From an uncultured archaeon (GTDB lineage Archaea > Asgardarchaeota > Lokiarchaeia > Sigyniarchaeales > SOKP01), in NCBI GenBank assembly GCA_964486045.1, contig CAZALK010000005.1, positions 1 through 64,000 on the forward strand: a DNA stretch of 64,000 bases, in the 5' to 3' direction. Positions 1 through 64,000 of the stretch are shown piece by piece; the stretch's first letter is position 1, and the number at the start of each line of letters is the position of its first letter. Below the pieces are notes generated by a model, which was not told the origin of the DNA, did not search any database, and saw only the letters and a list, made by a program, of their open reading frames with translations. Both the position numbers and the translations under genes were made by a program.

Positions 1-184
1 GTATAGATAAAAAGAACAATTTTGTCGGGGGTGAAGATTAGTTTAAAAATATATGTTTTTTTTTCCTTTTTTTTATAATTTAAGAGTAAGTGTAAAAAAC
101 TATAAAAAGTATTTATATATGTAATTATATAAGTAAAATAGTACATATTTATCTAAATATGTAAAAAAAGAATAAATTTAACCG

Positions 185-931
185 GTGAAACCCATAACTG
201 AATATAACCAAGATAAAGAAAGAATATCATTATATGTCGGCAAGGATGTCAAAGAAGAATGGCAGACATTTGCTAAAAATAATGATTTTTCAACACTCTC
301 TAAATTGATACGAGAAGCCTTAAAATTTTATATTCAATGTAAAGGATTAGATCTACCAAGTCTTTCTCACGGTTTAAAAGAACCTTTAACTTCCATTAAA
401 GGATATTTACAATTAATAATTGAGACATCCGGGGATTCATTAGATGACAATATAGTCACCACACTGAAAAATGTTTTAAACCAATGTTCAATTCTCGAGA
501 ATAAAATCGTCGATTATTTAGACAAATTTGAACCAGAGGGGGAGGAACTTGGTGTTGGTAATGAAACTGAATATGATTTGTTGTTGATTGAGGATGATGT
601 TGAGACTGTCAATTTATTAACAAGCTACTTTGAATCTATAGGAATTTCATGCAAAGGGATTTTAAGTGGATTTAAAGGATTAAAAGAATTAAAGAGATAT
701 AAGCCAAAATTGGTTTTACTTGATATTATCTTGCCTGATATAAATGGGTATGAAATTTTAGAAAAAATAAAGGCAAAGGATAACCTGAAGGACATCCCAG
801 TGTATTTCCTAACAGCTGTCCCTAGCAATGAAGTCGAGAAAAAAACATCAGAACTAGGAGCTGCAGGCTCAATTTTAAAACCTTTTAACTTAACCGATTT
901 TGATGTAATTTACAAATATCTGAAAAAGTAA
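185..931 (+). CDS. Ribbon-helix-helix + HisKA-like + response regulator receiver fusion protein
   Basis: N-terminal RISLYV...LSKLIREAL (RHH-like); H-box LSHGLKEPLTSIKGY; REC motifs LLIEDD, LVLLDIILPDING and KPF. Confidence 0.8.
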   Translation: MKPITEYNQDKERISLYVGKDVKEEWQTFAKNNDFSTLSKLIREALKFYIQCKGLDLPSLSHGLKEPLTSIKGYLQLIIETSGDSLDDNIVTTLKNVLNQCSILENKIVDYLDKFEPEGEELGVGNETEYDLLLIEDDVETVNLLTSYFESIGISCKGILSGFKGLKELKRYKPKLVLLDIILPDINGYEILEKIKAKDNLKDIPVYFLTAVPSNEVEKKTSELGAAGSILKPFNLTDFDVIYKYLKK

Positions 932-997
932 TAGAGTTTCTATTTTACTTCTTGGATTTTTGGCAGCTCAATATTTAAACTCCTCAATAATTATTAT

Positions 998-1132
998 TCA
1001 AGAAAAAAGGAAAATAATTGCCTTTCCTCTTCGGTGTCCTTCAAGTCTGTCTAATTCTTCTACTATAACAGGATTAAATTCAAGATCTTTTATGCTATAT
1101 ATTTTGTGTGTAAATATGTTTGTGTGTAACAT
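998..1132 (-). CDS. Possible small protein (44 aa, MLHTNIFTHKIYSIKDLEFNPVIVEELDRLEGHRRGKAIIFLFS)
   Basis: Manually read ATG-to-TGA frame below the ORF-track cutoff, with protein-like composition. Confidence 0.3.
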   Translation of the reverse strand: MLHTNIFTHKIYSIKDLEFNPVIVEELDRLEGHRRGKAIIFLFS

Positions 1133-1244
1133 AATATTATCAAAAAAGATTTATATATATATAAACGATATAATTTTATTAGTACAGAAGGTACAAAAAA
1201 TAGTTGGAAAAACCAAATTTGTACAAAAAGAATCTTAGATCCGA

Positions 1245-2063
1245 ATGATAAATTCCACAGACAATCATCAAAATATTAAGGAACCTCCAGAGGATTTACA
1301 AATACAAGGTATTTGTATTTTGGAGATGAGTGTGATAGGAGAGATTGGGATAATTTTCCAGAAAGGTATTGATATAACACTAGTTCAAGAAATCATAAAT
1401 TTGAATAGAAATAAAATCTTAAATAATGAAGAAGGAGCAATTAAAGACTATATTGGAAGTATTAATGCATATTTAGTCTATTGTGATTCTAGTAAAGGAG
1501 ATAAAATAATAGCAATTTTTAATGATGAGGAAGCACAACTTTTAGATTACCCAAAATTGGATGCTCTTACAGCTGTTTTATTTAAGAAGATTGGTATTAG
1601 CACTGCTAATTTAGAGATTAAAAAAATACGCATCAATGCTGTCAAAATTACTCGTGATAAAGGGTTAATAGGATTTCTTGCTTTAGATAAGACAGGCTTA
1701 TTGTATTTTTCAAAAGTAAAGAAAAATAGAAAAAAAATATCTAAAAACATTTTTCAAATTGCTGGGTTTATCTCAGCATTATTAATTTATTCGAAAGATC
1801 TCATTACTGGTGAAGATCCCGAATTAAGGCTCGAAGATATCAACCTTGGAAGTCACCATTTCTACTTAAATATCAAACATAATGTTATATTTGCTTATTT
1901 TATTGAAAAGCATAAGGTAACAGAAAATTTTGACAAATATATTCAAATAGTTGTAGAAAAATTTATAGAAAAATTTTATGATCCTTATGTAACTAATTTT
2001 AAAGGTGATCTATCACCTTTTCATAGTTTTGAACAAGTAATAGACCAATATTTTGAGATTTAA
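1245..2063 (+). CDS. Hypothetical protein with C-terminal roadblock/longin-like domain
   Basis: LALDKTGLLYFSK...IAGFISALLIYSKD...FIEKFY...FEQVIDQYF pattern typical of Asgard longin-like domains. Confidence 0.6.
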   Translation: MINSTDNHQNIKEPPEDLQIQGICILEMSVIGEIGIIFQKGIDITLVQEIINLNRNKILNNEEGAIKDYIGSINAYLVYCDSSKGDKIIAIFNDEEAQLLDYPKLDALTAVLFKKIGISTANLEIKKIRINAVKITRDKGLIGFLALDKTGLLYFSKVKKNRKKISKNIFQIAGFISALLIYSKDLITGEDPELRLEDINLGSHHFYLNIKHNVIFAYFIEKHKVTENFDKYIQIVVEKFIEKFYDPYVTNFKGDLSPFHSFEQVIDQYFEI

Positions 2064-2211
2064 TTAACACCTCTTGACCTTAAAATAAACTTACTAAAAT
2101 ACAGAACTCTAAATATTTAATTTCGTTAAAATATCTTTTTGATGAGATTTTGTATTGTAATATTAAATTTCACCATAAATTATATATAAATAAACCAATA
2201 AATTAATCACA

Positions 2212-2565
2212 ATGACTGCAACTCTAGAAGTTGACTTAGTACTGGAAAATTTAGTAAAAGAACTAGGTTCTGGATTATATTTTATATTAATCACATCTGA
2301 AAACGGAGCTGTTATTAAGTCTTATATCAACCAAGAATTCAATAAAACATCAATAGGGTTAAATATGTCTCAATTGTATGAGCTAGCGGAAGAAATATTC
2401 TCAGAAATTGGTGTACATGCACCAGACTTCACAGTCATACACTCAGACAACTTCTACGTTCTCTCTATCAAAATCTTAAACAAACTTGTAATAATTTTAA
2501 TGGAAGATCAAATAGAATTTTCATCCATTTTTGAAATTATTAATAAATGTATTATAACAAACTAA
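2212..2565 (+). CDS. Roadblock/LC7-like protein
   Basis: 117 aa; ILITSENGAVIKS followed by a helix and a beta meander. Confidence 0.6.
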   Translation: MTATLEVDLVLENLVKELGSGLYFILITSENGAVIKSYINQEFNKTSIGLNMSQLYELAEEIFSEIGVHAPDFTVIHSDNFYVLSIKILNKLVIILMEDQIEFSSIFEIINKCIITN

Positions 2566-2723
2566 GGAGTTTAACCTCTCCTTTTTTACTATTTTTAAGA
2601 ATTCAATAATTACCATTTTAAGATTATTTGAAGTCAATTTCATCGAAAAATTTTTAATTTCAAATATATTACTAATCAGAATTACATCTTCAACATATAA
2701 ATAATGAAATTAGTGAACGCTAA

Positions 2724-3209
2724 ATGAAATATGAGAAGAATCAATATTCAGATGGATTTTCAATATGTACATTAATTATTGCTGGGGCATTTTTATGGTG
2801 GGGTATTAACCAATTTATAACTTGGGGTGATGGTTGGGAATGGTGGGGTTTTGTATCAACGGGAATCGGGTTAGCAATTTTAATCGGGCAAATTTTTGCG
2901 TTAACAAATAGAAGTAAACTAAGAAATGTGGTATTAGCTGAATTTCAAGAAAGCCCAAAGGTTACAGTAGAGGATGTCAGTAAAAGTACCGGTATCACAA
3001 TAAAAGATATTAATGCAATAGTGTTGGATCTTAAAGCTTCAGGTCAATTACGAGCAAAATTTAGCTCACAAACAGGTCAAGTAAAACATCTATTACCGCC
3101 AAAAAAGGAAGGAACTTCAGAAGAGCAAGGAAAATTTTGTTCAAATTGTGGTACTCCTATTACTAAAGAATCTGCACAATTCTGTGCTTACTGTGGGGCA
3201 AAAATTTAG
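2724..3209 (+). CDS. Membrane protein with winged-helix-like region and C-terminal zinc ribbon
   Basis: Two N-terminal hydrophobic helices; FCSNCG...FCAYCG. Confidence 0.7.
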   Translation: MKYEKNQYSDGFSICTLIIAGAFLWWGINQFITWGDGWEWWGFVSTGIGLAILIGQIFALTNRSKLRNVVLAEFQESPKVTVEDVSKSTGITIKDINAIVLDLKASGQLRAKFSSQTGQVKHLLPPKKEGTSEEQGKFCSNCGTPITKESAQFCAYCGAKI

Positions 3210-3260
3210 AAAATTAGTTTTTTTCTTTTTTTATAAAAAAATAGAGATTAAATATCGTGC

Positions 3261-3929
3261 TTATTTTATTTCAATTGTTTTCTTATCTGTGATTTCAGTA
3301 ATAATTTTTGGAATTCTTAATCTTAGCACTCCATTTTTAAAATTTGCATCAATTCCTTCAGAATTAATCTCTTCAGGGAGGTGAAAACTTCGATAGAAAC
3401 TTGGCGATCTAAATTCTCTTCTTAAAAAATCTCCTTTAACATCTTTATATTTTTCTTTTTTCTTATCCTTTTTCTCTTTATGTTTATCTTTCTTTTCACC
3501 TTTTTTATCTTTATCTTCCTTCTTTTCTTTCTTTTTTTTCTCTTCCTTCTCTTCTTTATGTTTAATTGCCTTTTCGCCAAAGATTTCTAGTATACCTTCT
3601 TGAAGCGTAATCTTCACATGTCTTTTATCTAGACCAGGTAATTCTACAAGGAAATAATATCCAGTCTCATTTTCGATTATATTTGTCAGGGGAGTTCTAT
3701 AAAATGATTCATCTTCATGAATTTCTAAAGACTCAGCTGATCTTATTCTAAATGAACCCCAGACCGAAGATTCTTCAAGTCTGTCCTTTGACTGATTTAA
3801 AAAAAAAGTTTGGTGCGTCTTTGATTCTATCTCTTCTTTTTTCTTTTCGCTTTCTATATTTTTTTCATCTTTAATTACTTCAGAAACGCTTTCTTCATTA
3901 TCAATTTCCTTTTTTATCTCTTCATCCAT
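3261..3929 (-). CDS. Small heat shock protein (Hsp20/alpha-crystallin) with Lys/Glu-rich insertion
   Basis: VELPGLDK, FYRSFHLPEEI and ANFKNGVLRLRIPK motifs. Confidence 0.9.
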   Translation of the reverse strand: MDEEIKKEIDNEESVSEVIKDEKNIESEKKKEEIESKTHQTFFLNQSKDRLEESSVWGSFRIRSAESLEIHEDESFYRTPLTNIIENETGYYFLVELPGLDKRHVKITLQEGILEIFGEKAIKHKEEKEEKKKKEKKEDKDKKGEKKDKHKEKKDKKKEKYKDVKGDFLRREFRSPSFYRSFHLPEEINSEGIDANFKNGVLRLRIPKIITEITDKKTIEIK

Positions 3930-4100
3930 CTAATTCAAACCACCTAAATTTTCAGAATAACGAAAAATAGATTTAAATAATATAAAAAGTTTTGTTTGAG
4001 AAGTGGTAATAAATGCAGAAATTGAAAAATACTCTTCTTGGAAGTCATATAAAAAATGTAATTTTATATCTACCTTAAAAATTAAAAAAAAAATATTTTA

Positions 4101-5525
4101 TTATTTACTTTCTATAGTGCTTAGCTTCTTTTCATGCAATTTTGTTAGTTTTTCTCTATTTTTAGCTAATTTTTCTCCCTTTATTGGATAAAAATACATT
4201 CCTACCAATGAAATTCCGAGTACAGCAGCGGGGTAAATACCCATTAGAATTCGAAGCCCCAGAATCACGTTTACTCCAGGATTTGGTGTGTAATTCATCC
4301 AATCCGTTGAAGTAAAAACAATTCCAATAATTATAAAATTTAGAATCATCGATAATCTAATTAGGAAATTAAGAACTGCATAGTATATGCCAGATCGTCT
4401 TATTCCATATGTGATTTCGTCCTCATCTATAATTTCCGCAATGCATTGATCATAGAAGTAAAGTCCACCTCCCAATCCTACTCCAAATAAGACCATAAAA
4501 ACTAAAGCCATTAGAAAATTAACTGAAAAGGCAAAAAACACTACTGATACTAACCATAGAGAAATTCCTATTAATCCACATACTCTCGCTCCTTTCCTAA
4601 CACGAATTATTTCCCATAACGGTGTGGAAATAGCAGCAACGATAAAGGTAACTAAAAGCAATATTCCAATTAGTTCTGAATCTGTAATGCCTACTGCATA
4701 TGTAAAGAAGAGTGGTGCTAAAGTGGGAAGAAGATTAATAACAAGCCACGTACCAAGAGCAGGAAACAAAAACCATAAAAATGACTTATGCTTAAATGTA
4801 AATTTCATAGTTTGTATGAAAGGCATGGCAGATTCTGCATCCTTTGAAATATGCTTTGGGTCTTTAACGCCCCACTTAAGGTTGATTAAGTAGAAGATAA
4901 AAATTATTACCGCTGCTACGATTCCAGTAGTCAGATATTGAGTTAACGTTGCTGGATCATCATTAATGTTAGTAATATCCTCAATGATAAAAGTGGGAAA
5001 AACCAGAGCGAACATTGTGGCAAGTAACACAAAAATGATGCGTATTCTTCCGATTGAACTACGTTCTCTCATTTCAACGAACATTTCACTGAAAAGGGCA
5101 TTATAATTCAAATTAAATGAAGTATATGATATATCAAAAAGTATCAATATGATGAAGAAATAAATAAATGTTGAGGTTGGTGGAGTAATAAAAGTTGATG
5201 GTGGAGTAAATAATAATATCATTAGAACTCCGAGTGGGATTGTTGCTCCAATCATCCATGGAATCCTTCGTCCCCATCGAGTTTTGGTTTTATCTGAGAG
5301 ATAACCAATTAATGGATCATTGAAGGCATTCCAGAGAGCCCAAAGGATAAAACCTAAAATCATTAAATGTGTAGGTATCTTTACTACAGTAAAGTAAAAT
5401 GTAAAAATTAGAAATGTAAAAGTATTTAACGCCATGTTATCTCCAACTTCTCCAGAAGCAAAGGCTAGCTTCTTTCCTAATGAGATTTTACTATTTTCTT
5501 CTGCTTTCATAAAATCATTACTCAT
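4101..5525 (-). CDS. MFS transporter, GPH/MelB-like sugar:cation symporter
   Basis: About 12 TM segments; NDPLIGYLSDKTKTRWGRRIPW motif. Confidence 0.9.
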   Translation of the reverse strand: MSNDFMKAEENSKISLGKKLAFASGEVGDNMALNTFTFLIFTFYFTVVKIPTHLMILGFILWALWNAFNDPLIGYLSDKTKTRWGRRIPWMIGATIPLGVLMILLFTPPSTFITPPTSTFIYFFIILILFDISYTSFNLNYNALFSEMFVEMRERSSIGRIRIIFVLLATMFALVFPTFIIEDITNINDDPATLTQYLTTGIVAAVIIFIFYLINLKWGVKDPKHISKDAESAMPFIQTMKFTFKHKSFLWFLFPALGTWLVINLLPTLAPLFFTYAVGITDSELIGILLLVTFIVAAISTPLWEIIRVRKGARVCGLIGISLWLVSVVFFAFSVNFLMALVFMVLFGVGLGGGLYFYDQCIAEIIDEDEITYGIRRSGIYYAVLNFLIRLSMILNFIIIGIVFTSTDWMNYTPNPGVNVILGLRILMGIYPAAVLGISLVGMYFYPIKGEKLAKNREKLTKLHEKKLSTIESK

Positions 5526-5699
5526 TTTTTCTAGAGTTTTATTCTAAATTATCTTTTTTTAAGTTGAAATACTAAAATTAAATGTGATTAAATATTTGAT
5601 CTTTCACTTTAAAAAAGTTTCTACATTTAAGATTATAGAATGAATTTTCTTTTCTAACATTCTAAATTCAAATAAAGAAAGGCTAATATGTGAAGCAAT

Positions 5700-6722
5700 A
5701 TGGCAAAGATTTATACGATTGGGGTTATTGGAGCAGGTAGAATGGGAAAAATCCATATAGAAAATATTCTACGAAATATTCCTGATTTAAAGTTAAAATT
5801 AGTAGCAGATATTAATATAGATGATCAAATGGAACGATGGGCTAATAAGTTAGACGTCCCTTTACTTACTCAAGACGTTAATGATATTTTTAATGATGCT
5901 GAAATAGATGCAGTAGTAATTGCCTCGTCTACAGACACCCACGTTAGATTCATTCAAAGAGCTGCCCACATGAAAAAAGACGTTTTTTGTGAAAAACCAA
6001 TCGATACTGATATAAAGCTTATTAGAGAAACTCTTGGGATCGTTAAAAATGAAAAAATTAAACTAATGATTGGATTTAATCGAAGATTTGACAAAAATTT
6101 TAAAAGGGTTAGAGAGATCGTGGCTTCAGGTCAAATCGGAATCCCTCAAATTATTAAAATTACTTCTCGAGATCCTGCTCTCCCTCCAATCGAATATATT
6201 AAAGGTTCGGGAGGAATGTTTTTTGATATGACAATTCATGACTGGGATATGGTCTGTTTTCAGGCAGGAAGTGAAGTTGAAGAGGTATATGCCACTGGAG
6301 CAGCTCTTATTGACCCAGAAATTGAAAAAGCAGGAGATATTGATACTGCTGTTGTTATTTTAAAACTAAAAAATGGTGCTATTGGTGTGATTGATAATTC
6401 TCGTCAAGCAGTATATGGATATGACCAAAGAGTTGAGGTTTTTGGGTCAAAGGGATGTGCTGTAGCCGATAATGAACCGTCTAATACAGTGCGTCTATAT
6501 ACCGCTGAAAAGACAAGAGAAGATAACATACCATACTTCTTTTTAGAGAGATATATGGAGTCTTATGCCGCCGAATTACATTCTTTCTCCGAATGCATGC
6601 GCAACAATGAAGAGCCATCTCCAAATGGAGAAGATGGTTTAATAAATGCGATAATTGCATCTGCAGTTCAAAGATCATATGAGGAAAATCGTCCTGTAAA
6701 GATATCTGAAATTACAATATAA
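5700..6722 (+). CDS. iolG: Inositol 2-dehydrogenase (Gfo/Idh/MocA family)
   Basis: GAGRMG, CEKP, GFNRRFD, SRDP, DMTIHD and YGYDQRVEVFGS motifs. Confidence 0.9.
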   Translation: MAKIYTIGVIGAGRMGKIHIENILRNIPDLKLKLVADINIDDQMERWANKLDVPLLTQDVNDIFNDAEIDAVVIASSTDTHVRFIQRAAHMKKDVFCEKPIDTDIKLIRETLGIVKNEKIKLMIGFNRRFDKNFKRVREIVASGQIGIPQIIKITSRDPALPPIEYIKGSGGMFFDMTIHDWDMVCFQAGSEVEEVYATGAALIDPEIEKAGDIDTAVVILKLKNGAIGVIDNSRQAVYGYDQRVEVFGSKGCAVADNEPSNTVRLYTAEKTREDNIPYFFLERYMESYAAELHSFSECMRNNEEPSPNGEDGLINAIIASAVQRSYEENRPVKISEITI

Positions 6723-6792
6723 CCTAAAATAAAACCTTTAATAAGATACTCTAAATTCAAAAGGTTAAGGTTAAAAAAGTGGTGTATAGAAT

Positions 6793-7338
6793 ATCAAATT
6801 TGATTTATCAGCCTTTAAGGTTTTAATTAAAAAGCTTTTTCCTCCTAAAAAAAGTGTATTTACAATAGATACAACAGGAGATGGAAAAGCAGATTCTTTA
6901 CAAATAAAAGTAATTAATTTACTAATCCCTTTTTCAGTTCCCAAAAATATCAAAGTAGGAGATTTTGATTTAAGAAGTATTGATATAAATAATTTTGATT
7001 TGTCCGATTATGTCACACTGTATTTGGATGATAATCAAATTAACATTCCAAAAGAGTCAGTTGATATTGAAAAGCTAAAAACCCAATTTACAATTTATCA
7101 TAAGGGAGAATCATTTAATTTGGATGATATTCTTGAAGGTAAATTTAGTGGCAGAATAATTGGTTTAGGTGATATTGTTAGCATATTAGTTAAACTTGAT
7201 GCAACTATTTTAGAAAATCTAATAGAAGGTAAACATGTTTTTAAGATTGAAAGCGAATTAGTATCAAATTTTATGATTAATTTTGAATTAGATGAAACTA
7301 ATATGAATTTAAAACTTGATTCTCTTAATACTAAATAA
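6793..7338 (+). CDS. Hypothetical protein; frame extends 69 codons upstream of the called TTG (7000) to a probable ATC start
   Basis: Frame open from 6790 (after TAG) with no ATG/GTG/TTG before 7000; SD-like GGTG at 6781-6784. Confidence 0.6.
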   Translation: MKFDLSAFKVLIKKLFPPKKSVFTIDTTGDGKADSLQIKVINLLIPFSVPKNIKVGDFDLRSIDINNFDLSDYVTLYLDDNQINIPKESVDIEKLKTQFTIYHKGESFNLDDILEGKFSGRIIGLGDIVSILVKLDATILENLIEGKHVFKIESELVSNFMINFELDETNMNLKLDSLNTK

Positions 7339-7451
7339 TATCTAGTTTTGAAAATTCTTTGAAATTTGTGTTTTACTTATCCCTTCGGTCTGTTGTAATT
7401 TATATAGGAGTTTTTATGTTTAATTTTTGAGTATAAAAAGAGGATATTATT

Positions 7452-7985
7452 ATGGCAGTTACTAAACTTACTCATACTCCTGAAATCACCACTCCAACTA
7501 ATAATTCCAAAGTTCAGTTTATCTGTCCAGTTTGTAAATCAGAAAAAAAATTAGAGGTTCCTAAATCAATAGTCAATAAAGCAAAGGGCTTAACCACTAT
7601 GTCAATTGCTAGAGATTTAGTATGTGAACACCAATTTCAAGCGTTTGTCGATAAAAATTTTATGGTAAGGGGGTATCAAAGAGTAGATTTTGAATTTGAA
7701 AAAACCAAAACAGAACATAAACAAAAACCTAAAAATCATATTAAAGACGATAAAGAGTTATTTGAAAATTTAATCTTAGAAGGTAACTATCTTGAATATA
7801 ATCCGAAAGGGAATAAAGGCAATAACAAGAAATCTCAAAAACAAAAGATTCAAAATAAATCAAGTAAGAATTTTAAATCAATTCAAGAATTGTATGATGA
7901 ATTTTGGGAATTCATTGATGATGATAATGCCCAATTTCAAGAGTTTATAAAACGTGATGTAAGAAGAAAAAACTTTCTCCCTTAA
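7452..7985 (+). CDS. Zinc-finger hypothetical protein
   Basis: CPVC...CEH motif; acidic/aromatic C-terminal LYDEFWEFIDDDN motif. Confidence 0.7.
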   Translation: MAVTKLTHTPEITTPTNNSKVQFICPVCKSEKKLEVPKSIVNKAKGLTTMSIARDLVCEHQFQAFVDKNFMVRGYQRVDFEFEKTKTEHKQKPKNHIKDDKELFENLILEGNYLEYNPKGNKGNNKKSQKQKIQNKSSKNFKSIQELYDEFWEFIDDDNAQFQEFIKRDVRRKNFLP

Positions 7986-8130
7986 GATTTTCTTAAAATT
8001 AATTATTGGTTTTCCGATGTTATGGATTTAATAAAAATATTTAATTTGAAAACCCCACTTATTAAAGAATTATCGGTTTTCAGAAAATTATTCTAGCTGT
8101 CTAATTATAAAATCGGAATAAAAAAATGTA

Positions 8131-8775
8131 ATGATAGACAATTTTAATATTATTTGGGATTGGAACGGTACACTCTTAGATAATGTTGATATCTGTATTG
8201 ATTCGATCAATGCTTTATTGTCAAAATATAATAAAAAAACTATTTCTAAAGAATCCTATAAGAAAATATTCACGTTTCCAGTTCAAAATTACTATAACAA
8301 ATTAGGTTTTGATACGTCTATAGAAAATTTTAAGAAGATCGCTGAGGAATTTATGTTAGAATATAATTCCAGATTACCATATTGCCAACTTTTTCCCGGT
8401 GTAAAAGAAAATTTGCACTATTTTTCCCATTTGGGTTACAAGCAAACGATAATATCCGCTATGGAACAAGGAATTTTAACCAAATCTGTGCGAGATAAAG
8501 AAATACAGGGCTTTTTCCATTCAATAATAGGGTTGTCAAATAATTTTGCTGATAGTAAAACCATTGTTGCAAAAAATTTTATCGAAAATTTTAATTTGGA
8601 CCGGAAAAAAACATGGTTCATTGGTGATACAAGCCATGATTTCGAAGTTTCACAAGATTGTGGCTGTAATCACGTATTAATTGCCAACGGGCATCAAAAT
8701 TATGATGAATTATCTTCGATAACAGAAGCAGTTGTAAAAAAATTGAATAAAGTGAAGGATTTTATTCGAATTTAG
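8131..8775 (+). CDS. HAD-superfamily hydrolase
   Basis: Motif I WDWNGTLLD; motif IV IGDTSHD. Confidence 0.9.
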   Translation: MIDNFNIIWDWNGTLLDNVDICIDSINALLSKYNKKTISKESYKKIFTFPVQNYYNKLGFDTSIENFKKIAEEFMLEYNSRLPYCQLFPGVKENLHYFSHLGYKQTIISAMEQGILTKSVRDKEIQGFFHSIIGLSNNFADSKTIVAKNFIENFNLDRKKTWFIGDTSHDFEVSQDCGCNHVLIANGHQNYDELSSITEAVVKKLNKVKDFIRI

Positions 8776-8887
8776 CTTAACTCATGAATTTAGACTTTTT
8801 TTCTCCACTCGCATATAGATTTACTATTTTTCTTCCTTCCGTTAATACTCAATAACAAGATGTATTGTTATATCAGAAGAGATAGAT

Positions 8888-8992
8888 AAACCAATTCAAA
8901 GATTATATAATGAATTTTGGGAGTTTATATAAGAGAAAAACGAAATGCTTCAAGATTTCATAAAAAAAGATAAAAGAGGATTTGCATTCTAA
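8888..8992 (+). pseudogene. Degenerate copy of the 3' end of the 7452-7985 gene
   Basis: Reads KPIQRLYNEFWEFI*EKNEMLQDFIKKDKR versus KSIQELYDEFWEFIDDDNAQFQEFIKRDVR. Confidence 0.7.
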
Positions 8993-9033
8993 GAAAAACT
9001 AAAAACTTTATGAGTTATTAAGAATTGAATAAA

Positions 9034-9171
9034 TGCCAAGGGTGAGATTTGAACTCACGATACCTAGATAACTGAAGTCTGTATTATATAAATCAAACGC
9101 TTCAGTCTAGTGCGGACGGGGCATATTGCGTTATAATCGCAGTAAAGCTTCCCGGGCTACGCCACCTTGGC
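9034..9171 (-). tRNA. tRNA-Phe(GAA) with two introns (about 9115-9148 in the D-arm; 9070-9099 at position 37/38)
   Basis: Spliced product GCCAAGG TG GCGT AGCCCGGGA ACGC A CTAGA CT GAA GA TCTAG GTATC GTGAG TTCAAAT CTCAC CCTTGGC A folds as a full cloverleaf. Confidence 0.9.
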
Positions 9172-9328
9172 CATCTTGGCGAGTTTCCTATGTTTTAACT
9201 TATTTTTGACAAATTTATAATTATTATCATCAATAAGATACAAAATAAAGTATAGAATCTCATAAAAATATTTTTAGTCCTTAAATGTGAAAATAAGAAA
9301 GTGAAAAAAAGTATTAAGATGTAAAAAT

Positions 9329-9582
9329 TTAATGAAAAAAAATCTCATTTACAGCAGTACCGAGTGAGGGGGGATTATTCAGATCTAGCATTTCACTGGT
9401 CTTGATTGACTTCTGGAGGGAGTCCCAAATCTCTGGCCTATTTCTTATGGTTTCGGAAAAACTATTCAGTTTCTTAAGTGCGGAGTAAGATTGTCCTTTA
9501 ATGACATAGCATATCAAAAATGATTCAATCGGGTTAATAAGGATAAGGTTTTCATCAATTTTTATACGGTCGATGGATTTAG
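9329..9582 (-). pseudogene. Orphan 3' fragment of a larger protein (longin-like C-terminus)
   Basis: SKSIDRIKIDENLILINPIESFLICYVIKGQSY...; no plausible 5' part. Confidence 0.6.
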
Positions 9583-9714
9583 AATTTAGCTGATAAAACT
9601 GGTCTTAATTTAAGAAATAAAGTTGCTCATGGATTGATAAAATATAAAGATATACAAGGGCATATACTCATTAGCGTTATCGAAATTATTTTTGCATTAA
9701 TAGAGAGAATTTGA
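9583..9714 (+). pseudogene. Orphan 3' fragment with HEPN-like NLRNKVAHG motif (DUF4209-like)
   Basis: NLADKTGLNLRNKVAHGLIKYKDI...ERI*; no start codon. Confidence 0.6.
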
Positions 9715-9727
9715 TTTCTGGTTGATT

Positions 9728-10162
9728 TTATAGAATTTTTTCTAGAATTTCTGCTGAAGTTCTTATGAAATTGGGACATAAAGTGGTAAATAAATTATTT
9801 TCACTTGCAGAATTTAATCCTTCAGGAGTACTAATATCACAATCAAGTAAGTCATCACAGGTGCTTGATCCGTTAATTTCTGTAAATTCTTTGACAAATT
9901 TTTGAACTAGACTGGAAGTTTTTTCGGCAGCGGCATCATCCTCGATTGAATCTTTTCCATATTTTAATCCAATAACCATTAACGCTCCAGTAACTGCTCC
10001 ACATGTTTTTCCTAAAAGTCCCGTCCCACCTCCAGTTCCAGTTGCAAGTTTTAAGGCGATATCTCGGTTTAATCCAAATTCAACAGAAAAAGAAGAGAGA
10101 ATTGACTGGCTACAATTAAATCCATCTTGAAAACAAGAAACTGCCTGCTCTACTCTTGACAT
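9728..10162 (-). CDS. C-GCAxxG-C-C family putative redox-active protein
   Basis: FNCSQS, TCGAVTGA, STCDDLL and LCP cysteine pattern. Confidence 0.9.
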   Translation of the reverse strand: MSRVEQAVSCFQDGFNCSQSILSSFSVEFGLNRDIALKLATGTGGGTGLLGKTCGAVTGALMVIGLKYGKDSIEDDAAAEKTSSLVQKFVKEFTEINGSSTCDDLLDCDISTPEGLNSASENNLFTTLCPNFIRTSAEILEKIL

Positions 10163-10638
10163 GGCTTAAGATCACTAAATATTAGATAAGTCTTATAGTT
10201 CCTTTGTTATATAAAAAAAAACTAAGATAGAAGATAAATGATCATCAATCCATATTTAAATCTTGGGGAAAAAGATTTAATTTATGTGCAAAATCTGACA
10301 CATCAAATAAGTTTTATATACTAATGAGATATGATAATACAATAAAAATTATCTTTTGCAAGTTTAATCACTCACCTCTTTTGATTCTTATGCAAAAATA
10401 GACATAAATCAAGGGAAAAACCTATAAAATATTTGTTTAATTAAGGAATAAATTGAATAAAATGAGTAAATTGGAAAGTAACTCTTCTTACTTGAATCGG
10501 GCATTTTCTCTAAATAATTATGGTATGATTTACAAAAAAGAAAACATATTTTAATTAAAAGGCATTAGTAAACTACACTATTTAAGATTTTCAGTATCGA
10601 TGTTTCCCTTTGGGGAGAGTTGTAATCTATATATTATA

Positions 10639-11343
10639 TTAGATCAAATCAATAATCTCCGCGAAATTTTCAATTTTCTGACCATCCCATTCAACTTCAA
10701 CTAAACGATAGGGATCTAACTCGTTAGGATCACGAATCATAACAGCGTCCATACCTAACTCTGAAGCTCCCGATAGTTCATTACTATCACCATCTCCAAA
10801 GTAAAGGCATTCATTTGGTTTGATTCCCAATTGTTCACATGCTAGATTATATATTTGTGCGTCGGGTTTTTTCAAACCTACTGAAGCAGAGAATACAGTA
10901 ACGTCAAATAATGGAGAAAATTTAGTATTTTTCCAGAAGGAAGGTACTTCGGCAGAACAATTTGTAATTAATCCAATTTTGTATCCTAATCCTCTTAAGC
11001 TTTTTAAAATATCAACGGCTCCATTTTTAGGAGTTAAACCTTTGCGTGTGGTTTCTAGTCGGATCTGTTCACATTTCCTAATGTTTTCGTCTCTTACAGA
11101 TACTTTTAGTTTATTACAAATATATCCTATACTTTCTTCGGTGGTTTTAAAAATCCCAATCCCACGCTCGTAGGTTGTATCACGCCAAAGTTTTGTCCAA
11201 AGCTTTGAAAAATCTTCACCAGGTAATTCAAGAGCTGAAGTCATATCTATTAACAATCTATTATATCCTTGAACTGAATAACTATCGACAAGTGTACCAA
11301 ATAGATCAAAAATAATAGCCTTGTATTTCATAGGATCACACAC
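10639..11343 (-). CDS. HAD-superfamily hydrolase
   Basis: FDLFGTLVD, ITN, KP and FGDGDSNE motifs. Confidence 0.9.
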   Translation of the reverse strand: MCDPMKYKAIIFDLFGTLVDSYSVQGYNRLLIDMTSALELPGEDFSKLWTKLWRDTTYERGIGIFKTTEESIGYICNKLKVSVRDENIRKCEQIRLETTRKGLTPKNGAVDILKSLRGLGYKIGLITNCSAEVPSFWKNTKFSPLFDVTVFSASVGLKKPDAQIYNLACEQLGIKPNECLYFGDGDSNELSGASELGMDAVMIRDPNELDPYRLVEVEWDGQKIENFAEIIDLI

Positions 11344-11355
11344 TCATATCTTTCT

Positions 11356-12675
11356 TTAAGAAGGTAGTGCTGGAGCAATAGCATTATAAAATTCTCTTGC
11401 TGTATCAAGGCTTTCCATTACGAACTTTTTTCCAAAGGTGACAATAACGATATCCAAACTTGGAATCACAAAAATAAATCTACCATAAAAGCCAGTTGCC
11501 ATAAACATATCTTCGGGTGCGTTAGGTATCATTCTTCCCGTACCATTTTTGAACGGGCGGTTCCATTTCCCTAAAGAATTGTTTAGCCACACAAGATATC
11601 CATAACCACTATTAGCACTAAGGAAGCTAGGTTTTATCATTTCGCTTAAATATTGTTCTGATATAATTTGTTTACCATCCCATCTGCCTTTGTTTAGAAA
11701 TAATTGTCCCAGCTTTGCTGCATCTCTTGAGGAAATCTTCAATCCATATCCGATAGGAAGATCAGTCATATTAGCTACTCCTTCACCCCAAGAGTAATTA
11801 TGGACACCTAGGGGTTGGAAGAGATTAATTTGTGCAAATTCTTTTGAAGGTATTCCAGATGCTATTGTTATGATTTTACCAAGAGTATTCACTTCATCTT
11901 CACTATTATATTTGAAATTTGTTCCTGCGGGGTCGGTTTCAGAGGTATGAGTTAATAAATGTTTAATTTTTGAACCTGTTACGATTCCTTTTACAGGATT
12001 AGAAACCCAATCAGTAATAAGATCATCAACACTAAATAATCCTTTAGTTACAGCAACTCCAACAACCAGTGATGCTATAGTTTTGGTAACTGAGGCAATA
12101 TCATAATGCCATTGCATACGTGCTTCATAACTGCGCTGACCAAAATATTCTTCATAAACTAATACTCCATGTCGAATTACCACAAGACTATTGCGATTTA
12201 TATCAATTTCTTTAAATTTTTTAGCTGCTTGATCTAGAAGATCTGATCTCATTCCATGAAGCTCGGGTGCTTCTACGCTCCATTCTTCTTTTCCATTTTT
12301 TAATTCTTTATTATCAATCTCCTCAAGAAACTCAAGCAATACCGTAAATTTCATAAAATGAGAGCTGTCTCCCTGGTATTCTATTTCTTTTGATGTTAAA
12401 GCATTAAAGAAACTTCGAATGTCTAATTTTCCAGAAAATAATTTTTTAGCTAAATTATGGGTTATTTTTAAGGTAAAGTCTGAATCCTCTGCTTTCCCCT
12501 CAATATATTCTAATTTTAGACCCGAATTGAAAATATAAAAATAATTATCTTCATTCAAATCAAATTGGATAATTCCGTTCCATCCTTCTATTTCATCTAA
12601 TACAAGTTCAGATTTGTTGAACTTTTCTAATAAATTTTTAATAGTTGATACCAGATCCTTATTATCTTTTGACAT
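11356..12675 (-). CDS. SCP2 sterol-carrier domain + class C beta-lactamase-family serine hydrolase
   Basis: N-terminal IQFDL...DFTLKI...GKLD...GD (SCP2-like); SxxK motif ASVTK; KYNS; YGYLVW; ATGFYG. Confidence 0.8.
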   Translation of the reverse strand: MSKDNKDLVSTIKNLLEKFNKSELVLDEIEGWNGIIQFDLNEDNYFYIFNSGLKLEYIEGKAEDSDFTLKITHNLAKKLFSGKLDIRSFFNALTSKEIEYQGDSSHFMKFTVLLEFLEEIDNKELKNGKEEWSVEAPELHGMRSDLLDQAAKKFKEIDINRNSLVVIRHGVLVYEEYFGQRSYEARMQWHYDIASVTKTIASLVVGVAVTKGLFSVDDLITDWVSNPVKGIVTGSKIKHLLTHTSETDPAGTNFKYNSEDEVNTLGKIITIASGIPSKEFAQINLFQPLGVHNYSWGEGVANMTDLPIGYGLKISSRDAAKLGQLFLNKGRWDGKQIISEQYLSEMIKPSFLSANSGYGYLVWLNNSLGKWNRPFKNGTGRMIPNAPEDMFMATGFYGRFIFVIPSLDIVIVTFGKKFVMESLDTAREFYNAIAPALPS

Positions 12676-12723
12676 ACTTTAAGCATCCTGAATTTTAGAA
12701 TTAATAATATCTGTCTAAGTTTT

Positions 12724-13473
12724 TTATTTCTTTAATATTTGTGCTCTTTTATCTTTTGGTAATTTTTCACTTGCATATCTTAATATTAAACGTGGGAAGA
12801 TTCCTTTATTTTTCATTAAGTAGTTATAAATTATTTCAGGCTTATATTTTGAGCATGTCTTAAGTAACCATCCTATTCCTTTTTCGATATAGGGCTGTCC
12901 TCGATATTTAAGCATTTTTTCTACAATTTCAAATACATAACTCTCATCAAAATCTTTCTTTATCATTGTAAGTTTAAGGAGTATTACCATGGAAGCACGT
13001 CGAATCCACATGCTTTCAGAGTTAGACCACTCATCGACGGTTTTTTTTGCAAGAGATTCATTTCCTTTTTTACCTAAAAAAGGTCCTAATACTCTAACGC
13101 AAGTGCTATCACAGAGACTCCAGGTATGGCAGTATTGAGCGTATTCATTTCGAAATAAATCAATAGTTTCACTCGAAAATAGTTTTTTAAAATTGTTTAA
13201 GAAATGAAGACCAGCAAACTTTTCTTCTTCTATATTAGTTCTTATCAATATTTTGAATATTTCAATTGCTTCTTCATAAGAGCAACTAAACGCATTAAAA
13301 GTAGATTTTACTTTTTGCTCAAGTAATGCAAATTTTATCCCATAAATAACATAATCTTGTATATCTGGATTTAAAATCTTATAAATTCTTGTTTCCTGCG
13401 CATCAGTTAACACTGGGGTATTTTTTTTTAAGATTTTTTTTAATTCCTTAGAAATTTTTTCAACATTATTCAT
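12724..13473 (-). CDS. DNA alkylation repair protein (AlkD-like HEAT-repeat glycosylase family)
   Basis: WSLCD, WIRRAS, YIEKGIGWLLK and LRYASEKL motifs. Confidence 0.85.
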   Translation of the reverse strand: MNNVEKISKELKKILKKNTPVLTDAQETRIYKILNPDIQDYVIYGIKFALLEQKVKSTFNAFSCSYEEAIEIFKILIRTNIEEEKFAGLHFLNNFKKLFSSETIDLFRNEYAQYCHTWSLCDSTCVRVLGPFLGKKGNESLAKKTVDEWSNSESMWIRRASMVILLKLTMIKKDFDESYVFEIVEKMLKYRGQPYIEKGIGWLLKTCSKYKPEIIYNYLMKNKGIFPRLILRYASEKLPKDKRAQILKK

Positions 13474-13735
13474 AAAAATTTATCTAATCCTATTCTTTGT
13501 TTTACATCTTCAGTTTTATCTAAATAGGGTTTAACAAGATCAATAACTTCCTGCTTAAAATTTTGTAATTTAGATAACTCTCCTCTTTTGTAAACATCCA
13601 TGATTGATTCTTCTAAATTATTCAAGTTTAATCCTGCCCACATCATATTTCTGTTATGTTTTCCAGTCTTCAGGGATTCCGTATATTCTTTATTGACTAA
13701 CAACTCGGAAATTTTGTAATTCCACTTACGATAAT
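13405..13735. repeat. Direct repeat copy A (radical SAM 3' end plus alkD 5' start); copy B at about 25040-25372
   Basis: Long shared runs such as attattcataaaaatttatctaatcctattctttgtttta and ttttgtaattccacttacgata. Confidence 0.9.
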
Positions 13736-14078
13736 CAGAGGGGATCTTTGTCCTATAAACAGAGGAAGGCTGAATAGGCTCTATACCATTTCGTATCATC
13801 TGCTCTAGTCTTAAAACTTCCTGTTCAGCATTAGATAATGATATCCCTTCATGTGAAGAAGGTTTACCAGTAGAGCGATCTTCTTGAATTCCAAAAATTA
13901 GATCCCCACCAATAGTATTAATAAATGAGACAACACTTGCTAAAAATTTCTTTTTAGATTCATAAGTATTAGATGGGAGTTCACTTTTGTATTCAATAGT
14001 CTTACTTTCCAATTCTTCACTTACTATTAAATCTTCAATATCTTCTTCGGTTATAGTATCTAATTTTTTCCTTATCAT
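13470..14078 (-). pseudogene. In-frame chimera: N-terminal Schlafen/AlbA_2 domain (14078-13746) joined to the C-terminus of a radical SAM protein (13745-13470)
   Basis: ESKTIEYK...SFINTIGGDLIFGIQE, then IPSDYRKWNYKISE...IGLDKFL, nearly identical to the end of 25106-26254. Confidence 0.85.
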
Positions 14079-14229
14079 CGGGTAGATCTATATTTTTGCA
14101 ACTATATAAATTAAATTAAGAAATTATTTCTTAATCTTCTACTATTGTGTTGTATACAGCGTTAATTCTATTGCATTCGTCTTCTATGTACTCTCTTAGG
14201 GCGTAACAAAATTTCTAGAAAAATTGAAT

Positions 14230-15630
14230 TCAAGACTTAAATCCTTGAAGTGTTCTTAAAAGAAGTAAGGTGAAACTATAACTCATCTTAGCTTCCCTCT
14301 CTGGTACGCCTGTTATGTTGTCATGGCCAGAATCCCTTCTATTACGTATAGAGCCCACTAGATTTAGAGCAGATAATATTAGATGGTCGATTCCACCTTT
14401 GACACCTTTTACTGATTCTCTAAACAGCTTATCTTCTTGACTTCTAATAATACTAGTTAATTGAGAGAGATTTTTATCCTCATACTCCTTTTTGCTCTTT
14501 AAGAGAGCATTATAAAATCCTTCAATCGCTTTACAACTATAAAATGGAACATCATTCCAATCAGCATCTTTTAAGTTCTTTTGCGCTTTTCTTAAGTTTT
14601 TTGTAACTCTCGTATATTCTTCTAGAGTTTTAAAGGTGATTTTTTCTTCAATTTCTTCTAAAGTATTGCCCAACAACATTAATTTTCCATTAACTAAAGT
14701 CATCCATTCATTACCAAGTAATCTAAAGATCTCATTTATTTGATCTTCGAATTCTTTTGAAGTAAATATGTTTTCTTTAGTAAAATCTGTATGGTAGATA
14801 AAAAAAGTTTTCTGAAAAGATGATCTTAATGGAATTTCAATTTGAGCCTTCTGATTAACATCCTTTTCATTATATTCATATCTTTCTAATTTATTGATCA
14901 ACCTACCACGTTCTGAGAGATTTTTTGGAACTCTTCTATATTTGCTTCTTCTAATTGAAAATAAATTTGTGTTAATTTGTATCTGTTTTCGGATAGGTTT
15001 AAATAATGGTATGGGTGGTGGGCCTAATTTCTCTAACTCATTTTTGTATTTATCAATCACATTTTTTAATCGTTTTTCTTTTGTTTTTCTATACTGCTTA
15101 TAGGCTTCTATTATATTTTCTTTTCGGTTAATTTGTGCAATATAACCAGCATCCCATCCTCCGATTCCGTCCATTTTATGGATTTTGGTATACATTTTAT
15201 TTAACCAAGAGTTTAATTCTTTAAACTGATTATTAACCACGTATTTACGTTCCTGTTTTTTATAATTGACATTAGTTACGAGTTCTTCCAAATGCTTTAT
15301 TACTTTCTCTCTAATCCCATGTGTATCATCTCTATAAAAACCACTTCTTCTTCTACCAATACTATTTAACCAATCCGAATATATGATAAATCCTTCTCTG
15401 TGACTTTTTTCTATTAATCCACAGAATGGATATTCTAAGCCATAACTCTCTCCACCGATCCAAGGAATTTTATGAAAATCCACTTTTAGAGGATTAAAGG
15501 GATAACAAAGAAATATATTGTGAAACTTAACTTTAGCTTCTTTAATGTTTATCTTTTCAAAAGCTATTGGTTTAGTCCCATTGCTGATTTCTTTCCTCTT
15601 CTTCATAGTTTTTATTTTTATTTTTTTCAT
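14230..15630 (-). CDS. Hypothetical protein with C-terminal HEPN/Abi_C-like domain
   Basis: SCKAIEGFY...NLSQL...SIRNRRDSGH (R-x4-6-H). Confidence 0.65.
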   Translation of the reverse strand: MKKIKIKTMKKRKEISNGTKPIAFEKINIKEAKVKFHNIFLCYPFNPLKVDFHKIPWIGGESYGLEYPFCGLIEKSHREGFIIYSDWLNSIGRRRSGFYRDDTHGIREKVIKHLEELVTNVNYKKQERKYVVNNQFKELNSWLNKMYTKIHKMDGIGGWDAGYIAQINRKENIIEAYKQYRKTKEKRLKNVIDKYKNELEKLGPPPIPLFKPIRKQIQINTNLFSIRRSKYRRVPKNLSERGRLINKLERYEYNEKDVNQKAQIEIPLRSSFQKTFFIYHTDFTKENIFTSKEFEDQINEIFRLLGNEWMTLVNGKLMLLGNTLEEIEEKITFKTLEEYTRVTKNLRKAQKNLKDADWNDVPFYSCKAIEGFYNALLKSKKEYEDKNLSQLTSIIRSQEDKLFRESVKGVKGGIDHLILSALNLVGSIRNRRDSGHDNITGVPEREAKMSYSFTLLLLRTLQGFKS

Positions 15631-15691
15631 TTTTATAACTACTCTTGAAGGAATTGAATTTTCTATAAAAAAATTGGCTCAATATATAAGT

Positions 15692-18628
15692 CTATTTTTT
15701 TAAAACTTTGAAGATTACATTTGATCCATAATGATCTTCAATCTGAATTATATTATTTTGAATTAATTTGATTATTGATGCAATGAATTTGCGATACGAT
15801 ATTGAAAAAGTTTCTTGAATTTGGTTAATATCGGATATCTTTATAAATTTTTCAAACAAATTCTCTTTATTACCATTTGTTGTGTTGATAATTTTTAATA
15901 TTTCTTCGCATTCATTATCACTAAAGGAGATTGGGCAGAGTTTATCAGTTTTCTCTTGAGAATGAAATCGTGGAATTAATTCCGAATCATTAATTATTAT
16001 AGCATCAAGATTCAACATATTAATATATGATTTGTTTATTTTTTCAACAATTTCCTTAGTTTTAGATATATTTTGTTCTACCAATAATGCAATTTTCCCA
16101 ATTTCCTTATCTTCTCTATTATGCTTATCTAAATGACCTAAATTAGCAAAATTTTCCAATGTCTCCTTAATTAAAGAACGGTAAGCCTTACCAAAAAGAA
16201 TGGAAAAAGAATTTTTCCAAAGATAATTATCATCAATAATACTAGAATAAGCACTCCTAGTAAGATAATAAAGAGAGTTACCTGCACTAGATAATAAATT
16301 CCCGTATTGAATAACTTCTTTTTGCTTTATTTTCCTAATATAAATCTGTGTTTTTTTGGGTAAATATTCCTCCCAATTATTTTCATATTTTATAAACAAA
16401 ATATTGTAAATAAACTCCCTAAGGGTTGTTTCAATCAAATCATGGCATTTTTCTATAGAATTTTTGTACCGTTTCTCCGAGTAGAGTGCTCTGGCGGAAT
16501 TCAAAGCAATTTTTTCGTTATTGTTCAGATTTTTTGATCCAATAATCAGAATTTTATTGTATAGTATATGCTTGCCAATTTTAAAAACTAATGACTCATA
16601 AGCATCGATAAATAGCTTTAAAAATTGTGTATTAATTTTCTTATCATTAACATTTGGGTTCCATCTCTCTGTCCAATTAAAAAATTGCGTTAAAACTCGA
16701 TTATCTAACCATGTATATTTAAAAATTTTAAAAAGTAAAGATTGGCTATTAAACCTTAAGGGTTCTTTAGAAAGTGCATACAAGAACGTTAATAATTTTT
16801 CTATAATTTTATTCATTTCTTCGACTACATTTTCAGAAATGTAAAAATTGGATGTGGTTTCGATCTTATTAATAAGTGCGAAATAATCCTTCTGCGTTAA
16901 AACAATTAGTTTTTCAATCTGGTCTTCAATTTCAGGATTATTTTCTTTAAAGCGTTTTATTGTATTTAATATATTGATATATTCTGCTTCAGGACTTACT
17001 GGTTGTTGCTCTTCAGCAAATAACAGCTCAAAATAATGAATTGGGCGAAATTTTACTTTATTTTCAATCTCATTAAAAGTTTTATAAATAGCTGGGTGTA
17101 AAGCATAGGGTTTTATATCATTTTTCTTATATTTTTCGCTCTTAACAATAATATTTATTTTCTGTAAATAATTAAAGCATTGAGAATTTTTATGATAGAA
17201 TACATGGTCTTCAAAGAAGTATCCCATATCATACGTTGTAGAGACAGTTTTAAGAATTTTTAATAGTTTAGGCTTTTCATTTTGAAATTCTTTTTTAATT
17301 TGAACTAGATTATTATATAAGATTTTATTATTCTTTATTGCTTCAAATATATTGTTCAAGACATCTTCTTCCATAAATGGTTTAAGCTTTATTCTATTTT
17401 TAAAAATGAAACCATTTTGGAGAAAAAATTTTATCAATATTCTGAAATTTACATCGGTTGCTAGAGTTCTTTCAATTGAGGTTATTAACAGTTCTATTTC
17501 GTTATATTTAATAAATTGTCTCCCCTTCATTTCTGAAAATACAGCAAATCTCCTTTTTAGCATTTCATGCGCCTGTTTTATATTCAATGTATCCATTTTT
17601 TCTAATGTAAATATCGAACCAGAAAATTTCTTACTATTATTTATTTTATCTCGCCATTCTAATGATCCGGCAATAAAAATTGTTAAGGAAATCTCGTTCC
17701 TCCGATAAAACTCAAGTATATTTTGCAATTCAATTAGAAAATTTAAAGCTGTACTCTTGTGATCTTGAGACTTATGCAAACCATCTAAAAAAATGACAAA
17801 ACCTTGTTGTTTTCTATCACTTTTAACTCTTTCAAACAGAGATAAAATGCTATATTTACTAAATTTGCTTATATTTCCTCTTGGATCTGTTGAATATTTT
17901 GATATGTAGCTAGCTAATTCATTAAATAGTGATTCACTAAAATCTTGATGTAAAGAGGGCAGGGAGGATTTTGCATTTAAAATTATTCTAATTGGTTGGA
18001 TATTATTCAATAACAAATTATAACCCAAATAATCAAAAAACGTCGTTTTTCCACACCCAAAATCACCGTATATTACAATAGACTTGTTTAAAATCCATTT
18101 AGGGTTTTGTTCCAGAATCTCTATGTATTTGTTATAAATTTGAGTTTTCAACACTATCGTTTCATAGTTTTCTTTAGAGATTAAATATAATCCATCTTGA
18201 GAAGGAAAAGGATCTTCTTTTAAATCAATTTGCAAAAACCAATCAGGATCATCTTTTAAATAATGGTTTTGCACATATTCATGATTATAAAATGCTAGAT
18301 CATCATCAATATCAAACTCATTGCTGAAATATGAGTCTGAAATTGTATCTATCTCAAATTTCTCTAAATTATTAGTAATAAATCCATATTTTGAATAATA
18401 TTTATCAAATTCTTCTTTATTTTTTATTGTTCTTTGTTCAATTTGATGAATTAAAATAAATTTCATGATATCTTTCTTATAGATACTCACATTTGGATGG
18501 GGTAATTCCTTTTTTATCTCATTTTTTATTTTAGATATGAAACTATTGCTTAATTTCTCCTTATTCTCCATTGTGGGTATAAATTTTGGAATTACTATCT
18601 TAAATGCTTCTTTTTGTTGCTTTTCCAT
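15692..18628 (-). CDS. Large P-loop NTPase (STAND-like) with C-terminal Swt1-like HEPN domain
   Basis: Walker A GDFGCGKTT; Walker B VIFLDG; IETTLREFIYNIL...NWEEYLP...LWKNSFSILF. Confidence 0.7.
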   Translation of the reverse strand: MEKQQKEAFKIVIPKFIPTMENKEKLSNSFISKIKNEIKKELPHPNVSIYKKDIMKFILIHQIEQRTIKNKEEFDKYYSKYGFITNNLEKFEIDTISDSYFSNEFDIDDDLAFYNHEYVQNHYLKDDPDWFLQIDLKEDPFPSQDGLYLISKENYETIVLKTQIYNKYIEILEQNPKWILNKSIVIYGDFGCGKTTFFDYLGYNLLLNNIQPIRIILNAKSSLPSLHQDFSESLFNELASYISKYSTDPRGNISKFSKYSILSLFERVKSDRKQQGFVIFLDGLHKSQDHKSTALNFLIELQNILEFYRRNEISLTIFIAGSLEWRDKINNSKKFSGSIFTLEKMDTLNIKQAHEMLKRRFAVFSEMKGRQFIKYNEIELLITSIERTLATDVNFRILIKFFLQNGFIFKNRIKLKPFMEEDVLNNIFEAIKNNKILYNNLVQIKKEFQNEKPKLLKILKTVSTTYDMGYFFEDHVFYHKNSQCFNYLQKINIIVKSEKYKKNDIKPYALHPAIYKTFNEIENKVKFRPIHYFELLFAEEQQPVSPEAEYINILNTIKRFKENNPEIEDQIEKLIVLTQKDYFALINKIETTSNFYISENVVEEMNKIIEKLLTFLYALSKEPLRFNSQSLLFKIFKYTWLDNRVLTQFFNWTERWNPNVNDKKINTQFLKLFIDAYESLVFKIGKHILYNKILIIGSKNLNNNEKIALNSARALYSEKRYKNSIEKCHDLIETTLREFIYNILFIKYENNWEEYLPKKTQIYIRKIKQKEVIQYGNLLSSAGNSLYYLTRSAYSSIIDDNYLWKNSFSILFGKAYRSLIKETLENFANLGHLDKHNREDKEIGKIALLVEQNISKTKEIVEKINKSYINMLNLDAIIINDSELIPRFHSQEKTDKLCPISFSDNECEEILKIINTTNGNKENLFEKFIKISDINQIQETFSISYRKFIASIIKLIQNNIIQIEDHYGSNVIFKVLKK

Positions 18629-18925
18629 TATTAAAAATCTATGTTTTTAAAATTTAAATTTAATGATAATTATCAACCAAGAATGAAGACTTTGAAAACC
18701 CATTTTTTAAAGTCTAAATACATATCAATTAAAAGTGTGTATTATTCATTCGGATGAACTTATATTTCAAGGTGATAATTAAATATTATTTACATAAAAT
18801 TGATCTAGAAACCTATTTGGTAAAATTAAAAAGGTTTAAATAGAAAATATGAACTTAAACTCATCATAAGGAATTTTTTTGGGTTTTTAATTAAAAAAAG
18901 CTAAGAAAATAGGATTTTTATTCTA

Positions 18926-19617
18926 TTATATAGTTAATCGCTTTGATAATTCATCTGTTACTCTTTTAACCCTTCTATTCAAAAATTTTTCATAATCGTC
19001 AGTCCAAACACCAAAATCTGTCAAATCATCAATTAAATGTGTCTTCATTGATTCTTCTAAAGCAGAATTTGTCATAGTAAACTCCTTCATATATATTGAA
19101 GGCGCGTTATCTCTAATATCCTTTATATTTTCATTTTGATTAATATATGTTATGTTTATTATAGAATTTTTATTCCCTATACCTTTATTTTCTAGATAAT
19201 TTTTAGGAAAAAAATGATGATAATTACGACTATTAGATCTACGTAAATAGTCATTACCAAGTGAAACTTTTGTTCCATGTTTAAATGATTCTGGCACTTG
19301 TTGAGCATAAAGACATAGTATAGCTTTGCAAAAACTATTACCCGTGCTAAAATTTAATTGTTTTAATTCATCTTTATCTAAATGAACTTTTTTATCATAA
19401 GAGGGTTTTTTATTATTAAGAATTAAATCAATTCTTTCAGCATCACTCTTAAGTTTTGAGGTAGTAGCGCTACTAAACCTATAGGTTAAAGATGTATTCC
19501 AAAAATATTTTCTTAATAAATCAACCTGATTTTTATTAGGATTATTAAATTTATTTATATAGAAGAAGTAAGAGAATGGTACAAATAATGAATCATAAGG
19601 TAAAATTTCAGAAACAG
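18926..19617 (-). pseudogene. 3' remnant of a GmrSD-like (DUF262/DUF1524) nuclease
   Basis: Frame open to about 19640 (ILPYDSLFVPF...YFW...RFSSATTSKL); HHFFPK...NSIINIT...N HNH-like motif; 5' half absent. Confidence 0.75.
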
Positions 19618-19814
19618 TTGGTTTATTGATTATGGATATGATTGATTATGAAAAAAAATTCCTTTCAAAACTAAAGATTTAATAACAATTTCGCCTATTA
19701 GAAATGTACGCTTGTCACCCCCTTTTCTACGTTAGCATAAAATGCTCCAATGTATAAGTTATAGATGGTAATATATAAAGCAAACACTTGTTTAGTGTTT
19801 ATATTATATGAAAA

Positions 19815-20069
19815 TTAATCACTCGTTTTATCTTTTCGGCTTCTAATTATCAGAGCAAAAGAGTCAACAATAATATCCTTTAAATCATCACTTATAGGAA
19901 GTAGTAATAAATTCTGATATTTATCACAAAGACTATCAAAAATTTCTTTTGTACTTTTAAGCTCAGCTTTTTTAATAGCTTCTCCATATCTTAATTTTAT
20001 TTGTTTTCTTGTTTCCTTATTTAGGTCATCTTCAAAGCGATGCATTAAATTCTCAAAAAAATTAGACAT
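19815..20069 (-). CDS. Small hypothetical protein
   Basis: 84 aa ATG ORF preceded by SD-like GAGTGA. Confidence 0.6.
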   Translation of the reverse strand: MSNFFENLMHRFEDDLNKETRKQIKLRYGEAIKKAELKSTKEIFDSLCDKYQNLLLLPISDDLKDIIVDSFALIIRSRKDKTSD

Positions 20070-20185
20070 TAATTATTCACTCTTAAATTTAGCAAAAAAA
20101 CTTATCATTATAATTTTGTAATAAAACTGTTTTGATAATAAAAAATCCTTATAGACAATGAATTTATTGATTTTTTCTATTTTTT

Positions 20186-20211
20186 ATTCCCTCCCCCATG
20201 GTGCCCTCCTC
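20186..20211. repeat. GC-rich motif (ccctcc-n4-tggtgccc-tcct); second copy at about 21452-21479
   Basis: attccctcccccatggtgccctcctc versus ttctccctcctctgtggtgccccctcct. Confidence 0.7.
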
Positions 20212-20240
20212 ATTAGTTAGCGCTAAAATTAATTAATTTA

Positions 20241-21356
20241 CTAACTAAAGACATCTTTAAAAGGGGAAATTTGATATTCATAGTCTTTATCAATGGATTT
20301 GATATAAACTTCATAGAAAGTGAAAAAGGAGTTCTGAAATTTTCGGAAATCCCGGAATAGCGTTTCAAATTCTTTCAATCCCATTTCCACGGTCTTGCCC
20401 CAATATACTCTTCCTTTTGTTTCCCGTTTTAAGTTGAATTTGAGCGTTATTTCTTGTAACTTTCGATCATATAATACATCAAATCCCCTTACATGGTTAA
20501 TTGCATTTCTATAATCAATGTAATTTTCTTTTTCAGAACGATCAATTTGTAAAGAGTTGCGTGGACTAAGATAATAACCAAAACCTTTCTCAAAATCATC
20601 AAAATCTCTATTTTGGTATATCTTTTGGAGATTATAAATGGAAACAATGATCGCCTTTAAATAAGGTTCAATGGCTCTCCCAAATCTGCTCACAAATTCA
20701 TTCATATAGTCAACAAGATCATCATCGGAGAGCCTGAATAACTCTTGCTTTTTAGTAAAAATAATCTTTAAAAAACTTTCAATAAGGTTTATTGTTGTAT
20801 CAGTTTTAAAATTTTCAAGTTGGAGCCCAAGTTTATTATAACTAGATTTAATAAATAATGTATCTGGCTGTTGTTGGCGTTCTACATATTTTAGTGCTAA
20901 TTTAAATGATTTTACTACCGCATTTTTATTTACTTTCTCTGCTCTCTGCAACTCATAGAGAAACCTTTTTTTTAATAAGTCTTCAAACTCATTACCCGTA
21001 GAAAAAGAAAGTAATTCTTTACGAAAATCTACAGATTGGAAAATTTGCTCAAAATTCTTCCAGATATCTTCAAGTTGCTGTATTATATCAGGATTATTTT
21101 TAAAAGATTGGAAAATCGTCTTTAAATATTTTTTAAAAAAATTTTTAGGGGGCATATCCAATCGGACATTTTGTTCAATATCCTCACCGATCTTTACAGA
21201 AATCCCTACTAAATTTATTAGATTTTTGAAAAAGGAAAGCTTTGACTTTTTATTTGTAATTTGTTCTAAATTCTTTTCAAGTTCTTCTAAAGATAGGACT
21301 TTCCCAAATATTTTTTCCAAATATTTAAGTCCTTCCTTTTCCCAATTATCATTCAT
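20241..21356 (-). CDS. Hypothetical protein with HEPN-like motif
   Basis: AIEPYLK...YRNAINH (R-x4-H). Confidence 0.6.
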   Translation of the reverse strand: MNDNWEKEGLKYLEKIFGKVLSLEELEKNLEQITNKKSKLSFFKNLINLVGISVKIGEDIEQNVRLDMPPKNFFKKYLKTIFQSFKNNPDIIQQLEDIWKNFEQIFQSVDFRKELLSFSTGNEFEDLLKKRFLYELQRAEKVNKNAVVKSFKLALKYVERQQQPDTLFIKSSYNKLGLQLENFKTDTTINLIESFLKIIFTKKQELFRLSDDDLVDYMNEFVSRFGRAIEPYLKAIIVSIYNLQKIYQNRDFDDFEKGFGYYLSPRNSLQIDRSEKENYIDYRNAINHVRGFDVLYDRKLQEITLKFNLKRETKGRVYWGKTVEMGLKEFETLFRDFRKFQNSFFTFYEVYIKSIDKDYEYQISPFKDVFS

Positions 21357-21585
21357 ATGATTTATTCAAGTGTCTTTCATTAAATTTTGACCTATCCTAT
21401 AATAGATGCACTAGAAATATATCTTTTTCCCTATTTATTCCTATAATTAGTTTCTCCCTCCTCTGTGGTGCCCCCTCCTAAAAAAGAAATGTTGTGATTT
21501 CGTAAGTAGTATTAAAAATCTGTATTTATCACTAATTCTATTCCCTCTTTAACAATAAAGTAAAAAAAGCATACAGGAATTTAAA

Positions 21586-24500
21586 TTGGTGATTTTAATG
21601 GAAAATAAAGATACAAATATTTCTAAGGATTTGAAGATTAACCAGAGACAAAAAGAAATAATTAGAGGTTTAATAGAGCAATCATTTAGTACAAAAAATT
21701 TAGCAAACATGTATATTGGTGCTTTGAAGGTTCTTAATGATGAGTCAAATCCAGAAAGAATCCATCAAAGCGCGCATTCTTTGAGAGAATTGGTTAAGAA
21801 TATGACAGCTCATATAGAAATATCAACTGAAACAAATGGAAAACATAAAGAAAAGATGAAACAATTAATAAACCAATATGATGAGTTAGGTGGAGTTGAT
21901 AAAGAAGCTATTGTTAGACAATGGCATGACCTTCATCTACATTTCGTAAAGCTTTGTCATCACGGTTTAATCGCACAAGAGGAAGATTTTAAGAATAACC
22001 TATTAAAGTTAGAATATATTCTTTCTTCACTACTCGGACCTGTTTACGATACGATTGAAGAACTTGATCATTTAATAAATATCGAAAATCCTATAGAGCA
22101 GGATATGGAAATTGTAAAAACTTTATTGAAAAAGCAAAGTCATTATCGATATTTTATTAAAAATTTACACCATCCTAATTGGTTGGATCTTTTGATAGAG
22201 AATCAATTTTTTGAAAAAACACCTCAAGCAGGTGATATAGTGTAGAACCATTGTATTTGGCTAAAATTGCTGATAAAAAGCCTGCAAAAGTTGTAGAGAT
22301 TATTAAAAAATTATCAAGAACAACTCATGAAGGAGCTCAAGTTGAATTTATTAAGGCGTTGCTCAAAGTTCCTATTAATGAATCTTTAAAATTGAAGAAT
22401 GCAATTAAACGATGGATTTCTAATGCTAAATCGGGTAATTTTACGTTGTCTAAACAAATTACAAAGTATATTAAAAGATTGTTTAAGGAAAACGAAATTA
22501 AAATTGGATTTGAATTAGTAACTTCTATATTAGCCATTAGAGAAGAACAAACTTTAGATAATATTCAAACAGATATGTCCAATAAAATAAAGTATAACAT
22601 TGAGGACTATATTTATGGAGAGATAGTAAAGGAATTGTTTCCTGAGTTAAAACTGTATGATCCCTTGTTATCTTTAAGAATTTTATCAAAAATGTTGGTA
22701 ATCATAATTATTAAAGAATTAGAGAAGACAAAAGTATCAATTAAAGGAGACAATGATTTATCCCTTAATTGGCGGAGATTAGTAGATGATCATGACTATT
22801 ATACTTATAATAAAGATACCAAAAATATCCTGGTTAGTGCAATTAGAGATTTAATATTATTTATTAGAAATGAGCAGAAGACAGATTTTAATAAAGCGAT
22901 CAAAATCTTGCGGGAAAATAATTACTTAATATTTCGCCGTATAGAATTACATGCCATCAGATTCCTCCCCGTATCGTCTGAACAATATATTAATGAAGCA
23001 ATTTCGAATAAATTATATTTTAATGAACTCTTCAAAATATTAGAGTACTTCAAACTATTAGAAGACTGTTTTTTAAAAGCAAATGATGAATCCCAACAGA
23101 GATATTTCAATTGGGTCAAAGAAGGACCCGATATTAAAGGATATAGAGAGTCTTTTGAAAAAAATTGGAAGAGGTCTCCCTCAAAAGACGATTTAAAATC
23201 ATTTATTCAGTATTGGAGTAGAAGGAAACTAACTCCTGTAAAAAAATATTTACCTAAAGATTTTATTAAGGAATTTAAGTTATCAGATGCAGAAGTTGAA
23301 AAAACAAATCCATTTAATAAACGACAAAAAGTTCAAATTGGACCGATCAGTCCCATTAATAAGGAGGAAATGGAAATAATGGCTGTTCAAGACATCTTGA
23401 AATATGTTAAAGATTATCAAGAAACCGAAGATTTTTTAGCATTTTCCAAAGTTGGGTTAGGAAGAATTTTAAGGGATGTTATAGCAGCAAATCCACATAA
23501 ATTTACTTCTATTTCTATGGAATTTTTAAATTCAGATGTGTTACATAAATACATCTCATTTTTCATTGATGGATTTAGAGATGCGCTTAAAAATAAGAAT
23601 AAGTTCGAATGGCAGGCAGTAATTTCTTTATCTAAAGCCATACTAATTGTTAATTAAGAAAAAGAAGTTATTATAAGTGAAGAGCCGATATTTTATAAAG
23701 AAAATTCTCTCAGAGATATAAAGACAAGTATTGGCTGGTTAATCGAAAATGGTTTAACAACTACTGAGAACTCAATTCCAATTTCTTTCAAAAATGATAT
23801 TTTGGAGATACTCAATGCACTTATTAGTGACAAGGAACCCACATTGGAAGAAGAATTGAGTAATATTAAAGGAAATTGGAGGATACAGGATATGGCAATG
23901 AATACTGTTCGTGGTATTGCTATGAACGCTGTTATTGATTATGGGTTATGGTATGCAAAAAAGAATTTTGATGATATCATTCTTGATGATCCTTCAAAAG
24001 CTAAATTAAATGTGGATGTAAAGAAGATTCTTGAGGAACATCTTGATTATACTATTGACTCCTCTTACACTATTAGGTATATTTATGGTTTAAATTTGAA
24101 TAAATTAATTTATCTAGATAAAAAATGGATTAGTGAACACATTAATTCAATTTTTCCAAATGAAATCGAGAAACAAGAATATTGGGAAGTCGCTTGGTCT
24201 GGATATCTTGATGGTAATACAACTAATCAAATCTCATTTAAAATATTAAGAGAACATTACAATAGAGCGTTAAAATTACTAAATGATGAAAAACTAGATG
24301 TAAAACTGTTTAGTTATTCCGTTGAAAGGTTAGCTAATGAAATAATGCGTTTGTATATTCATGGAATAGAAGATTTAAAATCAAAAAATTCCTTAGTTAA
24401 TATATTCTTTCTAAGAGCTCCTGATGATATTCTAAAATTAGCGATTGCTTTCATTGGGCAGAACCTTTCTAAATTAAATGATTTTGAAGAGTTTGAAGAG

Positions 24501-24935
24501 ATTTTAAAGAGATTAATGGAATTATGGGAAGATAGGTTATCTAATATTAAAAAAAATGATGTCAACAAACATAAAAGAGAATTAACTTTTTTCTTATTTT
24601 GGTTTAAAAACTCTATTTTCGATAAGAAGTGGACAATTTCAAGACTTGAAGAAACCCTAGATTTAACTAGAGGTTCTATTGGTTTGTTTAGTGATGTTTT
24701 AGATTCATTAGTAGATTACGTAGGAGAATTTCCACTAAATATAATTAATTGCTTGGAGAAGATTGTTAAAAATCAAGTTGTTGATGACGGATATCTTTTA
24801 TTTCAAGAAAAATATAAACTAATTTTAAAACTTTTACTTGATTCTGAAAATCAAGAAGCAAAGAATAAAACAAAAGATTTAATTAATTATCTGGGAAATA
24901 TGGACCTTCATTATTTCCGAGACTTATTAAATTAG
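21586..24935 (+). pseudogene. Disrupted protein of about 1110 aa: N-terminal putative nuclease (pPIWI-associated/HEPN-like) plus alpha-solenoid
   Basis: Three ORFs join via a frameshift at about 22237 and an in-frame TAA at 23655 followed by an open frame to 23802; YIGAL...NPERIHQSAHSLREL. Confidence 0.75.
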
Positions 24936-25029
24936 TCTTAAAATTAATTTTCCTAATTTCTTTGAAATAAAATATTAATTAAAATTCAAATCATAGAATT
25001 TTATGTTTATTAGGTATACTACGAAGGTT

Positions 25030-25109
25030 TTCTGCTCAACAGTTAACACTGGGGCATTTTTCTTTAAAACTTTCTTTAATTCCTCAGAAATTTTCTCAAT
25101 ATTATTCAT
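25030..25109 (-). pseudogene. 5' fragment of a second alkD-like gene
   Basis: MNNIEKISEELKKVLKKNAPVLT matches the N-terminus of 12724-13473, then homology stops. Confidence 0.85.
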
Positions 25110-26254
25110 AAAAATTTATCTAATCCTATTCTTTGTTTTACTTCTTTAGTTTTATCTAAATAGGGTTTAACAAGATCAATCACTCCCTGTTTAAAATTTT
25201 GTAATTTCGATAACTCCCCTCTTTTGTAAACATCTAATATTGATTCTTCCAAGTTATTTAAATTTAATCCAGGCCACATCAATGTTTTATTAGCTTTTCC
25301 TGTTTTTAGATTATCGAGATAGACTTTATTCAATAACATTTCAGAAATTTTGTAATTCCACTTACGATAGTCCTCTTTATTAGGAATCCATCTTTTTGTT
25401 CTAATTGATATTTTATATCTTTTATGAAGATCTAAAATCTTTTTATTTAACTTCTTATAATAATCGCTCCAGATGTTCTTATTCCCAGAATATAAATCCA
25501 ATAATGGGTGGATAAAATTTTTATATTTACTATTTTTTAGCTTTTCTATAAAAAAGTCTTTCTGAGAATCCCGTAGGGTTAACCCTCCAAATAATATAAA
25601 ATCTATTTCCACTTCTTTTGATTTCCGAACTATTTCCTCCATATTCTCTTTACTATCGCATATATAAGGTATGACTGGCATTAAATTTACTCCTACTTGA
25701 ACATTGGGCGCATTTTCTTTAACTTTTTTTAGAGCATCAAGTCTTTCCTGAGGTGTTGATGAAAAAGGTTCCAAAAATCTTGACAATTCTTCATTCATTG
25801 TAGTAATTGAAACCGCTATAGTAAACCACGTATCAGTAGCGATTTTATTGAATAAATCAATATCTCGAGTAAATAAATTAGATTTGGTAGATACAGACAC
25901 AGGGAATTTGTATTTAGCAAATACTTTAAGGATTTTTTGGGTATTTTTTGCTTTTAGTTCTACAGGTTGATATGCATCGTTTACACCACCCATAGCTACC
26001 ACATCTGGAAGTAATGATCTCGCTCTTTTGATTCTCAAATCTAATTTTGTATCAACATATGTCTTAATTATAACCTCATTTTCAAAATCTTGAACTTCTT
26101 GAAGATAATATCGATTACTTCTGGCATCGCAATAAATACAAGCGTGTTCACAACCAGAATATGGATTAATTGTATATCTACACCAAAACCAAGAATCGGG
26201 AAACTTTAACTTATTTAAGATTGTTTTAAATTCTTTAAATGTGTAATTAACCAT
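25106..26254 (-). CDS. Radical SAM protein, SplB/Rv2578c-like DNA-repair family (intact copy)
   Basis: INPYSGCEHACIYCDA (CxxxCxxC), DAYQP, STKS, RD.D and LEP motifs. Confidence 0.9.
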   Translation of the reverse strand: MVNYTFKEFKTILNKLKFPDSWFWCRYTINPYSGCEHACIYCDARSNRYYLQEVQDFENEVIIKTYVDTKLDLRIKRARSLLPDVVAMGGVNDAYQPVELKAKNTQKILKVFAKYKFPVSVSTKSNLFTRDIDLFNKIATDTWFTIAVSITTMNEELSRFLEPFSSTPQERLDALKKVKENAPNVQVGVNLMPVIPYICDSKENMEEIVRKSKEVEIDFILFGGLTLRDSQKDFFIEKLKNSKYKNFIHPLLDLYSGNKNIWSDYYKKLNKKILDLHKRYKISIRTKRWIPNKEDYRKWNYKISEMLLNKVYLDNLKTGKANKTLMWPGLNLNNLEESILDVYKRGELSKLQNFKQGVIDLVKPYLDKTKEVKQRIGLDKFL

Positions 26255-26495
26255 CTCAATAATTTAAAAAAATGATTATTTTTAGCAATTCCTCATTTTG
26301 AAATAAAGTCAATTTTATCATGATTATTTTTCAAATTTTATTAACAATTTAAAACTGAATAACTTTTGTTTAATTAATGCTGTTTTAGATTAAAATGCCC
26401 AAAAACGGAGATTCTGAATTACTTGATGATTTTAAGATTTCAGTTTCTTGCAATGACGATATTGAGAAGTATAAAAAATAAATAATTTTTACATT

Positions 26496-27245
26496 CTAAT
26501 AAATCCCAAAGAAAGAATAATAGTCTATATTAAGAGATTTAAGTATAATTTCTAAATCTTTTTTCCGAAATAAATCTCTTCCAGATTTTTTGAAAAATTC
26601 AGAAAGAAGTTTTTCTTTGAAGTTATAAAAATATTCTAAACTATCATTACCTAAATTATCATTATCAAATATTTTACACATCTGTTTAAATTTATTTAAA
26701 AATACATCTTTAAAACCAATTAATTCGGCAAATAAATCATGTCTAATTACCCTCACATTCTTGTAAATCGTATTAATAACTCGTTCTTTATTATTTTTTT
26801 TCCATTTTGTTCCGACTATAAATAAAAGCATGTCTTTTTTTTGATATTTTCTGATTTTTGACCTTATATTTTTATCTGAAACATCAGCAGTATAGTCAAA
26901 TAAGAACCCTTTAATATTTCTTAAATTTATCCCTTCTAAACGAAGCTCATGTAAAAGTTTTGAAGAATTAAGTATTCTATTTTCTAGATAACAGTTGATG
27001 TTTAGAAGAAAAGAATCTATTATACAATCTTTCCAACTAAAATCTTCATATATTCTTGATACCAATATTTCGGAATAACTTTTTATACCAATATCATATA
27101 AAAAACTACTAACAATGTATTTAATAGCTGTATGTACATGTATGCATAGAATATTGAATATATCACTACATCTAGGGCATCCCGTTCCTTTTCTATTTGG
27201 AGTGTCTTTAACATTACTATAAGCCGCTGGAAATTGAATCTCATA
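26496..27245 (-). pseudogene. 5'-truncated protein with Zn-ribbon remnant and putative nuclease-like domain
   Basis: Frame extends upstream of the called TTG through KGTGCPRC to a stop at about 27247; FDYT...KIRKYQ...LFIVG. Confidence 0.5.
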
Positions 27246-27256
27246 CTAAATCAGAA

Positions 27257-27499
27257 ATGAAAACTCAAAATATCACTGTTAAAATAACCGAAGAATATTA
27301 TATTATAATTAAGGAAATCTGTGAAGAGGTTTATTACAAACCTGAGCTATTTATTATGAAGGCGATAAAATGTCAATGGGGATATATTCAAAGTGATATT
27401 GATGCGGGGTATTATTATATTATTGATGATTTTTGTAATATTTCAAAAATCAAACAGGCATTAGAAAAAGTGGTAAAACAATTAAGACAAATTGTTTAA
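27257..27499 (+). CDS. Small hypothetical protein (RHH-like N-terminus, possibly a fragment)
   Basis: NITVKITEEYY...FIMKAI pattern. Confidence 0.45.
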   Translation: MKTQNITVKITEEYYIIIKEICEEVYYKPELFIMKAIKCQWGYIQSDIDAGYYYIIDDFCNISKIKQALEKVVKQLRQIV

Positions 27500-27522
27500 G
27501 TGAATAAAAATTAAATATTTTT

Positions 27523-29763
27523 TTAAATAACCAATTGTTTTAGTGATAATTGAATTTTATTTTCAGATGAATTTAAATATACTATTTTAAATCTCTTTTT
27601 TTCACCTATAGTTAGATAATCATGGACATTACCTACATAATCATCAGAAATCTCACTTATATGGATTAAGGCATTTTCATTCGCTCCGATATCAACAAAA
27701 GCTCCAAAGTTTACAATGGCTACTATCTTTCCTTCAACAATTTCACCTTCATTCAAATCGTTAATTGATTTCTTAGTGTAATGAGATATTTTGAGATCTT
27801 CAGTATTTCTTTTCCATACTTTTCTTTTGCCTAAACTTTTTCTTATCATGTATGATGCTTCTTTTCTTCCAATTTTTTCTAAGAATGCCGCATATTTCCG
27901 TAGTGAGTGTTGATCATTGGAATTTGCTTCTTTAGCAAGTTCATAGTATTTAATTATTAACTCAACGGGACTGTTTAATACTTGATAACCCCATGCAATA
28001 TCACAATATATCCAAGATAATACATTAGAGCTTGATTTTTCTGCAACAGTCTTGGCTTTTTCTAATAATGAAATCCCATACTGAGCTTCCCCTCTTCGTA
28101 TTTCTGATTGACCCCATGCTTGCCAGCATGCTGAACTATTGGGATCAAGAACAGTTGATTTTTTAAATAATTCTGATGCTCTATTAAGATTTTGCTGATT
28201 GTTTTCAAAAACTCCCCATTTATGAAATAATATTGGGCTATTTGGTTCTAATTTACTTGCTTCTTTAAAGAGACTTCTCACCCGTTTTTCGTAATACTTA
28301 CTTTTCTCACGGATTTCAAGATCTGCTAACCTAAGTAGAGGCATTGCAGAATCAGTTGGCAAATTTCTTGCTCTTTCAAAGCACTGTTTAGCTTCATTAA
28401 ACTCATCATTCTGCATAAAGATTTGACCAAAAGCAAGCCATACTTCAATTGAATCTGGACAACAATTAGTTGCTTCTGTTAGTAAACCTTTTGCTTTTTC
28501 AATATCACCACGAAAAGCTGCTTTTCTACTATCTTCAATATATCGATAAGCTTTATATCGAGAATTTGAGGGCAGAATAACTTTTAAAAACTTATCATCA
28601 GCTTCAAATTTTGGCTCTGGTGATTCATTTCTGTTCATCTCATGATATATACGAATGATTCCCGTTCCAGCTTTTTCAATCCATTTTTTTTCATACATAA
28701 AAGTTGCTAGAGTAGGATTTCTTAAATAGCGCTTCCCTGTACCTAGGTCTTTTAACTTTAATCCTCCTGGTAATCCTCCAAAGTTTGAAATCTCAATTCT
28801 ATCATCGAACATATATAAATCAATAGGAGGACCATTAATATCTTGATAATCTCGGTGAATTATTGCATTTGCTATCGCTTCTCTTAAAGCGATATCAGGA
28901 TATTCCTTTAAATCAATTCTTAGTAATGTATCTGGTTCTATTTTACTTTCAGTTGCCATAAATTGTTTTAAATAAGATAATGATTTAGATAACATTGAAT
29001 CAAGTGTGCCTTTAATATCTATACGTTCAAAAATTCTACCCCCCCTATTATCTCCTTCAAAACGAATTGCATTAATATATGCATTAGAAAAAAATTTCTG
29101 AGGATCCTTTCCAAACATTAAAATTGCTGAGTTAGTAGGATAAGATTTTCCTTCTACATCACGATTTAAATCCATGCCTCTTTTAAGAACCTCTGTAATA
29201 TCTGGTAGATCCCCTCTATATAAAAATTCATTTTCTCTGGTCATTCTATAATGTTCAACTATTTTTTTTTCATCTAAATCATCGTAGGTGGCATGCATAT
29301 TAGCTAACGCATCGAAGGTTAGGAAAGAAGCGGTGCTTTTCGTTTTTAATAGATTTTCCTCTCCGAACTCTGCAGTTCTAGTCGTAGAAAAGACTCTAAC
29401 ATAACATTTTCCTCTGTATCTATGAGGGCGCATCATTGAGCGATTGACTTTAATTAAAAGGGCTATCTCTCCAGACCTGATTTCAATCTTTGTTAACTGA
29501 GGAATGACAGGTGGAATAATGGAATTGCATATATTTGCTAATAATTTCTGAGTTTCATCCCAATTTTCAATTTCTACTCCTTCTATCCATCTAGTTTTTT
29601 CATTTACACCTATAACTAAATAACCTACATCTAAATTATTATAATCATTAGCAAAAGCACATATAGTTCTGCCAACTTTATCTTTTTCTATGGATAATTT
29701 AAATTCTGTAGTGTCATCTTCCCATTTTGAAATTAATTTATTTATAAAATTTTCATTTTCCAT
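27523..29763 (-). CDS. Schlafen/AlbA_2 + HATPase_c_4-like + TPR + S1 RNA-binding protein
   Basis: EDDTTEFK...ICAFAN...GYLVIGV; REAIANAIIHRDY; RNP.LA; EKAGTGI; TPR repeats; VEGKIVAIVNFGAFVDIG...LIHISEIS...IQLSLK. Confidence 0.9.
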   Translation of the reverse strand: MENENFINKLISKWEDDTTEFKLSIEKDKVGRTICAFANDYNNLDVGYLVIGVNEKTRWIEGVEIENWDETQKLLANICNSIIPPVIPQLTKIEIRSGEIALLIKVNRSMMRPHRYRGKCYVRVFSTTRTAEFGEENLLKTKSTASFLTFDALANMHATYDDLDEKKIVEHYRMTRENEFLYRGDLPDITEVLKRGMDLNRDVEGKSYPTNSAILMFGKDPQKFFSNAYINAIRFEGDNRGGRIFERIDIKGTLDSMLSKSLSYLKQFMATESKIEPDTLLRIDLKEYPDIALREAIANAIIHRDYQDINGPPIDLYMFDDRIEISNFGGLPGGLKLKDLGTGKRYLRNPTLATFMYEKKWIEKAGTGIIRIYHEMNRNESPEPKFEADDKFLKVILPSNSRYKAYRYIEDSRKAAFRGDIEKAKGLLTEATNCCPDSIEVWLAFGQIFMQNDEFNEAKQCFERARNLPTDSAMPLLRLADLEIREKSKYYEKRVRSLFKEASKLEPNSPILFHKWGVFENNQQNLNRASELFKKSTVLDPNSSACWQAWGQSEIRRGEAQYGISLLEKAKTVAEKSSSNVLSWIYCDIAWGYQVLNSPVELIIKYYELAKEANSNDQHSLRKYAAFLEKIGRKEASYMIRKSLGKRKVWKRNTEDLKISHYTKKSINDLNEGEIVEGKIVAIVNFGAFVDIGANENALIHISEISDDYVGNVHDYLTIGEKKRFKIVYLNSSENKIQLSLKQLVI

Positions 29764-30992
29764 AAAATCACTCTATTTAATTTTATTTGTAATTTCTCTG
29801 GATTATTAAGGCTCAACATTAATTAATACAACAATAATATATATTTTTTTTGTAAAAGCAAAAATCTTACGTGTTGTAGAATCTGTATAAAGATTTTATT
29901 TGCTTTAAAATTCTTTAAAAAAGTCTTAGGAAAGTCTAATGGTGTTTTCTGTTCCATAATCTCTGGAGTTTGCTCAAACATAGAATCAATATTTGAATTA
30001 TTGTTTTTTTTTGGTCATATTTACAACCCCACGATTTAACATTCCCTTCTTGATCAGTCGTGACAAATGATTGAGATTCAGCAGGCAAACTGAATTTTAT
30101 GTATTTCCCATCTTTCTACAATGAAAAGAATGGGAATAGGTACTATGTGATGAGCTACTTAAACTATTACAATTTAGAATGGATTTTAAATCTATACAAA
30201 TTTAGTGTAAAAAAATACTTGTTTGCATTCTGAACAGCGATATCCAATCCCTTTTTCAGATTGTTGAAAAGATTCAAGGTACATTTCTTTATTGCATAAA
30301 TAGCATAATTTTTTCCCTTTTAATTCATCAACTTTTTTTTTTTTCGAATCCATGTTTATCCATTAAATGGATTGATATTTAAGTTTTTATTTAAAATACT
30401 ACAATTGGTACTTTTAACCATATTCTGATCCTAGTTATTAACCTGGTAAACTTCGAAACAAGATCCAATTCCATTTTTATCTTTCGAGCTTTCAATTTTC
30501 TCTTGGATTTTGTTAATTATTTCAGGAGTACTATAATCTTTTGAGCCTACGTATCCAAAATACTTAACACTCGAACTATTTTTTTCTATTGTTTTTATTT
30601 ACATTTTTTAGAACATAATTCTCCCAGTATGATTTATATTTTAGATCTTAACTCCTTTTTGATATAGTTACTAGTATTTTGGTTAACTTTACATAAGTAT
30701 AAGCAATAAAAAAGAATAATTTAAATGGAAAAATATTTCCTTTAGATTCTTTAAAAAACCAGTTCTGGGTTCTGATTGCAGTCTGAATCCTTTAAAATCA
30801 TCATTATTTTCATCTAAAATTAATGTAGAAATCAATTTTTGACATTAAATCTCAAAAAACTGCTGATGGGTTTCCATTCTAAAACTTGATAACATTAGTC
30901 TTTTAATAATGTTACTTTTAAGTTTTAAATTAATATATGGTAATAGAATTAATCTCGAGATTGTTACAGAACAAATTTAACGATAAAAATGA

Positions 30993-32846
30993 TTGATTAG
31001 ATTTATGAAGTTATGGAAAAATGCATTCAATATTTGGGAAAATTTATGCCCATTTGTTAAAAGAGAATTATTAACAAAAGCAGATTTTGTAAATTGGGCA
31101 GAAGAAATACGGATTATTAATTCGATTGAGAAAGATACATTTTATTCGTATATCAATATTTTAGAAGAGTGTGAGATTATATGTCCACTAGTTTTAAAAG
31201 AAGATGGGAGAAATCATCCATATGATTATAGAGTAATTTACTCATTTATCAAATTCGAGGAAAAAATTGAGCCGTTATATCATCCTTTGCAATTTTTCCA
31301 AGTAATTTATTGGTTTAAACATAGTTTTAGAAAAAAACCTTATTATCCCAGCAAGGAATTTAAGGAATTTTTTTCATTTAATCAATTAAAATTGAATATA
31401 GAGAAAATGAGAAGAGAGATTGAATCTCAAAAGCATTATAATCTAACAACAGAAAGTACAAGAGAACATTTAACTAAGCTAGAGAATAAATTAAAAATAT
31501 CTCAAAAACAGACGATACTCTATCCTAAAGGTAATGAACTAAGAAAAAAATTAAAAATTACGAGAGTAAGAAGTTTTTTGACTGAAGATTTTTTAAGTGT
31601 TTGGATTAAAATAGAATCTCTTCTACTACAAGATGAATCGCGAGTCTTTGCGCCGAATCCACCAATGATGAAATTAAACATTAAAGATGAGTCAAATTTT
31701 ATTTTAGTTAAAGCATGTATAAGAAATTACCGGGTATGGCGTAATCAGATTTTACAAAATAAGAAAGATTTTTTATCTGAGGATGAAATTAAATATCTTA
31801 AAAATTTTCATTGGGAACTTAATCGAATAGTAAATGATTGTGATTTTGGTAATTCTGGAAACAAAGGAAATTGGTTTGACTTGTTTGATCTTATACCTTC
31901 AGATAAAAAAGACAAACTAGGGGGTTTCACATCATTTTATATTAATTTATTATCTATTAAGAGATATATAGAGAGAGTATATTGGGATTTGTTTGAAATG
32001 GAAGTACTCAAATTTCCAGATGATCCTGATATGAAACCTTATTTCTATTATAACAATAATAAGGATTATGATCTTTATATGAGAAGTATTTTATTACAAT
32101 TTGGTCTATTTAGTTCAAATCCATTTATTCTTTACGTAGAGGGTGAAACTGAGAGAACACTACTACTAGAATATTTAAAAAGAAGAAGATTTATTCGATT
32201 TAAAATAAAAAACATAAAAGGAATAGGGAATGTTTCTCATTATATGAAAGTAACTGAAGAATTTGAAGATAAAGAGTTCTACTTCTTTATCGATTATGAT
32301 AGTTATAATAAATATAAAAAAAATGCAAGAATGTATGGAGATAATTGTGCTTTCTTCTTTCAAGATTTCGTTACTGAGAACTTTTCCGCAATACAATTTT
32401 ATGAAGCTTTTATATCCTGGATCAATACTCTTCATCTAAATATGACAGAATTCCAGAAGGAAGAAATTCAAAAAAGACTACGAAAATCTAAATTATATTC
32501 TGAAAAAATTAAAAGTTTAATACAGAGAGGAGAAGAAATTAAAGAAAAACCACAATTAGGCTTTGAAAAAATAATAATTAATTTTTTACGGCAACATTAT
32601 TCTTGTGAGATGCAACAAAATTATCCAAAAATTTTAAAACTTAATAAAAAAAACCAAATAGAAAATACTAAAGAATTTGAAGACCTTATAAAAACTCAAC
32701 TTGCTTTAAGATTAAAAACTTTTATTGTAGAATCAATGGAGGAAGATCCTCAGCGAAAAGAAAAAATATTTTCCTTTGAAGAAAAATTAAATCCCTTCAT
32801 AGAAAATATATTAAAAATTATTAATATTACCCCAATTTCCATTTAG
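30993..32846 (+). CDS. Hypothetical protein with OLD-like TOPRIM domain
   Basis: ILYVEGETE...IKGIGN...FFIDYD. Confidence 0.7.
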   Translation: MIRFMKLWKNAFNIWENLCPFVKRELLTKADFVNWAEEIRIINSIEKDTFYSYINILEECEIICPLVLKEDGRNHPYDYRVIYSFIKFEEKIEPLYHPLQFFQVIYWFKHSFRKKPYYPSKEFKEFFSFNQLKLNIEKMRREIESQKHYNLTTESTREHLTKLENKLKISQKQTILYPKGNELRKKLKITRVRSFLTEDFLSVWIKIESLLLQDESRVFAPNPPMMKLNIKDESNFILVKACIRNYRVWRNQILQNKKDFLSEDEIKYLKNFHWELNRIVNDCDFGNSGNKGNWFDLFDLIPSDKKDKLGGFTSFYINLLSIKRYIERVYWDLFEMEVLKFPDDPDMKPYFYYNNNKDYDLYMRSILLQFGLFSSNPFILYVEGETERTLLLEYLKRRRFIRFKIKNIKGIGNVSHYMKVTEEFEDKEFYFFIDYDSYNKYKKNARMYGDNCAFFFQDFVTENFSAIQFYEAFISWINTLHLNMTEFQKEEIQKRLRKSKLYSEKIKSLIQRGEEIKEKPQLGFEKIIINFLRQHYSCEMQQNYPKILKLNKKNQIENTKEFEDLIKTQLALRLKTFIVESMEEDPQRKEKIFSFEEKLNPFIENILKIINITPISI

Positions 32847-32959
32847 TAATGAACCGAGGTTAACCATTAAAATAAATTTTGGGAAATTAAAAGAGAATAC
32901 AGAAGATAGAAATTTTTCAAAATTAAAAACAGAAGATAAAAAAATTTGGTATTATCGAA

Positions 32960-33802
32960 ACCTAAATCATATTTCTCGCATATATTTAACAATTTAATGT
33001 GTAACTTTCGGACATATTCAACAGGAGGATGTATCTGACCCATATATAATTCTAAGATTGGTTTCACAGCTTTATTATATTTACCACTCCTTAACTTGTT
33101 TAGAAAATAGTCCGCTTGAGAATCACGTAGGGTCAATCCCGGTGAAAACAGGACAAAATCCGCTCCAGAGTCTTTGGATTGTTTAATTACATCTTCTAAA
33201 TTTTCATGATCATCCTCGAGAAAGGGAATAATTGGCATTAAATATGTTCCAACTTGAATGTTAGGAGCTTGCATTTTAATAGTCTTTATGGCTTCAAATC
33301 TTTCCGAGGGGGGTGAAGAATTAGGTTCTAAAAAACTTGCGAGTTCTTCATTTGTTGTGGTAATTGAGAAGCCTACTGTACTCCAAGTATCGATGGCAAT
33401 GTTTTTTAAAATATCAATATCTCTAACAACTAAATTTGATTTAGTAGCAATATTGAGAGGAAATTTATATTTCTCAATAATTTTTAAAACTTTTCTTGTA
33501 TGTTCAATCTCTTTTTCAATAGGCTGATAAGCGTCATTCACACCCCCTGGAGCAATTACATCAATTAAAAGTGTACGCGCCCTTTTAAATCTCTGGTCGA
33601 GTTTTTTGTCAAAATTAGTTTTTATGATGACCTCGTTTTCAAAGTCTTTTAAATAATATCGCTCACTTCGCGCATCGCAATAAATACAAGCGTGGGCACA
33701 TCCGGAGTATGTGTTTAAAGTATATCGTGACCAAAACCATGAATCAGGGTATTTTAATTTGTTTAAAACTGATTTGAATTCTTTATATTTATACTCGATC
33801 AT
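32960..33802 (-). pseudogene. 3'-truncated radical SAM protein (SplB/Rv2578c-like paralog)
   Basis: LNTYSGCAHACIYCDA; homology to 25106-26254 ends at KYDL (about 32962), followed by a non-homologous tail to 32867. Confidence 0.85.
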
Positions 33803-33892
33803 GATTATGAATTATATTTTTGTATTCCTCAATAATAAACTTAAGGATTTAAGATTTTTGTAAGGAAAAATTAGCATCAATTTGTAAATTAG

Positions 33893-33963
33893 GAAAACTC
33901 GCCAGGTAAATAAAAAGTGATCTAAATATGGAAATGGAAAAGAAATTTAGCTGGCGTTTTTTC
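33893..33963. repeat. 19-bp imperfect inverted repeat (hairpin or MITE-like)
   Basis: gaaaactcgccaggtaaat ... atttagctggcgttttttc, 16/19 complementary. Confidence 0.6.
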
Positions 33964-34130
33964 GAATATAAGATACAACTTTATAAATTTAATATTTTGC
34001 TTTCTCCCAAAAAAATTCAATCAATTTTAGTTCAAATAAAATAAGAAATAAATTAAAATTTATTTTCTAAGGTTAAGTAAAAAATACTACAAGTCGAAAA
34101 CATAATCTAAAAATCCATTTCTAATACCCC

Positions 34131-34250
34131 CTAGAACTAGTGCATTAAGTAGTGAACTCCCCCGATGCACTACTCGATCACAAGTGCATAATGCATTGAA
34201 CTTTAAAACAAAGATCGGTGTGATCAAGTTCATAGTCGAATGAACTCAAA
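34131..34250 (-). ncRNA. Candidate structured ncRNA of about 120 nt, family not recognised
   Basis: Several perfect 7-8 bp helices, G-U pairs favouring the minus strand, and a TATA-like element at 34268-34274. Confidence 0.55.
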
Positions 34251-34374
34251 CCAATCAAAAATTAAAATTTTATAGGTTTTAATCAAAATCCATTTGAAAA
34301 GAGGTTAAAAAGCAGAAAAGTTAAAATAAATTGAGTACTTTTTTATTTACTGATTTTAATCAAAGGTGTATTAA

Positions 34375-34446
34375 GCGCCCGTTGTGTAGCGGCTATCATC
34401 CAGGACTTCCAATTCTGGGACCCGGGTTCGATTCCCGGCGAGCGCA
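34375..34446 (+). tRNA. tRNA-Gly(TCC)
   Basis: GCGCCCG...CAGGA CT TCC AA TTCTG...CCGGG TTCGATT CCCGG CGAGCGC A cloverleaf. Confidence 0.95.
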
Positions 34447-34611
34447 TCTTAGGAGGGTATTTTAAGTGATTTTAAGTGACCTTCTTTATTCAATTGTAAT
34501 CTAAACAGAATAGGTGTTTTAATAAATCCAAATACGTTTAATGCTAGTGCATTTAAATATGGAAAGCACCGCCATTATAACAAGAAAGATTTTTAAATTC
34601 TCTAAAATAAA

Positions 34612-35901
34612 ATGTATGATTTCAAGGTTAATGATTATATCACGCTAAAGCTCGAAGGGAAGAACACTATCATCTACGTGGCTGGTGTGAGATTCTGGCA
34701 GTGCAAATATTTATTATTAGATATACCTGCTGATAAAGTTAGCTCATTTGATGGTGTTCAATCAATTGATGAGGTAGCTCAAAAGCTGGATAGAGCCTTA
34801 GAGTCGATGGTAAGCCCACAAGAAGATATATACACTATTGACATACCCCCAGAAGTAGGATATTGGGCGCATTGTTCTAATTTACAGGCGTGGAGTGAAA
34901 ATCGCTATAACACGAACCTTTTACACTCCAATTTAGCATTCCCATTATTAAAAAGGCTTGTAGAGGTTGGAGATGAAAGAGCGATGAAAGCATTTAAAGA
35001 GGAGATAGCAAAACGATTAGAGAGTGGATATCTTCCCACGATCAAATATTTGTGGAATCAAGGTTTTATAAAATACCTTACGCGTGAAGAGCTCTCAGCT
35101 ATCCCGAATTTTAAATATAAGGAGCTTAAGTATTTTCTCGATGTCGAGGCGCGCGTAAATGTGAAATTTATATGGTCAAATGACAGAGATGATGTAATAG
35201 AGAATATGGCTCGTTTCTCTGTTATAGAAGAGTGTATCTCTGAGGTGGAACTAAACTCTCAACCTAACTTGAATGTTTTTCCAGAGGTCATTACAAATTT
35301 AAGGCACCTTACTTATTTAAAACTTTATGGAAATTCCATAAAATCAATACCCGATTCGATCGGTAACTTGACATCACTTACATTTTTAGATCTATCGGGG
35401 AATAAATTAACCAAGATCCCAGAGACGATAGGCGGTTGTAAGAACCTTAAGGTTCTTAAATTGCGCGGAAATTTGATAACAGAACTCCCACAATCGATAG
35501 AAAATCTTACCTCTCTTAATCGATTAGAGCTATATAGTAATTCTCTATCTTTACTACCAGACTCTATTGGAAAATTAGTCGATCTTAAAAAATTACATAT
35601 TGGTCAAAACAAGGTAAAAACTCTCCCATCTTCAACACAAAACTTACAATCTTTAGAGAGTTTAGACTTACAAAATAATAAATTTGAATCAATCCCAAAA
35701 TCTGTCGGTAATTTGAAATCGTTAAAATCTCTCTTAATAAATGGGAATAAATTAGAAAACACAGAGGAATTCCGTAAAAACCTTTTAAGTATCAGTGGAT
35801 TAAATTCTTTACAAATTAACAAAAACCAGTTAGGATTATTCAATGAATTTATAAAAAAAATAGAAAGTAAAAATAAACTATTCAGTGTACATTTAGTTTA
35901 A
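34612..35901 (+). CDS. Leucine-rich repeat protein with conserved N-terminal domain
   Basis: 23-aa LxxLxLxxNxLxxLPxSIG repeats; FKVN.YITLKLE...WAHCSNLQAW. Confidence 0.9.
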   Translation: MYDFKVNDYITLKLEGKNTIIYVAGVRFWQCKYLLLDIPADKVSSFDGVQSIDEVAQKLDRALESMVSPQEDIYTIDIPPEVGYWAHCSNLQAWSENRYNTNLLHSNLAFPLLKRLVEVGDERAMKAFKEEIAKRLESGYLPTIKYLWNQGFIKYLTREELSAIPNFKYKELKYFLDVEARVNVKFIWSNDRDDVIENMARFSVIEECISEVELNSQPNLNVFPEVITNLRHLTYLKLYGNSIKSIPDSIGNLTSLTFLDLSGNKLTKIPETIGGCKNLKVLKLRGNLITELPQSIENLTSLNRLELYSNSLSLLPDSIGKLVDLKKLHIGQNKVKTLPSSTQNLQSLESLDLQNNKFESIPKSVGNLKSLKSLLINGNKLENTEEFRKNLLSISGLNSLQINKNQLGLFNEFIKKIESKNKLFSVHLV

Positions 35902-36178
35902 CCTATATATATTATATATCAAGTTCTAGAAGGTCATTTGGGTTGATAATCTTGGGAAATATGCTACCAACTCCTTCCATTCCATTCCTGTTATTGAAGA
36001 GTTGCGAAATCAATATATGAAATCTATCTGAATCGGCAAATTTGTGAATAGGAAACATGTTGGTTAGTGTAAATCATTTAGAACTAAAAGAGCTTTACAA
36101 AGACACAAACCAACTTCTCGACCTTTATTCCCAACTATTACAATTAATTTATAGAATGGAATTTGGGAGGAGATAGAA

Positions 36179-36574
36179 ATGGTTGAAATAAAAACAGCTG
36201 AATATCGAAATTCAAGATCTTCAAAATCTACCCTCAAGAACTATTCCTTATCTCAAGAAATCACAAATTCTCCAAAAATTGATTTTACAACCGAGAATTT
36301 AAATCAAAAAATAGCACAGATTAGGAAAAAATACAAACCAGAACTAAAGAGTATAAGAAAAGCATTTGGAGGTACTCGAAAAGGAAAAAAGCACATTTGC
36401 TACCGCTTTGAGTATAAAGATGAGGTTTATGATTTAGAAATTGATGAATTTGGAAAGTATTACCTACACCCCTTTAACAACTATAAAAAAAGAGATTATA
36501 AACGCTTTTCTTCAGTAAAAGAAATGATAACAGAATTAGAAGATTTTTTGAACACTAAGAAAACTAACCTCTAA
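36179..36574 (+). CDS. Basic hypothetical protein, possibly of mobile-element origin
   Basis: ATG with strong SD GGGAGGAG. Confidence 0.6.
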   Translation: MVEIKTAEYRNSRSSKSTLKNYSLSQEITNSPKIDFTTENLNQKIAQIRKKYKPELKSIRKAFGGTRKGKKHICYRFEYKDEVYDLEIDEFGKYYLHPFNNYKKRDYKRFSSVKEMITELEDFLNTKKTNL

Positions 36575-36671
36575 ACAAGTCAGATCTTATTATTTTTTTC
36601 TTTTTATGAATTTCGGAAAATAGCAAAACAAATTTTACTTGATAAGATTATGAATTTGTCCAGATTACTAG

Positions 36672-36902
36672 ACATTCGTTCTCACTCATTTTAAATATAT
36701 AATAAAAGACTATGCAAAAAACGAAGTACTAGCCGAGTTAACCAGCTACCTACTCTTAAAGAAATTTGATGAGACCATTAACTACAATTTTGCTTATAGT
36801 AATGTCTGGGCTAACAAAATAACAAAACATTTTGAACTAGACGAGTTTATCAAATGTTATCAAGCTATTTCTAAATATATTGAAGAGAAGTTAATCTTCT
36901 AA
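36672..36902 (+). pseudogene. 3' remnant resembling the ArdC/MPTase-type zincin C-terminus
   Basis: DYAKNEVLAELTSYLL...NFAYSNVW; no start codon. Confidence 0.45.
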
Positions 36903-37109
36903 TTTTTTTATTTTAATTATTGTAAAAAATAACAAGAGGATGATAAAAAATGCTACACAGTAAAGAAAGAATTTTTAAACAAGGGAGTAGATGAGAATTA
37001 TATCAATGAAATCTACCAAAGATCTAGAACTTAAGTTAGAACATTTAAGGGATACTGAAATCATCATTAAAGTACTTAATTTCTTTTAACTTTTCTGCTT
37101 TGAGCAATG

Positions 37110-37784
37110 TTAGTTGATGTTATGGGAAAGTTCATACATATTAATAATCTTACTTATAACAATCCAAGCATCTAAAGAATACTTTGAAATAGAAATTAAA
37201 TTGTTAGACAAACGCATAATAGACTTAGAGTAGCTGTTTTTCTGAAATCCGCCAATAATAGCCACTAGTTCTTGAGATGAAGATTCAAAAAAAAATTTTT
37301 GATAATCTTGTATTAATTTACCCTCGCTTGAACACAAAAGAATTTTAGGAGTTTTAAATGTATCTATGAGATCCTGTAATTCACCATTATACTTGGAGAT
37401 TAATTGGAGCCCATTTACAGTTACATCTCCCTCAATCAAGAGTTTTGCTATTAATCCCTTAAATCTATTGTAATTTCTTGCAATTCTAATTTTTGGGTTA
37501 AATTTAAAAATTTTATTATTAATTGTATGTACATATAGGATTAGATTACTCGATTTATTTAAGGGAGAACCTAAAGCATTAAGCAAACATAGATGAGTAA
37601 TATCTGGTCTACCTCTTTTTTCGGGATGTTCTATATTCCTCATAGCAGTATGATGGAGAGCGGTATCTAAAAGTTGGGAGGAATAGATCTCTGGGGACAG
37701 ATTTTTTTTAACAGCAGAATGGTGTCTAATTTCCTTAGGTATTAATTCTATGCCACATTCTACTAATATAATGATAAGGGGCAT
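37110..37784 (-). CDS. nep1: 16S rRNA pseudouridine N1-methyltransferase Nep1/EMG1
   Basis: RGRPDITHLCLL, SPLN, RNYNRFKGL and IIGGFQ motifs. Confidence 0.95.
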   Translation of the reverse strand: MPLIIILVECGIELIPKEIRHHSAVKKNLSPEIYSSQLLDTALHHTAMRNIEHPEKRGRPDITHLCLLNALGSPLNKSSNLILYVHTINNKIFKFNPKIRIARNYNRFKGLIAKLLIEGDVTVNGLQLISKYNGELQDLIDTFKTPKILLCSSEGKLIQDYQKFFFESSSQELVAIIGGFQKNSYSKSIMRLSNNLISISKYSLDAWIVISKIINMYELSHNIN

Positions 37785-37800
37785 GATCTTCTTTAGATAG

Positions 37801-38163
37801 TTAATTCAAATTAGATTCTTCTTTATTCTTTCTGTTAATTTTAATAAAATATCGGGTTGTATTATTACATTCAAAACATGTTAAGGAAACATGAGATCCC
37901 TTTCCTTTATGTGAGTGCATTCTAGTTCTACAATTTAGCCCAGGATATAAGAATTTTTTACAATTATTACATATCCGCTTTTTCCACTTAAGGGGTATAT
38001 CAATTTTTGCTCTTTGAGCGTATCGTCTAGCTAAGTAGATATATCTATTTGATAGATCAGGATTCTCAGGAAATATCTCCTGAGCTTTTTGAAATAAGTA
38101 ATTCATACGAGTTTTCGCTATTCTTTTGATTATTACTCGATGATTTTTACTTTTTTTCCTCAT
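37801..38163 (-). CDS. rnp4: RNase P protein component 4 (Rpp21)
   Basis: IAKTRMNYLF, RY..LAR, KKRICNNC and TCFEC motifs. Confidence 0.95.
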   Translation of the reverse strand: MRKKSKNHRVIIKRIAKTRMNYLFQKAQEIFPENPDLSNRYIYLARRYAQRAKIDIPLKWKKRICNNCKKFLYPGLNCRTRMHSHKGKGSHVSLTCFECNNTTRYFIKINRKNKEESNLN

Positions 38164-38195
38164 TTAAAACAACAACAATTATTAATAATATATTT

Positions 38196-38456
38196 TTATA
38201 TCGATTTGAGTGAAATAATAAAATTTCTACCTCTGACGTCTAACAATTTAGAATTGGTCAATTGCGAAATCGTGTCTGCTAAATCTTTAATGTTAGATTT
38301 TGAAGCTACTGTTTTTAATGCCTTTATTTTAATAACTCTATACCTTTTTAAAAATTTTGCTACATGGCTGATAAACTCATTTGTAATTCCACCTTTACCA
38401 AGAATACAGTGAGGCTGAGATAATAATACTTTCTTAAATTCTTTTTGATAATCCAT
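38196..38456 (-). CDS. YhbY/CRM-domain RNA-binding protein
   Basis: ILGKGGIT...IKIK...VRGR; probable start MDYQK. Confidence 0.85.
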   Translation of the reverse strand: MDYQKEFKKVLLSQPHCILGKGGITNEFISHVAKFLKRYRVIKIKALKTVASKSNIKDLADTISQLTNSKLLDVRGRNFIISLKSI

Positions 38457-38550
38457 TGTCTCAGAGCTTATAAAATACAAAAATTTTTAACTTATTTTAG
38501 CTTTAAAAATGTATTAAATTTAATAAAGAAATACTGAATTAAAGATTAAT

Positions 38551-38979
38551 ATGTCTGTCTTTGTCGTTCAACCTGAGAAATTAATTGAAACTCTAGCAAA
38601 AAAATTAAAGGATTATCCTGAAATATCACCACCGAAAGGTTCAGAATTCTGGAAAACTGCTTTTTTTAAGGAATTAGCACCAAGTGATTCAGAGAATTTC
38701 TGGTACATCCGATGTGCCTCAATCCTTAGAAAAGTGAAGAAATATGGACCAATTGGTGTAAATAAACTTCGAAAATTTTATGGAGGGAAAAATAGAAAAG
38801 GAAAAGGTTTGCATCACTCCGCTAAAGCTAGTGGAAAAATAATAAGGGTTGCTCTTCAGCAATTAGGAAAAGCGAGTTTACTGGTTATGAATGAAAGACA
38901 AGGACGAGTTCTTTCTCCAGAAGGAACAAGTTTAATAGAACGAATGGCATATGAGATTATAAGAAATAAAGAGCAATAA
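38551..38979 (+). CDS. rps19e: 30S ribosomal protein S19e
   Basis: WYIRCASILRK, GPIGV and SGKIIRVALQQL motifs. Confidence 0.97.
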   Translation: MSVFVVQPEKLIETLAKKLKDYPEISPPKGSEFWKTAFFKELAPSDSENFWYIRCASILRKVKKYGPIGVNKLRKFYGGKNRKGKGLHHSAKASGKIIRVALQQLGKASLLVMNERQGRVLSPEGTSLIERMAYEIIRNKEQ

Positions 38980-39010
38980 TAGGAAAAATGGTAATTATTG
39001 GGGTTTTAAT

Positions 39011-39352
39011 TTGAGTGACGATGACGAATTAGCTAACATTAGGAGGAGAAGGTTAGAAGAATTACAGCAACAAGCAGCGCAACAACATATTGCAGAAACT
39101 CAACAAAAAGATTTTGTAGAAAAAAAGTATCTGATAATGAGGAAGATTCTTAGTGTTGAAGGTAGACAAAGATTAGAAAATATTCGAATAGTTAAACCAC
39201 AGTTTGCAGAACAAATAGAAATGCAACTAATTCAACTATTTCAAAGTGGAAAGTTAAAAGGAGCAGTACCATTACCAGATAAAGCATTTAAAAAACTCTT
39301 AGAGCAATTAACTACATTAGGAAGAAAAAAGGATTATAAAATTAAAAAGTAA
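39011..39352 (+). CDS. PDCD5-family DNA-binding protein
   Basis: DELANIRRRRLEEL, RQRLENIRIVKP; conserved position after rps19e. Confidence 0.92.
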   Translation: MSDDDELANIRRRRLEELQQQAAQQHIAETQQKDFVEKKYLIMRKILSVEGRQRLENIRIVKPQFAEQIEMQLIQLFQSGKLKGAVPLPDKAFKKLLEQLTTLGRKKDYKIKK

Positions 39353-39364
39353 GGAGAGAGAAAA

Positions 39365-39526
39365 ATGGCCCGTAATAAAAATCTTCCCTCCAAATTGCGC
39401 AGAGCAAAAAAATCAAACGAGAGTAAAAGTATTCCAAATTGGATTGTGATGCGAACCAAAGGGAAAGTAAGGAATAGCCCGCATTCTAACAGAACATGGA
39501 GGAATACGAGGTTAAAAAGAGATTAA
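39365..39526 (+). CDS. rpl39e: 50S ribosomal protein L39e (missing from the ORF track, 53 aa)
   Basis: MARNK...IPNWIVMRT...RTWRNTRLK. Confidence 0.95.
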   Translation: MARNKNLPSKLRRAKKSNESKSIPNWIVMRTKGKVRNSPHSNRTWRNTRLKRD

Positions 39527-39565
39527 ATTTAATTTTAAAGAAAAAAATTTACCGTAGTAATCAAA

Positions 39566-40021
39566 ATGGCTAAAAAAAAAGCAAAAGAAATTAATTTAGA
39601 CAATTTAGAAGAAGAGTTGGGTACTCCAGAAGACAAAATACAAGAAGAAAAAATAGAGGAGATTGAGGAATTTAGCCTAGACGAAATTTCAGAAGAAGAA
39701 GAAATTAGTGAAATTTTTGAGGAAGAAGCCGAGATTATTGAAGAAGTTGAGGAACTAGCACCTGAAGAAGAAATCATTGATGAGAGAATATATATTATCC
39801 CTCTTGCAAAAGCTCGAAGAGGACCTAGATATAAATGGGCTAAAAAATCAATTCGATACCTAAGAGAATTTATGACCCGTCATTTCAAACCAGAGTCACT
39901 GATAATATCTCAAGAAGTAAATGAAAGAATATGGGAGCGTGGAATGCAGAAACCCCCTAGAAAATTAAAGGTAAGGGTTACAAAAAATATAGATGGACTA
40001 TGTGTTGTGTATTTAGCTTAA
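39566..40021 (+). CDS. rpl31e: 50S ribosomal protein L31e with acidic N-terminal extension
   Basis: ERIYIIPL, RH.K and VNERIWERG..KPPRKLKV motifs. Confidence 0.95.
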   Translation: MAKKKAKEINLDNLEEELGTPEDKIQEEKIEEIEEFSLDEISEEEEISEIFEEEAEIIEEVEELAPEEEIIDERIYIIPLAKARRGPRYKWAKKSIRYLREFMTRHFKPESLIISQEVNERIWERGMQKPPRKLKVRVTKNIDGLCVVYLA

Positions 40022-40104
40022 ATTTTATACTAAATTAGTTTTAAAGGGAATATCCTATTTTTATTATAATTTATGAGAACCGGATAAATCTATCACCTTA
40101 AATA

Positions 40105-40785
40105 ATGGCAATTTTAAAATCTCAAGTTTTTGGCCGCAGTTTAATTGGAGTATACCTTTCTGCTAACAACGCCTACGTTCTTTATCCACCTACCTTATTA
40201 AAGCCATCACTTATTAAGTATAAAAATATTTTTAAAGAACCTTTTTATCCCACGACAATTCATGGTTCTAATCTCTTAGGAATATATACAGCATCAAATA
40301 AATTTGGGATAATTGTCCCTCACATCATTAAAGATGATGAATATGAGAAATTAAATGAAATTTTTAAGGAAGAAAATAACTCTCCTCGAATAGGTGTCCT
40401 GAAATCTATTGATAATGCATATGGTAATTTGATTCTTTGTAATGATAAAGGAGCTATAATTAGTTCACTATTAAAAGATTTTAAAAGGGAAATTGAGGAT
40501 ATATTAAGTGTTGAAACTGTTGTTTTTGAATTTGCTAATAGTTATCTTCCCGGTTCAATTTCACTAGCAAATAATAATGGTTGTTTAGTACACCCTTTAT
40601 CTACAGATGATGAAATAGAATTTATATCGTCTATATTAAAAGTGGATGAAGCTGATGTCTCCACTATTAATCGTGGAGTGCCTTATCTCAGTTCAGGGGC
40701 GATAGTAAGTGATGAAAGTGGGATTTTTGGTGTGAATTGCACAGGACCTGAATTGATGAGAATCACGAGCGTATTACAGTTATAA
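40105..40785 (+). CDS. eif6: Translation initiation factor aIF6
   Basis: IGVY, GNLILCNDKGA, GCLVHP and TINRG motifs. Confidence 0.95.
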   Translation: MAILKSQVFGRSLIGVYLSANNAYVLYPPTLLKPSLIKYKNIFKEPFYPTTIHGSNLLGIYTASNKFGIIVPHIIKDDEYEKLNEIFKEENNSPRIGVLKSIDNAYGNLILCNDKGAIISSLLKDFKREIEDILSVETVVFEFANSYLPGSISLANNNGCLVHPLSTDDEIEFISSILKVDEADVSTINRGVPYLSSGAIVSDESGIFGVNCTGPELMRITSVLQL

Positions 40786-40879
40786 TGCTTCGGAAAAAGT
40801 ATTTGTAAAAAGCAAAATTTAATATTTTTCAAAGTATTAGTCTTTTTTATAAACATAGAAATAATGGATCTAAGTAGCA

Positions 40880-41107
40880 TTGTCAGATATTAAAATTTAT
40901 AGAATCATTGGTAATTACCAAAAAAAATTCAAGAAATATTTATTTCGAAAAGAAGTTCGAGCTTTGAAAGAGGAAGATGCTCTTGAAAAAGTTCTATGCC
41001 GTATTACTTCTATTGGAATTTTACGTCGCCAAATTAATATTCAAGAGATCAAAGAAATAACTTTAGAAGAATCTCAAGATTATTTAATAAGGGAATTATC
41101 AAATTAA
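40880..41107 (+). CDS. rpl18a: 50S ribosomal protein L18Ae/LX
   Basis: KIYRIIG...FRKEVRALKEEDALEK...RRQINI; operon position. Confidence 0.9.
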   Translation: MSDIKIYRIIGNYQKKFKKYLFRKEVRALKEEDALEKVLCRITSIGILRRQINIQEIKEITLEESQDYLIRELSN

Positions 41108-41134
41108 ATAAAAATTTAAGTTGAGTAGATAGAA

Positions 41135-41548
41135 ATGAAATCTCAAAATTATCAAGATCAATTACAAATGTTCAGCTACTTGAAACAGCAAAGAGACATA
41201 TATCAGGGGCAATTGGAATATGTTAATGCAATCATCGCAAACTATATTAATACCAAGAAAACACTTGAAAATTTAAAAGAAGGAGTTAACGTAGGTGACG
41301 AAATCTTAGTGCCTTTAGGCGGCATCGCAAATATCAAAGCAACTATTAAAGACACCGAAAAAATTTTAGTAGCAGTAACCCAAGATGTGATAATAGAGAA
41401 AGATCTTGATAGTGCAATCGAGTTTCTTGAGAAACGGATAGAGCAGCATAATAAAGAATTACAGTTCATTAGAACTCAATTACAGAATTTTGAAGTGAAT
41501 ATGCAGAAAACCTCTCAACAACTTCAACAAGGGTATCAACGACAGTAA
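41135..41548 (+). CDS. pfdA: Prefoldin alpha subunit
   Basis: Coiled coils flanking EILVPLGG...ILVAV. Confidence 0.92.
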   Translation: MKSQNYQDQLQMFSYLKQQRDIYQGQLEYVNAIIANYINTKKTLENLKEGVNVGDEILVPLGGIANIKATIKDTEKILVAVTQDVIIEKDLDSAIEFLEKRIEQHNKELQFIRTQLQNFEVNMQKTSQQLQQGYQRQ

Positions 41549-41613
41549 ATTAACTTAACTATTGTAATTTTAATAAACTTGTTTGTTTAATTCTAATTTT
41601 TGTGGAGAACCGC

Positions 41614-42513
41614 ATGCTTGAAAAACTAAAAAATGTGTTTTCAACTTTTGTCAATAAAACATTAACTGAGAAAAAGATAGATGAGGCTATAAGCGATTTA
41701 AGAATTCTACTCATTAGTAATGACGTTGCAGTTGATACTGTTGATGAAATTTGCAAAAAAATTATAGATTCCTATAAAGACCACCAGATAAATCGATTAA
41801 CTTCAACAAAAAAAATGATGATGGATATATTAAATGAGATAATCGTAGAAATCTTAACCCCTAAAGAAAATATTGATATAATTAAGGAAATCAAAAAGAA
41901 AAATTCCCAGAATTTACCCTTCGTAATGGTCTTTCTCGGTATTAATGGGACAGGTAAAACTACAACTATTGCTAAAGTGGCTAATTTTCTTAAGAATCAG
42001 AATATAACTTCAGTTGCAGCTGCTTCAGATACTTTTCGAGCTGGTGCTATTGAACAATTAACCAAACACATGGAAAATATCGGAATAAAAGTCATAAAAC
42101 ATGGGTACCAATCCGATCCTGCTTCAGTAGCCTACGATGCAATTGAACATGCAAAAGCAAAGAACATAGATGTAGTCTTGGTAGATACAGCTGGAAGGCA
42201 AGTAGTGAATAAAAACTTAATGATTGAAATGCAAAAAATCTGTAGGGTGGCACAACCCGACTTAATTATATTCGTTGGTGATAGTCTTGCTGGTAACGAT
42301 GTTCTTAATCAAGCGAGAGAGTTTAAGAGGAGTGTGGGGATTGACGCGAATATCTTAACTAAATTTGATGCCGATGCTAAAGGAGGTGCTGCTTTATCAA
42401 TTTCTTATGAAACCGGAAAGCCAATCATTTTCTTGGGAGTTGGTCAAGGATATGATGATTTGAAATCATTTGATAAAGATATATTTATTTCTAATATTCT
42501 TAATTTCAATTAG
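41614..42513 (+). CDS. ftsY: Signal recognition particle receptor FtsY
   Basis: GINGTGKTTT, DTFRAGA, DTAGR, TKFD and AKGG motifs. Confidence 0.97.
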   Translation: MLEKLKNVFSTFVNKTLTEKKIDEAISDLRILLISNDVAVDTVDEICKKIIDSYKDHQINRLTSTKKMMMDILNEIIVEILTPKENIDIIKEIKKKNSQNLPFVMVFLGINGTGKTTTIAKVANFLKNQNITSVAAASDTFRAGAIEQLTKHMENIGIKVIKHGYQSDPASVAYDAIEHAKAKNIDVVLVDTAGRQVVNKNLMIEMQKICRVAQPDLIIFVGDSLAGNDVLNQAREFKRSVGIDANILTKFDADAKGGAALSISYETGKPIIFLGVGQGYDDLKSFDKDIFISNILNFN

Positions 42514-42574
42514 AATATTAATTCATAGTTTTCTTGAGGGATAACTTAAAATATCTTCCTTAATTAAATTTAAT

Positions 42575-42820
42575 GTGTCTGAAATACGTTATCCGAAGTA
42601 TGAAAAGTATTCTAAACATGATCGACAAAAAAAACCGGGTATTTTCGCTAGAATCGGTTTTTTCTTCAGAAATGCAAAAAGGATTTTAAAATTAGCTAAT
42701 AAGCCAAATCGGAAAGATTATTTTACTGTTTTTAAAATATGTGCAATTGGCATTGTTATTTTAGGAGCACTATCATATGTTATCCAATTAATATTTGCTG
42801 TAATTCCACTTGGCTCGTAA
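42575..42820 (+). CDS. secE: Protein translocase subunit SecE/Sec61-gamma
   Basis: RILKLANKP..KDY plus C-terminal TM helix. Confidence 0.92.
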   Translation: MSEIRYPKYEKYSKHDRQKKPGIFARIGFFFRNAKRILKLANKPNRKDYFTVFKICAIGIVILGALSYVIQLIFAVIPLGS

Positions 42821-42964
42821 CCCGTACTTTTTTAAGAGAAAGGTAATTTTTTTTCTAGGTGTAAAACACATTTATATGTTCTGGAATATTCAGTTCTTCT
42901 TTATTATCCAATTGATCTTTTCTGTAGCATTACCTATAGGTTAACAATACATTATTATTTTTCT

Positions 42965-44149
42965 TTAAATATAAAACACGACTATACTGTCTGGAACTAC
43001 TAGTTCCTCTTCCTTATTTTTACAGGCAATGAACTTTATTTTCATTTTTATAGAGAGAGAGAGTAACCGTTTTGTTAAAATGCCATCAATAATTAAATAA
43101 TGAGTATCTTTAAACGTCTTAATCTTTCCAAAAATTTCACCAACAGGTAAATCGAATAGCTTATCAAAATTTTTATTTAAGCCGATACTATGACCTCTTT
43201 CGATACCATTTATAATCTCCGTAATTTTAGAATCATCTTTTACTTTCATTTTTTTTAAGAATTTCTGAAGAGTACTTCCCTTACTGTTGTATCCTCGTTC
43301 TTCTCCTTCTCCATTTTTGAAATTTTTCATTTGTTTTGGAGGTCTTTTATTTTGTAAAGCTTTCACCATTTGTTTTCTTGTCAATTCCTCAACTTCAAAA
43401 CCATCAGGAGCTCTAGCAACATAATCTATTTTTATTAATTGCATTAATTCATTTAATATAATGGTTCCACCTCGATCCCCATCTAAAAAACAGGTCACGA
43501 TCTTTTTCTTTTTTGCTAAATTAGTTACTGATTTTGGTATCTGAGTTCCTTGTACAGCAATACTATTTTTAATACCGATACGTAGTAAATTAAGGACATC
43601 CGCTCGTCCTTCCACAATAATGAGATCTTGATTACTATCCACTTCAGGACCGGCTGGGATTTTGTCGCGACCCCAAGATATGATTTCTCCAAGTTTAATG
43701 TCAGTGTCTAGCTGTTCTTCAATTTCACTTTGCTCCAATGATTTCTGATCCCATTCTTTTAAAAGTTCAGCAGCTCTCTCTATAATTTTCTGACGTTTTG
43801 TTTCTCGAACATCACGAATTTCAATGAGAGAGATTTCAGCCTCGCAAGGACCGACTCTCGATACAGTTTCCACTGTAGCTGCTAATAGTGCCGTCTCCTT
43901 TCTAGTTAAAGAAGATGGAATCTTAATGAAACCTTCTGACACCCCCTCTTTAGATTCAGTTTCAACTTCTATTCTCCCTATTCTTCCTGATTTTTGAAGA
44001 TCTCTTAAATCTAAATCTAAAAGAAGGCCCTCAGTTTGTCCAAAAATAGCCCCCACAATATCACTCTTCTCCACCACGCCCTTTATAGTAAATTTTACTT
44101 CAATTATATATTTAGTTGTAAAATCTGATTGAGAATTAATCCTTATCAC
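42965..44149 (-). CDS. dnaG: Archaeal DnaG-type primase (exosome-associated)
   Basis: DIVGAIFGQTEGLL, GRIGRI, IIVEGRADV and FLDGDRGG motifs. Confidence 0.97.
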   Translation of the reverse strand: MIRINSQSDFTTKYIIEVKFTIKGVVEKSDIVGAIFGQTEGLLLDLDLRDLQKSGRIGRIEVETESKEGVSEGFIKIPSSLTRKETALLAATVETVSRVGPCEAEISLIEIRDVRETKRQKIIERAAELLKEWDQKSLEQSEIEEQLDTDIKLGEIISWGRDKIPAGPEVDSNQDLIIVEGRADVLNLLRIGIKNSIAVQGTQIPKSVTNLAKKKKIVTCFLDGDRGGTIILNELMQLIKIDYVARAPDGFEVEELTRKQMVKALQNKRPPKQMKNFKNGEGEERGYNSKGSTLQKFLKKMKVKDDSKITEIINGIERGHSIGLNKNFDKLFDLPVGEIFGKIKTFKDTHYLIIDGILTKRLLSLSIKMKIKFIACKNKEEELVVPDSIVVFYI

Positions 44150-44293
44150 TTCCTGTTTTATTTATTTTTTCGTTTGTCTATTTGATTTTTTATTTTCAAT
44201 AAATCAAAATTTTTAGTAAACTTATAAAACAGAAGTACTATCGGACTCTATGAGAAATAATTAGCGCTGATTAGAAAATTCTAGCAGAGTTTT

Positions 44294-44354
44294 GAACCTA
44301 ATGTCTATTATAGAAACCTAATGATATTATTAAGCTTGATTTATGAACCTACTT
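44294..44354. promoter_or_regulatory. Three direct repeats RAACCTAmT upstream of dnaG
   Basis: gaacctaatg (44294), aaacctaatg (44314), gaacctactt (44345). Confidence 0.4.
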
Positions 44355-44720
44355 CTTAAGTCTTATTATAAGTCTGACTAATTATATTTTTTAATTTACT
44401 GAACTGATTATAATTCTAATTATTTACTGGTTTGATTTGCTATTTTGATAATTTAATTTATTCTTTTATAAAATTTGATAAATATTCTAATTTGATTAAT
44501 AAATGTAAAGTGTTAATCTAATTATTTAATCTGTTTAATTTATAATAAATGATATTTATAATTTGAAATATTATATATACTCATAAAATCGTACAGTGTA
44601 TTTATTTTTTGTTAAATAAAAGAGTTTTAAAACCAATATTTAAAATATTTGGTTAGTTTTTTATGTCATATTTGTTTTTGTAATATAAAACTAAGCAAAT
44701 AGTTAAGGAGAATTAACGAA

Positions 44721-45749
44721 TTGGAGAAAATAATTGTTCTAGGAGGAAAAGGGGGTGTTGGAAAAAGCACCATTAGTTCAGCTACAGCTTTAGTTTTAGC
44801 AGATCTTCTTCCTGAGAAGAAAATCCTTCTAATATCCTTTGATATGGCTCATAATATAAGTGATTTATTTAAGGAAAAAATTGGGAATAAATTGACCCCA
44901 ATAACTAATAATCTTTGGTGTATCGAACCAGATCCAAATATCTATGCTGAAGAATACACAAAAAATTTAGTGGAAAAAATAAAGACTCTGATGAACCAAA
45001 TGCCTGTTGTAGGGATGATACCTCAAATCAGACAATTTATAGATACAACTTTCACATCTGATTCAATCCCTCTTGCTCTTAAAAATGCAATGTTTTTCCA
45101 AAAGATTTTAGATGCTGAAGATGAAAATGTGGATTCTATTAAATTTGATATAATCATTGCTGATTTTCCTCCAACAGCAAATATGATAGCATTGTTTGAG
45201 ATCCCAGAAGATCAAGTAAAGGTTGTTTTAAAATATTCACTTAATTTTTATAACTCAATTAGAGGTGCTATTAGAAAATTCTCAAAAGTTTTAAGAAATA
45301 TTATAAAACCCTTTGATGATCATGAAAAACGAAGAGAATTGGGAAAGGAAATTTTCAATATGATTGTAGATCTAGAAAAACGAGGTGAAAGAATCACGGA
45401 ATTAATTCACGAAATTGGATCACTTCGACTTGTTACAATTGCTGAAAAACCAAGTTTTGAAGAAATTAAAAGAGCGCGGGACTTAACAGAAAAGTATATT
45501 ACCCTCGAAGCTGTTCATATAAACTTGTTAATTCCTGGAGAACATGTCAAAACATGTGATTTTTGCGGTAAAATCCATGCTCTCCAACAAATTTATCGTG
45601 ATCAAATTGTTAACGAATTTAAGAATCTTAAGCTTTGGGAATCACGAAAGCTTAAGGAAGAACCTATTGGCCTTGATGGATTAAGGAAACTTGCTTATGA
45701 AATTTATGGAAAAGTAAATGTTGAAAAAATACTAAATCCAAAATTTTAA
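44721..45749 (+). CDS. ArsA/GET3-family ATPase
   Basis: GKGGVGKST, DMAHNISD, DFPPT, CDFC and EPIGL motifs. Confidence 0.9.
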   Translation: MEKIIVLGGKGGVGKSTISSATALVLADLLPEKKILLISFDMAHNISDLFKEKIGNKLTPITNNLWCIEPDPNIYAEEYTKNLVEKIKTLMNQMPVVGMIPQIRQFIDTTFTSDSIPLALKNAMFFQKILDAEDENVDSIKFDIIIADFPPTANMIALFEIPEDQVKVVLKYSLNFYNSIRGAIRKFSKVLRNIIKPFDDHEKRRELGKEIFNMIVDLEKRGERITELIHEIGSLRLVTIAEKPSFEEIKRARDLTEKYITLEAVHINLLIPGEHVKTCDFCGKIHALQQIYRDQIVNEFKNLKLWESRKLKEEPIGLDGLRKLAYEIYGKVNVEKILNPKF

Positions 45750-45761
45750 AAATCCTAGGTT

Positions 45762-46715
45762 TCATTTACTAAGTTCTAAAGACAATTCATATATCTTTGA
45801 AGAAACCTTACTATAAATTGCTCTTAATACAATCTCAAAAGCTTTATTCTCAATGATGTGGGGAATTCCTAAATTCTCTAAAGTCTCTATTATTTTTCCG
45901 GGTTTTTTAAAGTTAAAACCAATATTATCCTGATTTATTCCTAATTTTTTTTTTTCCTCTGATAATTCTTGAACAGATATTTTTGGAACATTAAATACAA
46001 ACTCATCAATATTCTCTTTAGTAGAAACTTCTTCTGAAGCATTTTTGCCATTTGCTGATCGAATTAAGCTTAAATCGTTAAGAATCTCATGCTTAGTTTT
46101 ACCTCGTAATTCTAATAATAAAAAAGGGTTATAATCTATTACCCGAGCTAGATATAAAATTACTGCAGCTATATGTTTGCATGGAATTGCTGTATCAGGG
46201 CAAGAACAAGTGGCATTTAAACCTTTTAATGCATCCGGAAACAATGAATATTCACTCTCATCAAATATTGTTATTACATTTTCCGGTAAAATACCATCTA
46301 ATAATTCAACAAGATTGATTATTTTATTTGTGATGCGTTTTAGAATCAGTTCCCAGCCCTCTTCTAGAATAGTTTCGAATTTAATTTTCACTCGATATGG
46401 AGTGGGAGCAGTTCCTTGTACTGTTGCAAAGATTTGACCCGTAGTAATTGAAAAATTATCTATTCGTCTTTCATCTTTAACATAGTCAATACCTCTTTGC
46501 ATTCTGAAAGGACGCCCAATTTTTAAATTTGATTTAATCCATTTTTTTCCCCATGAGGTTTTAGCAAAATTTGTAAGTTCTCTTTTGATTTGGTCAACTT
46601 CTTCACTAGTACGTTTTTTTTCAAGTTCGGTTTTTTTTTGGGGAATGCCTAACTTTTTCCGTTTATGTTTTCGACTATCCATAAATATCTTTTTTCGATT
46701 ATTCATTTTTGTCAA
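45762..46715 (-). CDS. SWIM zinc-finger protein
   Basis: CSCPD...PCKHIAAV; WGKKW; paired with SNF2. Confidence 0.92.
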   Translation of the reverse strand: MTKMNNRKKIFMDSRKHKRKKLGIPQKKTELEKKRTSEEVDQIKRELTNFAKTSWGKKWIKSNLKIGRPFRMQRGIDYVKDERRIDNFSITTGQIFATVQGTAPTPYRVKIKFETILEEGWELILKRITNKIINLVELLDGILPENVITIFDESEYSLFPDALKGLNATCSCPDTAIPCKHIAAVILYLARVIDYNPFLLLELRGKTKHEILNDLSLIRSANGKNASEEVSTKENIDEFVFNVPKISVQELSEEKKKLGINQDNIGFNFKKPGKIIETLENLGIPHIIENKAFEIVLRAIYSKVSSKIYELSLELSK

Positions 46716-46724
46716 AGTAATTAA

Positions 46725-49700
46725 TTAATTAGTTAATTGTAATAATTCTCTTAATTTTTTATCATTTAAATCAGAAATCCAAGATTCTCCAGTAGATTGG
46801 ATAATTTTATCAGTTAATTCTAGCTTTTCCAACAACAAAAAGTCGATTTTCTCTTCAATGGTTCCATTAGTAATGAATTTATATACATTTACTGCGGATT
46901 TTTGACCTATTCTATAGGCTCTATCAGTGGCTTGGTTTTCAACTGCTGGATTCCACCATCTATCAAAGTGAATAACCGTTGTTCCTTGGGTTAGATTTAA
47001 ACCAGTTCCCCCAGCTTTTAAGGATAAAATTAATATTGGGGGACTCTCTAAATCGTCTAATTGAAACTCATCAACAATTTCTCTTCTCTTTTTTTCCGGT
47101 ATACCCCCGTGAAAATATAATATCTTGAAATCATACTTAAATTCCAAAATTTTTAACAAAATATTTCCCATTTGAGTAAATTGGGTAAAAATCAAGGCTT
47201 TTTCTCCATTTGAGATAACTTCTTCAGTCATTTCGAGCAATCTCTCCAATTTGTGTGATTGTGAAATAATTTCTTTCATTTTTAACCCATCTTTTATAGA
47301 TGTCATTTCAATTTTAAGATATTGATAAGGATGATTACAAATTTGCTTTAATTTGACTATTAATCCTAAAATCAACCCCCGCTTCTTCCTTTTATCAGAA
47401 GATTCATCTTCAATCTCTTTCAAGGTTTTTTCTACAAGTTCTTGATATAATTTTACTTGGGTTTTGCTTAATTCGATGAGGATTTTCATTTCATTTTTTT
47501 CAGGCAAATCTTTTATTATAGTCTTGTCTGATTTGAGGCGACGCATGATAAAAGGAGCAGTAATTACCTTTAATTTATCAATAACTTCTTGATTTTGAAA
47601 TCGTTCAATTGGTAAGATATACTCATTTTGAAACTCCACTTTGCTTCCTAAAAGACCCGGATTTAAAAAGTTAAAAAGTGACCATAGCTCTAGTAATCGA
47701 TTTTCTATTGGAGTACCACTTAAACAGATTTTATATTGACTTTTTAATTTGTCTATTGCTTGTGTTTGTTTAGAAGCGTAATTTTTCATATTTTGACTCT
47801 CATCGATGATAATTCCACTAAAATCAATTGTTTCTAGAAAGTCAATATCATTTCTTATTGTTCCATAAGATGTTAGAAAAATTCGATGTGGTTTTAAAAA
47901 TTCTGGAATTTTAAAGACTTCTTTTATGCGTTTAGTTCCATGATGAATTATTATTTCTAAATCAGGGGCGAATTTTTTAAACTCTCGGTGCCAATTAAAT
48001 AGTATTGAAGTAGGACAGACAATTAAAACACCTCCGGGATTATTTGGGTATGTTTCTTTGAGATAGAGCAAAAAGGCTATAATTTGAATTGTTTTCCCAA
48101 GTCCCATATCATCAGCCAAACATAATCCAAAATTGAATTTTGTCATGTTTACCATCCACGTAAGTGCCGTTTGTTGATAAGGACGTAATTTGCCGTTAAA
48201 TGATGATGGGCAAGGAATTTGTTCAAAAACATCTATTGATTGAATTCTCTCAATAATTCCTTTTAATTCTCCCTCAACTAGTACATCATATTCATTTCCA
48301 TTTTCTCGAAGTTGAATTTTTCCAGTCAATCCAAGTTTTAGAGCATCCATGTAACTTTTCGTTTCAGATTCTTTAATATTTTTTAAATCTTCTACATCTT
48401 GTTGATCAACTAAAATCCATTTTCCTCTTACATTAATCAAAGATTCCTTAGAGTTAATCAAATTATTAAGTTCTTCTTCCATAAGTTTCTTTCCTTCAAG
48501 TCCAATCTCCCATTTATATTCTAGCATCGAATTAAAGTTAAATATTGATGGTAAAACCGAAGATTTCCCTCTTTTTATCTCTTTATGATCTTTTGAACGA
48601 ATGATTAATCTGGCAGATAAACGTTGTCTTCCACCTCTTATAAATACTTCAGGAAGAACGATGTTATACCCACTTTGAATTAATAAATCTTTTGGGTATT
48701 TTAAAAAATCTAACACCTCGCTTGTTGTGAGATTAATTTTGTGTTGAATTTTTTCTAAAAAAACTCTTTTAATAGGTGGAAATATTTTTGATGCTGCACT
48801 CAATGCTCTTAGAATTATTTCTATAAAATGTTCGTCGTCGTCAAAAAGTTTTAGAAATTCTTTTTGTTTTATTTCGTTTCCTTTCCAGAGGTCATTTAAA
48901 GGGATCGTTATAGCACCATCTTGTAATGACAGATAAAATAATAAAATCCAATCATCTTCCGGCTTTTTTGGATATTGTAATTCTATGTTAAAGGCAAATT
49001 CGTGTTTAAGTGTAAATCCTTGAGCAGATTGAGTCCAATTTTTAATTAAGGTAGGTAAAATTGTTTCAGAAAATTCTTCTACATTAAACTTAGGATCTTC
49101 TCTGATAAGAGCTTTAAGAAATTTATAATCCCATCCCAATTTAAAATCTAAATCTTGCTCCTTTTTAATTTCAGAACTATAAAATTCTTTAAAAGTTTGA
49201 AATTTACTTTTGCTTAGAGTAGAACGGATTAAAGAATCTCCAACATTATTTAAGAAGATTGAAAAAATATAGGATGGGTGCCAAAGACCATTTGATTTAA
49301 TCTTTCCATTTTCACGTAAAAAATTTATAGGAAGACAAAAAGAAGGCCAAGAACTAGTACTTAATATTGTTTTAAAACGATATCGATCATTCTGGGATTT
49401 TAGTAATAAGTGCCATTGACCAATATACCTGTTAGCTGTTATTGATTCTAATGCAGGAACGAATTGACCTTTATTTAATAATTCAAATATTAATTTCGTA
49501 AGAAAAGCCCATGTTATAATAGAATTACTAAAATGTGTCAGACTTCGATCTAAGCTTTCCATTATTTCCAATTGGTATAATAATTTCACTGCAGGTGTTA
49601 TAGGTATAATTTTTCCTATGTGAATCAATATTTTAAAAAATTTTCCGGAAGATACTTTGTTTGTTGTAGATTCTGATAAGTGAAAAGGAACAGCAAGGTT

Positions 49701-49922
49701 AATATTGCAAGTTAAAAGTTTTTTTGCTGGAATTGTTGGAAACTTCTGTTTAATATATTCAATTAGTTTTTCTTCTGATTTATTTGATGGAATCCACAAA
49801 ATGAAAAAATTAGAGTTTTTTGGAAGCTGCTTTCCCTCTGAGGTTAATTTAAATCTACTTAATGGTTCATTCCAATATTTTGACGGAATGTAGGTTAACT
49901 CTAGTTTACTAAGTTGTTTCAT
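46725..49922 (-). CDS. SNF2-family DEAD/DEAH helicase
   Basis: LRPYQ, LADDMGLGKT, DESQ, SGTPIEN and DRWWNPAVENQATDRAYRIGQ motifs. Confidence 0.97.
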   Translation of the reverse strand: MKQLSKLELTYIPSKYWNEPLSRFKLTSEGKQLPKNSNFFILWIPSNKSEEKLIEYIKQKFPTIPAKKLLTCNINLAVPFHLSESTTNKVSSGKFFKILIHIGKIIPITPAVKLLYQLEIMESLDRSLTHFSNSIITWAFLTKLIFELLNKGQFVPALESITANRYIGQWHLLLKSQNDRYRFKTILSTSSWPSFCLPINFLRENGKIKSNGLWHPSYIFSIFLNNVGDSLIRSTLSKSKFQTFKEFYSSEIKKEQDLDFKLGWDYKFLKALIREDPKFNVEEFSETILPTLIKNWTQSAQGFTLKHEFAFNIELQYPKKPEDDWILLFYLSLQDGAITIPLNDLWKGNEIKQKEFLKLFDDDEHFIEIILRALSAASKIFPPIKRVFLEKIQHKINLTTSEVLDFLKYPKDLLIQSGYNIVLPEVFIRGGRQRLSARLIIRSKDHKEIKRGKSSVLPSIFNFNSMLEYKWEIGLEGKKLMEEELNNLINSKESLINVRGKWILVDQQDVEDLKNIKESETKSYMDALKLGLTGKIQLRENGNEYDVLVEGELKGIIERIQSIDVFEQIPCPSSFNGKLRPYQQTALTWMVNMTKFNFGLCLADDMGLGKTIQIIAFLLYLKETYPNNPGGVLIVCPTSILFNWHREFKKFAPDLEIIIHHGTKRIKEVFKIPEFLKPHRIFLTSYGTIRNDIDFLETIDFSGIIIDESQNMKNYASKQTQAIDKLKSQYKICLSGTPIENRLLELWSLFNFLNPGLLGSKVEFQNEYILPIERFQNQEVIDKLKVITAPFIMRRLKSDKTIIKDLPEKNEMKILIELSKTQVKLYQELVEKTLKEIEDESSDKRKKRGLILGLIVKLKQICNHPYQYLKIEMTSIKDGLKMKEIISQSHKLERLLEMTEEVISNGEKALIFTQFTQMGNILLKILEFKYDFKILYFHGGIPEKKRREIVDEFQLDDLESPPILILSLKAGGTGLNLTQGTTVIHFDRWWNPAVENQATDRAYRIGQKSAVNVYKFITNGTIEEKIDFLLLEKLELTDKIIQSTGESWISDLNDKKLRELLQLTN

Positions 49923-50138
49923 ATATCAACAAAACTCCAAATTGAGGAGATGTTAGCTATTAATTTTACATAAAAGAATTCTATACGGTAAAATAATCAA
50001 AAAATCTGTACACTTATATTTATAGTTCGATGTAGTTAATGTAAAATCAGTTTAAAATATATATAATTTACCTTCAAAATAAGATAATACTCCCTAATAC
50101 CCCAAAAAAAGATTTATAAATTATTTTGATAAAATCTG

Positions 50139-50627
50139 TTAATGTAATCTTATTGATTTGATCATTCGTTTTATAACAGATGTGAAATTCTTTTCATATT
50201 TTTGAAGGCAAGTTCAGGATAACATAATTACGGTCAGATCTATTATCGTCCAACGGTTGTATGTCAATAATTCTTGATTTTCTTCATTATATTCATAACA
50301 ATATTCCCTTGCTGGAATGTCAAATAAAATCGCATTTGAGAGCGGAATATTTACTTCCGTAGGAGATTTTTCACCCTTTAAATTACTCAATACTCTCATG
50401 GAATAAGATTGTAACAATTCTGGGGAGGGCTCTAAGTCTTTAATTATAATTACATATAACAATTCTCTAAGTGAAAAATCCTCATTTTTTGGTGGAGAGA
50501 GAAAAGTTATAAGAGTCTCCTCGCCTTGTTTTTCTGTAACGCTCCATTTGCTAGGATAATCGATTTGAAAAGAGAAATTACGGTTTTTCGATGTATTAAT
50601 GGAAATGATAGCTTTTTGATACTTCAT
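50139..50627 (-). pseudogene. PsbP/DcrB-like protein interrupted by an in-frame TGA at 50214-50216
   Basis: FSFQIDYPSKW start; frame continues past TGA as TCLQKYEKNFTSVIKRMIKSIRLH*. Confidence 0.65.
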
Positions 50628-50720
50628 GATATAAAATCGTATGTTTAGTCAATATTTGAAAAGATCCTTAATCATATCTGTCTTTTCATGAAAAGATGAA
50701 AAAAAAAAATTATAAAACTA

Positions 50721-51989
50721 TTATGTTCCGTCTTCATAGCCATGGATGTAGTTATATTGCTCCTCTGTTAGCTTGTCGATCTTTACACCCATTGCTTGTA
50801 ATTTTAGAAAGCCAACCCTATCATCGATTTCAATAGGTACATTAACCATCCCAGGCTTTAGACTGTCCTTATTTTTCACAATATACTCTGACATAAGAGA
50901 TTGCAAACCAAATGACATGTCCATTACTTCTGCTGGATGCCCTTCTGATAACACCAAATTCGCTAAACGACCCTTAGCCAGAATATAAATCTTTTTACCA
51001 CCGGGAAAGATGAGTTCTTCTACGTTACTTCTAATTGGGTTAATTTCTTTAGCATACTCATATAATTCTTTAGTTGGGATTTCAATATCAAAATGACCTA
51101 AATTTCCCAAAATAACTCCGTCTTTTAGAGCATCAAAATTTTCTTTTGTAGGCAGTATTACGTGCTTACAACCAGTAGCAGTTAGGATAATTTCTGCTGT
51201 TGGTAAGGTCTCTGCTATAGGTTTCACATTAAATCCCGCAAACTTAGCTTGAAGGGCTTTTATTGGATCTATTTCTGTTACAGTAACATTAGCACCTAAA
51301 CCTCTGGCTCTAAGTGCCATTCCTCCAGAACAATGTCCATAGCCCGCAATTACAACATTTTTTCCTGCGAAGAGTACATGCATTCCATAGATTGCAGCTA
51401 CAATACCTTGTCCTGTACCTAATTCATTATCAAATTGGTTTTTGCATCGTGCATCATTTACAGGGAAAAGTGGTACTTTTAAATCTCCAGCCTTATCCAT
51501 TGCTTTAAATCGCTTTACGCCAGTTGTTGTTTCTTCTTGACACCCTATAATTACACCGTCAGTAATTAATTCGGGAAACTCTTTATGAGCTGTAACGATC
51601 ATATCAGCCCCGTCATCAATGAGGATATTAGGTTTAGCTTTTAAACACTCACGAATACACCAATAAAATTCTCCATCTGTATTGCCGTGCCATGCAAAAG
51701 TATTGATATCTTCCTTTACTAAGGCGGCAGCTACATCGTCTTGAGTGGATAACGGATTGCTACCACATAACCAAACATCAGCACCACCTGCTTTTAAGGT
51801 TCGCGCTAAATTTGCAGTTTCTTTAGTAATATGTAAGCATCCTGCAATAGTTATACCTTCTAAAGGCTTTTCCTTTGCGAAACGCTTCCGAATAACCTTA
51901 GCAGTCACCGGCATCTTGATTTCCGCAACATATATCGATTCTAATCCTTTTTCTGCTAAACTTTCATCAGCAACTTTAAAATTTACCAT
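50721..51989 (-). CDS. ahcY: S-adenosylhomocysteine hydrolase
   Basis: GCLHIT.ETA, SNPLSTQD, DDGAD, EETTTG and GHPAEVMDMSF motifs. Confidence 0.97.
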   Translation of the reverse strand: MVNFKVADESLAEKGLESIYVAEIKMPVTAKVIRKRFAKEKPLEGITIAGCLHITKETANLARTLKAGGADVWLCGSNPLSTQDDVAAALVKEDINTFAWHGNTDGEFYWCIRECLKAKPNILIDDGADMIVTAHKEFPELITDGVIIGCQEETTTGVKRFKAMDKAGDLKVPLFPVNDARCKNQFDNELGTGQGIVAAIYGMHVLFAGKNVVIAGYGHCSGGMALRARGLGANVTVTEIDPIKALQAKFAGFNVKPIAETLPTAEIILTATGCKHVILPTKENFDALKDGVILGNLGHFDIEIPTKELYEYAKEINPIRSNVEELIFPGGKKIYILAKGRLANLVLSEGHPAEVMDMSFGLQSLMSEYIVKNKDSLKPGMVNVPIEIDDRVGFLKLQAMGVKIDKLTEEQYNYIHGYEDGT

Positions 51990-52126
51990 TAGAATTCACT
52001 TTTTGATTTTTAAGAATATTAATTTTAATTAATTAATAAAACTTTTTTTGGTAAAAAGCAAATATTCATATATTAAATTTAACATTTGATTAATAGTAAA
52101 TCAAAAATCTGAAAAATTGTAATAAG

Positions 52127-53425
52127 ATGAGATATATTAGAGATCAGTTAGAAGCTCAACGTTTTATAAAGAATTTAAGTGGTAAAACCAAATTTATTAT
52201 TTCAAGAAATTCACGAGCTATAGGGCTTTCTAGACAAACATATCAAAACAAACTTGACCGTTTGAGAGATCAACAAATAATTACCAATTTTACCATTAAT
52301 ATTAATCCAAGTCTTCATCCAAATAATCTGAAATATGTAATGCTTGAAATCAAAACCAACCCTCAAGAACCGGAATTGGTGAAAAATCTATTAGAAATAC
52401 CTCATTTAAGAATGTTGGATGGGATTATTGGAGATTTTTCTTTATTCGCCTTATTTATCTTTAATTCCCCTGAAGAATATTACCAGATATTAAATACGAT
52501 TGATAAAATAATGTCTAAATCATATTTTAAAAAATATCAAATAATTGACACCATTAAGGTTTTTAAAACAAATGGGATTAGTCTTAAGAACTCAAAAATG
52601 TCTATTGAAGAAGCTCTTCTTCAAAAACTTTTAGATCAATTAATTGATAAAATAAAAGAAAAACAAGTCTATGAAAGCGAAAATATAATAATAGAAATTT
52701 CAGAAAGAATTGATTTAAATCAAATTGCTCAAAACAATGCAGATATTGAGTATAATCCCGAGAGATTCCCAGGGATTGTAATTAGAATTGAAAATCACCC
52801 CACAACAATTTTAATCTTCTCAAATGGCAAAATGGTTGTGAATGGTTTAAAGAATGCAACAGAAGCAGAGCTCGTTACAGATAAAATAATTGAAATTAGA
52901 AATAAAATTGGATTAAAATTAGATAAAAGAAACAAAGGCTTAAATTTTGAATTAGACAGTATTGATTTTAATATTTTAAAAATATTACGAGATGGTCAAG
53001 GGCTAAAACCAATATCTACTTATGAAATACGCAAAATATTTGAGGAAAAACTTAAAATAGAAATTTCTCAATCAACTATTCATAACAGAATTAAAAAACT
53101 TGAAAGAGAAAGCATTATCTTAAATTATAATGTAAATTTTAATCCAAAAAAAATTGGTTTTAAAGGAAAATATCTCCTTCGAATTAAACCAAAAGATCCT
53201 TCAAAGTACAATGAGCTTGCGTTAAGGTTGGATATGAATAAAAATATAACTGATTTATTTCGAATAGGTGAACAATATGGACTTTTCGCTATAGTAAGAG
53301 TAAAAAAAATTGAAGATTATGCGATTTTTATCAAGGATTTATATAACTCGGATGAAATCGAGGATACTTATACAAATTTTGTATTGGATGAGTTAATTTC
53401 TTACACTAATTTTATAATATCATAG
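52127..53425 (+). CDS. Tandem Lrp/AsnC regulator with an internal TATA-binding-protein (TBP) domain
   Basis: Two HTH+RAM units; between them IDLNQIA...EYNPERFPGIVIRI...ILIFSNGKMVVNG (aa about 183-263). Confidence 0.85.
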   Translation: MRYIRDQLEAQRFIKNLSGKTKFIISRNSRAIGLSRQTYQNKLDRLRDQQIITNFTININPSLHPNNLKYVMLEIKTNPQEPELVKNLLEIPHLRMLDGIIGDFSLFALFIFNSPEEYYQILNTIDKIMSKSYFKKYQIIDTIKVFKTNGISLKNSKMSIEEALLQKLLDQLIDKIKEKQVYESENIIIEISERIDLNQIAQNNADIEYNPERFPGIVIRIENHPTTILIFSNGKMVVNGLKNATEAELVTDKIIEIRNKIGLKLDKRNKGLNFELDSIDFNILKILRDGQGLKPISTYEIRKIFEEKLKIEISQSTIHNRIKKLERESIILNYNVNFNPKKIGFKGKYLLRIKPKDPSKYNELALRLDMNKNITDLFRIGEQYGLFAIVRVKKIEDYAIFIKDLYNSDEIEDTYTNFVLDELISYTNFIIS

Positions 53426-53583
53426 AGAATAAGAGATAGTAAAAGGATTCTTTTTTAATTGTTTAATGCATTCTTCAATTATCGAAAAATTTCTTTTTCC
53501 TAAATTCTTAATAATTTTGGCTGATTAGAGAACTTAAGCTGAACAAATTTAATTCGATAAATTAATCCTTCTTATTAAAAAGA

Positions 53584-55665
53584 ATGAGCAATTTTTTTGA
53601 ACTCTTGGAAAATAGAATTGGTTTTTCAAGAATTGGTAGGATAAATTTATCTAAAGAGAGGAAACTCTATATAAGGACACCAAATGTCACTATTCCAATT
53701 AAGAATGTCTTGATGAAACAGTTTAGCTTCATACAAGAATTTGAAAATCACGACTTATTCATTATATCAAAAGAAATTTTCTTGAAGATAGGTTTTCTTA
53801 GAGAAAAATTCAAAAATACTGGTTTTATTTTTTCCAATCCAGGTACATTTGAAAAATACGAGAAGATTTTAAGAAAAAATGAAGAAATTTTTACCAAAGA
53901 TAATGTTTTATCGATTATCCCTTTCAATTTTCCCTCAACAGCAATAGGAATAGATTTTGCAAGAAGAGAAGTCAGGTTTTATCTTTCTAATGCTACCAAA
54001 ATATTAAAAACTTATTCTAAAATTAATTTTGGTTTATCAATTAGGCTTTATGGTTATTCAGAGTTAATTCACCTTTATATTCCAACAATTAAGGAGTACG
54101 AAAATATAAAAATCCTAAATTTAGTTGATCTATTTGATAATTTCAACAATTTCAGGAATATTATTAACATTCTTGTTGAAATCAAAACACAATTGGATAA
54201 TAATATAGTTATCATGGCTTCTGGGAAAATAATTCCTAAATATTATCCTATATTAGTATATTTGGGGATAGATTTAATTGATTCCTCCTTTTTATTATAC
54301 AAGTCGGCTGAAAATTTGTATGATACCATCGAGTATTTTCTTCCAAGATATAAAGTTAAATATTTGCCTTGTTCTTGCGTTGCATGCAAAGGAAATTTGA
54401 AAAACCTTGTTAGTTCTAGATATTCAAGCGAAATGTTAGATTTACTTTGCTTACATAACCTAATTGTAGCCCTTAATTACATGATGAAAATCAAACAATA
54501 CTTACGTTATGAAGATTATAGGGGATTCGTTGAAAAGTCATCTCTTGATGATATTGCCTTAATTTCAATGTTAAAAATCTTGGATAAAGATTACTTTAAT
54601 CTTATTCGGTTTGAAACACCTATCTCCCAAAAAAATAAAAAGATTAATTGCCTAGGACCTTCTTCATATAATCGACCAGATTTTAGAGAATTTAGGCAAA
54701 GATCGGTTAAAAGTTTTGAACCAGAACCATGGACCACTATGATTATTGTATTACCTTGTTCTGCTAAAAAACCTTATTCATTATCAAAATCACATAAATT
54801 TTTTCATAGTGTACTTAGAAAGTTTCGCGAATTTGCAAATTTTCAAGAAATTATTCTAACATCCCCACTTGGAGCTATTCCGAGACAATTAGAGAACGTA
54901 TATCCAGTTAACTCATATGATATATCTGTAACTGGTGATTGGGATGACGCTGAAAAAGAAATAACGTCAGAAATGTTACACCAAATTGTAACAAAATATA
55001 ATGAAAATATTCCAATAATTTGCCATCTTGAGGGTGATTACCTTGATATCGCTGATATAGTTAATTCTAAATTACCGCATAATTTTTATTTTACAAAAGT
55101 TAATGGGAAAGTGACCTCTAAAGAATCTCTTAAATCACTTGAATCATTAGTAAAGCAGCATATAAGTGATTTTAGATCTTTAAAACCATTACCTGAAGGT
55201 AATTATTTATCTAATACTTGGATTAGAAAATTAATAAAAATATTAGATTATCAATTTGGTGAGGGATCAGGATTGAATATTATTAGAAACGAATTAGCTC
55301 CCCTCAAATTTAATTCTAATTCACAAATTAATTTGATTGATTTAATATCTAAAGAAAAAATAGGAGTCTTCAAAACTCTATCAGGTCAAATATGTTTGAC
55401 AATACAAGGTTTGAAAAGAATGGTTCAATCACCGTTTTCTATTGATTCAAATATTATCGTTTTTGATGGGCAAGAAATTCAGGGTAACAATCTATTTCGG
55501 CAAGGTATTTTAGATTTCAGCTCAGATTTGATCTCTAATAATTATGCTATCATTATTGATAAAGAAAAAAAGGAGATAATTGGAACCGGGAAACTAATTG
55601 TAGGCTCAAATTTTATAAAAAATTCTAAAACAGGAAGGATTGCTGAAATTAATGAAAAAAAATAG
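53584..55665 (+). CDS. arcS: Archaeosine synthase subunit alpha (TGT-like fold + DUF5591 + PUA)
   Basis: CSCVAC...HN, LPCSAKKPYSLSKSH, ILTSPLG.IPR.LE and YDISVTGDW motifs. Confidence 0.92.
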   Translation: MSNFFELLENRIGFSRIGRINLSKERKLYIRTPNVTIPIKNVLMKQFSFIQEFENHDLFIISKEIFLKIGFLREKFKNTGFIFSNPGTFEKYEKILRKNEEIFTKDNVLSIIPFNFPSTAIGIDFARREVRFYLSNATKILKTYSKINFGLSIRLYGYSELIHLYIPTIKEYENIKILNLVDLFDNFNNFRNIINILVEIKTQLDNNIVIMASGKIIPKYYPILVYLGIDLIDSSFLLYKSAENLYDTIEYFLPRYKVKYLPCSCVACKGNLKNLVSSRYSSEMLDLLCLHNLIVALNYMMKIKQYLRYEDYRGFVEKSSLDDIALISMLKILDKDYFNLIRFETPISQKNKKINCLGPSSYNRPDFREFRQRSVKSFEPEPWTTMIIVLPCSAKKPYSLSKSHKFFHSVLRKFREFANFQEIILTSPLGAIPRQLENVYPVNSYDISVTGDWDDAEKEITSEMLHQIVTKYNENIPIICHLEGDYLDIADIVNSKLPHNFYFTKVNGKVTSKESLKSLESLVKQHISDFRSLKPLPEGNYLSNTWIRKLIKILDYQFGEGSGLNIIRNELAPLKFNSNSQINLIDLISKEKIGVFKTLSGQICLTIQGLKRMVQSPFSIDSNIIVFDGQEIQGNNLFRQGILDFSSDLISNNYAIIIDKEKKEIIGTGKLIVGSNFIKNSKTGRIAEINEKK

Positions 55666-56752
55666 CATTACTGACGATTACAAAACAAAAATCTCTGAGA
55701 AAATAAAGTCTATAAGACTAAGGTCTTTGAACAAAAGGAAAAGAATTAGCAGAAAAGATCTTGATCGTCCTGTAAGTTTTTGGATTAAAAAAGACAGACT
55801 TGTCAATGAAGTTGGGAAAGAATTAACTATTATTCTAAGAACAAAAGGATGTAGTTGGGCTTTAGGTGAAACTGGAGGATGTTCTATGTGTGGTTATGTT
55901 CAAGATGCGAATATTGAAGAAGTTAATCAAAATCATATTCGAAATCAAATTGATTTTGTTTTAAACAACAAAATTAAGGAAATTTCAGAAGCTAATGAAA
56001 ATTTTGTAATAAAAATATTCAATTCAGGGAGTTTTTTTGATGAGAACGAGATTTCTGAAGAAACTAAACAATACATTTATGAAAAGGTAGCAAACATTGA
56101 TAATTTAAAAGAATTCATTATAGAGAGTCGACCAGAATTCATAAAATCTGAAAATCTTAAGGAATTAAAAGATTATCTAAAAGGAAAGTACGTAGAAATT
56201 GCAATAGGACTTGAGACTGTTAATGATTATATCAGAAATTATTACATAAACAAGGGAATGACATATGAAGATTTTATAAATGTATTTAAAATTTGTAAAG
56301 ATAATAGAATGGGTGTAAAAGCTTATTTATTGCTTAAACCTCCATTTCTTAATGAGGCAGGAGCAATAGATGATTGTGTAAATTCTATTAAAAATTTAGT
56401 TAAGTTAAAAGTCAATACAATATCTATTAACCCTCTAAATATCCAGAGAGGAACTCTAGCAGAGTACTTATGGTACAATAATAAATATCGCCCTCCTTGG
56501 TTTCATTCACTTTTTAAAGTTATAAAAAAATCAATATCTCAAAATGACCTTTTAAATGTAAGACTATTATCTGATCCTTCTGGAGCTGGAACAAAAAGAG
56601 GTATTCATAATTGTTTAAAAAGGGAATGTGAAAAAGCCGCTAAAAGAAGTCTACAAAAATTTGTATTCTCTCAAGAATTAGGTACATTAGACAATAATAA
56701 CTTTGAATGCGAGTGTAAAAGAAAATATCAGCTTCAAAAACATTTATATTAA
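55652..56752 (+). CDS. Archaeosine biosynthesis radical SAM protein RaSEA
   Basis: RTKGCSW...GGCSMCGY, FNSGSFFD, IESRPE and LLKPPFL motifs; follows arcS. Confidence 0.92.
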   Translation: MKKNSITDDYKTKISEKIKSIRLRSLNKRKRISRKDLDRPVSFWIKKDRLVNEVGKELTIILRTKGCSWALGETGGCSMCGYVQDANIEEVNQNHIRNQIDFVLNNKIKEISEANENFVIKIFNSGSFFDENEISEETKQYIYEKVANIDNLKEFIIESRPEFIKSENLKELKDYLKGKYVEIAIGLETVNDYIRNYYINKGMTYEDFINVFKICKDNRMGVKAYLLLKPPFLNEAGAIDDCVNSIKNLVKLKVNTISINPLNIQRGTLAEYLWYNNKYRPPWFHSLFKVIKKSISQNDLLNVRLLSDPSGAGTKRGIHNCLKRECEKAAKRSLQKFVFSQELGTLDNNNFECECKRKYQLQKHLY

Positions 56753-56966
56753 AAATTACTCCATACAAAATTTTGATTTAATAAACATTTTGATACTAAG
56801 TGAATATTATTTCTATCTTCATCCTTGAGCTTATTATTGATGCCAATAACCTCTTTTATGTATTACCCATTTTTGCAACAATATATAGTGAAAAACATTA
56901 TATTTAAATATGAGCTACCATCTTTAATTTTAAATTAAATTTTCATCTGCTTAGCAAGAGGATCTC

Positions 56967-57221
56967 TTGAAAAAAAAATGGGTTAAATTAAACCTATTCT
57001 ATATTGGACAATCAGCAAAAAGGCATCAAATCTTCAGAGTAAAACAATGGAATAGCAGTCTTGAAAGAATTTTAAAACAACTTTTATACGATGAGAACTA
57101 TAAAGTTATAGGTTTTATACAAGATATTTTTGGTCCAATTAACCTGCCATTTATTTCAATTAAAACTCTTCCAAATTCACAATTTGATCCCAATTTAAAG
57201 TTTTACACAAAATTAACTTAA
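56967..57221 (+). CDS. gar1: H/ACA RNP component Gar1/Naf1
   Basis: LYDEN..VIG.IQDIFGP...PFISIK; precedes tfb. Confidence 0.8.
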
Positions 57222-57256
57222 ATTTTAAACAGTCTTTAAAGCAAGATATAAATTTT

Positions 57257-58246
57257 TTGATTAAAAAGGTGGTATCGATTTCAAGTTGGAGAGAAATAAA
57301 CTCGGTTTCAATTGAATTTTTTAGTGTAGAGAGTAATAAGTGCATAGAATGCGGGAAGAATATATTTTTTGATGAAAACAGAGGTTTGCTAGTTTGTGAA
57401 GACTGCGGTTTAGTTCACTCTGAAAAACATATTGATCGGGGTCCAGAATGGAGAGCATTTGATGCAGATCAGAAGAAGAAGAGAACTAGAACAGGCGCAC
57501 CTATGACATATATGATTCACGATAAGGGACTTAGCACTATGATAGACTGGAAAAATAGAGATATCTTTGGAAAGGAAATCCCCGCGAAATTAAGGGGTCA
57601 AATATATCGCCTTCGAAAGTGGCAGAGCCGAATTAGAGTATCAGATGCAACTGAAAGAAATCTTACGTTCGCTCTTAGTGAACTTGATAGAATGGCATCA
57701 AATCTTGATCTTCAACAAAATCTAAGAGAGGGTGCTGCAAAAATTTATCGGGATGCTGTCAACGCCCATTTAATTCGTGGTAGGAGTATTGAGGGTGTTG
57801 CGGCAGCAAGTTTATATGCAGCATGCAGAATGTATAAAGTACCACGAACTCTAAACGAAATTGCTGAAGTCGCTCGTGTCGAGAAGAAGGAAATCAGTCG
57901 TTCGTTTCGATTTATTTCAACGGAGTTAGAGCTGAGTCTAAATCCAACTAAACCAATGGATTTTCTTACAAGGTTCATTTCAGAATTAGATTTATCTGCA
58001 GAATGCCAAAAAATTGCAAAACAAGTTATTAGAATGGCAGAAGACAGAGGATTAACGTCAGGTAGAGGCCCCACAGGTGTTTGTGCCGCTGCAATTTATG
58101 TTTCAAGCATTATCACTAATGAACGGAGAACTCAGAGAAGTATAGCTCGTGTCAGTTGTGTAACAGAGGTAACTGTCCGAAATCGTTTTAGTGAGCTTGT
58201 TGAAAACCTAAATCTAGGTATTTCATTAAAGAGAACCAATAAATGA
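57257..58246 (+). CDS. tfb: Transcription initiation factor IIB
   Basis: Zn ribbon CIECG...CEDCG, GPEWRAF and cyclin repeats RGRSIE / SGRGP. Confidence 0.98.
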
Positions 58247-58440
58247 TTACTTTCTTCTTAATTAGATTTGGATGTCACAAAAATAATATTTTAACAAAAT
58301 GGTTTTTTGTTAAGTTAATTAAAAATCATTTCAAATCTCAAGCTCTAAGCGTATTATCTCCATCATATACCATTTAATGACCTAATTTTTTTATTTTTTA
58401 ATTATTAACTTGAAAAATTGATAGATTAGGTGTTATAAAA

Positions 58441-58776
58441 TTGGGTAATATACTAAATCAAGATGAGGTTAATTATTTCTTACAAAGGATAGAAAAAAAC
58501 TTCCCAAATTTTGTAGCAGGAATTATAACTGATAAACATGGTTTTCCTTTAGCGAGTAAAATATCTAAGAAACTATGGGTGCTTGAAAACACATTAGCGT
58601 TATCAGCAATTACAAAAAATCGCGATTTTATAGAGGACTCTAAATTGGTACAAATCAAGCGAGATTTGGATAAGAATAAAAACTACAGATTAATGATTTT
58701 ATTAGAAAAGTCTAAATATCACAAAAATCGTTTAAAACCTCTAAAAACCTTAATTAAAAGCCAGGATCTTTTCTAA
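58441..58776 (+). CDS. Roadblock-like protein
   Basis: AGIITDKHGFPLAS. Confidence 0.6.
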   Translation: MGNILNQDEVNYFLQRIEKNFPNFVAGIITDKHGFPLASKISKKLWVLENTLALSAITKNRDFIEDSKLVQIKRDLDKNKNYRLMILLEKSKYHKNRLKPLKTLIKSQDLF

Positions 58777-58983
58777 GATTGTGATCAGCAAGAACACAAG
58801 AAATAGAGTTTTTTATTGCGAGCCGTAGAAAAACAATTAGTTTGCTAAAATTTTTATATATAAAATTTCATCATTAACTAAATAAGGTTTGAGAAAAAAT
58901 ATATCGTTAGGTTTTAATAAATAGTGTTAAAATCTAAGAAAACCATTTTATAGAGATACCACACTTATTAGGTTGACAAATTT

Positions 58984-59451
58984 TTGAGTTTTTCAGAAGA
59001 TGAGTTAAAATTAAAGAAAGTATTAAATAATATTATTAATAGCACTCCTGGATTGAAATATGCAGTAATTGTTGACGATACAGGAATTACTATTCTGAGT
59101 CAATCTAAATTTACTTTTTCTGATAATAATGCTATATCTATTGAAAAAATTGGTGCAATTGGAGGAGCTGTCTTTGTTGCCGGTGAAGAACAAGGTCACA
59201 TTTTAGGATATGGAAATATTTCCCTACAAATTACAGAATATTTTGAAGGAATGATCTTTTCGATGAAAGTGGGTAAAGGAGTTTTATGTATAGCTACTGA
59301 TAAAAAAGTTCAAATTGGATTCATTATCGCTACAATGAAAAAACATGCATCCCGTATTGCTGCAATCCTAAATCAGTATTTACAAGTAGACCAGGGTGAA
59401 ATGAGTGAAGAAATCAAAGAATTGTTTAGATCTGATTTTATTGGATTATAG
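58984..59451 (+). CDS. Roadblock/LC7 domain protein
   Basis: PGLKYAVIVDDTGITI...IGAIGGAVF...GIGKGVL-like beta meander. Confidence 0.8.
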   Translation: MSFSEDELKLKKVLNNIINSTPGLKYAVIVDDTGITILSQSKFTFSDNNAISIEKIGAIGGAVFVAGEEQGHILGYGNISLQITEYFEGMIFSMKVGKGVLCIATDKKVQIGFIIATMKKHASRIAAILNQYLQVDQGEMSEEIKELFRSDFIGL

Positions 59452-59570
59452 TAAAAGAAAAAAATAACCTTGATGGCACCGAGGAGAACCAAAGATAATT
59501 CACAAAAAGTAAAGTTTTCTGAATTAAAATAATTTTAAATTTTGATAATTCATATTTTAATAAACTTCTG

Positions 59571-60080
59571 GTGAGTTTTTATTTGCATTTAGTTTTATCT
59601 TACTTTGATGGAATTCTGGGTCCAAGTGTGTTACTTTCCTACCCAGATGTAGTTTTAGAAGAAGATCTCATAAATAAGCTCAAGAAGTTTTTTGACTTAG
59701 AAATCGATGAAACATTTTTCGAAATCATTCTAATTACAAAAAAAAAAAAAATTATCAATTTTCATTTTGAAATACCGTCTGAGTGGGCTCGTGGTAAGAA
59801 AGAATTTGCTATGCTCTCTCTAATAATGAAATTAGATTATAAAAGTGAAGATCTTTATGCCTTTTTAGTTGATTCTTCATATAAAATTCTTAAAACCAAA
59901 AATGTGTATAAAGCATTTTATAAGTTTGATGAATTTCGCGACAACGATATAGAAATCGACTTAAACTATGAGATAATAAGAAAAATTCTCTTTAATTGCC
60001 TAAAAAGCTTAATTCTAAGAATAGAAGATAAGATTAAGGGTGTAAATAAAAAAGAACCCTTCCCTTTTTCCAAATTATGA
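59571..60080 (+). CDS. uDENN/longin-like protein
   Basis: LSYFDGILGPSVLLSYP and EIPSEWARG motifs. Confidence 0.65.
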   Translation: MSFYLHLVLSYFDGILGPSVLLSYPDVVLEEDLINKLKKFFDLEIDETFFEIILITKKKKIINFHFEIPSEWARGKKEFAMLSLIMKLDYKSEDLYAFLVDSSYKILKTKNVYKAFYKFDEFRDNDIEIDLNYEIIRKILFNCLKSLILRIEDKIKGVNKKEPFPFSKL

Positions 60081-60115
60081 AAAATTTTATAATCTAATTT
60101 TTCTACTATAATATT

Positions 60116-60430
60116 GGGAGTACAATGATGGAAAATATGCGCTTTCGAGGACTCATATGACCAAAAAATGATTATGCAGTGCAAAACAGCGCGAAAATCC
60201 AGAGTCTAATAATCAATATATGCAAGAACAATATGGGCTCTTATCTTAGCAAAGGTATACACCAAAGCAATGAGGATTGAGTCAGAAATCCCTATATTGC
60301 AGACATGATTATGTCCCAAATGTGCAAATGCCTGACACGAGAGAACATCTTTGATTTAAATGGATATACCTTAAGATGAAAAAGATTGTGTTAGTGTTTC
60401 AGGCAACAATTTTTCATATAGTCTTAAATT
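60116..60430 (+). ncRNA. Candidate structured ncRNA of about 300 nt, family not recognised
   Basis: ORF-free, GC-elevated, many nested helices, upstream TATA-like TTTTATAA (60085) and downstream T-run (60429-60436). Confidence 0.5.
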
Positions 60431-60513
60431 TTTTTTGTATTTACACTAGGCATTCTTAGCAAATCTGATAATGCAAACCTATCTTTACCATGAGAAAAAA
60501 TTAATTTAGTATT

Positions 60514-61113
60514 ATGAATATAATATTTTTCATTAAATCAGCTACAGTCTCCCTTGAAAACTATAATATTAAGGATATTCCTGGATCTTCTGGTCGATTG
60601 GACGTAATTTCAAGATGTATTCTTTCAGCAATACTAAGTAATAATGAATTTGAACGAAATATTCAGATATGGGTATTTTTAGATCGTTATGGTACATTTA
60701 TTTTTGATCCAGAGTTCTTCAATTATGAAACTTTCCCTAAAAATGAGTTACTCTTTACAGATTATTTTGTTGATCTCTTGAAAAAATATCCTACCCACAA
60801 AAATCCTCATCTTAATCCATTGAACTCAGTAAAAAGATCAAAAATGGGCATTTTAGAAGGGATAACACACTTTAAAAAGTTAAAATATGAAATATTTGTA
60901 CTAAAGGAAGGTTGTAAAGATTTCTTTAAATTAAGAAATGACATTCTACGGATGAATAGTATTATATTTATCCTTGGTAGCCAAGTGGATGAATTTCTTG
61001 ATTCAAAAGAATTATTAGAATTAAAAATTCCAACTATAAGCATTGGTTTTCAATCTTACTTAGCATCTTCTGTAATCCGATTATTGAAATTACATATATT
61101 AGCTTTACCATAA
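60514..61113 (+). CDS. trmY: tRNA (pseudouridine-54-N1)-methyltransferase (SPOUT)
   Basis: DIPGSSGRLDVISRCI, FILG and ISIG..SYLAS motifs. Confidence 0.8.
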   Translation: MNIIFFIKSATVSLENYNIKDIPGSSGRLDVISRCILSAILSNNEFERNIQIWVFLDRYGTFIFDPEFFNYETFPKNELLFTDYFVDLLKKYPTHKNPHLNPLNSVKRSKMGILEGITHFKKLKYEIFVLKEGCKDFFKLRNDILRMNSIIFILGSQVDEFLDSKELLELKIPTISIGFQSYLASSVIRLLKLHILALP

Positions 61114-61181
61114 ATTTTTATTATAAAGAAATTTTAAAGATAATAATCCTAGAGTTAAGAATTTAAGGATTTAGAAAGAAA

Positions 61182-61901
61182 GTGAATGACGAAGAAGAAT
61201 CAACAAAAAGAACTCGACAGAGAGAATTTTCAAATAGATTCATAAAAATTCCCGTAGATTTTCTAATTAAGCACAATTTTACTCCTAATAAGATCTCATT
61301 AATAGGATTCATATTATCCTCAATTGGGTCATTTTTAATAGCTATTGGTTGGATGTATGCTTCAATTTGGTTTTCTTGGATAGTACCTGTTTTTATTGGG
61401 TTAGCGGGTACTTTTGACCTCCTTGATGGAGAAGTGGCAAGAAGAACTGGTCATGAAACTCCGGCTGGAGCATATCTAGATTCAAATTTAGATAGACTTT
61501 CTGATGCTGTACTTATTTTAGGTTTTATTTATGGAGGTTTGATTGATTATTTATTAGGTTACATAATTTTGTTCTTAGTTATAATGATTTCTTATACACG
61601 TTCAAGAGCTGAGAATGAAGGAGTTGATATGAAAGGAATCGGATTTATGGAACGAGCTGAACGAGTATTATTTTTAATATTTACAATAATAATAGAATTG
61701 ATCTTTTATTTTTCAACCTTGCTCATATTTGGTAAACCGATAACAATTTCTATCCCATTTATATCAGGAGGGCCAGTCACACCAATTTTTCTTATAGGCA
61801 TTATTATTTTTGTAGTTTCATTAATCTACACAATCATACAGAGATTAAGTTTTGCCTCTAGGAATTTAAAGAACAGAAGCCTAAACGAAGAGGAAATTTA
61901 A
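61182..61901 (+). CDS. CDP-alcohol phosphatidyltransferase (probable archaetidylinositol phosphate synthase)
   Basis: TPN.IS, DLLDGEVAR...GAYLDSNLDRLSD, SYTRSRAE and ERAER motifs; precedes rps26e. Confidence 0.9.
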   Translation: MNDEEESTKRTRQREFSNRFIKIPVDFLIKHNFTPNKISLIGFILSSIGSFLIAIGWMYASIWFSWIVPVFIGLAGTFDLLDGEVARRTGHETPAGAYLDSNLDRLSDAVLILGFIYGGLIDYLLGYIILFLVIMISYTRSRAENEGVDMKGIGFMERAERVLFLIFTIIIELIFYFSTLLIFGKPITISIPFISGGPVTPIFLIGIIIFVVSLIYTIIQRLSFASRNLKNRSLNEEEI

Positions 61902-62041
61902 TTTAAGTGCAATAAAACGTCCAATTAACTCAAGTGAAGGTTAATTTCGTAATTTTTCGAGACCAAAGAAAAAATTTTTAAGTTTTAAACAATTGACAAA
62001 TGTAAAGATTATTCATAAAAAATTAAAGCAAGCTGATATTT

Positions 62042-62314
62042 ATTCCTAAAAAAAGAAAAAGTGGCGGAAAAACAGGTTCTAGAAAAGGACAATATAGTAA
62101 AGTTCAATGTACAAAGTGCGGTCGGACTGTTGCTCGTAGTAAAGCTAAAGCTGTTACAAGAAGAGTCTCTTTAGTTGATTCTCGGATGTATGCTGAATTA
62201 AAAAAAACAGGAACGATCATACAAACTCCCACTAAGACGAAGTATTATTGTATTTCATGTGCAGTGCACAGTCATCAAATTTCGCAGAGAGATAAGAGGA
62301 CAAGGAAAGGTTAA
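62042..62314 (+). CDS. rps26e: 30S ribosomal protein S26e (missing from the ORF track; ATT start)
   Basis: (I)PKKRKSGG...VQCTKCGR.V.RSKA...YYCISCAVH. Confidence 0.95.
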   Translation: MPKKRKSGGKTGSRKGQYSKVQCTKCGRTVARSKAKAVTRRVSLVDSRMYAELKKTGTIIQTPTKTKYYCISCAVHSHQISQRDKRTRKG

Positions 62315-62737
62315 CGTATTTTCTTACATTTCGAGCAGTTTCCTAACATATTTGCATAAATTTGGAACTAAATTAATTGATGATGAGTAATTAAATTGGT
62401 TTAGTTTTAGTGTATGAACCTAATGACTAAACAGATAAAATAGCAATATAAATTATATTTCCGATTAATTCCTTAACACTTAATATTATTGTGGGTTATA
62501 TTTGTTCCAATCCCATTTTTTTTCGACTAATTCTAAGATGTCATCAGGAACTTCTTCAGAAATTCTATCTCTGGTGGGAATCGTGATCGATAAGATAATC
62601 TTAATCTATCTAAAAAGATTTTTCTAATTTAACCTTAAAATATAGGTTTTGATTATATTAGTATAAGCCTTTAAACTTAAATTCATAGAACCTTTATCAT
62701 TTAATATAATTCTTAATTCTGTCGCAGTTATAAAAAA

Positions 62738-63898
62738 ATGAAAGAATTTAAAGTAAATAAAAGTATAACTCTTAAGTTGGAAAACAATAAGACGAACATC
62801 TACATTAATGATGAATTATTCCTCCAATGTAAATTTTTATTGCTAAATATCCCAACTGGTGGTGTTAATTCACCCAAAATTATTAACTCGATTGATGAGG
62901 CTGCAGAAGAATTGGATAGTTACTTAGAGGTCGGAGTTGATTATAAACTAAAGATGTCTGCAGAAGATGAATACTGGGCACATTCTTCAAATCTACAAGC
63001 ATGGTCTGAAAATGAATATGATACTCGAATCCTTCATAGCAATTTATCATTTTCGCTGCTAAAAAAACTATCTGAAAGCGGAGATTTGCTGGCTAAAAGG
63101 AAATACAAAGAAGAGATAGCAAAAAGGTTTATATATGGTAATAATAAGATTCAAGATTTCCTTTTAGAAGAAAATTACTTAAATGACCTATCTAAAGAGG
63201 AATTATTAAGTGTAGTTAATGAAAGTGATATTATTTTTGAGCTAGAACGCATTTTAAGACAAAATCTGGAAATAAATACATCGTATTATCCATACCCCCA
63301 GGGAATTGTAATAGAAAGCGCTGAGATCAAATGGTTGAGTCTACAAAATTGTAGCCTTAAAAAAATACCTGAACTGGTTAAGGAATTAAAAAAATTAAAA
63401 GGTTTGATTCTCAGAGGAAACTCTTTAGCAACCCTTCCAAATTGGATCGGAGAATTTAAATGGCTGGAGTGGCTAGACGTTTCCAATAATAAATTAAAAG
63501 ATCTTCCAGACTCAATTGGTAATCTACGAACATTAAAAAGATTTGAATTGCAAAATAATAAATTAAAAGATCTTCCAGACTCAATTGGTGACCTAATTCA
63601 GCTTGAAGTCCTTTCAGCTAATGGAAACTTGATAGAAAAACTACCAGACTCAATTGGAAATCTTGCATTGATGAAAAATTTAAGTCTTGGAGATAATGTT
63701 ATAAGTACGATCCCTAAATCAATGGGAAATATGATATCACTTAAAATTCTGGATTTAAGCAAAAATCCGCTTCAAAAACTACCTAATTCAATTTCAAGAC
63801 TCGAAAATTTAGAAAGTCTTTATCTAAGGGGAATTACCCAAAGCTTCTCAAATCTGAAAAATGATCTACGACGAAAAAAAATCATAATAATAAAATAA
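62738..63898 (+). CDS. Leucine-rich repeat protein, paralog of 34612-35901
   Basis: FKVNKSITLKLE...WAHSSNLQAW; 23-aa LRRs. Confidence 0.9.
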   Translation: MKEFKVNKSITLKLENNKTNIYINDELFLQCKFLLLNIPTGGVNSPKIINSIDEAAEELDSYLEVGVDYKLKMSAEDEYWAHSSNLQAWSENEYDTRILHSNLSFSLLKKLSESGDLLAKRKYKEEIAKRFIYGNNKIQDFLLEENYLNDLSKEELLSVVNESDIIFELERILRQNLEINTSYYPYPQGIVIESAEIKWLSLQNCSLKKIPELVKELKKLKGLILRGNSLATLPNWIGEFKWLEWLDVSNNKLKDLPDSIGNLRTLKRFELQNNKLKDLPDSIGDLIQLEVLSANGNLIEKLPDSIGNLALMKNLSLGDNVISTIPKSMGNMISLKILDLSKNPLQKLPNSISRLENLESLYLRGITQSFSNLKNDLRRKKIIIIK

Positions 63899-64000
63899 TA
63901 AAAATAGGAAAAAATTCTAAAATTATGTGTTGGGTTGCTTTTCTCTTTTTACTGTTAAGTCATCTATTTTTATTTCAGTACCCTCTATTCTCGTAAACAA

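What the first reader, a model, noticed from the sequence alone, without database searches (positions are those of the whole stretch)
60116..60430. Unannotated ~300-nt structured RNA candidate with two similar units and pseudoknot potential
Seen: no substantial ORF and higher GC than the flanks. Helices: CTCATAT(60152)/ATATGGG(60231), TGATTAT(60169)/ATAATCA(60209), AAGGTATA(60252)/TATACCTT(60365), GCAAT-GGATT(60267)/AATCC-ATTGC(60287), GACAT/ATGTC(60302-60315), and a 3' hairpin at 60377-60416 whose loop TCAGGC(60399) complements GCCTGA(60330). GCGCT(60139) can pair with AGCGC(60188). Both halves carry ACCAAA, GTGCAAA and AGAACA in the same order. G-U pairs, an upstream TATA-like box and a downstream T-run all point to the plus strand. 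SRP and RNase P signatures are absent. AGAACA fits an H/ACA-type box, with gar1 3 kb upstream and trmY immediately downstream, but a guide role is speculation; a tandem riboswitch or a new ncRNA class is equally possible.
Basis: partly seen in the sequence, partly recalled or inferred. Interest (0 to 1): 0.8.

Follow-up and report, generated by a model that had tools for sequence, protein, structure and literature searches.

The report
Asgard three-hairpin H/ACA guide RNA
The gap holds a real, unannotated RNA gene of about 300 bases, conserved across Asgard archaea, that is most likely a three-hairpin guide RNA telling the enzyme Cbf5 which uridines of the large ribosomal RNA to turn into pseudouridine; this is a known kind of RNA in an unusual, more elaborate form.

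Summary
Window 60116 to about 60414 (+) is a single-copy RNA gene with its own conserved TATA box. A covariance model built here finds it full length in 119 of 131 genomes of the family and in 10 further families of the phylum (Promethearchaeia, Asgard). The structure has strong covariation: 88-90% of cells paired against 32-44% for slid controls.

It consists of three hairpins. Each has a lower stem, an internal loop, an upper stem capped by a K-turn or K-loop, and an A-N-A box. In hairpin 1 the box lies 14 nt from the loop in 65 of 69 sequences, which is the archaeal box H/ACA rule. Cbf5, Nop10, Gar1 and L7Ae genes are present.

- **Hairpin 1** pairs 10 of 10 with the peptidyl-transferase centre (E. 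coli 2496 equivalent), the proven target of Pyrococcus Pab40 motif 1.
- **Hairpin 2** fits U2586 in relatives. In this genome the rRNA has C there and the guide has decayed.
- **Hairpin 3** has an unresolved target.

Extras are a conserved 5' C/D-like K-turn and two closing helices. Rfam misses the RNA. This scan found the same RNA family before in other genomes. It is not SRP RNA, RNase P RNA or a riboswitch. There is no expression data.

The parts
60080..60093 (+). Promoter: A-rich BRE-like stretch plus TATA box TTTATAAT (60086-60093), about 26 nt upstream of the conserved GGG start
   Evidence: Conserved in position and sequence in the 52-sequence alignment. Function is inferred from the known archaeal promoter layout.
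60116..60414 (+). The sRNA gene itself (about 299 nt). The 5' end is set by conservation and TATA distance; the 3' end is set by the last ACA box (60406-60408) followed by TTTTT (60410-60414).
   Evidence: Model R1 matches 60113-60421 at 265 bits. Conservation stops near 60413. The ends were not mapped; no RNA-seq was available.
60116..60119 (+). P1 5' strand GGGA, pairing with UCCC at 60314-60317. It closes hairpins 1 and 2 into one domain.
   Evidence: 96% paired in 72 sequences, with some double changes. It is missing or gapped in many distant lineages, so it is family-level only.
60120..60131 (+). Kt0 bulged strand, a C-box-like element: C-stem GUAC, loop AAU, then GAUGG
   Evidence: AUGA is invariant. 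The C-stem and NC-stem covary across family and phylum: helices 2-3 and helices 3-4.
60139..60192 (+). Hairpin 1 (H/ACA motif 1). Lower stem GCGCU/AGCGC. 5' guide UUCGAGG (60144-60150). Upper stem of 6 bp. K-loop UGA...AUGAU (60158-60172). 3' guide GCAAAAC (60181-60187).
   Evidence: Stems are 98-99% paired with many double changes. The K-loop is replaced by a true K-turn with a C-stem in the G018 clade. The 5' guide NUCGAGG and 3' guide GCAA are nearly invariant.
60195..60197 (+). ANA box of motif 1 (AAA here; ACA in most relatives)
   Evidence: ACA 52, AAA 9, AUA 8 of 69. It lies 14 nt from the pocket top in 65 of 69 and 15 nt in 4 of 69.
60198..60207 (+). Kt0 non-bulged strand, a D-box-like element: CC-A-GA followed by the C-stem GU(C)U
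   Evidence: The GA is nearly invariant. Covariation as for the 60120-60131 strand.
60210..60215 (+). P3 5' strand UAAUCA, pairing with UGAUUA at 60306-60311. It encloses hairpin 2 and its ACA box.
   Evidence: All six pairs covary. 99% paired in the family and 97% across the phylum, with 8-12 double changes per pair.
60221..60301 (+). Hairpin 2 (H/ACA motif 2, degenerate in this genome). Lower stem UGCAA/UUGCA. Loop. GGCUC (60236-60240)/GAGUC (60279-60283). AUCU/GGAU. K-turn (UA at 60247-60248 against AAU-GA at 60269-60273). GC/GC. Apical hairpin 60254-60263. 3' loop strand 60284-60296.
   Evidence: The lower stem exists as UGCAA/UUGCA, CCUG/CAGG or CUGCA/UGCAG. The 3' strand is ACCCAG in most relatives but AUCCCUAU here. 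The ANA distance is 17 nt here against 14-15 in 54 of 69.
60303..60305 (+). ACA box of motif 2
   Evidence: ACA 56, AUA 11, AAA 2 of 69.
60330..60404 (+). Hairpin 3 (H/ACA motif 3). Lower stem GCCUGA/UCAGGC plus CAC/GUG with a UU bulge. 5' guide GAGAGAAC (60339-60346). Upper stem. Tandem G.A K-turn core (GA 60353-60354 against AUGA 60376-60379). Apical GG/CC hairpin. 3' strand GUGUUA(GUG) 60388-60396.
   Evidence: GCCUR/YAGGC covaries by eye, though the helix scores only 66-78% paired on the model alignments because of a one-column register problem. The other stems covary. GAGAGAAC is found in 54 of 69 and GUUAGUG is invariant.
60406..60408 (+). ACA box of motif 3, followed by the T5 terminator-like run at 60410-60414
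   Evidence: An A-N-A triplet lies at +2 after the lower stem in all sequence variants. In most relatives, but not in this genome's clade, an extra helix GGCAUAG/CUAUGCY encloses hairpin 3.

Best explanation
This is a three-motif box H/ACA small RNA. It is the Asgard counterpart of the Pab40/Pf7/Afu-4 type of Euryarchaeota.

Proposed mechanism: each hairpin is bound by L7Ae at its K-turn or K-loop and by Cbf5-Nop10-Gar1 at the lower stem and ANA box. The two strands of the internal loop pair with 23S rRNA on either side of a uridine, which Cbf5 isomerises to pseudouridine.

- **Motif 1** is predicted to direct pseudouridine at the peptidyl-transferase-centre position equivalent to E. coli 2496 (own genomic LSU position 2768).
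- **Motif 2** fits the E. coli 2586 equivalent in relatives. In this genome it is probably inactive: the target base is C, the guide has lost complementarity, and the ANA distance is 17 nt.
- **Motif 3** has canonical geometry. Its target is unresolved between a U in UAGC-UG-GUUCUC (own LSU 1005) and the helix-69 loop.

A fourth, C/D-like K-turn (Kt0) and helices P1 and P3 tie motifs 1 and 2 into a compact junction, probably as an assembly or stabilising scaffold.

Shown here: gene conservation, secondary structure, motif geometry, complementarity, and the presence of the protein genes. Inferred: transcription, protein binding and pseudouridylation.
For: **Conservation.** The RNA is single copy. 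It is found in 52 of 54 genus genomes by BLASTN. It is found full length in 119 of 131 family genomes and in 28 genomes of 10 further families of the phylum.

**Structure.**
- On 73 sequences: 90.1% of cells paired against 33-43% for slid controls, 58 of 77 pairs with changes on both sides, 0 of 500 shuffles as good.
- On 21 phylum-wide sequences: 88% against 32-44%, 68 of 77 pairs with double changes, covariation 0.67 against about 0.1.

**H/ACA geometry.**
- A-N-A boxes follow all three hairpins.
- The motif-1 pocket-to-ANA distance is 14 nt in 65 of 69 and 15 nt in 4 of 69.
- Its upper stem is 6 bp plus a UGA...UGA K-loop.
- These values match the rules set out in PMC2377435 (helix H2 of 5-6 bp, ANA distance 14-15 nt).

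**Motif 1 target.** There are 10 Watson-Crick pairs (UUGC-UU-CCUCGA) at the register fixed by the structure. Only 16 of 1000 shuffled rRNAs do as well. The site is identical in all 30 relatives with data. It equals the experimentally proven Pab40 motif-1 site (P. abyssi 2588), using the offset of 92 derived from that paper.

**Motif 2 target.** The 3' guide ACCCAG pairs with rRNA CUGGGU just 5' of position 2586. It is kept in 18 of 21 genomes with U2586 and in 0 of 7 with C2586. The C2586 genomes fall in three genera and each has a different decayed sequence.

**Proteins.** Cbf5-type TruB_N, Nop10, Gar1 and two L7Ae-family genes are present.
Against:
- Rfam's HgcG model (RF00064) does not match.
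- Single-sequence folding is no better than shuffles.
- Target complementarity is only marginally significant for motif 1 (p about 0.016) and for the LSU-1005 candidate of motif 3 (22 of 1000). It is not significant for helix 69. A free scan over many registers is no better than shuffled rRNA.
- The motif-1 3' guide pairs only 3-5 bp, and its lower stem is only 4-5 bp, whereas Pyrococcus motifs have 7 bp or more.
- The motif-2 upper stem in this family is about 4 bp longer than the 5-6 bp rule.
- The ANA boxes of motifs 1 and 2 are directly followed by paired strands (Kt0, P3), which is unusual for Cbf5 PUA-domain binding.
Confidence: 0.8

Rival explanations
1. The RNA is a multi-K-turn scaffold or chaperone that binds several L7Ae copies and acts in pre-rRNA folding or processing, in the manner of U3, snR30 or MRP, rather than as a modification guide. 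On this reading the H/ACA-like hairpins are structural.
For: There are four K-turn-type motifs, including a C/D-like one at the 5' end. Helices P1 and P3 form a compact junction. Target complementarity is statistically weak. Motif 2 breaks the upper-stem rule and still persists in genomes where its presumed target base is C.
Against: The ANA spacing of 14-15 nt is kept with high fidelity, which is specific to Cbf5-type guides. The most invariant nucleotides are the loop strands, not the stems. Motif 1 matches a proven Pab40 target. The motif-2 guide decays exactly where the target U is lost. RNase P RNA is found elsewhere in the genome.
Confidence: 0.1
2. The RNA is a composite in which the 5' C/D-like K-turn (Kt0) is a working box C/D unit that also guides a 2'-O-methylation.
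For: The C-like RAUGAUGG and D-like YNGA elements form a canonical K-turn with a covarying terminal stem. Pab21 of Pyrococcus exists with and without a C/D motif (PMC2377435).
Against: There is no room for a guide: the D-like element is directly preceded by the motif-1 lower stem and ANA box. No C'/D' pair and no 10-nt or longer antisense element were seen. Nop5 or fibrillarin binding was not tested.
Confidence: 0.05
3. The region is a cis-regulatory leader or tandem riboswitch of the downstream trmY-like gene.
For: It lies about 100 nt upstream of, and co-oriented with, a PF04013 methyltransferase gene at 60514-61113.
Against: It has its own promoter and a T-run before the gene. The RNA is not next to trmY in 12 related loci and sits beside different genes in other genomes. 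No Rfam riboswitch matches.
Confidence: 0.02

Closest known systems
Pab40 / Pf7 / Pho40 (Thermococcales) and Afu-4 (Archaeoglobus): three-motif box H/ACA sRNAs, which earlier reports of this scan file under Rfam HgcG (RF00064); described in PMC2377435 and PMC4652768
   Same: Three H/ACA hairpins lie in one RNA, each with a K-turn or K-loop and an ANA box. The predicted motif-1 target (E. coli 2496 equivalent) equals the proven Pab40 motif-1 site. The motif-2 target in relatives (E. coli 2586 equivalent) equals the site that the paper assigns to Pf7 and Afu-4 motif 2. Helix 69, the Pab40 motif-3 site, is one of two candidates for motif 3.
   Different: There is no detectable sequence or CM similarity (RF00064 scores nothing). 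The RNA is about 300 nt. The lower stems are short (4-6 bp). It has an extra conserved C/D-like K-turn and the long-range helices P1 and P3. Motif 2 has a longer upper stem in this family. Whether the Euryarchaeal RNAs have comparable extras could not be checked here.
Haloferax volcanii sR-h45, a two-hairpin H/ACA sRNA guiding the pseudouridines at the E. coli 2586, 1915 and 1917 equivalents (PMC4652768, PMC7075261)
   Same: It covers the same conserved 23S sites (2586 and helix 69). One pocket may serve two neighbouring uridines of helix 69 by shifting register. That is also possible here: GUUA/UAAC for 1915 and UAGU/ACUA for 1917.
   Different: It has two hairpins, not three, and no 2496-type motif. 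Sequence similarity was not tested. I took its targets from the paper text and abstract only.
Pab21 / Pf1, an H/ACA sRNA that carries a C/D-box motif (PMC2377435)
   Same: An H/ACA guide is combined with a C/D-type K-turn element in one transcript.
   Different: There the C/D motif is an appendage present in only one of two RNA forms. Here the K-turn is formed by the 5' leader and the linker after motif 1. It therefore encloses motif 1, and it is conserved across the phylum.
Eukaryotic H/ACA snoRNAs and composite C/D-H/ACA scaRNAs such as U85 (from my own knowledge; not tested)
   Same: There are several hairpins with A-N-A boxes in hinge positions, long upper stems, and a C/D-type motif framing an H/ACA domain.
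   Different: Eukaryotic H/ACA RNAs lack K-turns and use a two-hairpin H-ACA layout. No homology is claimed.

Membership tests
Archaeal box H/ACA sRNA | A hairpin with lower stem, internal loop (pocket) and upper stem, supported by covariation | tested here: met
   All three hairpins meet this. Stems are mostly 79-100% paired with double changes; the GCCUR/YAGGC stem of hairpin 3 scores 66-78% because of an alignment register problem.
Archaeal box H/ACA sRNA | An ACA/ANA box immediately 3' of the lower stem | tested here: met
   An A-N-A triplet follows all three hairpins in 69 of 69 family sequences, and ACA is the majority form.
Archaeal box H/ACA sRNA | A distance of 14-15 nt between the ANA box and the pocket top (PMC2377435) | tested here: met
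   Motif 1: 14 nt in 65 of 69 and 15 nt in 4 of 69. Motif 2: 14-15 nt in 54 of 69 if two non-Watson-Crick pairs extend the stem, but 17 nt in this genome. Motif 3: 14 nt if the UU bulge is counted and the GUG of the stem is treated as guide, 16 nt otherwise (and my own counts).
Archaeal box H/ACA sRNA | A K-turn or K-loop capping an upper stem of 5-6 bp | tested here: inconclusive
   Motif 1 meets this with 6 bp plus a UGA...UGA K-loop. Motif 3 has a tandem G.A core in the right orientation and 6 bp with a 3-nt bulge. Motif 2 has a K-turn, but its stem is about 4 bp too long in this family; it is canonical (6 bp) in the G027/G029 family.
Archaeal box H/ACA sRNA | Bipartite complementarity to rRNA around an unpaired UN | tested here: inconclusive
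   Motif 1: 10 Watson-Crick pairs at the predicted register, 16 of 1000 shuffles as good. Motif 3: 10 pairs at LSU 1005 (22 of 1000), or 9 pairs at helix 69, which is not significant. Motif 2: good in relatives, lost here.
Archaeal box H/ACA sRNA | Genes for Cbf5, Nop10, Gar1 and L7Ae in the genome | tested here: met
Archaeal box H/ACA sRNA | RNA-dependent pseudouridine at the targets; binding of the four proteins | not testable with these tools
   This needs pseudouridine mapping and reconstitution.
HgcG / Pab40 family (Rfam RF00064) | A match to the family covariance model | tested here: not met
   No hit in the region at E up to 10. The only genome hit is 9.1 bits elsewhere. The same search also failed to reach the cut-off in any control genome, so the test has little power.
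HgcG / Pab40 family (Rfam RF00064) | Three motifs with the same target set (2496, 2586 and helix-69 equivalents) | tested here: inconclusive
   Motif 1 has the same site. Motif 2 has the same site in relatives. For motif 3, helix 69 is possible but not significant.
Box C/D sRNA | C and D boxes forming a K-turn, plus an antisense guide upstream of D or D' | tested here: not met
   A K-turn is present (Kt0), but there is no room for a guide element and no C'/D' pair.
SRP RNA / RNase P RNA | A match to the Rfam model; one copy per genome | tested here: not met
   RNase P RNA is at C18:75104-75427 (147 bits). An SRP RNA fragment is at C9:155907-156055 (47.6 bits, below the family cut-off). Neither is at this locus.

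The most novel reading that the evidence does not exclude
The RNA is more than a string of guides. The phylum-wide K-turn Kt0 and helix P3, with P1 in this family, fold motifs 1 and 2 into one compact particle with four L7Ae sites. In that particle the ANA boxes sit in internal loops, as the H box does in a eukaryotic hinge. Motif 2 has a eukaryote-like long upper stem. On this reading the RNA would be an Asgard-specific architecture intermediate between independent archaeal H/ACA hairpins and the obligately multi-hairpin eukaryotic H/ACA or composite sca-type RNPs, possibly with a role in rRNA folding beyond modification.
Probability: 0.2. Interest if true: 0.7.

Novelty: new variant of a known kind. 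Interest (0 to 1): 0.45.

Why it matters
H/ACA guide RNAs are hard to find by computer. I found none described for Asgard archaea in the library searched. These are the closest prokaryotic relatives of eukaryotes, in which H/ACA RNPs became central to ribosome, spliceosome and telomerase biogenesis.

This work provides a covariance model and a curated structure for a phylum-wide RNA that standard annotation and Rfam miss. It predicts specific pseudouridines in the peptidyl-transferase centre. It also offers a natural experiment: genomes that changed the target U to C let the matching guide decay. This is indirect evidence that the guide-target pairing is functional. The extra K-turn and junction helices are testable additions to the archaeal H/ACA architecture.

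Tried and rejected
1. **Rfam.** Neither the gathering nor the E-value threshold gave anything meaningful. RF00064 in the whole genome gave nothing at the locus.
2. **RNase P, MRP or SRP idea.** I raised this because of P4-like words. It was dropped once both RNAs were found elsewhere and the pairing failed in relatives.
3. **U3-like or composite C/D guide.** The K-turn is real, but there is no guide element.
4. **RNAalifold on a plain MAFFT alignment.** It gave a partly wrong fold. A crude all-against-all covariation script was too noisy. The structure was derived by hand and then tested.
5. **Free scan of rRNA complementarity over many registers.** It was no better than shuffled rRNA. Only structure-fixed registers were used afterwards.
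6. **Helix 69 as the motif-3 target.** It was at first invisible because this genome's 23S gene carries a 57-nt insertion in the helix-69 loop. After removing that insertion the match is 9 Watson-Crick pairs with three unpaired bases, which is not significant.
7. **trmY linkage.** It is not conserved.
9. **rRNA of the GC-rich relatives G027, G029 and G037.** It is not assembled, so guide-target covariation could not be tested there.

Full report
**Observation.**
- Window 60116-60430 has no ORF longer than 37 aa on either strand.
- Its GC content is 0.35-0.38, against 0.23-0.27 in the flanks.
- Rfam finds nothing at gathering thresholds and only chance-level hits at E up to 10.
- The minimum free energy of the plus strand is only 1.4 SD better than dinucleotide shuffles, and the minus strand is no better. 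A single-sequence fold therefore proves nothing.

**Conservation.**
- BLASTN finds one copy at 68-82% identity in 52 of 54 genomes of the genus. It finds none in other families of the order at that sensitivity.
- Related contigs are titled Promethearchaeia or Promethearchaeota, so this is a Loki-type Asgard archaeon.
- The same genome has RNase P RNA and an SRP RNA fragment elsewhere.
- The alignment shows a conserved TTTATAAT about 26 nt upstream of an invariant GGG. Conservation stops near 60413.

**Structure.** I derived a structure by hand from compensatory changes and then tested it.
- On a tool-made MAFFT alignment of 52 sequences, 89.6% of cells pair, against 34-42% when partners are slid.
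- A covariance model of the whole RNA (R1; 315 positions, 77 pairs) finds full-length single-copy matches in 119 of 131 family genomes and in 4 genomes of two sister families. It also matches 28 genomes in 10 further families of the phylum.
- On 73 model-aligned sequences, 58 of 77 pairs show changes on both sides and 90.1% of cells pair (slid controls 33-43%).
- On 21 sequences spanning the phylum, 68 of 77 pairs do so, with a covariation score of 0.67 against about 0.1.
- These alignments are fitted to the model, which favours it. The size of the effect, the GC-rich relatives (57-58% GC) that keep every helix with different sequences, and the earlier MAFFT test all argue that the fold is real.

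**Anatomy (window coordinates).**
- **P1:** GGGA 60116-60119 pairs with UCCC 60314-60317.
- **Kt0:** a canonical K-turn built from a C-box-like strand (60120-60131) and a D-box-like strand (60198-60207). Both its flanking stems covary.
- **Hairpin 1:** 60139-60192.
- **P3:** UAAUCA 60210-60215 pairs with UGAUUA 60306-60311. All six pairs covary across the phylum.
- **Hairpin 2:** 60221-60301.
- **Hairpin 3:** 60330-60404.
- Each hairpin has a lower stem, an internal loop and an upper stem capped by UGA...AUGA-type sheared G.A pairs. This cap is a K-loop in hairpin 1, replaced in one clade by a true K-turn with an inserted C-stem.
- Each hairpin is followed by an A-N-A triplet, at 60195-60197, 60303-60305 and 60406-60408.
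The latter is the nested lower stem of hairpin 3, not a pseudoknot.

**Test against the H/ACA rules.** Muller et al. (PMC2377435) give three rules for active archaeal motifs: an upper helix of 5-6 bp between pocket and K-turn, 14-15 nt between the ANA box and the target, and a dominant 3' guide. The 69 family sequences compare as follows.
- **Motif 1:** the box is ACA, AAA or AUA in all sequences. The distance is 14 nt in 65 and 15 nt in 4. The upper helix is 6 bp.
- **Motif 2:** the box is A-N-A in all. The distance is 14-15 nt in 54 if a G.A and a U.G pair extend the stem, but 17 nt in this genome. The upper stem is about 4 bp too long in this family, although canonical in G027/G029.
- **Motif 3:** the box lies at +2 after the stem, and there are 6 bp between pocket and G.A core. 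The distance is 14 or 16 nt, depending on how the UU bulge and the CAC/GUG pairs are treated.
- The most invariant nucleotides of the RNA are the loop strands: NUCGAGG and GCAA in motif 1, ACCCAG in motif 2, and GAGAGAAC and GUUAGUG in motif 3. That is what guides for invariant rRNA sites should look like.
- Genes for Cbf5, Nop10, Gar1 (window 56967-57221) and two L7Ae-family proteins are present.

**Target of motif 1.**
- With the register fixed by the structure, motif 1 pairs with own 23S at UUGC-UU-CCUCGA. This gives 4 + 6 Watson-Crick pairs around U2768.
- Only 16 of 1000 shuffled rRNAs do as well.
- The site is identical in all 30 relatives with data.
- By the well-known E. coli numbering of CCUCGAUGU (2498-2506; my own knowledge), the target is position 2496.
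- In the paper, the Pab35 sites 2549, 2672 and 2697 are stated to be the E. coli RluE, RluC and RluB sites, which gives an offset of 92 (my inference). The proven Pab40 motif-1 site 2588 is therefore the same position.

**Target of motif 2.**
- The usual 3' guide (A)ACCCAG pairs with CUGGGU(U), placing E. coli 2586 at the target position. The paper assigns this site to Pf7 and Afu-4 motif 2, and it is a known pseudouridine in Haloarcula.
- Among 28 genomes with both loci, 21 have U and 7 have C at that position.
- ACCCAG is present in 18 of 21 genomes with U and in 0 of 7 with C (Fisher p = 1e-4).
- The 7 genomes lie in three genera and carry different decayed sequences. Kinship still inflates the p-value.
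- This genome has C, a decayed guide (AUCCCUAU) and a 3-nt insertion, so its motif 2 is probably inactive.

**Target of motif 3.**
- One candidate is LSU 1005 (UAGC-UG-GUUCUC), with 10 pairs; 22 of 1000 shuffles do as well.
- The other is helix 69. It became visible only after removing a 57-nt insertion that this genome carries in the helix-69 loop.
- There, UAGU/ACUA and GAGAG/CUCUC flank the 1917 equivalent, with three unpaired bases. This gives 9 Watson-Crick pairs and is not significant.
- The target is unresolved.

**Rivals.** A non-guide scaffold role cannot be excluded without pseudouridine data. However, it does not explain the strict ANA spacing or the decay of the guide where the target is lost. 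A working C/D methylation unit is unlikely, because there is no room for a guide element. A leader of trmY is contradicted by the lack of synteny.

**Relation to earlier work of this scan.** After I had independently noted H/ACA-like hairpins with ANA boxes, a look-up showed that follow-up agents had classified look-alike RNAs in three other genomes as an Asgard three-hairpin H/ACA guide of the Pab40/HgcG type. I took the two papers from those notes and tested the claim here. The class and the motif-1 target hold. Rfam membership does not. The target set is only partly confirmed.

- the phylum-wide model;
- the Kt0/P1/P3 elements;
- the quantitative rule checks;
- the link between the U/C state at 2586 and guide decay;
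- the finding that motif 2 is degenerate in this genome.

**Limits.** The RNA ends are inferred. The E. coli numbering rests partly on my memory of the E. coli sequence.

Noticed in passing
L098 (own genome C1:570625-574067, minus strand), LSU positions 2142-2198: The 23S rRNA gene of this genome carries a 57-nt insertion inside the helix-69 loop (CUAUA | insertion | ACUCUC). Its ends can pair (CCGUCU...AGACGG), so it looks like a mini-intron. Thirteen relatives with data have an uninterrupted helix 69. It lies 2 nt from a candidate pseudouridylation site of motif 3.
   Followed up: partly
G041:C48, G045:C35, G090:C174: In three related genomes, an 81-nt 23S segment (own LSU 2875-2955) matches in two pieces that are 130-800 nt apart and break at query position 41-43. 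This suggests rRNA introns or insertions at that site.
   Followed up: no
Own LSU position 2901 (E. coli 2586 equivalent); loci L146-L175: This position next to the universally conserved U2584/U2585 of the peptidyl-transferase centre is polymorphic within one family: U in 21 genomes and C in 7.
   Followed up: partly
window 58441-60080: Downstream of tfb (57257-58246) lie a divergent small ORF, a Roadblock/LAMTOR-like ORF (PF08923, 24.1 bits, just under the cut-off) and a 169-aa ORF with an FDGILGP..YP start. Other windows of this scan call this set the roadblock-roadblock-longin cluster. The sRNA follows it directly.
   Followed up: no
window 53584-57221: An archaeosine-type TGT (TGT + DUF5591, 693 aa), a radical-SAM protein and gar1 (84 aa) lie in a row upstream of tfb. 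Several RNA-modification genes therefore cluster within 7 kb of the guide RNA.
   Followed up: no
G086:C17:42375-42465 and G087:C124:1-179: Two relatives have an extra partial copy. One is a 91-nt match to hairpin 3 alone, about 500 nt from the full gene. The other is a copy of positions 8-196 at a contig end.
   Followed up: no
Its adjacency to the sRNA is specific to this genome.
   Followed up: partly
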